NCBI RefSeq assembly: GCF_006345805.1
Contig: NW_021832004.1
Span: 17,246-81,245, forward strand
Source: Octopus sinensis
Taxonomy: Eukaryota
Direction: 5' to 3'
DNA length: 64,000 bases
A program made the translations under genes and the position numbers. Below are positions 1 through 64,000 of this stretch, piece after piece; the first letter of the stretch is position 1, and the number at the start of each line of letters is the position of its first letter. The notes below the pieces were generated by a model. That model was given only the letters and a program-made list of their open reading frames with translations, was not told the origin of the DNA and ran no database searches.

Positions 1-180
1 CTCTCTCTCTCTCCTCTATATCCTCTCTCTCCTTTTTCTCTCTCTGCATGTTTCTCTCCCTCTATCTCTCTTTTTATATGTATATTTGTGTGTGTCTGCG
101 TGTGTGCGTGTGTGCGTGCATGTGTGTGTGTGTCTGCGTGTGTGCGTGCACGTGTGTGTGAGAGTGTGTATGTGTGTTTG
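1..180. repeat. (CT)n/(GT)n compound microsatellite
   Basis: Directly visible dinucleotide runs; the 16..222 ORF is a translation artefact of them. Confidence 0.9.
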
Positions 181-365
181 TCTCCAACCACCGCTTGACA
201 ACCGCTGTTGGTGTGTTTGCATCCCAGTAACCTAGCGGTTCGATAAAACAGACAGATATAAAAGAGTACCAGGCTTAAAGGAAATACCGTGTTCAGTGCA
301 CTTAACCGGAAATTCTTCAAGGCGATGCCCCAGCTTGGTCGCAGTCTAAAGATGGAATAGATAAA
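181..365 (+). mobile_element. SINE family B (OR-like), 3' half
   Basis: cgcttgacaaccgctgttggtgtgttt...tagcggttcg...gatgccccagc..ggtcgcagtc matches the 3' half of the copy at 16419-16797. Confidence 0.6.
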
Positions 366-398
366 TAATTTGAATCAGAATGAAATTTCTAAAAGAAA

Positions 399-608
399 GG
401 CGGCCAGCTGGCAGAATAATTTGGACATCGGTGAAAATGGTGAGTGGCATTTCGTCTGTCATTACGCTCTGAGTTCATATTCCGTCTATCTCGACTTTGC
501 CTTTCATTTCTCCGGGGGTCGATAAAAGAAGCGCCAACTGAGCAATGGGGCTCGTTGTAATTGACATACCCCTCCCCCGAAATTGCTAGCCTTCTGCTAA
601 AATTTCAG
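399..608 (+). mobile_element. SINE family A (OK-like tRNA-derived), diverged solo copy with the standard tail
   Basis: ggcggccagctggcagaat head, gagttcatattcc B-box-like motif and ctcgactttgcctttcat..gggtcgataaa body; similar to 5423-6028. Confidence 0.75.
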
Positions 609-954
609 AAAAACAACAAAACTATAATATGTTGTATTTATAATATTTGTTGCAAAGAGGTAAGAACGTTATAAATGTATGTATATCTATGTATAAATAC
701 AAATGTGAATGTTATAGACGTATCAGTGTGGTGGTAAATTCGTTGTGGCTACGATCGTTGTTATTGTTCAACACTGTCCGTTCATGAATGAACTGGCATC
801 TGATACAAGGGCTTCTCCTTCTCACCATCTTCTTGCCTTTTATTTGCCTTTAAGGAATGAATGACTACATTATTTAATCTGCACCCTATACTGTCGGATC
901 GGTCAAACCTCTGGCAAAATGGTTTGAGTATCGCACAAAAATGCTATGCCCTAA

Positions 955-1108
955 TTCCTTACGGCTCTTAGTTGCGGATCTTATTTACCACTCTTTGTTA
1001 TTGTCCTTCGTTACGGCCTTTAGTTACCGTCCCTTGTTATAGTCCGTTGTTATGGCCCTTAGTTATCACCCTATGATGTAGTCCTTCGTTACGGCCTTTC
1101 GTTACAGT
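955..1108. repeat. Degenerate ~13-bp minisatellite (ccttcgttacgg-like units)
   Basis: About 8-10 imperfect units, with gtccttcgttacggcctt present twice (1003 and 1081). Confidence 0.5.
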
Positions 1109-1397
1109 TTGTACTGAAATCGCGATGAGGTCAATCCTCCCGGAATCAACAAAGATAAATATCAGTCAATGGATTTGTAGGAAATGCGAATGAAATTGCA
1201 GTCGAAGAATAAGAAGTGTAGCTCCTGCAATGATTGGTAGATCGATTTTATTCATTTTGTATCGATAAAACTTATATACCACATTTGAAAGGGATCACAA
1301 ACATTAGTGTGCAACTGGTTTGATGTTGCGCATTTTTGTAGTCCTGAATAAATGATTTGTGCAGTGGCTTTCTACTCCCTTTTAACTGTTTGTGGAT

Positions 1398-1565
1398 CTT
1401 TGTATGTATGTATGTATGTATGTATGTATGTATGTATGTTGTATGTATGTATGTATGTATGTATGTATGTAGATGTATGTATGTATTATGTATATAGTAT
1501 GATGTATGTATGTATGTATGTATGTATGTAAGTATGTATGTCTGATGTATGTATGTATGCATGTA
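1398..1565. repeat. (ATGT)n microsatellite
   Basis: Direct inspection. Confidence 0.9.
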
Positions 1566-3124
1566 AAGATGCATGTACGAAGGAGTAGTTATGTGTGGGA
1601 TGTATGTACATTTATATACATTTATATATACACACCCGTTTAATTTAACCATCCTCGGTTTTGCTTTCACTACAATTCATTGAGTTAGAAAATATCTTGA
1701 GTTTGATTAGAAAATGTGATTAAAATTTAGGTCCGCTTTGGTTCAATACTATTTCTTGGTTTAATCTTAACATCTCCAGCTGTCTCTTGCCTATTTGATT
1801 CATTTATATTTCTTATATATAGTTTTATATACTTTCGAAAGCTATTCATTTCTTATTATATCTACTATAATTACTTTACTCTCTCTCTCTCTCTCCTCAT
1901 TCCTTCCTGTTTTTTTTTTTATAACATTAAGGACGGTGAATTCCCTGAACTGAACTTAAATCTAGCACATTTATTTATATGATACAACATATTCTTTATT
2001 TTTACTCTTCATACCGAGCTAATTTTACCTAGCCCCGGTCTACCATTCAGTATATTTATAATGTGAAAATCTTGTATGTATATGCAGAGTCGAATCGTTG
2101 ATGTAACCATGCTGTTCTGGTTATCTGATGAGCTGGCTTCCTCCTTTTGCCTTGATTTGTGAATATACAGCTGAATTGTAAAATGCGTAGCATATATATT
2201 GATGCAGGCATGTAAACATACTTTTTTATACACTGACATTTTTGTTACATAAAGACGGCTGCGAAACGGCCGTAATACAAAGTGGGATAAAGGGTTAAAG
2301 AAATATGTTCACCTCTCATACATACTGACTTTTTTTGGTTTATAAACGCCGCATGAACTAATTTCATCGATCGGATCTCCCTTCACCATATTAAAGCGGA
2401 GGGACATGTGAAGAGACTAGCGTTACGAAACCAAAGTGTATGGACCACACGAGAGAGAAAGCTATTGTAAAGTTTATGTTACGAAGCTATATCACAGGCA
2501 AGAGAACATTTCGACAACAAAGAAGTCATTTATCTGAGAATGTTCCCAGCAGAATAACTAAGTTATAACATGCTTGCTTGCACACAGAAAAAATGCAACA
2601 GAATTATGCGATGACAAACAACCCTCAATTAAGACCCGTTGTTTCTTCCAAGGAAGGCAAGAAAAGGCCTGGTGGAAGCATAACTTTAGTAGGGCGCGGA
2701 AAATTTTGTGCAAATGGTTGAAAGGGAGATTTAGAGAAAATATTCGTTTTCTCTTTTTTCAAGCATCATTGCAATGATGTATGTTTGCGTGGTCCAACTT
2801 GATTAAATCTAAGTACTTGTTGAATTGACTGTGCCATAGAGAAGGAATCCGGAGTGGAAATATGAAAGAAAGTGACTGAAATATGACGAAGTTCGAAGGT
2901 TGTATCAGGCACGAGAATAGCAGCATACATTGCTTCGAGTAGAGGTGGAAGATGTCTCGATTTTTAACTGAATTGATCAAGGCTGAGCGGGCTGTCAAAG
3001 CAAGCAACAAGATCCGTCAAAACATGTTTGGGATTGAACAATAAAAATGATCAATCGCTGAAAATATTTTCTGACTCAGTGAATTTTAATGAAAGCAAAG
3101 TCGAGGATGGTTAAATGTATACGT

Positions 3125-3400
3125 GTGTGTATGTATAGGTGTATATAAATATACATACATCCACACACTTAACTATTCGTTCATACATGCATCCTTGGAT
3201 ACATACATGCATGCATACATACATACATCATACTTACATCATACATACATACATACATTCATACATGCATGCATGCATGCATACATACATACATACATAC
3301 ATACATACATACATACATACATACATACTACATCATACATACATGCATACATACATACGTATGTACATACATACATGCATGCATACATACATATATATAC
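3125..3400. repeat. (TACA)n microsatellite
   Basis: Direct inspection; it explains the YIHT-rich ORFs. Confidence 0.9.
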
Positions 3401-3525
3401 ACACTGTACCTCATCTCTTTCTTCCATCTGAATATTTCAAAAATTGTTTCATCTCTTCCGAACACGCTGCTATTTAGAAGTTGCTGTACAGAGATAAACT
3501 GAGTTCCATTCTTCTGTTTTATTAT

Positions 3526-3720
3526 TCTTTTACTTGTTTCATTCATTAGATTGCAGCCATGCTGGAGCACCGCCTTGAGGAATTTTCGCCGAACTGACTA
3601 CAGTACTGATCTTGAAGCCTGAAACATATTCTATTGGACTGTTTTGTCGAATCGCTAAGTTACTAGGTCAATCGCTAGTGGGAGACAACCACAGACACAA
3701 AGGCACACACACACAAACAC
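3526..3720 (-). mobile_element. SINE family B, 3' half
   Basis: Reverse complement of ggcggtgctccagcatggctgcaatc...gaaacaagtaaaaga, the family B 3' end. Confidence 0.65.
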
Positions 3721-4297
3721 ACATTCTATTAAATAAACTGGACATGGGGATCATTGTATTCTTTCTTTCTCGAGATTCTCAGCCAAACGGCTGGGTGGAT
3801 TCGCGTATTATAAGACTCTATTAGTACTGTATCTGTCAAGCACGCAGTGACCGACAATAGAATGCTATAGTCGAGTCTACTGGGTGTATGACAATATATG
3901 CTTAGGATGCGAATGAACGTGTAAGGGTCCCGTGGCCGTTTGCGTGGTGATCGCGTCTTATCGGTTAATTTTTAATTCAATCAACCAATGAGCGATAGTT
4001 TGGCATGCAGCTATCTTCGAGAATTTTTTTCTTACTCATTTTCGCCTTCTCGCTTTGCATGGTACGTCGTTTTAAATTTTGCTCATGATTTTCTAAAAAT
4101 TAATATTATTGATAATTTTTAAAATGGATTTCTTTATAGTACAGCTTATAATATACGAGCTACTGTTCAGTATCTCTCCATATGATAATAAACAAATAAT
4201 ATTGTAACAGTTACACTATTCAATTGGTCGGCGTTTGGATGTCACTTTATTAGAGGTTGCCACACCATTAGGAGAAATACGGTGCATATATAGAATA

Positions 4298-4656
4298 CTA
4301 ATAATATCGCCTGACGTTGCTCGGATTTGTTTCAACCCTTTAGAATTGGAATATAGCTTGTTATTCTCTTTAAGTGAAAATTTTTCTGCTTGAAATACAC
4401 CGAAAATGGCGACACAGCAGCCAAAACTCGTAAAAAATAGGGATTTTCATAGAAAAAAAGCACCTTTTTATGTAAATAATTTTTGGTCTTAACATGGTCT
4501 GATTTGAAATTTTCTTCTACGGAAGGAAGAACAAGCCTTCTTCTATCTTACTCTCAATTTTGGTCAACTTGCGCCTCAGGGTCTCGGAGGAGATAGTGTT
4601 AGTTGAAGGCTACCAAACCTGCCATACACAGACAACTTCAGCTTTATATATATAGA
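4298..4656 (-). mobile_element. Probable non-autonomous Helitron
   Basis: Minus strand begins TCTATATATATAAAGCTG and ends ...CCGAGCAACGTCAGGCGATATTATTAG followed by t. This resembles the 5'-TC and 3'-hairpin-CTRR termini of Helitrons; the terminal CTAG is mutated. Confidence 0.5.
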
Positions 4657-5422
4657 ATATTACAAGCGTTGCCTTAGAAAGTACGAAACTAGAACTGAAA
4701 AATGCGAACGCTCAAAAGGCTTGCAGAATGTTATAATAAACCTTTAGAAAGTATAGGAGTAGCATTCTTACTCAAAAATATTGGAATCACTATATATTGT
4801 ACATTCTGTGGCATCTTTTTATCACAAGAAATTTGTTTAGTTCATCGAAATTAAGTTATATTAAAAATTAATTAAGTTAGATTATCGTATATTCACTTTT
4901 AACAAAACTTTTGTGAACAAATACATCTTTAGGCGATAATTCAATCTACCAATGATAATTTATATAAATTTACAAGTAATGAATCAAAAATATTTTAGTA
5001 GTAATTTGTTTAATTCGCATAACGATTCCATTAATATGTGTATCATAAGGCAAATTCTCTTTGCATATAATTATTTTGGTTTATTACTTTCGCTGTTATA
5101 TAGATTCACATGCAGTGTGAAATATGTTTTTATATACTTTGGTATCAAAGTATTCAAACGAATTTACTTATTTGAAGTTAAAGATCATAATTTGTACATT
5201 TCCAGATTTTTTTAATTTTATTAAGAACTCGGTTTAATAATTATCGTGACATCGTAAGTCACACATAAGTCCCTTTTCGTTTTAAAATGCCGTACAATGT
5301 ACAATATATAGTGATTCCAATAATTTTGAGCAACAATGCTATTCCCATGCTTTTAAAGGTTTATCATAACATTCTGTAACCCTTTTGAACGAGCGAATTT
5401 TTCAATTTTAGTATATGAATAA

Positions 5423-6028
5423 GGCGGCGAGCCGGCAGATTCGTTAGCACGCCAGGCGAAATGCGTAGCTGTATTTCGTCTGCCGTAACGTTCTGAGTTC
5501 AAATTCCGCCGAGGTCGACTTTGCCTTTCATCCTTTTGGGGTCGATTAAATAAGTACTAGTCATGCACTGGGGTCAATATAATCGAATTAATCCATTTGC
5601 CTGTCCTTGTTTGTCCTCTCTGTGTTTAGCCCTTTGTGGGTAGTAAAGAAATAGGTATTTCGTCTGCCGTTACGCTCTGAGTTCAAATTCCGCTGAGGTC
5701 GACTTTGTCTTTCATCATTTCGGGGTCGATGAATCAAGTACCAGTTACGCACTGGGGTCGATATAATCGACTTAATCCGTCCGTTTGTCTGTCCTTGTCT
5801 GTCCTCTCTGTGTTTAGCCCCTTGTGGGTAGAAAAGAAATAGGTATTTCGTCTGCCGTTGGGTTCTGAGTTCAAATTCCGCCGAGGTCGACTTTACCTTT
5901 CATCCTTCCCTGGTCGATAAATTAAGTCCCAGTTGCGCACTGTGGCCGATATAATGAACTGTTCCCCCCCCCCCCCCAACACCACCACCACAAAATTTTG
6001 GGCCTTGTTCCTAGAGTAGAAAAGGATT
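5423..6028 (+). mobile_element. SINE family A with an internal tandem array (head + 2 body/Tx1-tail units + body/standard tail)
   Basis: Head 5423-5470; units start with gtatttcgtctgccg at 5471, 5655 and 5843; the last unit ends in the poly-C/aaaattttgggccttg standard tail. Confidence 0.9.
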
Positions 6029-7074
6029 CTTGTATATGAATGTGTGTATGCACGAATGTTTGTCTGTACCTAGAGTATGTATGCGTGACTGAAAAAATGA
6101 AAGCATCTGTTTCACTTCCGGTCAGGGAAACCCCATAAGATATTTGATTCAAGTTATTAATCAGAAAGAGTTAAAAGAAACAATCAAATTCAATTTATCG
6201 CCTGCTAAAAATAATTTTATATTGAAGTATATTTAAATAGGAACAGAGGAGAAGGGAGCTGAATACGACGACTTTAATATTTTTGATAAAATCACCACCA
6301 ATTGAGAACCGATTTTGGATAAATATCTTGGTCTTCCATAATAATTCCATTCAAATTTCGGGCCCTCTAAATGAATATTAAAGTGAATTCGAGGAAGAAT
6401 GAAATAGCAAATTTGATTTGAGTGGGATATGAACTTAAGATGGGAAGGATCGTAACTAAATACTGGATGCGATTTTGTCTCTCACTTTATTGATTCTGCC
6501 TATCCTTGAACGAAATCGAACATCTTAAACTGAAACATGTTTGTAAGATGAAAAGGAAAAACCCTGCCTATTTGCATGTTAATAATTCATCGGCCGATCA
6601 ATTTCATATTTTTGCATTCGTTCAATAGTTTAATGATTTCTAACTTTGAGCCAAGGACACGTATTTGTAGGGAAGGTGTCCAGAACATTAAAAAAATTCA
6701 AGCAAGCAACCCACAAGGACTCAAACCACAGGCTTGTTGACAAATAGTTCTCTGTCAAAATCCAAACAATGAGGTTTAGAAGGTAATAAGTGAATATAAA
6801 CAGGTGCATACAGGCTACACTTACAAATAAAAACTATGATCACAAGAAATGGCTTCAAAATGTAAATAAATAAATACGAGTTTGAAACGTGACGACGCGA
6901 TCGATAATGTTGTTTTTCGACACTTGGCGTTATCTGTATTATTCTGTTGTTTTATATCTAAGGGTGTAACTTAGGAACCAATTCGACATAATCTGTTAGA
7001 GATAGAATAAGGATATTTATATTGTTCAAAAGATAAAGTCAGACAATGAAATAGTTGATATTAATATGATATGG

Positions 7075-7129
<55 letters not shown>

Positions 7130-7177
7130 GTCAATCTACCTAAACACACATACACACAAACGTACATACATAAATAT

Positions 7178-7229
<52 letters not shown>

Positions 7230-7259
7230 CAAAACAAAAGTATTTCAGGCTGCAAGTTC

Positions 7260-9605
7260 ATCGGTGGAATTTAAATCTCATAAATCCAGTGATTGGTTCT
7301 CAGATAGATCAGCAGAATTTCATGATTTACTTTTAGAAAAACAAAACTTAGGCAATACACTTCTTTCTCAGTCCTTGAAACCCAAGTCAAACGAAACTTA
7401 CAGAAAGCTGAAAGGGGGGGGGTGCAGATTGCTCTGAGGGAAATTAAACAAGAATGGTGGAATGATAGAGCAAAAGGAGCACAATAAGTAGCTGATAGAA
7501 ATGATCCCAAGGGTTTGTACTCTTATGTTAAGGAGGTATATGACCCAAAATCTTCCTCAATAGCTCTAGTGAGAACAACAAAGGGACGTTTATTTTTGAC
7601 TGAGACCGCTTCTATTCATAAGCGTTGGGTAGAACAATTTCTGTACTTTTGAATAGACCACCATCCGTTGACATGAGGGCGATAGAAAAAAATTGAACAC
7701 CTTCCAGTTAGAGAAGAGATGGCATTTGAAACAATTCTAAATGACATTTATTTAGCTGTGAATAAGCTGAATAACAATAAGTCTCCAGAGTCTGATGGAA
7801 TTTGTGCAGAAGTCTTGAGATATGGGGGGGGATGTTTGAACTCTTAAATATATTAATTTGTCACTGTTGGAGAACTGAGAAAGTGCCTCAAGGCTGGATT
7901 GATGCCATTTTAGTCTCCTTGTATAAATCGGAACCAAAGGATCTGTGCGGTTATTTTCGTGGGATTTCGCTTTTGTCTGTGGTTGGAAAGTACTTGCCTG
8001 CATTTTGTTACAACCTTTATACCTTTATATTTCCTTTATATTTCCAAATATAGTGTCTGAGTCTCAGTGTGGTTTTCGTTCCTGCAGAGGCATAGCTGAT
8101 TGTATCTTTATTGTCAGACAATTACAAGAAAAGAGCATTGAACAGAATCTTGCTCTATACCATTGCTTTATTCATTTGAGAAACGCATTCGATACTGATA
8201 ATCGAAATGTTCTGAGGCTAATTCTAAAGAAAATATGTTGTCCAGAATAATTTGTAAACATTATCAGGGCTTTGCATCAAGATATGAAAGCTAGATATAA
8301 TTTTGGTGGTAGGCTCTCTGAATCTTTTGCCGTGGAAAATGGAGTAAAGCATGGAGACCTTGATACACCCACCCTCTTTGTAATATACTTTGCTGTTGTG
8401 TTGTCACATGCTTTTCAAAACTCCGAGGAAAATATTTACATAAAATATCGAACCACAGGAAATGTTTTTAATCTGACCAGACTGAAATCTAAAACGAAGG
8501 TTTTTTACTTCACCCATTAGGGAACTTTTCTTTGCTGATGATTGCGATCTTGTCTGTCATTCTGAATCAGGTCTGCAATCTCTTGTATCTGCATTTGACT
8601 CAGCTTGTGATGACTTTCGCTTGACCATCAACTTGAAACAAAACGGTCGTAATGCATCAATCTGCGTGTGGTACTAACCCCACTAAAACTTTTGTTAAGG
8701 GTAAGTTACTTGAGGTTATCGATTCGTCCTTCTAACTTGGAAGCTCTGTTCAAAATTCTGGAAACCTTGATACAAAAATACATCTGTGAATTCAAAGGGT
8801 ATCAAAAGCATTTAGTGGCTTGGAGTCGCGCGTTTGGTGCCAGCGAAACATTAAATGGAATTCTTTTACTCCAACGCAGATGTCCTTGCATCTGCAGGTA
8901 TCATCTCAATTAAAGCTATGATTTTGAGGAACCAAATGAGATGGTGTGGCCATATTGTTCGAATGGCAGATGAACGCATGCCGAAACAACTGTTTTATGG
9001 CGACCTTGCAGAGGGGAAATGCTATCGGTGTAAACGTAAAAAAAGGTTTAAGGACGGCATAAGGATTACTATGAAGTCACTTGGAATGGTTCCAAAAGAT
9101 ATAGAAACCCTTGCTTTGGATCGAGCTGGATGGCGAACAAAAGTGTGGAGTGGAGTAAAATCATTTCAAGAGGCCAGGATAACGCAAGTAAGACTCAAAA
9201 GAGATCTAAGGAAGAATGTAATGATCGAGAAGGTGAATGACAATGACCTTTTTTGTGTGCACAATCTATTACAGACCATGCCTGTCTTTGGCTGGCATCA
9301 AATCTCATTTGTGAACCTATGGAAAACGAACCTCCACCAACTATTCTGCCTATATGTCTGTGCACAACTTTGAATGCAGTGTATGCCAGATGGTTTGCAA
9401 CTCCAACGGAGGCCTCAAAAGACATGATAAGACTCACAAATAGCAGAACTTATCTGTAGGTATTGGTGGTCCAAATCAGAGGTGCAACCTATGTGGGTCT
9501 CTTTCAAGAACATTGTCTAGTTTAAAAAGCTACATCAGACGCCATGATGGTGCTAAGCTGTAGGTACAGGAGGTGGTCAAACTCTGTATAAGGAGTACAC
9601 AACCA

Positions 9606-9608
<3 letters not shown>
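7260..9608 (+). mobile_element. RTE-clade LINE, 5'-truncated and decayed (RT plus C-terminal zinc fingers)
   Basis: Fragments PQGWIDAILVSLYK, SESQCGFRSCRG...RQLQEKSIEQ, ENGVKHGD, LFFADDC and QMRWCGHIVRMADERMPKQLFYGDL are typical RTE ORF2 motifs; multiple stops and frameshifts. Confidence 0.9.
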
Positions 9609-9641
<33 letters not shown>

Positions 9642-9829
9642 TTATACGATGGGCTTCTTTTACTTTCCTTCCACCAAATCCACTCACATGGTTTATTCAC
9701 TCAATAAAAATGTTTGATATGAAACGATTTTAAATTTAATATATGAAACCAGTGTATCTTGGATAAATATCCTTATAAGAGGTTTGAATATCCTCATTGT
9801 CACTATATAATATATATATATGCATACAA

Positions 9830-9992
9830 CGGTTTTCTCTTGGGTTCGTGCTGCAAATTCACTCACAAAGTTTTGGTTGGCCGACACTTATAATACAAGA
9901 TGCTTACCCAAGGTACCACGCAGTGGGGCCGAGACAGGAATCAAAATCGAAACCATGTGGTCGGGAAGCAAATCTCTTATCTCATAGCCATA
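9830..9992 (-). mobile_element. SINE family B, 5' part
   Basis: Reverse complement of the family B head and core (...cttcccgaccacatggtttcg...ctgcgtggtaccttgggtaag...ggccaaccaaaactttgtgagtg). Confidence 0.6.
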
Positions 9993-10356
9993 CTAAAAAA
10001 GGAATCCTCTTATAGCCATCACTGGAATGCCTTTCTTTGGAGTTAAACTGGAGTTTTGATAACACAGTGATAACATGTTCGTAAAGGTTTCCTAATTTTT
10101 CGTTTGACTGGCTAGAATTAGCTGCCAATTTCTTTTAATTCACACCAAAGCATCTTTAAAGAGAATATTAAAAGAGGAATGAGCAAGAGTCAGATACCGG
10201 AATGTCGCCGTTTAAAATTTGTCTTCATAGAGAATCTTGATAACCTTGTTATCATTGTGGTTTCATTGCTCCGGTTCACCTCGACCGTCTACTTTATATA
10301 AAACCAATGAAAGGAGTCGATTTTTAGAGTAACATCGACATTGAGTAATTTCTCCT

Positions 10357-10558
10357 GGAGGCACAAGGGCTTAGATTTGTGGGGTGTGGGCTAGTCGATG
10401 ACATGGACCTCAGTATTCATCTGATACTTAATTTATCGACCCGGAAGGGATGAAAGGTAAAGTCGACATCGGTGGAATTTGAACTCAGAACGTAGCGACG
10501 GAGTAAACACCGCTACGCTTTCCGTCCGGCGGGCTAACGATTTTGCCAGCTCACCGAC
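10357..10558 (-). mobile_element. SINE family A solo copy with the standard tail
   Basis: Reverse complement gives gtcggtgagctggcaaaatcgttagccc...gagttcaaattcc...gtcgactttacctttcatccc; the target site is uninterrupted. Confidence 0.8.
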
Positions 10559-10689
10559 TTATCGTTACTAAATAACAAGAGCTCCAATGCATCAGATCTG
10601 TTGTTTACCAAGTTCACGTTTCATGATTGTTAGAGAAATAATTGATGGAATTTGATAAACAGGAGTGTTTACTAACAACGGAAGAAGAT

Positions 10690-11030
10690 ATAACAACAAC
10701 AACAATAATGATAATAATAATAATATTAATAATAACAATAATAATGAGTAGTAGTAGTAGTAGTTGTTGTTGTTGTTGTTGTTGTTGTTGATGCTGCTGC
10801 TGTCATTTTGATCACCTTGTGTGAATGTGTGGGAGTTACAAAAAAAGAATAATAATAATCTACCACCATTATCATCATCACTATCATCATGATGATCATC
10901 ATCATCATCGTACCTATCTGAATCACCATCGTCTTCATAGTGATTGAGAAACCGCTGCTACTCTTACTACTACTATAACTACCACTACAACTAGTGATGA
11001 TGATGGTGATGATGATGATGATGATGATGA
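10690..11030. repeat. Compound trinucleotide repeats (AAC/AAT/TAG/TTG/ATC/GAT)
   Basis: Direct inspection. Confidence 0.85.
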
Positions 11031-11482
11031 GGCCCTCCTCCCCACCAATGACGCAATACAAATATCCTTCAGACCAATATAAAACAGACGGCGATGTCGA
11101 GAAAATATATTTTTACAATTTCCTCTCGGGCACTCGACACTCAACGGTTCGCTCTGCAGTTTCAATAACTTTCAACGTTTCAAAATGCTCAAACTATTTC
11201 GCAGGTTGTCCTCCATTTTTGGTAAGCTAAATATTCTTACATTTCTCTCCACGCATTTCCAGTTTTCTTTTAAAATCAAACTCAATGGCAATTTTAATGT
11301 GTTCCATAATAATATTTAGTGATTGTGTATAAATACGATGTTTTCTCTATAAAATGATTCTGTAGAAAACTAGCGCTACACGAAGAAATTTCACAAATAT
11401 TTCCAAAATGATAAAATTGTTGGAATCCTGTAAGAAAACTGCAAAAATATGAAATTTCTTTGGAAATTATTTGTTCTTTTAT

Positions 11483-11700
11483 CTTTTACTTGTTCCATTC
11501 ATTAGAGTGTGGCCATGCTGGGGCATCGCCTTGAAGAATGAACTGATCGCAGTATTTATCGTTTTTCAAGCTCAATACTTATAAATTCGGTCTCTAAACA
11601 CACCAACATTGGTTGTCACACGGTGTTGAGGGGGGCGCACGCACATGCACACGCGCGCACCCCCACTCGCACACAACCATACACACACGCGCACACACAT
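11483..11700 (-). mobile_element. SINE family B, 3' half
   Basis: cttttacttgttcc...gtggccatgctggggcatcgccttgaag matches the family B 3' end in reverse. Confidence 0.55.
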
Positions 11701-12188
11701 ACACACACGTCTAAAGTAATTAATAGCAACAGAAGCTGTCTAACTACCAAAAGGTAATATTTGTCTCCCACCTTAAAGTAGATGTTGTGTTAGAACACAG
11801 GATACTGAGTAACATTCCATGAGAGAACCTCTCGTAAGAGAGAGATTTATCTAAATTAACCCCAGTTTTATTGTCATTCAACGTAAATGAAGGGGGAAAT
11901 GTGACTTTAGTATTTGAAGCAAAAGGGGAAAATCGAAGCAATGCCGTCTGAGAACAATGAGCGCGTGTCGGATTGATTATGCGCCTCATAATTCACTGGA
12001 TGGATGGTTGATAATATGATAATATCTAGTCCTGAAAAAGCGAGATATAATACGTGAACATCATCATTTGGCAGTGTGTGTGATTGTTAATTTCATATAC
12101 CAAGACCAAACCTGTTTATTTGCATCACTGTCTCTCTCACTGTATTATGTATGTATGTGTGCATGTGTGTATGTTATGCGTGTATGTA

Positions 12189-12189
<1 letters not shown>

Positions 12190-12233
<44 letters not shown>

Positions 12234-12274
12234 CATACATATAGATAGATAGATAGATAGATAGATAGACAGAC

Positions 12275-12338
<64 letters not shown>

Positions 12339-12372
12339 GATAGATAGATTGATAGATATATGTATATATATG
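12190..12372. repeat. (TA)n/(GATA)n microsatellite
   Basis: Direct inspection. Confidence 0.9.
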
Positions 12373-12563
12373 ATAGAAATATTAAAATTACTAAGTCTCT
12401 ATAAAAGAGATTATGGCAGCGTTTACTGGAAATTAATTGTTATCAATTAATTAACTGTTGGCAGCGATTATTCTTATATCTATAAGAATGCCATATTAAT
12501 ATGGCGATAACAATTAATTTGTATATATATGTTTATATATATATATATATATATATAATATAT

Positions 12564-12593
<30 letters not shown>

Positions 12594-12595
<2 letters not shown>

Positions 12596-12682
12596 CCGGA
12601 AAAAGCACATAAATGTGAAACAAGGTGGAAAAAAGTACTAACATACATACAGAGGTAGAGTAATATGTTTTATTTAAAGCAT
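12594..12682 (-). mobile_element. Possible Penelope-like terminal fragment, inverted
   Basis: Reverse complement contains gctttaaataaaacatattactctacc, resembling the gcttaaaataaag terminus of the + strand PLE; embedded in (TA)n. Confidence 0.3.
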
Positions 12683-12719
12683 ATTATATATACATATATA
12701 TATATATATATTTATATAT

Positions 12720-14568
12720 GAGAGAAAAATTAAGGAGATTAACGACTCGAATAAGATCTTCGTTAATTCTGACAAGACAAGAAACTTATATGCACTTGAT
12801 AAGGACGTTTATAAACGCCTGATTTCGAATAGTGTCACGGACACATACAAAAAAGACAACACGAATATATACAAAGAGGTGAACTTAGAAGCAAGAGGAA
12901 TAGCTAACGATCTTAAGATTAGCGATAGGATTGAATACCTTTCACCACGACCAGCTTTTATTACTCTGAAAGACCATAAAGACAATTTTAGTAGAAACCC
13001 CAATGTAGATTGATAAATCCGGCTAAAACTGAGATAGGAATTATTAGCAAAAATATTTTGGACCGTATTTTAGTTAAGTTAGATAGTGAAGTAGACTTGA
13101 GAATTTGGAAGAATAGTAAGTCAGTTATAGAGTGGTTTAAAGGTATTAGCTATAAGAATAATTGTAGTTTCACACAATTCGACATTATTGACTTTTACCC
13201 GTCGATATCTAGGACGTTGCTCCTAAGGGCATTGGACTTCGCCAAGCAGTATGTCAACATCGATAGCTCGGAAATTGAAATTATTATGCATGCGAGGAAA
13301 TCGCTTCTGTTTTTCGAGGATTCCACCTGGATTAAGAAGACTGAGGATTCTCTTTTCGATGTACCGATGGGGGCATACGACGGGGCTGAATTATGTATGC
13401 TCATAGGAGCCTTTATTCTCCATAATCTAAAAATAGAATTCCCATTTATAGATGCAGGTCTATATAGGGATGACGGCCTTATAGCCACGCATAATCTAAA
13501 CGGCCATGAATCAGATAGACTTAGGAAGGACCTTATAGCTTTCTTTCAAAGGATGGGCTTACGGATTACGATAGATACTAACCTGAATAGTGTAGATTTT
13601 TTAGACGTAAATTTTAATGTAAGATCGGATAGATTTAAACCTTTCCGTAAGCCCAATGAAAAGCTATCGTATATTAGCAAAGATTCGAACCATCCACCAG
13701 TTATCCTTAGCAACTTAGTCAGCAATGTAGGTAGAAGAATATCTTCAATTTCTTCGGACGAGGCAGCATTCCATAATGCTGCACCTTATTACGATAGCGC
13801 ATTAAAGAATAGTGGATTCCCGGAGAAGATCCAGTTCAACCAGCTTAATGCTAATAATAATGCTGCACGAAGAACTAGGACCAGGAAAGTTTTGTGGTTC
13901 AACCCGGCTTTCAATTTGGCCGTAAAGACTAATATAGGTAAGGAATTTTTGAGATTAGTCTCTAAGCATTTTAAGCAGGGTCATAAATTCTACAGAATAT
14001 TTAATAGAAGAACCCTGAAGGTTAGCTATTCTTGTTGCAGAAATTTCGCCTCTTACATTAGCCAACATAATAGGAAGCTAATTGAGATTAGAAATGGTGC
14101 CGAGCCCATTAAGAAATGTAATTGTAAAAACGAAAGCTCCTGTCCGTTAGAAGGGAAATGTCTAGTGAAAGGAGTAGTTTATAGAGCCAAGGTGCAAGTG
14201 GAAGGCTCATCGGAATACAAGACATACACAGGGGCTTCAGAAAATTCATTTAAAACAAGATTTTATTCTCATAAGAATTCTTTTAAATACCCAGAGAATA
14301 GGAAGAAAACCAGCCTAGCAAAATATGTCTGGGAACTAAAAGAAAGGAAGCCCCACCTTTCAACGTGACATGGAGCATTCTGGACAGGGCGGCACCATAC
14401 AGGCATGGAGCTTACAAATATAATTTCAAGTGCAAGCTTTGCTTATTAGAAAAAATGCACATATTATTCAAAGACAATAATTCTTTGAATCAAAGAAGTG
14501 AGTTAATGAACTTATGTAGGCACGCGGCTAAATTTAAAATGTCGAATATAAATATACCATATGGATAG
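12720..14568 (+). pseudogene. PLE ORF in three pieces (12720-13010, 13010-14368, 14365-14568) joined by two frameshifts
   Basis: The upstream frame reads ...ITLKDHKDNFSRNP, continuing as (KCR)LINPAKTEIG with one more A; the C-terminal frame TWSILDRAAPY...CKLCLLEK...NQRSEL...CRH completes the endonuclease. Confidence 0.85.
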
Positions 14569-15379
14569 AGTATATATTTTGTATTTTGATTTTTGATTTT
14601 TGATTTTGACTCTTAAGCGCTACGACGGATCTATAGCAAAGTCTTATTGTTTCTACATATATATTAGGAAAAACCTACAAACTTTGTTTTCATGTTATTG
14701 TATTGCATAGGATTACCTTGATTATTTATATTACCTTGATTATTTATAAATGACCCAAAATAGGATGTTATATTTTATTTTATATGTCTTTCGTATATAT
14801 TTTTATTAATGCACCCATTTTTTAAAAGCAATGTTTTTTTTAAAAAAAGCAATGTTGTCAATTTAGAATGTTTATAAAGTTTGTGTATAGCAAAGCATAT
14901 GTATTTGTAAGCATGCGTATCTGTGTATGTGTAAGTGAAAGTATGCTTGTGCTTAAGCACGCATACACACGACGGTATGTATATGTATCAATTCAAACTT
15001 GTGTATGTATACTGGCCTCTATAGATGCCAATAACATCGCTACAAGTTCCCCCCCACCCCTCTTTAGTTCCTTTTTTCTCTCTTTCCCTTTCTTTCGTTC
15101 CCCCTCCTTGCTCAGTATATGAGAATTGCTACATAGATGAATTTTAGCTTGCGTGCGAGACGGTTTGCGTGAATATATGTACACATGCTTTTATGTGTAT
15201 AATTTAGATTCATATTCATACGTCTGTATATGTATGTATGGCGTTTACGCGCATCCTTTTGTGTATGTTGATATATATATGTGGATTTTAATATAAATAT
15301 GTATTGCAGTATTTATAACAGGTTTAATTTCTATGCATTAATTTGTACTGTCTTCATTAACGGCAATAGGTTTTTCCTC

Positions 15380-15410
<31 letters not shown>

Positions 15411-15602
15411 CTCGGATTTTATAATTTTTATAATTTTTATAAGTTTTTTTATATATATATATACATATATTTTTGACCTTTTTGTTTATCGCTCGAAGAT
15501 TGACCGTTTTTTCTAAAGGGCCAATCAAACAAGTCCATTTCTTTTTAAGGTGTAGCGTTTGTAAGAGTATAGATTGAATTAATATATATGTTCCATTCTA
15601 GC

Positions 15603-15650
15603 AAAAACTGTCTGATGAACGGCAACGAGAAACTCAGAGTAACAGATTTT
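15603..15650 (+). ncRNA. Minimal hammerhead ribozyme motif, copy 1
   Basis: ctgt-CTGATGA-a cg gcaa cg a-GAAA-ctc a ga-GTA-acag: conserved core, stem I ctgt/acag, short GNRA-capped stem II, quasi-palindromic stem III, GUA cleavage triplet. Confidence 0.75.
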
Positions 15651-15837
15651 GTTGAATTTTCTGCTGCTTAAAATAAAGTATATATATTTATATATATATA
15701 CATATATTTTTGACCTTTTTGTTTATCGCTCGAAGATTGACCGTTTTTTCTAAAGGCCAATCAAACAAGTCCATTTCTTTTTAAAGGTGTAGCGTTTGTA
15801 AGAGTATAGATTGAATTAATATATATTCCATTCTAGC

Positions 15838-15884
15838 AAAAACTGTCTGATGAACGGCAACGAGAAACTCAGAGTACAGATTTT
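15838..15884 (+). ncRNA. Minimal hammerhead ribozyme motif, copy 2 (one A missing after GUA)
   Basis: Same core as copy 1 but gagtacag instead of gagtaacag. Confidence 0.6.
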
Positions 15885-15921
15885 GTTGAATTTTCTGCTG
15901 CTTAAAATAAAGTATATATAT

Positions 15922-15958
<37 letters not shown>

Positions 15959-15977
15959 TATATTTATTTATATATAA

Positions 15978-16009
<32 letters not shown>

Positions 16010-16418
16010 ATTATGTATGTTATCAATGTATTATGTGTATATATACATATATATATATGTTTTGTATGTATGTAATGTATGTATGTATTTAAGTATGTAT
16101 TTATGTATGTTACGTACGTTATATCAGGTCGCTCCTGAGTTCTACTGGTATCATGTCATCCAGTACAACCTGTCGCATGGTGGGGCCGTCGGCGACTAAA
16201 CTGGCAACCCCACCAGGCGTGCTTGGTGTGGAGGGTGTTGGACATCATGCTAGATAAAAAAAAGACCCGTCAAATGTTGAAGGAACTCGTGAACAGTCAT
16301 TTCTTTATTCACCATATAAGGTTAAGAAAAAGAGGAGACGATAGGAGGAGACAAAACAATATTTGGGGTCAGGGGATCGAATGGAACGAAACGTATGAAT
16401 AGAAATTTAAATATATAC

Positions 16419-16797
16419 GAGTGGCTGTGTGGTAAGTAGCTTGCTTACCAATTACATGGTTCCGGATTCAGTCCCACCGCATGGCACCTTGGGCAAGTGT
16501 CTTCTACTATAGCCTCGGGCCGACCAAAGCCTTGTGAGTGGATTTGGTAGACGGAATCTGAAAGAAGCCCGTCGTATATATTATATATCTATGTGTGTGC
16601 GTGTGTGTTGTGTGTCTGTGTTTGTCCCCCTAGCATTGCTTGACAACCGATGCTGGTTGTGTTTATGTCCCCGTCACTTAGCGGTTCGGCGAAAGAGACC
16701 GGGCTTACAAAGAATAAATCTCGGGGTCGAGTTGTTCGACTAAAGGTGGTGCTCCAGCATGGCTGCAGTCAAATGACTGAAACAAGTAAAAGAGTAA
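16419..16797 (+). mobile_element. SINE family B (OR-like), near full length
   Basis: gagtggctgtgtggtaag head, ggattcagtccc B-box-like motif, ggcaccttgggcaagtgtcttc core, internal (TG)n and gaaacaagtaaaagag tail. Confidence 0.85.
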
Positions 16798-16799
16798 TT

Positions 16800-18522
16800 A
16801 AATGAGAATGAATGATTAACAAAAAATGAAGCGGAGGATGCGGTCGACACCCTCACCCTGAAGACTTTGTTTTTCCCTTTTTTTGTCCTCGCTTAAGCAG
16901 GATCTTTCACTCGCAACATACTTGCTACTGACTTTCATCTCTTACGCGACACACTTTGCAACAGGCATTTCTTTTCCAGCCTTATTTTCCTTTCCTTGTG
17001 GAAATGGAAGCAGTTGACTAAGCCTAAGCTTGAGACGAAAATGTCTGTCGCAATTCCTTTCACTCTCGTCTTCCATACTACCTCTTTCACAACAGCAACT
17101 ACCGAGAGAAAACAAGCTCGCTCCTCCCTATTCAGGGAGGGCAGCGGAATGATCTTAATTACAGATTCGTTCGACAGTTGTACTCTTCTCGAATACGACA
17201 GTAGGTGTTCGACATAAGCCCAGAGCTCAGTCACCTTGGGGCATTGCACAATCGCGTGCAGGTCAGTTTCACTGTCCTGCTCGCATCTTGCATAAACCGG
17301 CGAAGGCGCACACCCGTGTTTAAAGAGCTTATTTCGAACCGGTAAAGCTCCTCTTTAACATTTCCAAGCCAGAGACTTTTAGTAATTATCCATAGGTCCT
17401 GGCCCGAAGGCTCTTCGGAATAGTTTGGCGAGTCGGTCTTCGTCGAAGCCTAGGATTCCCAGGACGTCGTCACACTTGAACTCTACTAACCCTCAATAAG
17501 AAAGACGAGGTAGTACCCCTGCTTCCGGCGTTGTCCGATTGGGAGAGAAACACGAGTGCCTGATGGCACTCTGCTTGCCACGCACCCAACCTCGTTCTAC
17601 GCTTGATCCATGGGTCCAGTTCAGTAAAAGATGTGAACTATGGAAATACCAGCTTGACGAACGGAAGCTACACTTGCTCACCGTCCAGGAAAAACCAGGG
17701 GTGCCTAAGCTTCAGCGCATGTCTGCGCATTTTTAGCAACGGCATCCCGAGCCTACCCTTCAGCGGCTTTTGACAGCAGATTGAGTGCCTTACAAGAGAT
17801 CTGCTGCCCCTTCACAAGAAGCGGAAGAGCATGTGTTCCATCTTGTTTAACCACGAATCGGGACATGGCACGACGGTCAGGTGGTAAGTGATTACAGAGG
17901 TAATAAACACCTCTGCAACCCTCGCCCTCCCTTTCAAGGACAGCCTCCGCTCAGACCAGTCTGAATTAGGAGAGCCACCTGCTCGCACCTCGCTCCAATT
18001 TTTCTCTATCTGGAGATCTGGACCAAACCAGACTCCAAGCTTTTTCACCGGCCCCTCTGTTCAACGTCCCACGACGCTGTCGGAAAGCATCGACTTGCCC
18101 CTTCAGGTGCCGATTTGCAAGCCGAACGATTTATCCGGTTAAGTTTCGCCGCTGCCACCGCTTCGTAATCTCTTAAGCCTCACCTATCTGCTGTAGATGC
18201 TCGATCCGAGATACGATGACAGTGGTGTCGTCCGCGTATGCCAAAGTTGACTTTCTACACCCTAGATCTTGCAGAGCCTCTAACTTCCTCAGCAATGGCT
18301 CGAGGGCCAAGACATAGAGAAGCGGAGAGAGAGAGCACCATTGATGTATCGATCGTTCAATGCAGAGCGGCTCCGAAAAGAAACCGTTTACCCGAACTAC
18401 CGATTCGATGTCGCTGTATAAAGCGGTGATCTATCCAAGGGAGGTCGGGCCGAAGCCAGCCACCGCGAGGACCGCCACCAGATATTAATGGTCTACCCTA
18501 TTGAACGCTTTGGATTGGTCTA
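16800..18522 (-). mobile_element. Tx1/L1-clade LINE, decayed 3' half
   Basis: LDQSKAF, LGVWFGPDLQIEKNW, LSLKGRARVAEVF and QCPKVTELWAYVEHLL...VKEVVWKTR fragments are homologous to 18900-22010. Confidence 0.9.
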
Positions 18523-18540
18523 ATCTATCCATCTATCTAT

Positions 18541-18617
<77 letters not shown>

Positions 18618-18704
18618 CAACTATCTATCTATCTATCTATCTATCCATCTATCTATCTATTTTTCTATCTATCTAACTCTCTATCTATCTAACTATTTAT
18701 TTAT

Positions 18705-18776
<72 letters not shown>

Positions 18777-18785
18777 GTATCTATG

Positions 18786-18829
<44 letters not shown>

Positions 18830-18899
18830 ATCTATCTATCTATCTATCTATTTTTCTATCTATCTAACTCTCTATCTATCCAACTATCTATCCATCTAT
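18523..18899. repeat. (CTAT)n microsatellite
   Basis: Direct inspection. Confidence 0.95.
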
Positions 18900-21800
18900 G
18901 TACGCTAGACTTAGGTAAGACACTTAGGCAGGGTCCCGGATACTGGAAACTAAACGCGTCTTTCCCATCGAGACAGGTTTTCAGAGACCGGATTAGCACA
19001 CTAGTAAAGAGGGCTTTGACGGGAGCCATCATCAACAACAAATGGTGGTTTGCCCTCAAGAGAGCAGTAAAAGCAGAAGCGATTAGGTACAGCAACGCAC
19101 TAGCCATAGATAGAAATAGAGTAGATGGTGAGCTAGTTAAGAAGCTAGAAGAGGCAATTAGAAGCGGCATCGCATCCGACGTTTTGGCGGCGAGGTTGGC
19201 CCTCGACCAACACTTCAACGCCAAACACGAAGGATGTGCTGTCAGAGCTAGGATGCGTGCTCTAAGGAACGAAGGTGTTGGAGCCGCGAGAGAGGCCCGG
19301 GTGGCAGAGGCGCAACAGGGCAACAAAGCCACCATTCGGTCCCTGGTAGATGAACAGGGGCGCGAATTGCTCGAGCCAAGTAAAATGTGTGAGGCCTTTC
19401 AGCAGCATTTTACCCGACTGTTCGGAACGAGTGGAGGGCAAGAACGTAGGGTGGACTTCAGTGCCTACCTACATAGCCTACCACGACTCTCGACAAGAAA
19501 GGCAGGGTGCTGCGAAGGTGCCATCACGACGGCGGAAGTGCAGGAAGCGATGGCAGAATGCTCGAGGGACAAATCACCGGGTTTGGATGGTCTACCCTAC
19601 GAGCTTTACAATTGTATGCCAGACTTGTTTGGAAATCTCTTGGCGGCGGTGTACTGCAACTGGCAGCAAAACGGGAGCATTCCTGGTTTTGTGAGCCGAG
19701 GAGCCGTAACACTGCTGAAGAAAGATCTAAACAAGGGAAATGTAATAGATAACTTTAGGCCCATCACTCTGCTTAATGCAGACTTGAAAATTTTGGCCAA
19801 GGTGCTAGCCAAGAGGTTGGCGCTTGTCATCGAGAAACTGGTCGACAAGGCGCAAACATGCGCCGTGCCAGGCCGGACCATCCATGACAACCTCCACCTG
19901 ATGCGCTACATCATAAACAGGGTAGTTAACGAACCTGGCATGGGTGGGGCGCTGATCAATTTGGATCAATCGAAAGCTTTCGATAGGGTAGACCATCGAT
20001 ACTTGGAGGCGGTCCTCGGAGCGGCTGGCTTCGGTCCCGTCTTCCGCGGCTGGATAGCCGCCTTGTACAGAGGCATCCGTTCGGTAATTCGCGTGAATGG
20101 ACATCTATCGAGACCCTTCGACATCGCACGTTCGGTCCGTCAGGGATGCCCCCTCTCGGCGCTTCTATACGTATTGACTCTCGAGCCATTATTGCGGAAG
20201 CTGGCAACCTTGAGAGGCATCCCGCGAGAACTGGGATGCGGGACGAGCGTGTCTGCATACGCGGACGACGTCACCGTCATAGTGTCTAGCCACGAGCACA
20301 TCGAGCAGGTCGGCGAGACACTGAAAAACTACGAAGCGGTGACAGGAGCGAAAATCAACCGGGAAAAGTCAGTGGGCTTGCGACTAGGCACCTGGAGAAG
20401 CAAGCCCATGCCGTCCACCAGCGCCTCCGTCGTGGGACGCTGGACCGACGGCCCGGTTGAGTTGCTCGGGGTCTGGTTTGGTCCGGACCTCCAAGTGGAG
20501 AAGAACTGGAACAAGATAACGAGTAGGGTGGTCACTCTCGCCCGGCAATGGGCCGAGAGGAAACTGTCCCTAAAAGGTCGGGCGGAGGTGGCGAACACGT
20601 ACATCGCGTCCGTCATCTACTACCGCCTGACCGTCGTACCTTGTCCCGACCCTACCATCACCAAACTACAACGCATTCTCTTTCGCTTCTTGTGGAAAGG
20701 ATGCGTCCCGATGGTCAGGCGATCCATTTGCTGTCAACACCCGTTAAAAGGAGGGCTGGGCATGCCGTGGTTGATGATGCGCAGACACGCGCTGAGACTG
20801 CGACATCTCTGGCTCTATGTAGACGACGGTGAACAGGTGTGGTCGCTGTTTGTGAGGCACGCTTTCCCGCAGCTCGTCTCCATGACCGAACTGCAGTCGT
20901 GGATCAAAAAGAGGCCGAGGAAGGGCGAATGGCACCGCGAGTGTCGCGTTGCTCTCAAGCAACTCTGCCGTCCTGGGTCGACCTTGAGTGACTTCAACAC
21001 AACCAAAGCATTCTATAGGGGTTTAATGGAGGTACGACGACGAGCTCGGGGCGAACCTGGACGTCGACGAGGAGTACCTGACCCGCCTGTTCAGGACGAC
21101 TTTCGGGCCAGGGCCCATGGACAACTTCCAGAGATCCCTGGCCTGGCAGTGCTACCGAGAAGCGCTACCCGTTCGGGATAAGCTCTACAGACACGGCTCG
21201 AGAAACACGGGGCCGACCTGCCCGAGATGCGGTCAGAGCGACGAAACCGTTCTGCACGCACTCGTGCAGTGTCCAACAATTTCCGACCTGTGGGCTTATG
21301 TCGAACAACTGCTGTCACGTGTGGGACGAGTCGGTTTACCAGCTGAGTCTATCGTCAATATTGTCACGCCTCCTTCCTTCAAACGGGAAGGAAGAGCTAT
21401 TTTCATCATCCTTGTGGCTATGGCGAAAGAATGTATCTGGTGGACGCGTCTGAAAGGATTGGAGACAAACACTTTCCTCTCTGGTCAATCTCTCATCAAC
21501 TTCTTCAAGTACCACTTGAAAAGGAAAGTGAGAGTAGAGAGGCAAGTTTTGTCTAGCGAATGTTTTAAAAAAAGATGGGTGAATGTAGCAAGAATGGCAC
21601 GTATGAATGACGAAGCCACCTTGAGCATGATCCTATGAACCCAGAAATTGAAAACAGAGAGTTGCTTATTCGCAAAAAAAAAAAAAAAAAAAGAAATATA
21701 ACATGTGACTCCATTGACCGAGGTTACCGTGGTCTTTTCTGTAGGCTTTTCTTTCCACGGGTAAACCTCACCTGTCCTCCCCTTTACACTTCATATTGAC

Positions 21801-22010
21801 ATTACTGTGATAACGATCCCTATTGATAAATTTTTTATTTTTTTTGCTCTCCCCCTTTTTTTAACCCCCCTTTTTTGTCCTCTTTCTCTCCTTTTACGAT
21901 CCCTTTTGATCGAAACTCCCCCTTCCTTTTTTTTTTTAAACCTTCAAAAGAAAAGCTCTACCTTGTAATTTGTTCTATCTGTGTGCAGCCCTGTGTGGCT
22001 AATAAAGAAA
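18900..22010 (+). mobile_element. Tx1/L1-clade LINE, young, 5'-truncated, inserted in (TATC)n
   Basis: GPGYWKLN, KSPGLDGLP, NFRPITLLNAD, LDQSKAFDRV, VRQGCPLS, AYADD and CPRCGQSDETVLHALVQC motifs; 3' UTR ends ggctaataaagaaa followed by (TATC)n. Confidence 0.95.
19016..21638 (+). CDS. Tx1 ORF2 (RT + C-terminal zinc knuckle), truncated, single frameshift near 21030
   Basis: The 721-aa and 173-aa ORFs overlap. Shifting frame at atggaggtacgac gives continuous ...YDDELGANLDVDEEYLTRLFRTTFGPGPMDNFQR; no internal stops. Confidence 0.85.
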
Positions 22011-22030
22011 CATATCTATCTATCTATCTA

Positions 22031-22087
<57 letters not shown>

Positions 22088-23606
22088 TATGCATAAATGA
22101 ATATACCTTTGGATGTATTTCCTTTGAGAGTTTTAATTCAAATTTCATTTTCTTGCAAATATATGAATATATTTTGTTTATTTTATTGGATCAGTTAATG
22201 TCTAGAGAATGTGTTGTGATACATTATTTCGTTGTGATTGTTTGCAGTGTGTGTTGTGTAAAATATAAACATTTTATTGGCCAGTGATTATATATGGAAT
22301 GTTTTGCATGCAGAGAATGGAAAAATTTGAGATGGACGACTAAATTGAAAGTGGCTTGCGTACGATGTGGGCCGAGTTTAGTTGGATTATCTTTTGGATG
22401 GAGAATAACGTTGACATGGGATTTACGATTTTCTTCATATTTTTATCATACCTTGTGATTCAATTATTATTGATAGCGTTTTCATATTCATACATGCTTC
22501 CTGATCATTTTAAATTCATGAAACTTGAACATTTGCAGTTTCTACCCCTCTCACTGGAAATGCTTCGACAACAAAATAATTGAAATATCAATCAGAGTAC
22601 AGATATCATTGTTTCATTCCTTGGCAAATTATTTTTGCACAGTTCTCCTTGATGTCTTTATCTGTCATTCCGCAGTTAATTGTGGTCGGGTCGTTATAAT
22701 GGATTCTGTTTGATGTTTTATCATTTCTTATCCGTTCTTTTCTTCAAATTGCGATCCATGGACATATATTCCTGTCTGGGAACATTATTGGTCTTGGCAA
22801 AGGAACGGATCACCGGAAAGGATGTGGTCAACTCTCTCATTATGTTTTTCGTTGTATAATCTATGTTCCGCATACAGAAGTCAGTCCTAAAAAGTTCTCC
22901 AATAAGTACGTATTAGGCTACATTTCGCTGCGGATGTCTGATAAGACGAAAACATGTCCGGATTTAACCCAAAACCTACTAAAAATTAGGTTCGTTCCCC
23001 ACTGCTTACCTCTACATTATTTTTAATCAATTTCAATTTCAGAATTTCTCTCCCTTCCATCTCTTAACAACGGTCATCATTTAATCAGATAATTTCCCCC
23101 CTCTTCATTACATGCATAATTTCAATTAATTAAATATTCTTCTTGGTTCACTACATTCACTCTTTATCCCGCTCTTAATATACGTAATACTTTCACTAAA
23201 GCCTCTGAAGTGTCTAGAATGTTCTATTCCAAGAAATACTGAGGCTTCCTATCTCGTTTGAAACTAATAGAATTTTTTTTTTATTTCTTCATCTCTCCCT
23301 TTTTCTATTTCTGCTCCTCTCTTTTTTTATCTCACCCTCACTCCTCCTATCACTCTCTCTTCTGTTCCCTCTCTTTCTATCCCTCTCCAATTTATCGCAT
23401 TCCTTCATTATTTCAATGGATAATTTTATGGTGATGTAGTGGTGGTCATCGCCGTATTTGTTACTGAATTATGCTTGTAGCACTTCTCTTTCTTATTCCT
23501 TTCATCTTTATTGTTTGTAAATTAATGTTAAACGCGAATATGAAATATGAAATTTTTTTACAAAATAATATGAAATAGGAAATTTTTTACAAAATTTTCG
23601 TTGCAG

Positions 23607-23642
23607 TTCTCTTCTACATCTCACTGACATTTGGAAATGGAC
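23607..23642 (+). CDS. 36-nt phase-1/phase-1 exon, signal-peptide-like (xLFYISLTFGNG)
   Basis: ttgcag acceptor and gtaagt donor; identical in the duplicate while the flanks diverge; frame-compatible with the next exon. The initiation exon was not located. Confidence 0.7.
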
Positions 23643-24202
23643 GTAAGTAAATTTATATCAATATATAGATATATATCTATGAAAATTATGAAAATCACTA
23701 CTCAAAACTTTAATTTATAAGTTCAGTGGAAGAAAATATTTTCCTTTTCTAAGTAAATTAGATGAAAAGAAAACTCAAGATAAATCTCGTGTTATGACGA
23801 ATTCAATTCTTAACATAATTTCCATTGGTGATAATTCAGTTTTCCGTCAGTTTGTAAGCATTTTGTTAAATAAAACAAAAAGTGCTGGTATTAGGGGACA
23901 TTCTTTACAACAGACAACCGTTAAACATTATAGCATATAATATGTGAATCATTTAAATAATAGAATTAATTAAACAACATTTAAGACTCATTCGCAGTCA
24001 TTTTCATTAAACAGATTATATATCCCAAGATGCTTTGTACCTACAATATGGTAGTAACAACTTTATTCACTTCTTCCTGGTAAAAATATCAATGCTGATC
24101 CTCAAACATTTAATATTCTCTATCTTTATTATTATCTATTTTCACAATGTTTTATTTTCGTCTTCGTATTTTGGTTGTTTAATTTGCCTGGCTTTGTTAC
24201 AG

Positions 24203-24460
24203 TTGAATATCTGAAGTATTTTATGAAAGTACAACACGCCGGTCTGAAAGATGCCAAAACATTGATGACATTTGACGTGGATGCCTTCAACTGTTCGAAG
24301 AGTTGTTTTGAAACTTCTGCATGTAAATCCTTCGTGAGCAGAACGATAAGTCCAAGCTGTATTTTATACGAAGAAGACTCAACAGAGAGGATGCTAATAA
24401 AAATAACTAATACCCATTTTTATCAGTTGAGAAGATCTGTGCCGACCAAGTATAGAGACG
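24203..24460 (+). CDS. PAN/Apple-like domain exon P1a (258 nt, phase 1-1)
   Basis: ttacag acceptor and gtaaac donor; open frame EYLKYFMKV...NCSKSCFETSACKSF...SCILYEED...HFYQL with C-x3-C-x5-C-x-S-F-x8-C-x-L PAN spacing. Confidence 0.75.
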
Positions 24461-25199
24461 GTAAACAAATTTGAATCTTTCTGTGTTTATTTCATTCCTT
24501 GACACTTGTATTCTATGTTTTAGTCCAATGAGAAACAATACGGTTAGCATTTAAAAATTGACTGCGATTTCTCTGGTCGATGTAGATAAGAGTGAGTTGA
24601 AAAATAATTGTTTGTAGAGTTTTCATTCCGGAGAGTTAAAGTTCTAATAAAGTTTTTAGTGATATGTTTAGCAGAAAATTTAGAAACGGATTGAGACACA
24701 AGATTACCGAGGAGGGAAGAGAAAATGTAAAGTTTTATAAGACCGTTTTGTCATGTGACTCTCAGAGAATATTCTCAATATATTTGATGATGAAAATAAT
24801 GCATGTCTGGTGTGTAATATTTGTGTATGGATGACATCAGTTTGTGAGGGAGACGAAAAGGGATCTTATAAGAAAACAGAATATGATAAGAGTTTTTAAA
24901 ATTACGCACAATAATTACACAAGATGCTTAACTGAATGTGTAAAACATATTTTGTTTTTTAAAATATAAATCAAAGAAAATGGGAAAAAAGTAGGGTAAC
25001 TTACTCACAAATGAATGAAAACCCTCAAACTGGATCAAATCAGAATTGCCCACAATCCTGAGTAACACTCTATATTCTCTCTCTCTCTCTCTCCCTTTTT
25101 CTATATCTCTTCTTCTCTTCTCTTCTCTCTCTCTCTCTTTCTTTCTCTTTCTCTCTCACTCATTCATTCTCTCTCCCCCTCCCCTCTCTTTCTTTTCAG

Positions 25200-25276
25200 T
25201 ATCTGTCATTCATGTCCAGAGTGCCCCAGAAAGATTTACCCATGTGTAAACCTCTTCCTAAAGAATATCGGTTCAG
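25200..25276 (+). CDS. Candidate 77-nt exon
   Basis: Long pyrimidine tract + cag and a CAG|GTAATA donor. Entered in phase 1 it reads VSVIHVQSAPERFTHV*; another frame is Cys-rich (ICHSCPECPRKIYPC...). Confidence 0.3.
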
Positions 25277-25329
25277 GTAATATCTACATTTAACGTAAAG
25301 ATTTGCTTATGTCTTTTGTTCATGTTTCT

Positions 25330-26290
25330 ATTGTTTCGTTCGTCTAAAACTGGTTTGCAAACAAACATGGCGTCGAAAGTAAAAACATGACCAGATTGTC
25401 GCTTTGAGAGCAGCTAGAGTGAGCAACGATGACATAACAAAACGGTTGAATGTGCGTCGTAAACAGTGTTCAATACCTGGAAACAATATCTGGAGTCCAC
25501 TACAACTTCTAGCAAGCCAATTCCTGGTAGGAACCGAGCAATTGAAATGTTGAAGCTGTGAAGAAACGAATGAACGGAAATCCCCGCAGGATGCAAGAAA
25601 AGCTGCAAAAGCTCTCTTAATATTTCGAAATCGTCAATGAACAGGATTTTTAAAGTGGATTTAAAACTTGCTGCAAAAAAGAAACAATCCAAGCGGTCAA
25701 TTTCAGCAACATCCAAGAAGAAACGGCTCGACAGGGGTAAAACTATGTTAGCTGAGAAGAAGCGTGCCACTAACAAAGTGTTGATATGGTCTGATGAGAA
25801 ACTATTCATCGCGGAGGCAGTTTCCAATAGAATGACAGGCTTTATGCATATAATGCAGGGGACTTGCCCGACGGTAACAGGATTCATATACGCCATCAGA
25901 AGACAGCTTCTCTCATAGTGTGGGTTACAGATGCATCAGATGGGTCCAAGTCTCCATCGATCTTCATCGATTCTGGGCGTGAAGGATAACAGTAAAGTTT
26001 ATTTTGAAATGTTGGATGAGATAGTGTTGCCCTGGATCACAGAAACAGTTGGTGACCGTTACACCTTCACTCTAGACAGGGCTCCGGCCCACACATCCAA
26101 TTTGATACAGAGGTGGTTTAAAGAGCATTTCAACGGTTTTGGAGATAAGAATATATGGCCTCTCCTAAGTCTGGACGTCAATCCCATGGACTTTGCAATT
26201 TGGGGTGTCTGAGAGAGCAGTGTTTCTGCACGTTCCTATTCAAATGTGTCAGAGCTCAAGAGAGATCTTCTGTCTTTATGGGTCAATTTC
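25330..26290 (+). mobile_element. Tc1/mariner-superfamily transposase remnant, DD37D (maT-like)
   Basis: LIWSDEKLF, LDRAPAHTS and WPLLSLDVNPMDFAIW, with 37 residues between the second and third catalytic Asp; TIRs not identified. Confidence 0.8.
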
Positions 26291-26329
26291 TTAATTGCTT
26301 TTTTTTTCCCTTTCTGTACATATCATTAT

Positions 26330-26790
26330 GTCTTCTTGGGCTTCTATATTTCTTAACGCATCTTGGATTTCATTCAGCCACTCCGCTTCATCACTGAATA
26401 TTTACCTGATTATCATGGCCTTGCCAAGGAGGAAAACCTTTTGTTAAAGTTCTACTGTGCCCTTTTTCCGGTGTCTTTTATACCTCTCATGGTTCCTTCT
26501 GATAATGTCCCCAAGGATCCAGCAATAATTGGGACTATCTTCACCTTCTTCATTTCCCATAACCGAGGTTTTTCGTACTTAAGATGGTTGTATTTATTTA
26601 TTTTATCGCCTTCCTACATGACTGTTCGTGAGTCAAAGGAATGTGGAGCATCAACGATATAGCATATGCGGTTCACCACCACTATGTCCGGTCTGTTAGC
26701 TCTAGCACTTGATCTGTTTGGATTAAGAAATCCCACGTGATTTTGCTAGTCTCCGACTCCACCACTCGAACAGGATAGCCAATCTCACCC
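26330..26790 (-). mobile_element. R4/Dong-type (RLE) LINE C-terminal fragment
   Basis: KITWDFLIQTDQV...RPDIVV, then KYEKPRLWEMKKVKIVPIIAGSLG across frameshifts. Confidence 0.7.
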
Positions 26791-28120
26791 AGAAATGGGT
26801 AGAGAAGAAATTGTCCCCGAAAGGTTGGGTGGAGGTGGCGCATGCATACATAGCTTCCCTCATCTATTATCACCTGACAGTAGTCCATTGCCCTGCTTTG
26901 AAACTGACCAAGCTAGAACGCTTAATATCCCGCCTTCTGTGGAAAGAACGTCTTCCCCTCGTCATACGGTTCATCTGCTATCAACAGCCACAGAGTGGAG
27001 GACTGGGCGTGCTGTGGCTAATGATGCACAGATGTGCGCTGAGGCTACAATATCTCCAGCATTTTCTTAACGTTGAACAGATGTGGTCACCGTGTGTCAA
27101 GTAGGATTTTCTGCTGCTCATCTCATTGACGGAGTTATAGTACTCAATCAAACGTAGACCCAGAAAGGACGCGTGGAACGTGGAGTGTCAGCAGCGCTCA
27201 CAGCTTCCTGTCAGTCGGGCAGCGCGGTCAGAGGAAGTTCCACTGCGGTGTTCTATAGGGGATTAGTAGCGGGTAAGAATCACGTCGTCCTTGTGGAAAC
27301 TGGGCGACGGAAGGGATCAACTAACTGATCTTTTCCGGAGGACTATCAGGCCGAATCGTATGGATAACTTCCAAAGTTCTATGGCCTGCCTGTGCTATCG
27401 GGGAGCTCTGCCGGCTCCAAACGATCTCTGCAGATACAAAAGTGCTGTCAGTCTGGTTTGTTCGAGGTGTGCGCAGAACGACAAAACCGTCCTGCACGCA
27501 CTCATTCATTGTCTGAGCATTACTGACTAGTGCAGCTTTGTCAAACGGCTGTTATCGCGTGTAGGACAGATCCGGTTATCATCTGAGTCCATCGTGAAGA
27601 TCGCCACCCTCCTTCCTTCCTTCCTTTGGCCAGGAAGAAAAGACAGTTTTCCTCTGTCTGGTGGCTATGGTGAAGGCGGTGGACGAAACTGAGAGGACTG
27701 AAGGCGAATGCTTTCCTCTTGGGCCAACCCTCATCGACATTTTCAAGTTCCACTTAAAAAGGTAAGTGAGGGTAGAGAGGGAAGTTCTGCTCCCCAGTAA
27801 ATTTGATGAAAGGTGGGTGTATGTGGTGAGGATGGTCCGAGTAAAGGGGCCTGCTCTGAACTTTCTTTTGTAAACCGGAGGGGTTGAGAAGGAGAGAGGC
27901 GCCTTCTGAGTAGCACTGGCGGTCGGAATAACCAGGTAGTGTGGGGGGTCTGCGGTTGTCCCTGTGAGGAGCTAACCCCTTTTGGGGAATTTTTATTGTT
28001 CAATTTCTTTTTGTTATTTATTTTCTGTTACTTATTGCATACACGGCATTGTTCAACACCCCACTTGTCCATTTGTGTTGTATTGTCCCTATTTTTATAA
28101 GAAAGGTCCGATATAAAAAA
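26791..28120 (+). mobile_element. Tx1-clade LINE 3' fragment ending at (ATT)n
   Basis: SPKGWVEVAHAYIASLIYYHLTVV, MDNFQSSMA...CSRCAQNDKTVLHAL; 3' UTR followed by (ATT)n. Confidence 0.85.
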
Positions 28121-28169
28121 GTATTACTATTATTACTATTATTATTATTACTATTATTATTATTATTAC

Positions 28170-28221
<52 letters not shown>

Positions 28222-28222
<1 letters not shown>

Positions 28223-28470
28223 GAAAACTCACAACTTATTTTGCTGGGTATGATGGAAAGTGTCAGCTGTCCACAAGCAGCGGACTAAGGTGACACATAT
28301 TTACTGGTCATGCTTCACGAACCCTGCGAAAAATTCTTGTAGTTCCAAGCAATGGTGATATTTGTAGGCGTTCTACCTTCACACTTGCACCGATCTTTTT
28401 CAGCCATGTTGGTAGTTGAGTACTGATACTTCGAACTGCATCAATTACCCTGGGTATCACGTCTACCCTC
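28222..28470 (-). mobile_element. R4/Dong-type LINE 3' end embedded in (AAT)n
   Basis: VDVIPRVIDAVRSI...LQISPLLGTTRIFRRV* plus a short UTR; (ATT)n on both sides. Confidence 0.7.
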
Positions 28471-28511
28471 CTCATTAACCACAACATTATTATTATTATT
28501 ATTATTGTTGC

Positions 28512-28545
<34 letters not shown>

Positions 28546-28580
28546 ATAATAATAATAACTATTATTATTATTATTATTAA

Positions 28581-28620
<40 letters not shown>

Positions 28621-28829
28621 TTTATCCTTATCATTCTTATTGCTATTGTTATTGTCGTTGTTGTTGTCGTTGACGACGAGGTAAGACCTGTTTTGAACGC
28701 TCCGTCAGTTTGAATTTTTCTTGTGTATTTTTGAAGGTTGTTGACTGTTATGTAAGTGTTTTTGTTTTCTAAACCCCTATTGGTGTATAGAAGGGATTCT
28801 TTTCCACTAAGAGTTCTGACGGTCAGTAC

Positions 28830-29751
28830 CTATTTCTTTACTACCCACAAGGGGCTAAACACAGAGAGGAGAAACAAGGACAGACAAACAGATTCAGTCG
28901 ATCATATCAACCCCAGTGCGTAACTGGCACTCAATTTATCGACCCCGAAAGGATGAAAGGCAAAGTCGACCTCGGCAGAATTTGAACTCAGAACGTAACC
29001 GCAGAAGAAATACTTATTTCTTTACTACCCACAAGGGGCTAAACATAGAGGAGACAAACAAGGACAGACATAGGTATTAAGTCGATTACATCGACCTCAG
29101 TGCGTAACTGGTACTTAATTTATCGACCCCGAAAGGATGAAAGGCAAAGTTTACCTCGGCGGAATTTGAACCCACAACGTAACGGCGGACGAAATACCTA
29201 TTTCTTTATTACCCACAAGGGGCTAAACATAGAGGGGACAAATAAGGACAGACATAGGTATTAAATCGATTACATCGACCTCAGTGCGTAACTGGTACTC
29301 AATTTATCGACCCCGAAAGGATGAAAGGCAAAGTCGACCTCGGCGGGATTTGAACTCAGAACGTAACCGCAGAAGAAATACCTATTTCTTTACTACCCAC
29401 AAGGGGCTAAACATAGGTGGGACAAACAAGGACAGACATAAGTATCAAGTCGATTACATCGACCTCAGTGCGTAACTGGTACTTAATTTATCGACCCCGA
29501 AAGGATGAAAGGCAAAGTTTACCTCGGCGGAATTTGAACCCACAACGTAACGGCGGACGAAATACCTATTTTTTTATTACCCGCAAGGGGCTAAACATAG
29601 AGGGGACAAACAAGGACAGACATAGGTATTAAGTCGATTACATCGACCTCAGTGCGTAACTGGTACTCAATTTATCGACCCCGAAAGGATGAAAGGCAAA
29701 GTCGACCTCGGCGGGATTTGAACTCAGAACGAAATACGGCAGACGAAATAC
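28830..29751 (-). repeat. Five tandem 184-186-bp SINE-A body + Tx1-tail units
   Basis: Units at 28830-29013, 29014-29197, 29198-29381, 29382-29565 and 29566-29751; each starts gtatttc on the minus strand and ends gtgggt(a)..taaagaaata(g/a). Confidence 0.95.
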
Positions 29752-30003
29752 GAATTTCTTTATTGCCCACCGGGGGCCAAACATAGATATGGACAGTACA
29801 ACTGATGGGATCAGGGAATCGATATGATTTTACATAAATGTGACATTAAAAATAAAATACAATACATAAAAATCGAATGGAATACACAGTACAAAAACAA
29901 TACAAATGAAGCGATGATCAAGTTACGCTCCGATCGCACAAGCCCCGATCTACCGCTGATACCTTTTTATTTTTCCTTTTTTTTTTTTTTTTTCCTCGTC
30001 TAT

Positions 30004-33000
30004 TCACACGGTTCCTTGCATGCACAACACTCGTGCAACATACTTCCATCTCTTTTGGAACGTACACTCTGACAGACACCTCTTCTCCAGCCACAGTTTC
30101 CTTTTCAAATGAAAAGAAAAAAAGGATCGTAAATTGTCACCAGAGATAAAGTTGCCTGTCTTAATTCCTTTAATCCTAGTCTTCCATACAGCCTCTTTTG
30201 CTATTGCTACAACCGTGAGAAAACAATTCTTACCTTCGTTCGTTAGAACTCCCGGTGGGTCAATTTTTATAATTGACTCAGTCGACAGCCGTACTCTTCC
30301 TTCGCCGGACAACAGATGTTCAGCATAAGCCCACATTTCAGTTATCTCCGGACACTGAACAATAGCGTGAGGGACGGTTTCCCTGTCCCCCCCCGCATCT
30401 TGGACAGGTCGGCGACTGACGTTTACCATGTCTTGCGAGCTTATCCCAAACGGGCAAGGCACCTCTGTAGCATTGCCAGGTTAAGGACTTTTGGAAGTTG
30501 TCCAACGTTCTCAACCCGAATGTACGATGAAACAAGCTGTCCAGTTGAATAAATCCGAGACCTAGAGTCGACCCCAGGCCATCGTCGCATTCAGACTCTA
30601 CCAACCCACTATATAAAATCCGTGTGGAACCCTCACCGCTGGCGTTGCCCGAGCGCCGGAACAGCAAGAGGGCCTTACGGCACTCTTTATGCCACTCACT
30701 CGACCTCGGTCTACGAGAACACCAGGCTTCCTGTTCGCAAAAACTCTTGAACTCAGGGAACATTTGTCTGGCCAGCGGAGACCACACCCGTTCACTATCC
30801 AGGAGAATCCAGAGGTGCCTCAACCTCAACGCATGTCTGCGCATCATTAACCAAGGCATCCCTAAACCTCCATTTAAAGGCTTTTGACAGCAGACAGAGC
30901 GTTTCACAAGTGGAGACCTGCCCTTCCACAAAAAGCGAAAGAGCTGTCTCTCCAACCAACAACACTGTCTGAAGGCATCGACTTGCCAACCCAGGTGCCG
31001 AGCTGCAAGCCGACCGACTTTTCCTGGTTAATCTTTGCTCCTGCTACCTCCTCGTAAGCCTCAATAGTCTTACCTACTTCACGTAGGCGTGCCACTGTGG
31101 TTACACTGATAGTGATATCATCCGCGAAAGCCGTAAAAAACTCCTCTAGTCCTGGTTCTCTCGGGATGCCACTCAACCTTTGCAGTAATGGCTCGAGAGC
31201 CATCACATACAAAAGTGGTGAAAGCGGACATCCTTGACGAACCGAGCGTCTGATGCAGAACGGCTTCGAAAGGAAACCGTTCACCCGAACTATCGAGTCA
31301 ATGTTGTGGTACAAAGCGATAAACCACCTGAGGAAGCCAAGGCCCAGGCCAAACCGCGCAATTACAGTCGCTAGGTATCGATGGTCAACCCTATCAAAAG
31401 CTTTAGACTGGTCCAAATGCACCAATGCCCCACCTTTGCCAGATTTATTACCAAACCTCTCTATGGTATAGCGAATAAGATGGAGGGTATCCTGAATGGT
31501 TCTGCCTGGGATGGCACATGTCTGTGCCTCCCCGACTATACCATTCGCGACACGCGCCAACCTTTTTGCTAGAACCTTGACCAAAATCTTCACTTCTGCG
31601 TTTAACAGAGTGATGGGCCTGAAATTCTCTAGAACGTCCCCCTTGTCCGGGTCCTTTCTGACCAACGTCACTACTCCCCGGCGCACAGATCTGGGGATAA
31701 ACCCATTCTGTTTCCAGTTCGCGTACACGTCAGTCAGTAGTTGCCCGAACAAGTCTGGCATACATTTATACAGCTCGTACGGAAGACCATCAAGTCCCGG
31801 TGACTTACCCGCTTTACAATCGGCCAAAGCCTCCATCACCTCCTCAGGTGTGATTGGCCCTTCGCAAGACTCCGCATCCGACCCCGAGAGGCACGGCAGC
31901 CCTGTAAGAAAGTCCTCGAGGGCTCTCCCACTACCAGGACCGCCGTCACCCCCGAACAGCTGGGCGAAGTACTCCCGAAAGACCTCACACATTTTCTCGG
32001 GTTCGTTTATCAAGACACCATTTTGATTCGTCAAAGACCGAATAGAGGAACTATTTCCTTGCCGAGCTTCCACCACTCGGGCCCATCCAGCGGCTTTGAT
32101 TCCTTCACTTCCCATTGCACGTAACTTAGCTCTGGTAATACTTCCCATGTGGTGGGCTTCAAGATGCTGGTTTAACTCCAGTCTTTTCACCCTCGCTTGG
32201 TCTGTATTACCAGTCCTCCAGGCTTCTTCTAGTTCCTTAACTAGACCATCTCCTATTTTACGTCCCTTCTTAGCTAAACTTATGCTAAACCTAATAGACT
32301 CATATTTGATGGCTCTTTTTAGGGCGTGCCACCATTTGTTATTAATGATGGTACCTGTTAATGCCCTCTGTATTAACATCTTGATCCGCTTTCTGTACTC
32401 CTCAATCGCCAAAAGGGACGTATTGAGTTTCCAGTAGCCAGATCCCTGTCTATGCAACTTATCTACCGTCAGTTTACAGGTAACCATCTTGTGGTCACTG
32501 TAGCTGACTAGAAAAAACTGTGGACACTCAACTATGGACTTATCTTTTTCTCTAATTAAAATCCTATCTAGATATGTTCTGGTAGACCCGTCACTATTTG
32601 ACCACGTCCACTGTGGAGTGTTCGAGTGCTCCAACCTATATGGATCTGCTAGCTGAAATTGACTTAGCAGATCCCGAAAGCCTGGGTTACATTTTCTGTT
32701 CATGTTCGAGTTTGAGCCAACACAATCTGTGTGTGCTGCACATATTGTATTAGAGTCTCCTAACACTACTAGTGAATGCGACGTGGCTAGGAACTTTCCT
32801 AGGCCACGAAAATATTCAGTTTGCGGGCCAATAATGTTTGGTGCGTAAATAGCGACCAGCCTGATTGTCTTGCCACAACTGAATGTCAAGTCGAGAACGA
32901 CCAGCCTGCCTTCTGGGTCAGAAAAAAAACAACTTTTTCTCGGCTACCCGGTTTCTTTTTAGTAGGACCAACACCCCACCCCCACCTCCCGCCCGACTCG

Positions 33001-33181
33001 GAGAAACGTATTTCTCGTAGCCGTTCAGGAGGGGGAGCAGATCTCTTGGCCCCTTCACCCGGGTTTCCGTTGCAACAATTACATCCAAATTTCTCCACCT
33101 GATGTCATTCAGAAAGCGTCCTTGCTTCCAGCTTGACAACAGGCCATGAACATTTAAACAACCAATGTGAATAGCCATCAC
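30004..33181 (-). pseudogene. Tx1 ORF2 (APE endonuclease + RT + zinc knuckle), several frameshifts
   Basis: GCLNVHGL, VATETR, AIYAPN, LGD, TYLDRILI, YSDHKMV (APE); LDQSKAFDRV, VRQGCPLSP, AFADD (RT); CPRCGG..ETVPHAIVQC. Confidence 0.9.
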
Positions 33182-34634
33182 TTACCTGTTTAATTAGGAT
33201 TGTCGGGTGGAGGGGGACCCTCCACCTTTTTTTGATCCAGGGTCGGAGGTGGACGGTCTTGGGAAATAGATTTGTCAAAATCCCGTCTCACCACCGACAC
33301 AGAATTATCAGGTGGAGGGGGAATCTCCACCTTTTCCTTTCTCGCGGGATCGGAGCTGGTAATCCCTGAAATATCGACTTGTTAAAATCTAATCTCAATG
33401 AAGATACAGTCTTTCTGTACTTATTTGTAGAATTCTATAAGTCTTATTTGAGACTTCATATATGTCGTATTGATAAATTCCTCTGAAAGGTTATCAATTT
33501 TTTTTACAGTCTTTATGAGTTGAATGTCTCTCATGAGCTCAGTATCTTTAGTGTATACGGCTATTATGCCTTTTTCTTCTTTTTCTCTTCTGGCAGTCTT
33601 TTTGGTCGTTGTTCTGTAGTAGTCGCCGCTCTCAGTTGAGTTGCTGGTAGTTTCCTTTGTTTGTTGTTTTTTCTCATCTGTTTCTTCTTTTTCATCTTCC
33701 TCTTTGTCTTTTTTCTCTCCTTCCTCCTCTTCCTCATTTTCCTTGCAGTTCCTTCGAATGTGGCCTAATTGACTACATAAAAAACATCGAGATTTTCGGC
33801 TCTCAAAAACACCACGAGGTTCTCCTCCCCTACCTCAATTGTCTCGGGAATTGCTTGAATTATTTTAGGGTCCGCTTGAATAAGGAGATTAATGTTTTGA
33901 CCATCCCAGTGTGTGTTTTCGGTAGCGGTAGCCTGGAGGAGAGTAATTTTTTCTTCCTCTTTGATCAGGACTGCCGCCAACAACCACATAGGGTCCACTT
34001 CCGTGGGACCATTGTAATTTTATTCTGGACGTTCTCATCCCATATATAGGAGATAAGCTCCACGTCGTTGGTTTTCAGCGTTTCTACTGAGTTCTTTTGT
34101 GCTATTTCTTATTGGTGAACCTTACTTCCACCGTTCCGAATTTCTTGCCTCTTCTCAGATAAACTATGTCGTCCCATATTGGCTTTAAGCACTTTTCTAT
34201 TTCTCTTCTGACATTCTTTCATTTTTTTCTTTTTTGTAGACAATATGTTTTGAAAATTAAAGTTTTTTGGTTTTTTTCTTGTAATAACTTTTCCGGAGGT
34301 TCAATTTTCACAACGTTGTCAGTTATTTTCATCATTTGGCTATATTTCATAAAGTCGCTCTTATTCGTCGACAGCAGCCAGATTCCACTCCCAGCTGCCA
34401 ACGCAAAACATTTTTTCCCATTTTTGGTTCTGTCTGGATGCTAGGCACATCAATTACTCTTTTCGACACAGTGCCTTTGTTCTCTGGCAAAGTCGGAAAC
34501 TCTTCTGGTGATAGTTCTGACGAGCTTTCAGACACATCTCCAAAAAAATCAAATATATTATCTATTCTGCTATTCTTTCTTGTAGCGAGGGAAACCCTTA
34601 TTTCCCTGTCTGTAGTTGGCTCCTCGCCGGACAT
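33177..34634 (-). pseudogene. Tx1 ORF1 (gag-like) with CCHC knuckle, frameshifted
   Basis: Starts MSGEEPTT; the minus strand near 33733-33780 reads RCFLCSQLGHIRRNCK (CX2CX4HX4C); ends just before the ORF2 ATG. Confidence 0.75.
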
Positions 34635-34869
34635 GTATTTCCTCCTCTCAACAGGAGAAACAAGTATTCTGCTCCAACGGCAGGCTCTATGCTAGACGAC
34701 ATTCTTCCCCCTAAAGGGGGAATGAACAACGCGTGCTACTACAAGCACTAAGTGTTTTCAAATAAAAACTCCAACAGTTAAGTTATTCAACAGTTTAACA
34801 AGAAAAACACAGTTATTAACAATATTAACACCAAGAAGAAACAGCAACTTTTACCACGAACACATGTGT

Positions 34870-34931
34870 GACAGACTAAATACGGCTACGCATTTCGCCC
34901 GGCGTGCTAACGTTTCTGCCAGCTCGCTGCC
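34870..34931 (-). mobile_element. SINE-A tRNA-like head (A box) plus target duplication
   Basis: Reverse complement is ggcagcgagctggcagaaacgttagcacgccgggcgaaatgcgtagcc-gtatttagtctgtc, matching the head at 5423-5484. Confidence 0.9.
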
Positions 34932-34949
34932 ATTCTGACGCCCAGTACC

Positions 34950-35854
34950 TCAACGATTTATCTTCTGAACAGCACAAAGAACAGTACCAACACCACTAAC
35001 TGCACCGGCACCACCATTAACACTGAAAAAGAAAAAAGTCAAGAAAACACCGCTGTGAACAAGAAAAACAACGAAGAAAATACAAACACAAACGCAAATG
35101 ACAGATCCAATAGACACGGTTTCGCTTCTGCAGCGAAACAAACAAGAGAAACGATAAACGTCACATTAGAGGATTTAAAAAATTTCAAGGGGCTCTTAGT
35201 GAGACAAGGTAATAATGTCTCTCTAATACCCCGAAAGAAATTGTTCTGGACACAAACAGAAGAAGCATTACGTACAAATGTATAAACAAACAAAAAAAGT
35301 CATTGGAACGAGCAACACAAGAATAACTGGAACTAATTCTGAAACCAATTTGGAAGAAGAAAACATAAGTGACACGTGGAAAATGGTTCGGTACTGTGGA
35401 AGTGCGCTACGCAAAGGAAGAAGCAAGAAAACATTCCACAGTGCCACTATTTTCAGAGACCTTATCGTCGTGCCGACATGTCTTGGTCGGCATGTTAACA
35501 AAATTAATATCGGCCGGGGGGGGGAGTACCCCTGAATTAAACATATGTTGGCTGATGGCCGCTGTCTTCTATGATATAGAGGATACGGCCGCGATCCTGG
35601 AGGTGTATAAGTTGCACCGACAAAATTGGACGGGTCAGGAGTTGGAACGCTTGTCCAAATGGAACAAGAGGACCTCAAGTCTATCCCTGACTCCTTAAAC
35701 TCACCGAAGAGCACGAGACTACGCGTAGCTGTGGAGGGCAGGAGGCCGAGGTGCTACTTTCGTGGAAACAATCAGCACCTTAACATCGACTGCCAAAATA
35801 CAAGGAGATGCGTCGAACGCTACAACCGACACCAGAAAAAGGGACATCTCCTAA

Positions 35855-35885
<31 letters not shown>

Positions 35886-38800
35886 CGGAGTACCCCCCCC
35901 CACCCCCGCCACCGGCCGGGGTACCACTACCCCGTCGCAGCAGTAACACCACCACCACAACTACTGTAGCAGTAGCAGCAGTAACAAATGAACACCAACA
36001 AAACCAAAAGTCGGAGTCATCCTCCTCCCGACCAAAACAACTCGGACTGTTCGAGTAACGAAGTCGAGAGGGGGGGGGGTGGCAAACAGTTTCCCCCCCC
36101 ACCAAAGAGAAAAAAAGAAAAATCTACTGAGACAGTAGAAGAAAAAGTGGGGAGGCGCTAGTAGACACTGAACGTCCCAACAGCGGCAACACCACACTCA
36201 ACAGCCATAACAAACAACACACCTCCACCAGCACTATCACCTCAAACACAAACTCCACCACAGATTCTACTAGCACCACAAACTTCACAGCTATTGATAC
36301 AGGCAATAATAGATTTAATTACATACTCAAGAGACAATACAAACACCACCATGACAGAACTCACCACCACCACCACCACCACCACCACGCATACAAATAT
36401 TAAAAACCACACAACAAATTTACAAACCATAAAAGCAACATTTCCAGATGCTGTGGGGTGGCTCCAAAAGACTTTTACAAAAAGAATATATAAAAACCTA
36501 GGGAAACATCCACATGAAGTGTACCATCATACCAGAGGACAGTGGTAAGAGGTGCTCTTCTCCATTCTATAGTTATTTTAACTTGGTGATGCTAAGAATA
36601 GTTTTATAGAGGCCAGGGGCCTCGGGTCACCTTGGAAACAACGTCAGCTTTTAAATGACCTGAGGTCACTTACTGTAAATGTTGCAGTCATTAGTGAATC
36701 CAGATATCCGACCCACGGAGATTTTTCTTTCTCCGTGTCGGCCTGGGTGGTGTAATAGTAAAACTGTGGTGCTTTTCTGGAAGGGTCCGGATTTGAATAT
36801 AAGGGCAGTCTTCCTGGATCAGAAGGTAAGTTGGTGGTCCTAGATGTCAACAGCAGTGACGGCTGGGCTTTCAAACTGGTGGCTGACAGGGGCAGGGTGG
36901 TCTGATTACTTCAAGCGTCTGGAGTACGTCTCGAACATTCGTACTAGTAGGGGATTAGAACGCTGTCTTAGATGGATGTTTCGATTGCGTGGGAGTTTCT
37001 TATAAGAGATGTGGGGTGCAAAAACCTCAAAAATCTACTCAGACGTTTTTCCATTGTCTGCCGGGTACCGACTAGATTATCCGAATGTCCCAATGTGGAC
37101 TTGAACAACCGCATCTGGTTATCTAGATCGTATCTAGATAGAGTATTGTGTAAGCCAGCGGACAGGATATCATCGGGTGTTCATAATTTCACATGGTCAA
37201 CTACACAGACCACAAATTTGTGATCTGTACAGTCGACTTGGATAGGCTTCATAGACATGGTCCCGGTTACTGGAAGCCGAAGGTGACGTGTCAAGCTTAC
37301 AGTGACCGGATTAGCGAATTAGTTAAGCGGACGTTGTCGGGGGCAATCGTCAACAACTGTTGGTTTGCTTTTAAAAGAGCAAATTAGAGAAGAAGAATTA
37401 ATTAGGTTTAGCAAGGCGTTGACGATAGGACGAATAGAATAGAGGGAGATGCATCGGAACTGACGTGTTGGCGGTGAGGTTGACCCATGACCAATATTTC
37501 GACACCAAACACGAAAGCCGCGGAGAGGGAATGATAGCGTAATGATAGGCCCGCGTGACGGAGGTGAAAAGTGACAATAAAGGCACCATTCGGTCTTTGG
37601 TGGACCAGGAAGGACACATGGTGTTCGAACCGAAAGAGACGGGCCATTAAATTGCATTGCTCGGAATCTAGTTTGGTCCAGACCTTCAGGCGCAGAAAAA
37701 ACTGGGACGAGGTGACGAGGAAGGTAGCCAGCCTTACACAGACATGGGCCTATAGGGAGCTGCTTCAGAGCGGTCGAGGCGAGGAGGCGAATGTGTACAT
37801 CGCATCTGTCATCGATTACCACTTGACCGTCGTCCCTTGCCCCGTTTGCTGGTTGACCAACCTGGTGCGTTTACTCTTCCCTTTTCTGTGGAAGGGGCGC
37901 GTTCCACTGGTCAGGCGCTCCATCAACTGTCAACAGTCGCTGAATGAAGGGCTGGGCATGCCGTGGTTACTAATTCGCAGACATTCATTAAGTTTGCGGC
38001 ATCTCTAGCGTTTCCTTGGCGGTGAGCAGGTGTGGTCACTGTTTGTCAGATACATTTTTCCACAGACCGTCCCTTTGACTGAGCTGCAAACCTGGATTAA
38101 GCGTAGACCGAAGAGGGAGTGCTTGTCACAGCCCTCCGCCAGGCGAACAATGAAGTCGGTGTAGTTTCACTCTAGCGTTCTATAGAGGGCTAGTGGAAGG
38201 ATATCGCGACGACGTTCTCAAGGAAACTCTAGGCATCGATGAAGATCAACGAAATGGTCTGTTTCGGAGAACTTTCTGGCCTAGGCCTATGAATAAGTTC
38301 GAGAAGTCCCTTGCCTGACAGTGCCACCGAGGGGCGCTGACTGTTTGAGATAAACTTTACAGGTACGGAAGTGCCGTCAGCCAGGCCTGCTCGAGGTGTG
38401 CCCAGAATGAGGAAACCGTTCTACACGCCCTTGTTCAGTGACCGAATATTGCTGACCTCTGTGGGTTTATGTCGAACACCTGCTGTCACGTGTTGGACGG
38501 ATCCGCTATCAGCTGAATCCATAGTGAGGATTACCCTACCGTCCTCCTTTGGCTGGGAGGAGCAGGCAATTTTTATTTGTTTAGTGGCTGTAGCGAAATC
38601 GGTAGTATGGTGGACTCGTCTGAAAGGGCTAAAGTCAGAGACCTTCCTCTTTGGCCAAGCCCTTACCAACTTTTTCAAGTTTCATTTGAAATGGAATTTG
38701 GGGGTGGAGAGGGAAGTGTTGCCTTGTAGTAATTGTGTTGAAAGGAGGGTGAATGTTGGAAGAATGTCCAGTGCAAAAAGACCAATTCTTTGCGCGCACC

Positions 38801-39044
38801 TGTAAACAATAAAAGGGATTTAAAGAAGGCCTCTTGCTCTGTTGATCAGGCACCCGTGGCCTTTGTGGGGTTTTCCACGAGGATCTTAAGCGCCTCCCCT
38901 ATTAGGTGTTTTTTTATTTGTTTGATTTACTTGCTATATATATTGTTTACACGCCGTAAAACCCATTGTATCTTCCCGTTTTTGTCTGTTATGTTGTTGC
39001 ATGTCATTCAATGTTATTTTATGTGAGTGATCATGGCTAATAAA
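34950..39044 (+). mobile_element. Tx1-clade LINE, decayed, internally deleted, ending at (ATT)n
   Basis: ORF1 remnant VEGRRPRCYFRGNNQHLNIDC; ORF2 remnants ARGLGSPWKQ, YTDHKFV..GPGYWK, LFPFLWKGRVPLVRR; ends ggctaataaa followed by (ATT)n. Confidence 0.85.
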
Positions 39045-39089
39045 ATAATTTATTACTATTATTATTATCATTATTATTATTGTTATTGC

Positions 39090-39144
<55 letters not shown>

Positions 39145-39337
39145 TATTATTATTATCCTCACTTTTATCATCACAATATTATCACAATATTGATATTTAT
39201 TAAAGAGTAGAAAATAATCTATTAATTATTTCTCATTATTCAAAAATAATAACACTATACAACGTGAAACAGTTCCACCACCATTACGAAAAACAACAAA
39301 AGACAACAGTGATTTATTTATTTTCTTCTTCTTACAG

Positions 39338-39567
39338 GAAGATGTCCTTTAGATTTTATTGAAAAGCTGCTATACCTTCTCACAATGATTTGGGTGACTT
39401 TAAAGACTTCAGTTACACGCAATGTCTGCTTCATTGCGAAGCAAAAGCAAAATGCCAATCGTTTGACTATCACTATAATGACAAAAAATGCCACTTGTCA
39501 TCTAAAGATCATAGAACTGTTGAATTGTATTTTTACAAAAATTACATTTACACCGAAATAAACAGAG
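39338..39567 (+). CDS. PAN/Apple domain exon P2 (230 nt; one base short of phase 1-1)
   Basis: ttcttcttacag acceptor and gtaagg donor; GRCPLDFIEK, then after a -1 shift AAIPSHNDLG...QCLLHCEAKAKCQSFDYHYNDKKCHLSSKD...YTEINR, a classic PAN pattern. An alternative AG at 39365-39366 gives an intact 201-nt exon. Confidence 0.75.
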
Positions 39568-39801
39568 GTAAGGGCGTCATTTTCTTGTTTTTATTTATTT
39601 ATTTTGTTGGAATTATACACAGTCAGTTGGACAAGACTAAGGCACCACCTTCAAAAATGTGTTAGTCTGTTATATTGAGGTTGGGTCTTTGATTTACTTG
39701 GCTCTATCGATTGGCTAAGTCCAATGTCATATAAAGGTACGGACTCAATACCAAATTAGATAGATAGATAGAAAGATAGATAGATAGATAGACAGATCGA
39801 T

Positions 39802-39833
<32 letters not shown>

Positions 39834-39974
39834 CAGATACATACATACATACATACATACATACATACATACATACATACATTCATACATACATACATAC
39901 TCGCATACATATATAGATGCACGCATACATGCATACTTACATGCACGCACACACTCATACGTCAAGATAACTAC

Positions 39975-40630
39975 TAAATAATCGATGAACAAAAGGGACA
40001 AAGATAGCATCAAACCTCCATGCTGTGATGGAAAATGTTGGCTCAGCTATACCAGTGTGGAAGATGTCACCCACATCATCAGTAGTTGTGACAAAATGCC
40101 TACGAGATTCTACCTGCCCCTGAGGCATGATATAGTTGCAAAGACTATTTACGATGCTACCCATAGGAAGGACTGCTCGGACGTATACATCGAAGCCATG
40201 TTAGAACCAGCAAGTAATCAGACATTTTGAAAGCAAGGAATACTGTTGGAACTCCCCGCAAAAACGAACGTCAATTCGGTACAAATATAGCAGACCTGAT
40301 ATTGTTCTGTGTTACAGGGGAAAAATGTCATGCATTGTTGTAGGGGTCAGCTGCCCAGAGGATGTGAATGTACAATCAAAAGTCTTAGGAAAATAGAACA
40401 TTTATGGCAAACTTACAGTCCTTGTACCCTGACCATAAAGTCTCGTTTGCACCTTTCATCAGAAGTGCATTAGATTATGTAGCAACAATTTTGTACATTT
40501 GCAGAAAAACCTATAAATACTCGGTTTCACAGAGAAAGAGCAAAAGAAAAAACTGACGCGGATTATCCAAATCCAATGTTTTAGTGGCACAGTGAAGGTT
40601 TGTAAAACATTGCCAAACTATTCCATCTGT
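39975..40630 (+). mobile_element. RLE-type non-LTR retrotransposon 3' fragment
   Basis: KCWLSYTSVEDVTHIISSC...LRHDIVAK (knuckle) and SRPDIV..C..V.VSCPED (RLE). Confidence 0.7.
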
Positions 40631-41189
40631 GATTCTTATGTGAATAGATGCACACGATTGAGTGTATGCATCGACAGTCCCACGATCTCAACCACACATT
40701 TGCAATCACCGGGAACTCACTCATCTCAAAACCCTTGTCGCTTTCTTATCGACTGTATGATTATTGCATTCAGATGGCGGGAATTTCTCCAAATCGCTTC
40801 TTGCGTTGAAAGACAATTTGAAACAGCGAAGTGTGTACAGACACAAAAGTATACTTCAAACTGCTGACAGACCAATTCTTTCAATAGAACCTGTCTTGAA
40901 GTCCAAGAACCAAGTCAGATGTTGTGCCTGGGGAGATGGTATTACTTTTACGACCCTGTCTCTTTGAATTATTATCAAAACCCAGCAGCAACCGGGGTTC
41001 ATTATTGAGGAGTGGTGGAGTGAAACTATCTTGTACCAGACTTTCCTAGAGAAAGGGAATTCATCACCTTTAAGGGACTGCATGAATCCCTCAACAGTGA
41101 TGATGTTGACTGCAAAGGAAGTCATTTGGAAAGCAATGTTACATTTACTGATGTAAACAATTTTCAGTGTCGATGATGCCTGCCTTTGT

Positions 41190-41450
41190 GTTTCATTTTG
41201 TTTTTTTTGTATATTCCACCCTAGGTTGTTTTTCCCTGCTTCGATACAGTCCTGGCAACTGGCAATTGATCAAGCCACTCCCATCCTTTCTTCTGGACAA
41301 GTGTCAGTCTTAGTATGGAAAGCTCCGTGCACTGTCAAAAATGTTTCTGGTCTTGGTATTCTTCATTTCTCTCTTTTGCCATTTTATAATTCCCACTCCA
41401 TACCGAAGTGATGCTATCGCCCACGTATCGACTGCTTGGATTTTATTCTA
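41190..41450 (-). mobile_element. R4/Dong-type LINE internal fragment
   Basis: NKIQAVDTWAIASLRYGVGIIKW...RKDGSGLI, homologous to 61380-61580. Confidence 0.6.
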
Positions 41451-42164
41451 TCCAGTCAATTTTTAGCGCAACACCAAACTCAGTAGTCAGACATACTAGG
41501 GCCCTAGTCTGTCCATGAAGATAGCTTCCTCATAGACAGACTAGAACCCCAAATTAACAACATGCTGCATATTTTCAGCCAGCATATAATTCAGCTACAT
41601 CTGGATGTGTGTAAGTTCATTTCTGGTAACATGCTCAGGTATTATAAAAAATACTGCACGTACAATAATACATGACTTAGAAGCAGCGCTGCGGATATGC
41701 CAACACACCGGAACTCGAGACAGGGCCACCCTCACGCACTTCTCATGAAGAATTCCAGCAGGGCTTCGTAAGACCACTGCAGAGACGCTTCCGAAAAATA
41801 AATTCAGTAAGCGTTGGGGGAAAACCGTTGATAGCAGTAACTCGATCAATTCCTAGCAATATCTGTAGAAGGAATTTTTATATTCCGAAATATTACTATA
41901 TCAGACTATGAGTAATTAATTTATAACAGTTATGATAGTCCACTCTGCATTGTTCTGCCATTGAAGACACGTTATATTTCGCACTGTATATATTTGCAGG
42001 CCACTAAAATAGTCACACCAGATTGTTCGGTTATAAAATTATGTGACGGAAAAAAGGAGAAGAAAAACAGAGAAAAAGAAAAAGATGTAAAATATAATAA
42101 AAAACCCAAAGAAAATAAGGGGCAAAAACAGGAAAGAAAATTCACAGCGACTTTGCTCTTCTCA

Positions 42165-42310
42165 ATACGTGTGACATGTCGGTTAATACAATCTGTTGAT
42201 TTCCAACATGAATGGTAATCTAGGGATCATTCTTAAAAAATCTTCAGTTCAAGTGATCCTATAACCACTGGTATTGTAACCGTCTTGAGATGCCATCTTT
42301 GCTCCTACTA
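42165..42310 (-). mobile_element. R4/Dong-type LINE C-terminal fragment
   Basis: RWHLKTVTIPVVIGSL...QQIVLT. Confidence 0.4.
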
Positions 42311-43011
42311 CTGTGTGGTATTATCATATGTTGTTTAGTTTCCACTTTTGTCTTGTACATAATATCATCATAAATATGTGAGGGCTGGAGGTGATAGTAG
42401 GAGAAAGAGGAGTAGCTTGCAGGTGGGGTGGATATTTTTAAATTTTCCTTTGCTTTCTTTAGGTTTTTCTGTGTTTTATAGTTTTCGTAATTGTGCAGTT
42501 TGTATACATTGGCAGGTGCTTATCTCCTTAATTTTTTTCATTCGTTTAATTTGTTGCTATAAAAGGTACGTTTACATAATTGAGTAGTCAGGGTGAAAAG
42601 AAGAGTAAAATTTTCATAAAAAATTGTAGATATTAAAGTTTTAAATTTTCTCAAGATGACCGTTTGTATGTCCGGCCAGAGAAAACTGTAGCGTTCTTGC
42701 AATAAAAGGGGGTTGTTTATTTTTGAATATTCAGGGAGGAAGGAGAGAGATAGTATTCACAGAAGTTGTAAATATTTTTAATGATTTTTAAAGATTTTAA
42801 AGATGATCGTCTGTGTGTTCGCCCAGAGAAAATTAAAGATATGTAAGTTTCTAGCCTTATGGGGTGGTGGTGAGATTTTAAAATACTCACAGGAGATTGT
42901 AGATGTTCCAATTACCAAAAGTTATATTTCAGTTGTTCTGCCGGGTGTGTTAGTGTTTCTGTGTCTTCGGCTACTGACTGGTCAGTGTAGTTGCTGTCAA
43001 GGCTAGCGTTC

Positions 43012-43057
<46 letters not shown>

Positions 43058-43154
43058 TATTATTTTTATTATTATCACCATTATTATTATTGTTATCATT
43101 ATTATTGATTTTGGTATTTTAGAAGGATTGACGAACCTCATCACAAAGGTAAAT

Positions 43155-43209
43155 AGACAATACGAAAAGCATTTCGTCTGGCGTGCTAACGATTCGGCCA
43201 GTCCGCCGC
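43155..43209 (-). mobile_element. SINE-A head only, ending at the target site
   Basis: Reverse complement is gcggcggactggccgaatcgttagcacgccagacgaaatgcttttc-gtattgtct, followed by unrelated sequence. Confidence 0.7.
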
Positions 43210-44178
43210 TTTAGCATTGCAGACAACATATTAAAATTAATTCCGATCTATTCTACACGCTTCCCTGAACTGTTCCAGAAAAAATCATTTTTTCCAACTC
43301 CAATGCGGACTAATTATATTGTAAGACATATACCCCGGACTCCTTAACAAGAATCGAAACCTCGGTCTTCACGCTTGTTATATTGTTTCCTTGCCATTTG
43401 TGTTAGAATCCATTCGTTTTACCTATTTAATTCGCCACCATTTTAGATGAGACAGAGTGTAATCTTGTTAATCCATTCCGATCTATTGTCAATGGTCTGA
43501 CTTGACTTTAGCACTGCAATAAATTCGAGATACCAAGAGAAAAATGTTCTCTTTCCTTTGCAACTTCCAAACAGTTAACTATGGCACCTTCTCGCGAGCT
43601 TTGCCCCATTTACCCACCTCAAGTTAGGGTTCACTATTAACAACTGCCATGGTAATAGATTATCCATAAAAACTAACTAAATTTTGTGTTTACTTCCCAT
43701 TCGTCGCACTTGCAGAACCGCGTAAGTAAAATCTACAGTAAGTGTGAAATACCTTTCAGCAGTTCTTTGCAGTGCATCCAGAAATATTATCTACGCATTG
43801 CACAGTCTTTCGCCAACTTGTCACATCTCTACGTGTTACAAACAACTTGCTACATCGTGCCTGTTACGCTTTTCCCGTTACAATTATACCGTTATACATA
43901 TAAAGACATGTTTGAAGTACATTTCGAACGTAGCTAGGATCTTTATAAACGTATGTCCCTTCATATCTGAGGCCTTGTGTTATTACTAGAAATAACTGAT
44001 AGTAAATAAAACTCAACATATATTAAAGAAGTAATGACTTCTTATATAAAATTATCTTATATATAAATAGGTAACTCGATTGTATTAAGGAGATTAGGAT
44101 TTCTTTATTAATATTAAAGAAACCACGAAAGATATTAAGACCATCAGAAGAATAAGAAACTATTTTATTCCATTTCAG

Positions 44179-44273
44179 AACTTTGGAACGATTTCAAACA
44201 GTCAAATACACTGGACAAGATTAACTCTGTGGGATGTGGTATATATTTTTCGACTCTAATTATTTCGTTGACA
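44179..44273 (+). CDS. Candidate 95-nt exon or exon remnant
   Basis: ttccatttcag acceptor, gtaaga donor and an open frame LWNDFKQSNTLDKINSVGCGIYF...; the downstream intron is homologous to the intron after 45189. Confidence 0.35.
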
Positions 44274-44929
44274 GTAAGACCCTATTTTTGTTTATTTTTT
44301 GTGTTTTTCGTTTCTGTTTCTGGTTTCTCATCTTTAATTCATTGATCTCTAGTTTTGCCACAAAAAATTAAAAAATAAATAAATATCTCTTTCTTCTACA
44401 TCACATGAGTATTTCTACTTAGAAACTTAATTCTTAATTAAATATATTAACAGTAAAATTATTATATCCATCCAAAAGAATGTTGTAAAACAACCCACAA
44501 ATACATTTAAAATCTGGCAAATGGATTAATATTAATCTCCGTTGTCATTAAAATTCTCAACACGCTTCCTTACTAATCTGCAAGAAATACCTCAATACAT
44601 CTCGCCGGTAATACGAGAACCACTCCCTCCGAGACACCCAACAACATTCTCATTCTCATTCTCCCGTCATACATGCTATTTCACCAGCCAGATCCCACAT
44701 CAATTATTATCCCCAGTCCTTCCTTTCTAGATTATACAACACTCACGAACTCACTCCCTACTCACACTAACCTAAAGATGTCCAAACGGAACATGAATAA
44801 AATCGATCTATCGAATCAATAGGCCACATCTATTCGTTTCCCTTGTACTTTGTCAGACTAGAGCAATAATTTAATTTATGCTCTTATATTTATTGTGTTT
44901 CCTCTTTCCAATTTTTCTTTCTCTTGCAG

Positions 44930-45189
44930 AAAAAGAAACTAATGATTTGACAGCTTATTCAACATTTTCCTTCAAACAAAATCCAAATCTCTACCTTATA
45001 ACCGAGGCCCAAATGGATGCTCACTCGGTTCTGGATTGTTCCCGTTTATGTATGATATCTTCTACATGTACTGCCTTTTCATATACTAACACTAAGTGCC
45101 TACTAAAGAAACTGATCTGAACTTTAATTGAATTCACCCAAAAAGTACTTACTTCTCCATGAAATGTGAGCAAGACTTCAACAGATCAG
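44930..45189 (+). pseudogene. PAN/Apple exon P3a (260 nt; -1 frameshift and a TGA)
   Basis: ttgcag acceptor and cag|gtttgc donor; LDCSRLCMISSTCTAFSYTNTKCLL, then the shifted frame ETDLNFN*IHPKSTYFSMKCEQDFNRS. Confidence 0.7.
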
Positions 45190-45693
45190 GTTTGCTAACC
45201 TATTTTGCTTATTTTTTTGTGTGCTTTTTTCTTTTTATTGTATCTCATATTTAATTTATTGATCTTCTGTCTCCAGTTCTTGTCGAAAAAATAAGAGAAA
45301 TTAATGTCGCTTTCTTCTTCATCGCATTATGTCTTCTAATTAGAGTCCTAATTCTTAGTTAAATATATTAGCAGTAAATTTATAATTCCTCTCCCCGAGA
45401 TAGCCAGCCACATGCCCCTTCTCCTTCTCCCGTCATACATGCTATTACACCAACCAGATCACATCCCGCATCAATTATTATCCCCAATCCTTCCTTTCTA
45501 GATTATACAACACTCAGAAACTCACTCCCTACTCTCACTACTCTAAAGATGTCCAACGGAACATTAATAAAATCGATCTATCGAATCAATAGTCCATATC
45601 CATTCGTTTCCCTTGTACCCTCCAATGAAGAGCAATAATTTCATTTATGTTGTTATATTTCTTGTGTTTTCTCTTGCTTTTTTTCTATTGCAG

Positions 45694-45949
45694 AAAAAGA
45701 AAATAATGATTTGACAACTTATTCAACTTTTTCCTTCAAAACAAATCCATATCACAACCTTATTACCAAGGCCCAAATGCATGCTCACTCGGTTCTGGAT
45801 TGTTCCCGTTTATGTTTGATATCTTCTACATGTACCGCCTTTTCATATACTAACACTAAGTGCCTACTAAAGAAACTGATCTGAACTTTAATGGAATTCA
45901 CCCAAAAATTACTTCTCCATGAAATGTGAGCAAGTCTTCAACGGATCAC
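45694..45949 (+). pseudogene. PAN/Apple exon P3b (tandem duplicate; same frameshift plus a 4-nt deletion)
   Basis: Colinear with P3a, including about 280 bp of upstream intron. Confidence 0.7.
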
Positions 45950-46429
45950 GTTTGCTAATTATAATTATATAAGATAAAATGTGTGTTTCTTTGTGAATAA
46001 AATCAATTTAATTCAGTTATTCTTTTGTTGATTAATTTTAATTGCTAACGTTTTTCGTTCTAAATTAGTCTTATCTTAGAACGTGATTGCTAATTTGAGT
46101 TTTAGCTCTGGTCTCTCGGAAACTATTTTAAGCTGGCTGATCTAAACTGCTTTTATTAAGGATTATAAAGCGAAATTAAAATAAGAATCTTTTCTTTTTC
46201 TCTATGGACGAAAGTTTGTGTTTCAGCAACTTATTTGCAACTTATTAGTACAGGTTAAACGAAGAATAGGTTAAACCAAAACACGAAATCAATTATACGG
46301 AAAACGAAATCTAATAGAAATTTGATCGTAAACTCAGAAGCCCCACGATTTCTTTCAGGTTATCGAAAAGTTAAAATAGTTTTTTGCTGTGAAAAACATA
46401 AATTGCAATGCTGACCATACATGTCGTAA

Positions 46430-46690
46430 AATGTTCCTTTTGTTTTCATTTGTTTAGTTTTAGATTAATATTGGATTCTTTGTTAATAGTTTCTTGAAGT
46501 GGACATTGTGTTGCAATTCTTTATGGATTGGTGAGATCGATACGGTTAATGCTTAGTTTGAAGATTTGTGTGTCGACATCTGTTGGGAAAATTGGATCAG
46601 GGATTGCATTTCAGGCGATTAATGTTCTGGAGCAGTGGAGACCCAATCGCTGTGTTGTAGCCCAGTCAGCATTAGTTTTAAAAAAGCACG
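46430..46690 (-). mobile_element. CR1/L2-like LINE 3' fragment
   Basis: HCSRTLIA*NAIPDPIFPTDVDTQIFKLSI resembles the conserved (W)N.LP...FK C-terminal box. Confidence 0.4.
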
Positions 46691-47929
46691 GGCAAAATTT
46701 TAAATAAATAATAATTTGACTTTTGATTTAATAAATGAAATTTGAAATCAACTTCTCAACGTGATTGAAAATCACAAATAAATAAAACGTTGGCACCGTC
46801 TAATATAAGTCATGAAAATACGAACTCCTCGAAAGTGATTCTCTTTTCGTCGTTGTGTCGCAAAACGAAGGAAGATGTCTTTAAAATTTAGGTTTTCATC
46901 ACACCATTTATTCATTATACTTCGGCATAAATGTCCGGTTTATTGTCTACCACGGATCTCGCCTGATAAGAATTTATCCTCTACAGATTGAGAAAGTATT
47001 CATTCATAGACTGCCGTGTGCTTACAGGCAGTGTTACATCTTCTTGCAGCAGTTCGATCAGTCCAATCGAGGAATCTGTTGAAAGTAAATCGGTCAAGTA
47101 GATCAAGATGTGTCACTTCCACCCGATGAGTCGCTTTGCAGACCACACCAGGGCGTCTAAATTTAGTTGAAATGTATCTGCTATGAATTTGAGACAAACA
47201 ATGTTCAGAAACTGGAGCATTTACGGATTGAGATAAGAGGGGTTTATCATGATATCACCATTTAATGCCGAAAATTGGTGTCGGAACTCTAAGCAACTCT
47301 GGTTTTCAATATAGGGATGACGGTCTCACGATGAAAATTTATGAAAGTGCTCTATTAATTTTCAGCCGACTTTCAACATTCTCACTGACCGATGAGACCC
47401 TTCTGCTGTGGAGATTTTTCTCGTAGATTAGGCATTTACTGAATCAGTGGGTTGATCTTAATAACTTCACTGATGTGTTACTCAATCGGAGGCTACAAAA
47501 CTTTCTTTTCGTTTGATATGAAGATGTTTAACTGGATAGCATTGCCGTTGCTGTAGTCACAGCAGTGAAGATTTGTAATATTTTTGCTAAAGACTTGATT
47601 CGTATTAAAACTTGTTTAGAGGAGACGAAAGCGTAAACTTTCATAGACAATCGTAATAGAAGCACTTGTCTTTAATTTGCCTCTCCCATGACTTGATAAC
47701 CTCACTGAAATGAGGGAGGATATCCATAATAAAGGAAAGCTCATAATGAACAACATGGCACGGTCCCTGCTGATAGACCCATCGTGTATAGGTGAAGATT
47801 TTTTTCTCTGCTGGTTGTCCTCGTTTTTCTTCCTGTAAGCACTTGTTGTACTGAGGCAGTCTGAATCGATCCATAGACAGTTAAAGTTGCTTTTGTATGA
47901 CGAAAGATTCACCGATAGCCTTTACTTTT

Positions 47930-49645
47930 CCTCTTCACTACTCGCTGGCAATGTTTAAATTGGGTCAGAAACGATGATGAAGATATCGTCACCTATGTCG
48001 GAGAGTTTAACAGAGAGTGTGAGAAATTAAAATTGAATGGGTTGACCCCGGACGTGTTCAAGTGTTTAGTTTTTTGTTCAAAGGTTTTCTACAAACAACG
48101 ATGCAGATATACGCTCCCAGATATTGAAAAGTTAGAAAGCAGAAGTATATCAGGGGATTATAAATCTACGACACAACGCAGATAAACTTGAAGAAAGAGG
48201 TTAATCTCATGTTTAAGCGAATCTACCGGTAACAGATAAGAAATCAGAGAAAAGTATATAAAGACCGAAAACATGTTGTGGGTGATGTGGTCTACGTTTT
48301 AAAAGTAACTGTCCGTTTAAAATATTAAATGTTTCAAGAGTGGCCGAATAGGTTATAAAAAATCACACTGTAAAACAAAACGTCGTAAATGGTTCAACAG
48401 AAAAATAACGTCAACCGGTTATCGGTGACAAGACATACGAAAGTGCTCCAAAGGAAATTTTTGTACGTAAAAAGTAATAACACAAACGTAAAGTTACGCT
48501 TGGACGCGGACAGCGATATCTCGATAATTAACACAGATACATGATTAAATGAAACTTCAAACATTGCCCGTGGTGTTTCATGCAAAAATTATATTTTAAG
48601 GGCGAATTTATAAGAGACACTACGTTTCGTTAAAACACCTTAAAAGCCAAAGTTTTTGTGTTAAACAATACGACAAATTTAATCGGAACTGACCGGATGG
48701 AATTATTTAGCTTATGGGACCTTCTCACAGATCTTTTCTCCAAGACTGTGAGTGGGTTTTTTCCCTATAGCACAATAAGTCGTCAGACGAACTGAAAATT
48801 ATTTTTTCTTAAAATTCAACGGTGGCAAGATGTTTTCTAAACTGGATCTCTCTGACACGTACCTACAAATTAGAGTAGACGATGAATGCTCTAAATACAA
48901 AACAATTAACACACAGGAAGGACTGTATAAATACAACAGGTTACAATTTGGCTTAAAAGTCGCACCAGCGATATTTCAAGAGATTTTGGATGCAATATTA
49001 GCGGACTGTGAAGTCTTAACTCCATATCTGGATAATATAATTCTTAAAAAAAACGAATCCAGGGATCAACACGTAGAACACGTAAAATATGTACTCCAAA
49101 AAATTAGATTATAACGGCCTTATTTGAATGTACCGATTAATACTTAATCCAAATATACCACCGGAAATGTCACCCGCAGAACCGATGTTTGCTAGAAAGG
49201 TCACATCCGTCTTTGATAAGTTGATACCGAGTGAAAATTAAAAACAAAGGCGAACAACAAAATTACTTCAAAATTATTCTACTTAGGTGACAAAGATTTA
49301 CTTAAAACCTATAGATATGGTAAAAAAAAAACTGGGAAGACGGGTGTAATGATTAAACAAATTGGAAAAATGTTATTCCTGGTAAAAGGAAAAAATTTCG
49401 AACATAAAAAATATATTAACCAACTTCAAGAAAGATTCACGGAAAAACTGTCACGAGAAAAGGAATCTCCATTTGAGTTTTGTACGACACGTTTGAGGTA
49501 CCAGCAGCCAAACAATTTGAAACTACACGTTCTAGCATCAGAAGACGAAAAAGAACGGAAACATTGAACTTGAATCCTAAGCGTAAAAGATACTAAAAAC
49601 TCTGATCGGAGAGAAGTGAAGGAGACTAATTCTTAAAAGGGGAGA
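47930..49645 (+). mobile_element. Gypsy-type LTR retrotransposon internal remnant
   Basis: RT FSKLDLSDTYLQI...YNRLQFGLKVAPAIFQ...YLDNII; gag part homologous to 63075-63600 (minus); polypurine tract aaaaggggaga at 49635-49645. Confidence 0.85.
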
Positions 49646-49830
49646 TGTTATGGAAAGATTCTGACCACCAACCAAGTGACTGAAGGTGGACTGACTCATT
49701 GTTATAAAATAAAGAAGTGTGAGCGATTGGCAGCTCAAGTTGGTAAGCAGTTCACTGTGAACCGTGATTGAGAGCGTTAGGTCTCAGGTTATAGTAGGGA
49801 GAAGTTGTTAAATTATATATCGAACACAAG
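49646..49830 (+). mobile_element. Putative 3' LTR (right boundary uncertain)
   Basis: TGTTA begins immediately after the polypurine tract. Confidence 0.45.
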
Positions 49831-51339
49831 GACATAAAATATATTACATGCAGAGGACTCGTTGCAAATATATCAGATTGTTTGCAGCAGCGCGAAGTTT
49901 CTGTCGTAGAAACTGAGCATCTGTTTCATGTGATTATAAAAGAACATGCATGAAGCATGGACCTGAGAGTGAAAGACACCTGAGAGAATGTTTGCATGGT
50001 GAACGGACACTGTCAAAGAAGATTCCTAGCGAATTTCTTGAAGAAACATGAGCAAATGACAATGGTTATCCATGCTACAGGTGACGCCAAGGTGGGACAA
50101 TACAAGTTAATAAAGTTAATAATAGGTGTGTAGTCCTCAATAGAAAGGACCAATGTCGCTCACTTTCAAAGCGCATGTAAATATGCAAATAGGTACGACT
50201 ACCAAGTCAATGAAATACATATTCAAGTAACTCTATATAGGCTACAAAAACATTAAATTTAATATAAGTAAAAGGAAGATGGACGTTGAAGTTGTACATG
50301 ATGAAAATATATAACAGATCCCATACTGTTATACTCGCTGCCAGTGCAACAGCAAGAATATGTCTTTTACAGAGAAAGTAATGAGAAAGAAGCGTTAGAG
50401 AGAGAGAAGAGCTGCCCGTCGTAACACGCCTCTACCAACATGGTTTGTTCTTAGTAAATACAAGACGCAGGTTGCATATTGGTATTCCTTATCATTATGT
50501 GTGTGACAAAGGAATGACTGTTTGGAAACGACACGAGAGATGAGAAGAGAGAATTATTTCAAGACTTTAGTTTCCAAGTCCAAAGCAAGAAGAAATATTT
50601 TATCTGAGATTGTTATTGTTACCTGTTGAAGGAACTCGCATTTTTTGACGATCTTAAAACAGCTGATGTTGTACGATAGAAGTTGGCATGAAATAACTGT
50701 CATTATTTTAATAACGCATGTGGAAAAATAACTTTATAAATGAGTGCGACCCTTTAGTTTCAACTCACAGCGGGAAATGTCACATATAAAAATTATTGGA
50801 TTTTTCAAAAAAATGAAAAACGGCAAAGTCGTTAGATACGAAATTTATCAATGGTTGCTTTAATTGTTTTTGATAAAGTTGTGTGGTACACATGCAAAAG
50901 CACACACGCATACACACACGTACATGCACATACATACACACAGACCGGCACGCACACGCACATACACACATTATATATATATTTATATGTATCAACTGGT
51001 GATCTTATGCCCTCTCAATCGTTAAGTCAATACCTTTTCACCCGGAGTATCTTTATAAAGTGTATTGAATTGATACAAACACTTCACTTGTGGAATACAA
51101 TACCAGCTAATAGTGATAAATCGATACGAAGATCATATAATGATTATCCTTCATTAAGAAGATAAATTCAAACAGGTAACATCTCGCTCTTGACAGCCAT
51201 TCTACCTAGAAAACAGACAGGATGTTGAGGAGGAATTATCTTCAAATTATTTGTAAGTAAATGTTTTATTGTATAATTAATATGCTTTTAATTATTTAAG
51301 AATTTAGCCATCACGACTGAGACCCCACAATAACACATT

Positions 51340-51344
51340 TTGTA

Positions 51345-51407
<63 letters not shown>

Positions 51408-51521
51408 TATATATAATATAATATTATATATTATAACATATATATAATATAAAATATATAAATATCTATATATACATATATAATATATATATATATTATA
51501 TATATATATATATATATAAAT

Positions 51522-51588
<67 letters not shown>

Positions 51589-51612
51589 CAGAGAGAGAGA
51601 GAGAGAGAGTTC
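51340..51612. repeat. (TA)n/(GA)n microsatellite
   Basis: Direct inspection. Confidence 0.9.
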
Positions 51613-51782
51613 AGCAAAATTTAGATTCACATGAATATGGTACTTAAGTTGAGGGACCAGAATTTAGTACGGTATTATCCATACAATTCAAAGTAAGGTG
51701 ATTAAAATCAAATAAGCAACAAGAATATTCAAAACTAATGCAATTTTCTTCTCTCTCTCTATTGTGGTAAAACTTTGGTATA

Positions 51783-52290
51783 TAACGTAAATCCTCGAGT
51801 ATAATCCGCATTTTTTCCTAAAATCTAAAGGTCAAAATACCTAGTGCGTACTATAACGAGTTTAAAATAAAAATTATTTTCTAAGCTATGTCCGAGTTTA
51901 TATTTTCTCTCTGGCTATGTTTAATCAGACGCATTTTGTGATTTCGGGCGTGATAATACCTTAAACCTGAAAGCAATGAAGTCATAAAAGAATCATCCAT
52001 AATTACAGTAAGCAACATTTATTAAACGTTATTACTGTTATTTCTTTATTTTCTACAAACAAAATGCACAAAAATACTACACGTTCGCACTATGTTATAT
52101 ATAACAATTATAATAAAGGACGTTACCATATACATTTTTACAAACCAAGGACGTTATATAGACCTCCTTGACTCAAGTTAGAGAAGGAGTGCCTATTATA
52201 CACAAGGTTTAGGTATTTCAGAGGTACAGCCCCCCCCTCAAATCCCCTGCGTATTATACTCAAAGACGGAATACTCGAGGATTTACGGTA
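51783..52290. mobile_element. MITE with ~20-bp TIRs (Tc1/mariner-pogo-like, TA ends)
   Basis: Left end taacgtaaatcctcgagtat; right end atactcgaggatttacggta (reverse complement taccgtaaatcctcgagtat). Confidence 0.75.
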
Positions 52291-53254
52291 CTCCAAATAT
52301 TCAAAGAAGTTTTATCCTTATGTTAAAATTTCATTCTTAATAATCTTCTTGATTAACCTAAATTTTAACTTTATACAATAAGACAATATTGTTTGAAATG
52401 ATCTTTAGAAATTACTTGATTTATCTCTTTCTTAAATGGCTCTACCCTCCTGATCTTAAGGGCATTTATATAAATAACCCTTCTAAACAAGTACAACTAA
52501 GAAACTATAAATATCATGAAGGAAGTAACACTATTAACTTCTTAAATCTATGATATAAACTTAATTAAAAAAGAAAACATTAGTGTAAAATATGATTGTT
52601 CCATAACTTAAATTTTTTTTAGCTGATACCAGATATTTGTCTTTTATTGATATTAGCTAAATAAGTAAATATATAATTTTTAGCCTAATATAATTTGAAT
52701 TATTATGTTTTTTCTAAAAATCTTTTCTATTGGTGTTAATAAGCTACACATATACTTTACCATAGTATTGGTAATTAATGTATTTTATTCCCTTTTCTAT
52801 GGTGTTCTGCCCTACCTGATCATTTTATTGTATTTCTTTATTATTTTATAATTAGCCTTTATTTATAAAATTAATTCTAATTTTTGTATCTCTATAAATT
52901 CATACTATACTGGTATATTCACTACTTATAAAAAAAACCTGCTTAGATTATAATTTTCTTAATATATAATTAACATGTTCCTTTGCCTCAATACTCCTTT
53001 ATTAATACCAGTTTATACCAATTAATCAATATTTTATTCACCACTGAGTATCACAAGGAACGATTGTCATGTGACTATATCTTAATAATGTTACATGCAG
53101 ACGACCCGTTGACACAACAAGAATTCTCAAAGCAGAGAAACGTTTGCGTAACCAAATTCCTGCCAAAATGAAAGACTGCGGTGCGTGGAAACAATTGCAG
53201 GGTTTACCAATAAATGTGCCTTCGTATTCCTTCTTGTTACTCCAACTTATGCAA

Positions 53255-53416
53255 TTATATGTATGTATGTATATATGTATGTGTGTTTTTATATGTATGC
53301 ACATATATATACACATGAGTATACATATATATTAAAATGATATACATATATGTATGTATACATACATTCATACATAACACATACACACATACATACATAC
53401 ATGCATACATACATGC

Positions 53417-53452
<36 letters not shown>

Positions 53453-53528
53453 CATATATATATAATGTATGATATATATATATATATATCATATATATAT
53501 GTGTGTATATATATATATATTATATATA

Positions 53529-53584
<56 letters not shown>

Positions 53585-53585
53585 A
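53255..53585. repeat. (TA)n/(TACA)n microsatellite
   Basis: Direct inspection. Confidence 0.9.
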
Positions 53586-54760
53586 AATGGGTGAATATTA
53601 ACATGACCTAAACCTTCTGAACTAGGCCTATCCCTTGTCCAGTGAGATCAAAATTAATCAGGGATCGTTGGTTGTCACTAGACTCCACGACAATCACCCT
53701 CAGTGTTCGCTGATTGTCACTTATTTCCACGACACTCCCGATCTTGAGATATTGGCTATTTTTATGCCATCTCTATTACTTAAATCCAACAAGACTATTT
53801 TGAATCGTTGTGTAAAACTCTGTTTGTTTAGTATGGAAGAATTAGTTAATATAAATTTTATGTAGTAACTCTCTACGACAATTTTCTTTGACTTCTAAAT
53901 GTACCATAAATATTAAATGTATTTAAATAAACTAATTTAGTAAATAATTTCTCTTTCTTCATTTTCTTCAACCTGTTAATGAGATTTATTTCTGTATCCA
54001 TGAAACTGTTATTATAGCGGTGTCGTTTCAACATGTACGTTTCAGCGTCTTGGTGTATAATTCATCACGGTGTTTACGCAGCCTGAGTTAAGATTTACGT
54101 ATAGTGATAACACTTATAGTTAAGTTATAAGTGACTGGTTTATCACTATAGATTTCTACTCAGTAAACATCTATATTTATTATCTTTTCCAAGTCAAAAA
54201 CATTCTACACCAGATAATCCAACACAAGCTTATATATTGGTGACAAGCCGACGTGGACTTAGAAAAGTCTACTCAGGACAATAATCACTCTATAAAATAA
54301 ATAGAATCAACCCGTTATAAAAGTGGTGAATCGCCTTTATAAAAGGTGGTTAATTCTACGAACAAGTTATACATAATACTATCACTAAGTCTCTGAAGTG
54401 TCTAGAATGTTCTCTTCCAAGAAATACTGATGCTTCTGATCTCGTTTGAAACAAATAACATTTCTTTTCTTTCTTTCCCTTTTTCTATTTTTGCTCCTCT
54501 CTCTTTTATCTCACCCTCACTCCTCCTATCCCTCTATATTCTGTTCCCTCTCTTTCTATCCCTCTCCAATTTGTTGCTCTCTCTCATTATTTCAATGGAT
54601 AATTTTATGGTGATGTAGTGGTGGTCATCGCCGTATTTGTTACTGAATTATGCTTGTAGCACTTCTCTTTCTTATTCCTTTCATCTTCATTCTTTGTAAA
54701 TTAATGTTAAACGTGAATATGAAATATGAAATTTTTCTCCAAAATAAATTTTCATTGCAG

Positions 54761-54796
54761 TTCTCTTCTACATCTCACTGACATTTGGAAATGGAC
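54761..54796 (+). CDS. 36-nt exon, second copy
   Basis: Identical to 23607-23642, with ttgcag/gtaagt sites. Confidence 0.7.
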
Positions 54797-55368
54797 GTAA
54801 GTAAAATTATATCAATATATAGATATATATCTATGAAAATTATGAAAATTACTACTCAAAAATTTTATTTATAAGTTCAGTGGAGGAAAATATTTTCCTC
54901 CTCAAAATAAATTAGTTGGAAAGAAAATTTTAAATTCTGCGTTCAATATAAAACACCCGTATGATGCCGAATTCGCTTCTTAACATAATTTCCATTGGTG
55001 ATAATTCAGTTTTACGTCAGTTTGTAAGCATTTTGTTAAATAAAACAAAGTGCTGGTATTAGGGGACATTCTTTACAACAGACAACTGTTAAACATTATA
55101 GTATATAACTTGTGAATCATTTAAATAATAGAATTAATAAACAACTTTAAAGACTCATTCGCAGTAATTTTCATTAACAGATTATATATCCCAAGATGCT
55201 TTGTACCTACAATATGGTAGTAACAACTTTATTCACTTCTTCCTGGTAAAAGTATCAATGTTGATCCTCAAACATTTAATATTCTCTATCTTTATTATTA
55301 TCTATTTTCACAATGTTTTATTTTCGTCTTCGTATTTTGGTTGTTTAATTTGCCTGGCTTTGTTACAG

Positions 55369-55626
55369 TTGAATATCTGAAGTATTTTATGAAAGTACCA
55401 AACTGTGCTCCGAAAGACGGTAAAACATTGATGACACTTGACGTGGATGCCTTTCACTGTTCGAAGAGTTGTTTTGAAACTTCTGCATGTAAATCCTTCA
55501 TGAGCAGAACGGTAAGTCCAAGCTGTATGTTATACGAAGAAGACTCAACAGAGAGGATGCTAATAAAAGAATATAATACCCATTTTTATCAGTTGAGAAG
55601 ATCTGAGCCCACCAAATATAGAGACG
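55369..55626 (+). CDS. PAN/Apple-like exon P1b (258 nt, phase 1-1)
   Basis: Open frame with the same splice sites as P1a; 14 amino-acid differences from P1a. Confidence 0.75.
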
Positions 55627-55864
55627 GTAAACAATTTGAATATTTTTGTGTTTATTTCATTCCTTGACTTGTATTCTATGTTTTAGTCCAAAGAGAGACA
55701 ATACTGTCGGCATCTGAAAAGTCTCTATGGTTTCTCTGGTCAATACATTTTTAGTTTTACCCTCCCAAAATACCTTCCTGTGAATATATATTAAGGAAAA
55801 AAACTTTTATATAGTTTCAAAATTATGAAATCCTGAGCCTTGATATGAAAAACAACAATAAAAA

Positions 55865-55934
<70 letters not shown>

Positions 55935-55938
55935 AATA

Positions 55939-55977
<39 letters not shown>

Positions 55978-55979
<2 letters not shown>

Positions 55980-56531
55980 GCCCTGATGCAGTACCGGCAG
56001 CAGCTCTCATGGCTTCTGATCTTAACTGATTGGAAGCGTTATCATGTACGTTGTTTTGTCTTGGTATAAAAGATGGGTTACAGCAAAATATTCTGCTCAA
56101 TACCACAGATTTGCTTGTCAGTTGTTTGACCTTAACCAGTTGAGCATGTCCCTTAGTGGCTGACGATATGCACATCTCTCATCACGTGTAGAAGTATTAG
56201 GGGAGCATCATAGCCATGTGTTGAGAGGGATTCTTTGGGGTTTTAATGATTCACCTCTGGAAACATGGGTGTTTCATTCAACATCCTTAAACAACCCGTA
56301 ATCAGGGACCTTTTGAGAGGTATGTGTTACACAACCAGAAGAAAATTCTAACTAGGCCCCCACCCGCAAGGTCATGCGCTGTTTATCTTGTAATGAAATC
56401 ACCGTGTCACCATGTGCTGTGATGCATGTGCCTGGTGTACCCCTATCAGACGGGTAGTCATGATGGGTATACTGGGCTTCGTATATTTGTACCCGAGTGT
56501 CACTTTGATGGCATGCGCTGCTCCCTCACTC
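55978..56531. mobile_element. ~555-bp interspersed repeat embedded in (AAT)n, copy 1
   Basis: atgccctgatgcagt...gctgctccctcactc, repeated at 56967-57526. Confidence 0.8.
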
Positions 56532-56832
56532 AATAATAATAATAATAATAATAATAATAATTATAATAATAATAATAATGACGACGACGACAACGACGAC
56601 GACGATGATGATGATGATGATGATGATGATTATGATGGTTATGATGACGAGGATGATGATGATGATTATGATGATGACGAGAAGGAGGAGGAGGAGGAGG
56701 AGGAGGATGATTATGATGGTAATGATGTCGAGGATGATCATGATGATTATGATGATGACGAAAAGGAGGATGATGATGATGATGATGATGATGATTATGA
56801 TGGTAATGATGACGAGGAGGAGGAGGAGGAGG

Positions 56833-56866
<34 letters not shown>

Positions 56867-56870
56867 CATA
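56532..56870. repeat. (AAT)/(GAC)/(GAT)/(GAG) trinucleotide repeats
   Basis: Direct inspection. Confidence 0.9.
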
Positions 56871-56966
56871 TATTTGCCATAAGGGCGAAGGATGAATGGG
56901 TCAATACAGAGACAGACATAAAGCATTGCGGGAGGGGCGGGGTTACTTGTAATAATGAACCGATAT

Positions 56967-57526
56967 ATGCCCTGATGCAGTGTAGCAGGCAATGGCTTTC
57001 ATGGCTTCTGATCTTAACTGATTAGAAGTGGTATCATGTACATTGTTTTGTCTTGGTATAAAAGATGGGGCTACAGCAAATATTCTGCTCAATACCACAG
57101 ATTTGCTTCTCAGTTGTTTGACCGTCACCAGTTGACCATATCCCTTAGTGGCTGATGATATATGCATCTCTGGTCACGAGCAGAAGTAGTGGGGGAGCAT
57201 CATAGTCATGTGTTGAGTGGAATTCTTTGGGGTTTGGATAATTCACTTTTGGAAACATGGGTGTTTCGTTCAACATCCTTAAACCACCTTTATTCAGGGA
57301 CTTCTTGAGCGGGATAGGCTACTCAACCTGAAGAAAATTCTAACTGGGCCCCACCTTCAAAGTCATGCGCTGTTTATCTTGATATGAAATCATCATGTCA
57401 CGCACATATAGATGTGATGCATGTGCCTGGTATACTCTTGTCAGACGGGTAGTCATGATGGGTATATTGGGCTTCATATATTTGTACCCGAGTGTCACTT
57501 TGATAGCATGCGCTGCTCCCTCACTC
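56967..57526. mobile_element. ~560-bp interspersed repeat, copy 2, followed by (AAC)/(AAT)n
   Basis: Colinear with 55978-56531. Confidence 0.8.
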
Positions 57527-57538
57527 AACAACAACAAC

Positions 57539-57593
<55 letters not shown>

Positions 57594-57637
57594 TAATAAT
57601 AATAATAAATAATAATAATAGCAATAATAATAATAAT

Positions 57638-59691
57638 AGCAAAACCAGAAAACTACAGACCAATAACCTGTCTCCCTACAATGTTCAAGGCATTTACTGC
57701 AGTGATATCGCAAAGGTTGAACAAGCACCTGGACGAAAACAAACTGTTCCCAGAAGAGCAGAAAGGATGCCGCAAAGGCTCATCTGGCTGTAAAGATCAA
57801 CTAATGATTAATAAAGCCATAACTGAAGAGAGCCACAGAAAGAAGAAAGGCCTCAGTATGGCCTAGATCGATAACAAAAAGGCGTTTGATAGCAGCCCCC
57901 ACACATGGATCCTCGAAACACTAGCCATTAACAAAGTAGCACCAACAATCATAAAATTCATAGGGCACTCTATGAATAAATGGCAAACAGTGCTACAGCT
58001 CCAAACAAAAGAGGAACTCATGAAAACCAAAGACATCCCCATTAGAAGAGGAATATTCCAGGGAGACACGCTCTCTCCACTCCTTTTCTGCTTGGCACTG
58101 TCACCTCTATCTGATATGCTAAATAGAACTGGATGCGGATATAGAAAAATGCGCCAAAGTAACCATGAAAAGAGGAAAACTAGTTAAGAGTAGCAACATC
58201 ACACTAGATAAAACCAATGAAATAAAAGAATTAGACCAAAGCCAAACTTACAAATACTTAGGAATCCATGAACTAGATAAGACACAACACGCACAAATGA
58301 AAGAGAATATAAAAAAGAATATTATAGACGAGTCAGATCAATACTAAAAACAGAGATCAATGCTAAAAAGAAGATAATAGGTATTAACACTTTATGTGTC
58401 CCAGTTTTAAGTTACAACTACAATATCCTTAACTGGACACTAAATGAACTGACCAAAATAGATAGGAAAACAAGAAAAATAATGACAGGATCTAGGATGC
58501 ATCACCCAAAATCTGACATAGAAAGACTATATATACGACGTGTAGAAGGTGGTAGAGGCTTTATACAACTGGAAAACTACTATAAAATAACCACTATAGA
58601 ACTGCAAAAATATCTTCTTCAGAAGGAAGGAAAACTGATACAAATAGCGGCAAAACACGAGCAAAACAAAAAAATGTTCTCAGTATTTAAGGAAGCTGAC
58701 AAATACAAACAAGAAATCATACCACCTAATAAATATGAAGAAGAAGAAGAAGATGAAGAAACAACAAAAGCTATAAAACAAATGAAATCCAAACTAAAAA
58801 TAGAACAGCAAAGAACCATGATAAAACGTTGGCAAGAAAAGCCCCTTCATGGTAAATACTGGACTAAACTAAACGCAAAAGAAATAGACAAAGAAAAATC
58901 CCAGCAATGGTTGAGAAGCTCAGGACTCAAAGCAGAGACAGAGGGATTTTTAATTGCAGCACAAGACGAAAGCCTCCCCACCAGAAATTACCAAAAACAT
59001 ATCATGAAAAGAAATATAACAAGTAACTGCAGAATATGTGGAGATGGACAAGAAACAATAAATCATATTATCTCTGGCTGCCCAGTCCTAGCTAAGAAGG
59101 AATATATTCACAGACATGACAGAGTTGGAACCTACATACACTGGAAGCTATGCCAACATTATGGAATAACAACAGCAAAAAGATGGTATAGGCACACACC
59201 AGAAAAGGTCACAGAAAACGAGAAAGTAACCATACTCTGGGATATGCCGTACACAAAGATAGAGAAATTAAGTCCAACAGACCAGATATAGTTGTCAGAG
59301 ATCATGAAGAAAAAAATGCTTTCTAATTGATGTATCAATACCGGCAGATGACAACGTGTCTCTAAAAGAAATGGAGAAACTCTCAAAATACAAAGACTTG
59401 GAAATAGAGGTAGCCAGAATGTGGAATCTAAAAACAGAAACAATTCCTATCATAGTAGGTGCATTAGGCATGCTAAAAAATATTCAGACAAATACATAAC
59501 AAAAACACCAGGACTTACAAACACATATAACATACAGAAAATTGCACTACAGGGCACCGCACACATCCTACGCAGAGCACCTTTCGTACAATAACCATCA
59601 GAGCATCACAACAAATCACAGCACATACCCAAGGCACACAGAGCTGTGCTCGGTAGTGAAGTGAAAGCACGCTATAAAAATAAAACTACTG
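57638..59691 (+). mobile_element. R4/Dong-clade LINE (RT, CCHC, RLE), 5'-truncated, in (AAT)n
   Basis: KPENYRPITCLP, EEQKGCRKGS.GCKDQL, GIFQGDTLSPLLF, CRICGDGQETINHIISGC, RHD, ILWD..RPDIVV..LIDVSIP; ends aaaataaaactactg followed by (aat)n. Confidence 0.92.
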
Positions 59692-59711
59692 AATAATAAT
59701 AATAATAATCC

Positions 59712-61580
59712 TCATGAATATGAGAAAGGTAGGAAGGAGTGTGATAACTAAAGTAACACAAAAGATAAATACTGTCGTGCCATACATCCAGACGGAGGAT
59801 ATAACACAAACAAGGAATCTTCTCCGAGCTATTGCGCTATTGTTGAGGAGAAATTACAATTTAAGAAAACAAAAAGAACCATGGTGGAAACGACGCATTA
59901 AAAGGGACTTAATGCGGGCATGGCAAGATCTAGGAAAAATTGAGCAATGGTTAAGAAAAAAGTGGGAAAAAATGGGAAAAAGACAGACCGAGAAATATTG
60001 GAGAAGAAATATTAAATACGGAAGAACGGGTTTGATGCAGTAATAGAGCAGTTAAAACAGAAGATCATGGCAAAAAGCCGGAAGATCAGAAGATTTGTGA
60101 ACAGAAATAAGCAGTTCGAGGAGAACAGATTGTTCAAAAATAACCCGAAGCAATTCTTCCGAACGTTAGAAGGAGACAATGGAGAAAATGTTGCTCCTGA
60201 TGCAAATCAAGCCAAGGAGTTCTGGAGCAGATTATGGGGAAACAGCGCGGTGCATAAAAGGGATGCAATATGGATAGGAACTATCAAGACAGAATTACAA
60301 GGAGGAAAGAAACAAAGGAATATTGTCATAAGCTCGGGTGATGTGAAAGAACAAGTGGGTAAAGTGTCTAACTGGAAAGCCCCAGGACCAGATGGGATTC
60401 ATGGCTTTTGGCTGAAGAGATGCCACGCGGTGCAGGAAAGACTAGCAGCCCAATTGAATGAGTGTGTCCAGAAAGGCACATTCCCGGGTGGATGGTGACT
60501 GGGAGGACAACACCTGTAATGAAAGATAGAAGAAAGGTTAATATTGTGGTAAACTACCGTCTTATAGCATCCTTAAACATAGTCTGGAAGATACTCTCTG
60601 GAATATGTACGGCAAAGACACCCACTTTCCTGGCACAAGAGTAAATACTACCAAGTAAATACTACAGAGTTCTCAGGGTACCAAGGATCTCCTGGTCATC
60701 AATAAAACAGTTTTGAGGCATTGTGAAAAACATTATACAAACATGTCTATGGCTTGGATAGACTTTAAGAAGGCATATGATACGATGCCTCGTTCTTGGA
60801 TCATGGAATGCCTACAGATGTTTGGTGTGGCTGACAACATCACAAATTTTCTGATGCATAGCATGAAAAAGTGGGAAATCAAATTGTACTCAAGTAATGT
60901 ATTCCTCGGAAAAGTTAACATTAAAAGGGGAATCTTCCAAAGTGACTCGTTTTCTTCGTTACTTTTTGTAATTGCACTAATATCCATAACAATGACACTT
61001 TGGAAAATTAAGATGGGTTACTGATGTGGGAAGAAAGACCCATCATTGAACCATCTTCTGTTTATGGATGATCAAAAATTGTTTGGGAAATCTGAAAAAC
61101 AGATGGATTCCTTAACCAAAACAGTCCAGAAGCGTGGGAGGGACATCGGTATGGAATTTGGGATCACCAAATACTCAGTACTTAATATGAAAAGAGGGAA
61201 AGCAGCCAGCAGGGGGTTGCAGTTGCCCTCAGGAGAGACTATAGGTGAACCTGACAGTTTTGGGTATAGTATAGATATTTAAGGATTTGGGAGCTGGAAG
61301 ACATTTTACACAGAGAAATGAAGGTCAACGTCAGCGAAGATCATCAAAATAGGGTGAAGATGGTGTTGAAATCCAACCGGAATGCCAAAAATTTGATTAC
61401 CGCAATGAATATCTGGGCAGTTGCGCTGGTCAGATATAGTGCATCCATCCTCAAATGGACTAAGGAGGAAATATCAACACTGGATAGAAGGACGAGAAAG
61501 TTGATGACGCTGCATGGGGTGCTACACCCTTAAGCAAACGTAAACAGATTGTATATGAAAAGAAAATTGGTGGCAGAGGA
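59712..61580 (+). mobile_element. Second, older R4/Dong-type LINE (internal region)
   Basis: EPWWKRRI, NWKAPGPDGIHGFWLK, AWIDFKKAYD, GIFQSDSFS, HLLFMDD, NIWAVALVRYSA. Confidence 0.88.
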
Positions 61581-62228
61581 TTAATTAGTATAGACCAAAG
61601 GTTCTCAACGGGGGCCGTTTGGAGCTCGGTGAGGGCGTTTTGGAGCAAAGGGGCACTAGGGAGGTGTTAAAAAGCTTGGAGCGCTGAAAGACCCTCACAT
61701 TTGATATCTTTAATTTGAAATTAACGAATAGCAGCCATATTTTCACATCTCTGTGGCAGACACTTCTAAAATAAAAACGTCTTTTATTTCAAATTTTCAA
61801 AAACTGAAGCACCTTTTCCATTTAAGCGACACCAAGCAAATTCCAGATATAGTGTGTAACTGGTGTCGCTAAAGTGAAACCCCAAAACAAAAACAAAAAC
61901 TAAAAGCAGATGAATAGTGACAGACAATTAAAAGAAAAAAATATGTGTGTATTGGTGTGATTGTGTGTGTGTGCGTGTGTGTGTATGTATGTGTGTGTGT
62001 GTGAGTGTGTGTACAAATATATAAAGAATGGTGGTCAAAATTTGGAACAAACAAACTGGCTTTCGTGAGTGGCTGATAGGTATGTATTTGTGTATATTTG
62101 TGTATGTATGGGTATGTTTCTATATATATTGCGTGTGTTGCCATTTTGATTTTCTTTCTGCGATCGAACTTAAACTGACCCCTAGCTATTAAAGACCGAA
62201 CACACACACACACACACATATACACACA

Positions 62229-62263
<35 letters not shown>

Positions 62264-62571
62264 ACACACACTTGTTTTAGATCTTGTACCAATTTGAACT
62301 GTAACCATGCACAAGATAACATGGTAAGTCTTATGTTCTGAAATTTTAATTTTGAATTTGTTTTAATTATAAAATTATACCCCAGCTAAAAGCTCATTTT
62401 TTGACTTTTTCAAAACAGAACCTTTTCTTTCTATTTCCATATTTTTTGTTAAGCCACAATTGCTCTGTTTTGGGAGTACCTCATTGTTTCATATGTTGAT
62501 GTGTATAAGTCAACAAAAACTAATGGAAAATCGGACACTAGCAAACACACAGACACACACGTGTATATATA

Positions 62572-62630
<59 letters not shown>

Positions 62631-62649
62631 TATATGTATGTATCTATAA

Positions 62650-62790
62650 AGGCGTAGGAGTGGCTGTGTGGTAAGTAGCTTGCTTCCCAACCACATGGTT
62701 CCCGGTTAGGGGTTAGGGTGTGTATGTGTTTGTGTGTCTGTGTTTATCCCCGCAACATCGCTTGACAACTAATGCTGCTGTGTTTACGTC
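62650..62790 (+). mobile_element. SINE family B with its core deleted
   Basis: ggcgtaggagtggctgtgtggtaag head joined via ttaggggttaggg to the (TG)n/catcgcttgac 3' part. Confidence 0.7.
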
Positions 62791-64000
62791 CCAAATACAT
62801 TTGTTGTATTTTTCAACACAAAAACTTTGGCTTTCAAGGTTTTTCCACGAAATGTAACATCACTTACCATTTTGCCCATAAAATGCAGCTTCTTTTCTGA
62901 AACACCTCGTGCAGTTTTCCTTTAAACTGTGTTTTCCTATTTTTCTCCATGTATATGTATTAATTATTGTGATATCACTGCCCGTATCCAATTGTAACTT
63001 GATATTCACATTATTCATTTTTACGGAGACAATTTTTTTTCTGAGTCTCGCTTTTTTCTAACAATACATTCTTTCTAAAAATTTCTTTCTGTTCGACCAT
63101 TTTTTTTTGTTTCGCAATATTGTGAGGTTTTATATCCGATTTTTCCACAATCAAAGCATTTATGATTTTTAAAATGACAGTTACTTTTAAAAGGTAAACC
63201 TTCGCACCTGTAGCACGGATTTGGTCTTGACGTTCGTTTTTCCTTTTTCTTATCTATTTCAGGACGACACGCATGTATCTGAGAGCAGTCTTTTATTTCA
63301 ATTTTATTTGCGCCATGTCTTAAAATTATAATCCTCTGGCATTCTTCAGCCACTGTCAGTAGAGCTAATTTTTGGTCCTGTTCTAATTTTGTTGATATAC
63401 GGAAACGTATATCAGCGTCTTTTCTTGCTGTTAACCCTTGAACATATATTAGACATTTGAACAAATCCGGGTTAATTAATTTAATCTGAATTTTTCACAC
63501 TCTCTGTTAATGACCCCAGTATAGGTGACGAAATCTTCATCTTTTTTAACTAAATTTAAACATTGCCAACGAGTTTCATTGGAAAGCCGCGATAACAAAA
63601 TAACTGTTTCATCGAATCAAATCTCACCTGATTTCTTCAGCAGAATATAGTTACAGTATTTTTGTTGATCGGCAGAGGATAACTTTTTTTAAAAGTAGTC
63701 GCACTTTCCTCATCATTCCAATTTTTACGTTCTTTGAAGATTTCTTCGTATCTTCGAAAATATGAAGAGAAAGAAATACCTTCTGGATTATAAATAAATT
63801 CTCCAATTGAATTTGTTACGCCGTCTGACGAGAACGAGCCTGAAGTATTTTCAGACTTCTTCAACAATATTTGTAGTAAGTGTTGATATTGTTGTCGTTG
63901 TAACTGCTGTTGTTGTTGTTGTTGCAACTGTACCATGCAAGCCAACAAATCTTCCATGTTAAATCATTTTTTCTTTAGTTTCGTACCAAACAAAAAAATT
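62791..64000 (-). mobile_element. Gypsy-type gag-protease remnant (continues to the window edge)
   Basis: MEDLLACMVQLQQQ...FSSYFRRYEEIF, FKCLIYVQGL, and degenerate knuckles CYRCEG..FKSNC / CFDCGKIGY; homologous to 47930-48670. Confidence 0.8.

Follow-up and report, generated by a model that had tools for sequence, protein, structure and literature searches.

The window, that is, the whole stretch of 64,000 nucleotides of Octopus sinensis DNA that was analysed, carries on its reverse strand a composite of SINE and LINE sequences, the parts of which are listed in Table 1. The most regular portion of this composite is a tandem array, described by TRF as a 184-bp repeat with 5.2 copies and 89% matches at 28827-29787, and made up of five tandem units of 184-186 bp apiece that together occupy 28831-29752 (reverse strand). 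The order of parts is the same in each unit: the 15-nt sequence xGTATTTCGTCTGCC (J or xJ in what follows), a body with the B-box-like element GAGTTCAAAT(T/C)CC, and a tail region of 65 nt, with the unit ending in ...TGTCC(C/T)CTCT(A/G)TGTTTAGCCCCTTGTGGGTA(A/G)TAAAGAAATA. The LINE adjoining the array ends in TGTCCATATCTATGTTTGGCCCCCGGTGGGCAATAAAGAAATT at 29753, and every unit begins at xGTATTTC, which is the position right after the final base of the LINE. Two tail types, T1 and T2, are distinguished below; unit E has another variant of T1, with AATCTGTTTGTCTG where units A-D have AATACCTATGTCTG. The DNA after unit E is not SINE sequence and repeats the upstream TSD. A single pair of TSDs brackets the window composite, and therefore everything inside it lies within one founding SINE insertion. 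Moreover, the units follow a 368-bp dimer pattern, in which A resembles C and B resembles D (identities in Table 1); part of the window array is the product of local duplication of this dimer.

Table 1. Repeat features of the window; positions are counted from its first base, and the parts of the reverse-strand composite are given in their reading order.
Feature	Position	Strand	Basis or remark
Upstream TSD copy of founder SINE, GGTACTGGGCGTCAGA	34934-34949	-	14/16 match to 28815-28830
SINE head, 49 nt, A-box side; sole head of the composite	34885-34933	-	BLAST with head consensus and fuzzy search
Upstream xJ copy, 15 nt, cgtatttagtctgtc, directly 5' of the LINE body	34870-34884	-	2/15 differences to downstream xJ
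Site-specific LINE, assigned to the L1 superfamily	29753-34869	-	ORFs and Pfam hits in the window; intact 5.36-kb relatives
Unit A, 186 nt: xJ, body and T1 tail; adjoins the LINE 3' end	29567-29752	-	95% identity to unit C
Unit B, 184 nt	29383-29566	-	97% identity to unit D; body parts 100%
Unit C, 184 nt	29199-29382	-	pairs with unit A (95%)
Unit D, 184 nt	29015-29198	-	pairs with unit B (97%)
Unit E, 184 nt, probable founder body and tail	28831-29014	-	86-90% identity to A-D, most diverged
Downstream TSD copy of founder, GGTACTGACCGTCAGA	28815-28830	-	directly after unit E
Second array: head 5421-5469; stacked body + T1 units 5470-5653 and 5654-5841; founder body + C-rich tail 5842-6031	5421-6031	+	read directly
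TSD of the second array, GTATATGAAT	5411-5420 and 6032-6041		
Old solo SINE, C-rich tail	397-600 (approx.)	+	head and body as in array units
Old solo SINE, C-rich tail	10350-10560 (approx.)	-	head and body as in array units

The second array, on the forward strand, had been missed by the preliminary description of this DNA. That description had correctly seen that the units start at the gtatttc site occupied by the LINE and that solo copies (placed by it at 399 and 10357) have a different, C-rich tail, and its prediction of a single head per array is supported; in alignment, the C-rich tail of both of these window copies has no similarity to the LINE tail. Besides the B-box-like element of the body, a possible A box, TTAGCACGCCGG, is visible in the SINE by reading, and ARAGORN and Rfam scans of the window report no tRNA or Rfam identity for the head.

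The window copy of the LINE has an internal deletion of ~229 bp and broken frames, and it comprises an ORF1 with a CCHC zinc knuckle and an ORF2 with APE, RT and zf-RVT domains. A query made of 300 nt from the 3' end of the LINE gave 403 first-look candidates, 40 of which were scored and have 97-100% identity, and 38 loci were fetched besides the window copy (loci of this sample bear L numbers below), 37 of them assessable for length. All but one of these 37 are full-length copies of ~5.36 kb (36/37), and the median pairwise divergence of the LINE bodies is 0.6%; the LINE family is very young. Intact copies encode a 509-aa ORF1 (Pfam zf-CCHC) and a 1133-aa ORF2 (Pfam Exo_endo_phos, RVT_1 and zf-RVT). 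The best PDB match of the LINE is human LINE-1 ORF2p, with an E value of 2e-64, and R2 is found at 1e-20; the LINE belongs to the L1 superfamily. A place in the Tx1 clade is plausible, and the element is Tx1-like in its behaviour: Tx1-group elements mostly occur as full-length copies and have secondary targets of the TA or microsatellite type, a pattern that the octopus LINE fits. The homologue search for naming the clade of the LINE returned only unnamed proteins with identities of at most 40%.

The insertion site of this LINE is nearly invariant. Directly 3' of it, xGTATTTCGTCTGCC and the SINE body are present in 38 of the 38 fetched copies, while the 5' side of the full-length LINEs consists of a SINE head and xJ in 34 of 36 and of a tail and partial head in the other two. 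Exact LINE tails number 153 genome-wide, counted with a pattern requiring A, C or T at flank position 15, and 92 of 100 among the matches listed continue with J. The specific target of the LINE is the head/body junction of the SINE. Between loci, the last 184 nt of the LINE have a median identity of 100%, whereas the first unit 3' of it has just 86%, and therefore the LINE is a late arrival in old SINEs. The upstream and downstream copies of xJ differ at a mean of 1.4 positions per 15 nt despite the low divergence of the LINE bodies, and the xJ variants GTCTGTC and TTTAG recur at several loci upstream only. The recurrence of such upstream-only variants in a young LINE suggests a SINE-like leader in the LINE RNA; the upstream xJ probably travels with the LINE as this leader, and the 5' junction of the LINE would form via homology with the resident head. 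At locus L017, one perfect 16-bp TSD encloses a 6-kb composite of a head, the LINE, a unit and a further, complete SINE, the last two separated by 31 nt of TA-rich DNA; this is a hint that mobilisation may extend to large read-through RNAs.

The SINEs themselves are also found away from J. Many SINEs with T1 tails, some of them later hit by the LINE, are dispersed insertions in unique DNA with TSDs of 10-21 bp, and TSDs of this length flank L005, L007, L013, L015, L019, L029, L036 and both window arrays. Some examples of solo-insertion TSDs are GGTTCATGTGCACCC in L007, GATATATAGATAGAC in L013, GGTAAATTTATTGGATTA in L015, GGTAGACAC.CTCCTGCGCAA in L029 and GGTATAGGATGGTGG in L036. The GGTA start that the solo TSDs have in common with J points to one nicking preference behind both kinds of insertion.

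The 3' end of the SINE is homologous to that of the LINE, as is expected of a stringent LINE/SINE partnership. The preliminary description had put the resemblance between the unit tail and the LINE 3' end at about 35 of 44 bases, and formal local alignment, which covers the final 42 nt of the unit, supports it, with 34/42 identities between the LINE tail and T1 and a score of 42, which is reached by 0 of 2000 shuffles (12.8 +/- 2.2). For T2 the corresponding value is 36/42, with a score that is likewise reached by 0 of 2000 shuffles. T2 is the nearer of the two to the LINE tail, and one tail base may be all that separates it from T1. Exact patterns were counted over the whole genome (2.72 Gb, 13,516 contigs), in which a second copy of the window, ascribed to the other haplotype, lies on C17. 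The T1 tail end, CCCTTGTGGGTA(A/G)TAAAGAAATA, has 76,155 exact copies, of which 34,883 (45.8%, counted as xGTATTT) are followed by J. The T2 tail, ...GGGCAATAAAGAAATA, has 12,321 exact copies, counted with a pattern that requires A, C or T at flank position 15, and among the matches listed only 1 of 100 continues with J; the T2 flanks listed mostly begin with AGAA or TATA. The head-J junction, as a 24-mer, has 39,619 exact copies. T1 tails thus exceed head-J junctions ~1.9-fold in exact matches, as expected where many units have no head, although exact matches to the head pattern, with its CpG sites, are probably lost more quickly than those to the tail pattern.

A hand count of the 100 contig-1 matches listed for T1 gave 50 flanks with J, 16 with other GGTA... 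sequences, 18 that are TA-rich, ~4 with AGAA or a partial head, and 12 others. Among the T1 flanks that start with GGTAT, ~80% are full J, while GGTAT itself has ~4 million sites in the genome (extrapolated from the window), of which J makes up a few percent; therefore the preference reaches well beyond the pentamer. T2 is nearest to the LINE tail but almost absent from J, and therefore tail similarity alone does not explain targeting. About half of the T1 copies are solo insertions, so the machinery is not strictly SINE-site-specific. The sampled LINE family is much younger than most of the units, and no overlap in their periods of activity is seen: unit bodies are ~89% identical (~11% divergent) between loci, versus 0.6% pairwise divergence for the LINE, and therefore the present family did not build most of the arrays, for which an ancestor or relative is needed.

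These counts bear on the more far-reaching proposals of the preliminary description. Its prediction that units with the LINE-like tail are almost always followed by gtatttcgtctg fails, as this applies to less than half of the exact T1 tails. Common solo insertions of tailed copies with random 3' flanks had been named by it as an observation that would speak against its model, and the data come close to this: solo copies are indeed common, and they lie mostly at GGTA or TA-rich sites. Finally, its proposal that the LINE mobilises the tailed SINE into the SINE junction keeps the common site and the related tail in its favour, but it has against it the difference in age between the LINE and the units as well as the rarity of T2 tails at J.

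The structure of the arrays provides a further set of constraints. One head, at the 5' end, is found per array, and one pair of TSDs encloses the whole, as seen for both window arrays, L009 (ACAATCCTCTTAAGTAAGG) and L012 (TATATATGCATACATATA). In 8 arrays chosen independently of the LINE, there is one head per 2.0 tailed units on average. The 3'-most unit has a C-rich tail in L002, L004, L010, L024, L031 and window array 2, and a T2 tail in L001, L009, L023, L038 and the second array of L004, and the internal units of the arrays with such a C-rich or T2 founder are T1. As the tail of the founder is unlike that of the stacked units, plain duplication of the founder cannot yield these arrays. Within the local data, J comes next after 32 T1 tails and other sequence after 20, versus 2 and 13 tails, respectively, for T2 (Fisher p = 0.001). 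An age gradient, with the 3'-most unit expected to be the oldest, is weak (7.2% versus 6.4% divergence, p = 0.23, n=15). A conserved hairpin in the tail is not supported: a small GCCC/GGG(C/T) stem is predicted, with folding energies no better than those of shuffles.

The reading preferred here, to which a probability of about 0.6 is given for the window history and the stacking mechanism taken together, runs as follows. A putative tRNA-type SINE consisting of head, body and T1 tail would have inserted at a GGTAC... site with a TSD of 16 bp. Headless units of body and tail would then have been added at exactly one place, the head/body junction J, which is regenerated with each unit; a block of two units would have been duplicated locally; and, last of all, a young 5.4-kb LINE of the L1 superfamily would have entered J between the head and the first unit. 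As for the mechanism, the endonuclease/reverse transcriptase of the LINE lineage would nick just 5' of (G)GTAT, with an extended preference for the complete J, and cDNA synthesis would start at the common ...AATAAAGAAAT tail. With SINE RNA as the template, the 5' end of the cDNA would be resolved by homology with the resident copy, leaving no second head and a seamless repeat, and the 5' junction of the LINE, whose own 5' end would carry a leader resembling the SINE (J and part of the head), would be resolved likewise. That stacking proceeds by retrotransposition rather than recombination, that this LINE lineage supplies the enzyme for it, and that 5' junctions form in the manner just described are each inferred.

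A variant of this reading places the choice of target elsewhere: it would be inherited through the location of the donor copy, and neither enzyme nor tail would pass it on. Transcripts of a copy at J would extend by a few or more bases into GGUAUUUCG and anneal with them to the nicked target. Insertions at J would in this way give rise to further insertions at J, or at partial matches of the GGTA kind, and T2 masters, which would lie beside AGAAAC(GTTAGC) in SINE heads, would give rise to insertions at AGAA sites. Such inheritance would explain the split in targets between T1 and T2 despite a single tail base, as well as the J-specificity of a LINE with a T2-like tail, and, if it operates, retrotransposition would be a regular, self-reinforcing route from SINE to tandem repeat. 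It is regarded as a possible but rather doubtful account of targeting.

Ordinary satellite formation is improbable. According to this explanation, the direct repeats of GGTA(T) at the start of J and of the flank would produce a dimer by microhomology, unequal crossing-over would extend it, and the LINE would target the same sequence by chance. The GGTA found at the start of T1 flanks could indeed supply the microhomology, and the 368-bp higher-order pattern in the window array speaks for this explanation. Clear cases of local duplication are window units B/D, the near-identical neighbours in L008, L014 and L032, and two arrays on contig 1 (C1:8970276-8971801 and C1:7400076-7400476) in which private variants are common to every unit. 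Most neighbours, however, are as unlike each other as units elsewhere are, with a median body identity of 0.917 within arrays versus 0.890 between loci, and a C-rich or T2 unit at the 3' end behind T1 units is impossible by duplication of the founder. Furthermore, T2 SINEs, with the same body and nearly the same tail, form no such arrays, and ~35,000 junctions at the exact nucleotide used by the LINE would have to be a coincidence. Insertion at J is thus judged the probable main route of array growth, with local duplication as an additional one.

It is also improbable, to much the same degree, that arrays of several units were copied as a block in one retrotransposition event, by Pol III read-through along an existing array or by end-to-end jumps of the reverse transcriptase from one SINE RNA to another. 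Blocks of this kind would account for the one TSD pair around whole arrays at non-SINE sites, and the unit consensus has no TTTT run that could act as terminator; copying of a block of two units is an equally good account of the dimer pattern of the window, the L017 composite of two SINEs and the LINE lies in a single perfect TSD, and a few tail-to-head junctions with 0-4 nt of spacing (L014, L027) look like template jumps. Nevertheless, template jumping predicts one head per unit, and among 71 junctions there are only 1 full and 5 partial heads. Block copying moreover leaves the resident C-rich or T2 founder at the end of arrays unexplained, and the same multi-unit block at two loci, which it would lead one to look for, was found nowhere in the sample.

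LINE 3' transduction, in which read-through into the downstream body and tail would gain one unit per jump, is highly improbable and was rejected, since, even though body and T tail rather than body and C-rich tail follow 33/38 LINE copies and a rare-looking downstream J variant is common to L009, L012 and L017, the next unit is only 86% identical between loci, in contrast to an identical LINE end, this J variant is a common SINE subfamily (3,644 exact copies, preceded by a head in 85/100 among the matches listed), and LINE-free arrays are the rule, with ~35,000 tail-J junctions in the genome but LINE copies that number just a few hundred. The LINE copies of L009, L012 and L017 share no private sites that would mark them as a clade.

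The closest precedent for insertion into J as preferred here is the crocodilian SINEU/Tx1-Mar system, in which a preferred site in Mariner-N4_AMi is common to Tx1 LINEs and SINEs (Kojima 2015, PMC4494074). There, tandem copies of SINEU-3 arise by sequential insertion, the strength of targeting varies across SINE families (90%, 23% and 13%), and some Tx1-Mar LINE families have the head of the SINE partner at their own 5' end (PMC4494074). Both systems combine a target-specific APE-type LINE with short non-autonomous elements that use one site in a repeat. In the crocodilian case, however, the target is an unrelated DNA transposon, whereas in octopus it lies within the SINE itself; SINEU tandems consist of full elements that sandwich the TSD, whereas the octopus units are headless and seamless and form true 184-bp repeats with ~35,000 junctions; and SINEU heads are snRNA-derived, whereas octopus heads are putatively tRNA-like. 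The target inside the SINE, the headless and seamless units, and the tens of thousands of occurrences are what sets the octopus case apart from SINEU/Tx1-Mar.

In a broader context, most LINEs of the APE type that have a specific target belong to the Tx1 or R1 clade, with transposons among their targets (PMC4640811), and the targets of the Tx1 clade include Tx1D (for Tx1L of Xenopus laevis), U2 (for Keno) and microsatellites (for Kibi/Koshi) (PMC4640811, PMC4494074). Tx1L, Keno and Kibi/Koshi resemble the octopus LINE, which is placed near them by its behaviour, in being APE-encoding elements of the L1 group directed to one sequence in a multicopy repeat; in the literature compared, a self-targeted partner SINE is undescribed for them, whereas in octopus the SINE is the target. 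R2 and R1 of arthropods, for which co-transcription and integration guided by homology are considered (an idea cited in PMC4494074), are similar in their precise junctions, in their dependence on target flank contained in the RNA, and in having non-autonomous derivatives at the same site. R2 differs in its restriction-like endonuclease and its rRNA gene target, and in octopus the effects of leader and flank are deduced from sequence alone. In the Alu/L1 pair, a SINE that contains an endonuclease motif is targeted by its own machinery, and insertion into A-rich tails gives head-to-tail clusters. Alu insertion uses a loosely defined TTTT/A motif in the tail and adds complete copies, whereas in octopus the site is a single exact position, with the A-box region on one side and the B-box region on the other, and the added copies are headless.

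If the stacking is retrotranspositional, as preferred here, this genome shows how tandem repeats can come out of a SINE with no need for recombination, on a scale of ~35,000 tail-body junctions and 76,000 exact tails. This would happen because the site that the mobilising machinery prefers to cut lies within the element itself. The system would then offer a model for exact targeting by an APE-type LINE, for 5' junctions resolved by homology, and for a LINE that shelters in its own parasite. The arrays and the nested LINE are also prone to being mis-annotated, either as satellite DNA or as a multitude of SINE 'families'. As ~12% of octopus genomes consists of SINEs (PMC13282606), such mis-annotation affects estimates of repeat age and activity. 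Additionally, the annotation of O. vulgaris lists 421 recent 'L1-Tx1' insertions of ~5.4 kb each, 2.29 Mb in total (PMC13282606), a set that is compatible, as a circumstantial match in number and length, with the LINE family of 403 candidates and 5.36 kb described above.

Around LINE copies at 37 genome loci (L001-L037), the base x ahead of GTATTTC, the start of the junction sequence J at which the element sits between SINE head and body, is C or G on both sides of the LINE, and it matches between the upstream and downstream sides in 37/37 loci. One LINE sub-lineage (n=11 copies) carries only C (hypergeometric p ~3e-4), and two subfamilies, GCGTAGC-C and GCTTAGC-G, are also found among the resident SINEs. 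Either LINE lineages stick to one SINE subfamily, or base x travels with the LINE.

The T2 subtype, one of two SINE tail subtypes resembling the LINE 3' end, reads GGGCAATAAAGAAATA as an exact genome-wide pattern, and among the matches listed its flanks begin with AGAA(A/T) or TATA, while the SINE head from position 17 on (AGAAACGTTAGC) makes up ~6% of them. A T2 tail followed by this partial head results in a different stacking phase of 207 bp, ordered as tail, partial head, J and body. Extra AAGAAAT repeats are present on some T2 tails.

The composite at locus L017 is bracketed by a perfect 16-bp target-site duplication (TSD), AGTATTGTGATGCACG, and consists of head, xJ, LINE, xJ, body and a tail of T1, the stacking subtype, followed by (TA)7, 17 nt of unique DNA and another complete SINE with head, body and tail. 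Either a single RNA carried the entire composite through retrotransposition, or a founder SINE received a large read-through segment.

Features of the window and of loci fetched around LINE copies
Feature	Location	Strand	Remark
Two long (TAT)/(ATT) microsatellites	window 28122-28220; 28486-28653		immediately outside main array
Further tRNA-like sequences	L012:6150-6200; L028:5588-5680		adjoining arrays; e.g. GGCGCGATGGCCAAGTGGTTAGCGCAGCGGACTCGCGGTCG
T2 examples	L010:5607-6078; L026:39-136		local
6-kb composite	L017:1-6000 (G000:C10:6618541-6626538)	reverse	flanked by single TSD pair
176-aa antisense ORF within ORF2	L004:2998-3528; L009:2998-3528	minus	conserved in two intact LINE copies

At window 29737-29751, the first unit past the LINE reads gtatttcgtctgcc-gtatttc-gttctgag where the other units have gtatttcgtctgcc-gttac-gttctgag; gtatttc is a 7-nt repeat of the J start, and it accounts for the 186-nt length of this unit. 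Since the window LINE and array recur with 100% identity on a chromosome-scale contig (G000:C17:21967132-21968166), the window contig, C8475, is probably an unplaced duplicate or haplotig. The antisense ORF inside the LINE is probably a chance ORF.

TA-rich repeats host many T1 and T2 insertions elsewhere. The tRNA-like sequences beside arrays at L012 and L028 are probably tRNA genes or members of another SINE family; at L028, one such sequence interrupts the body right after the LINE.
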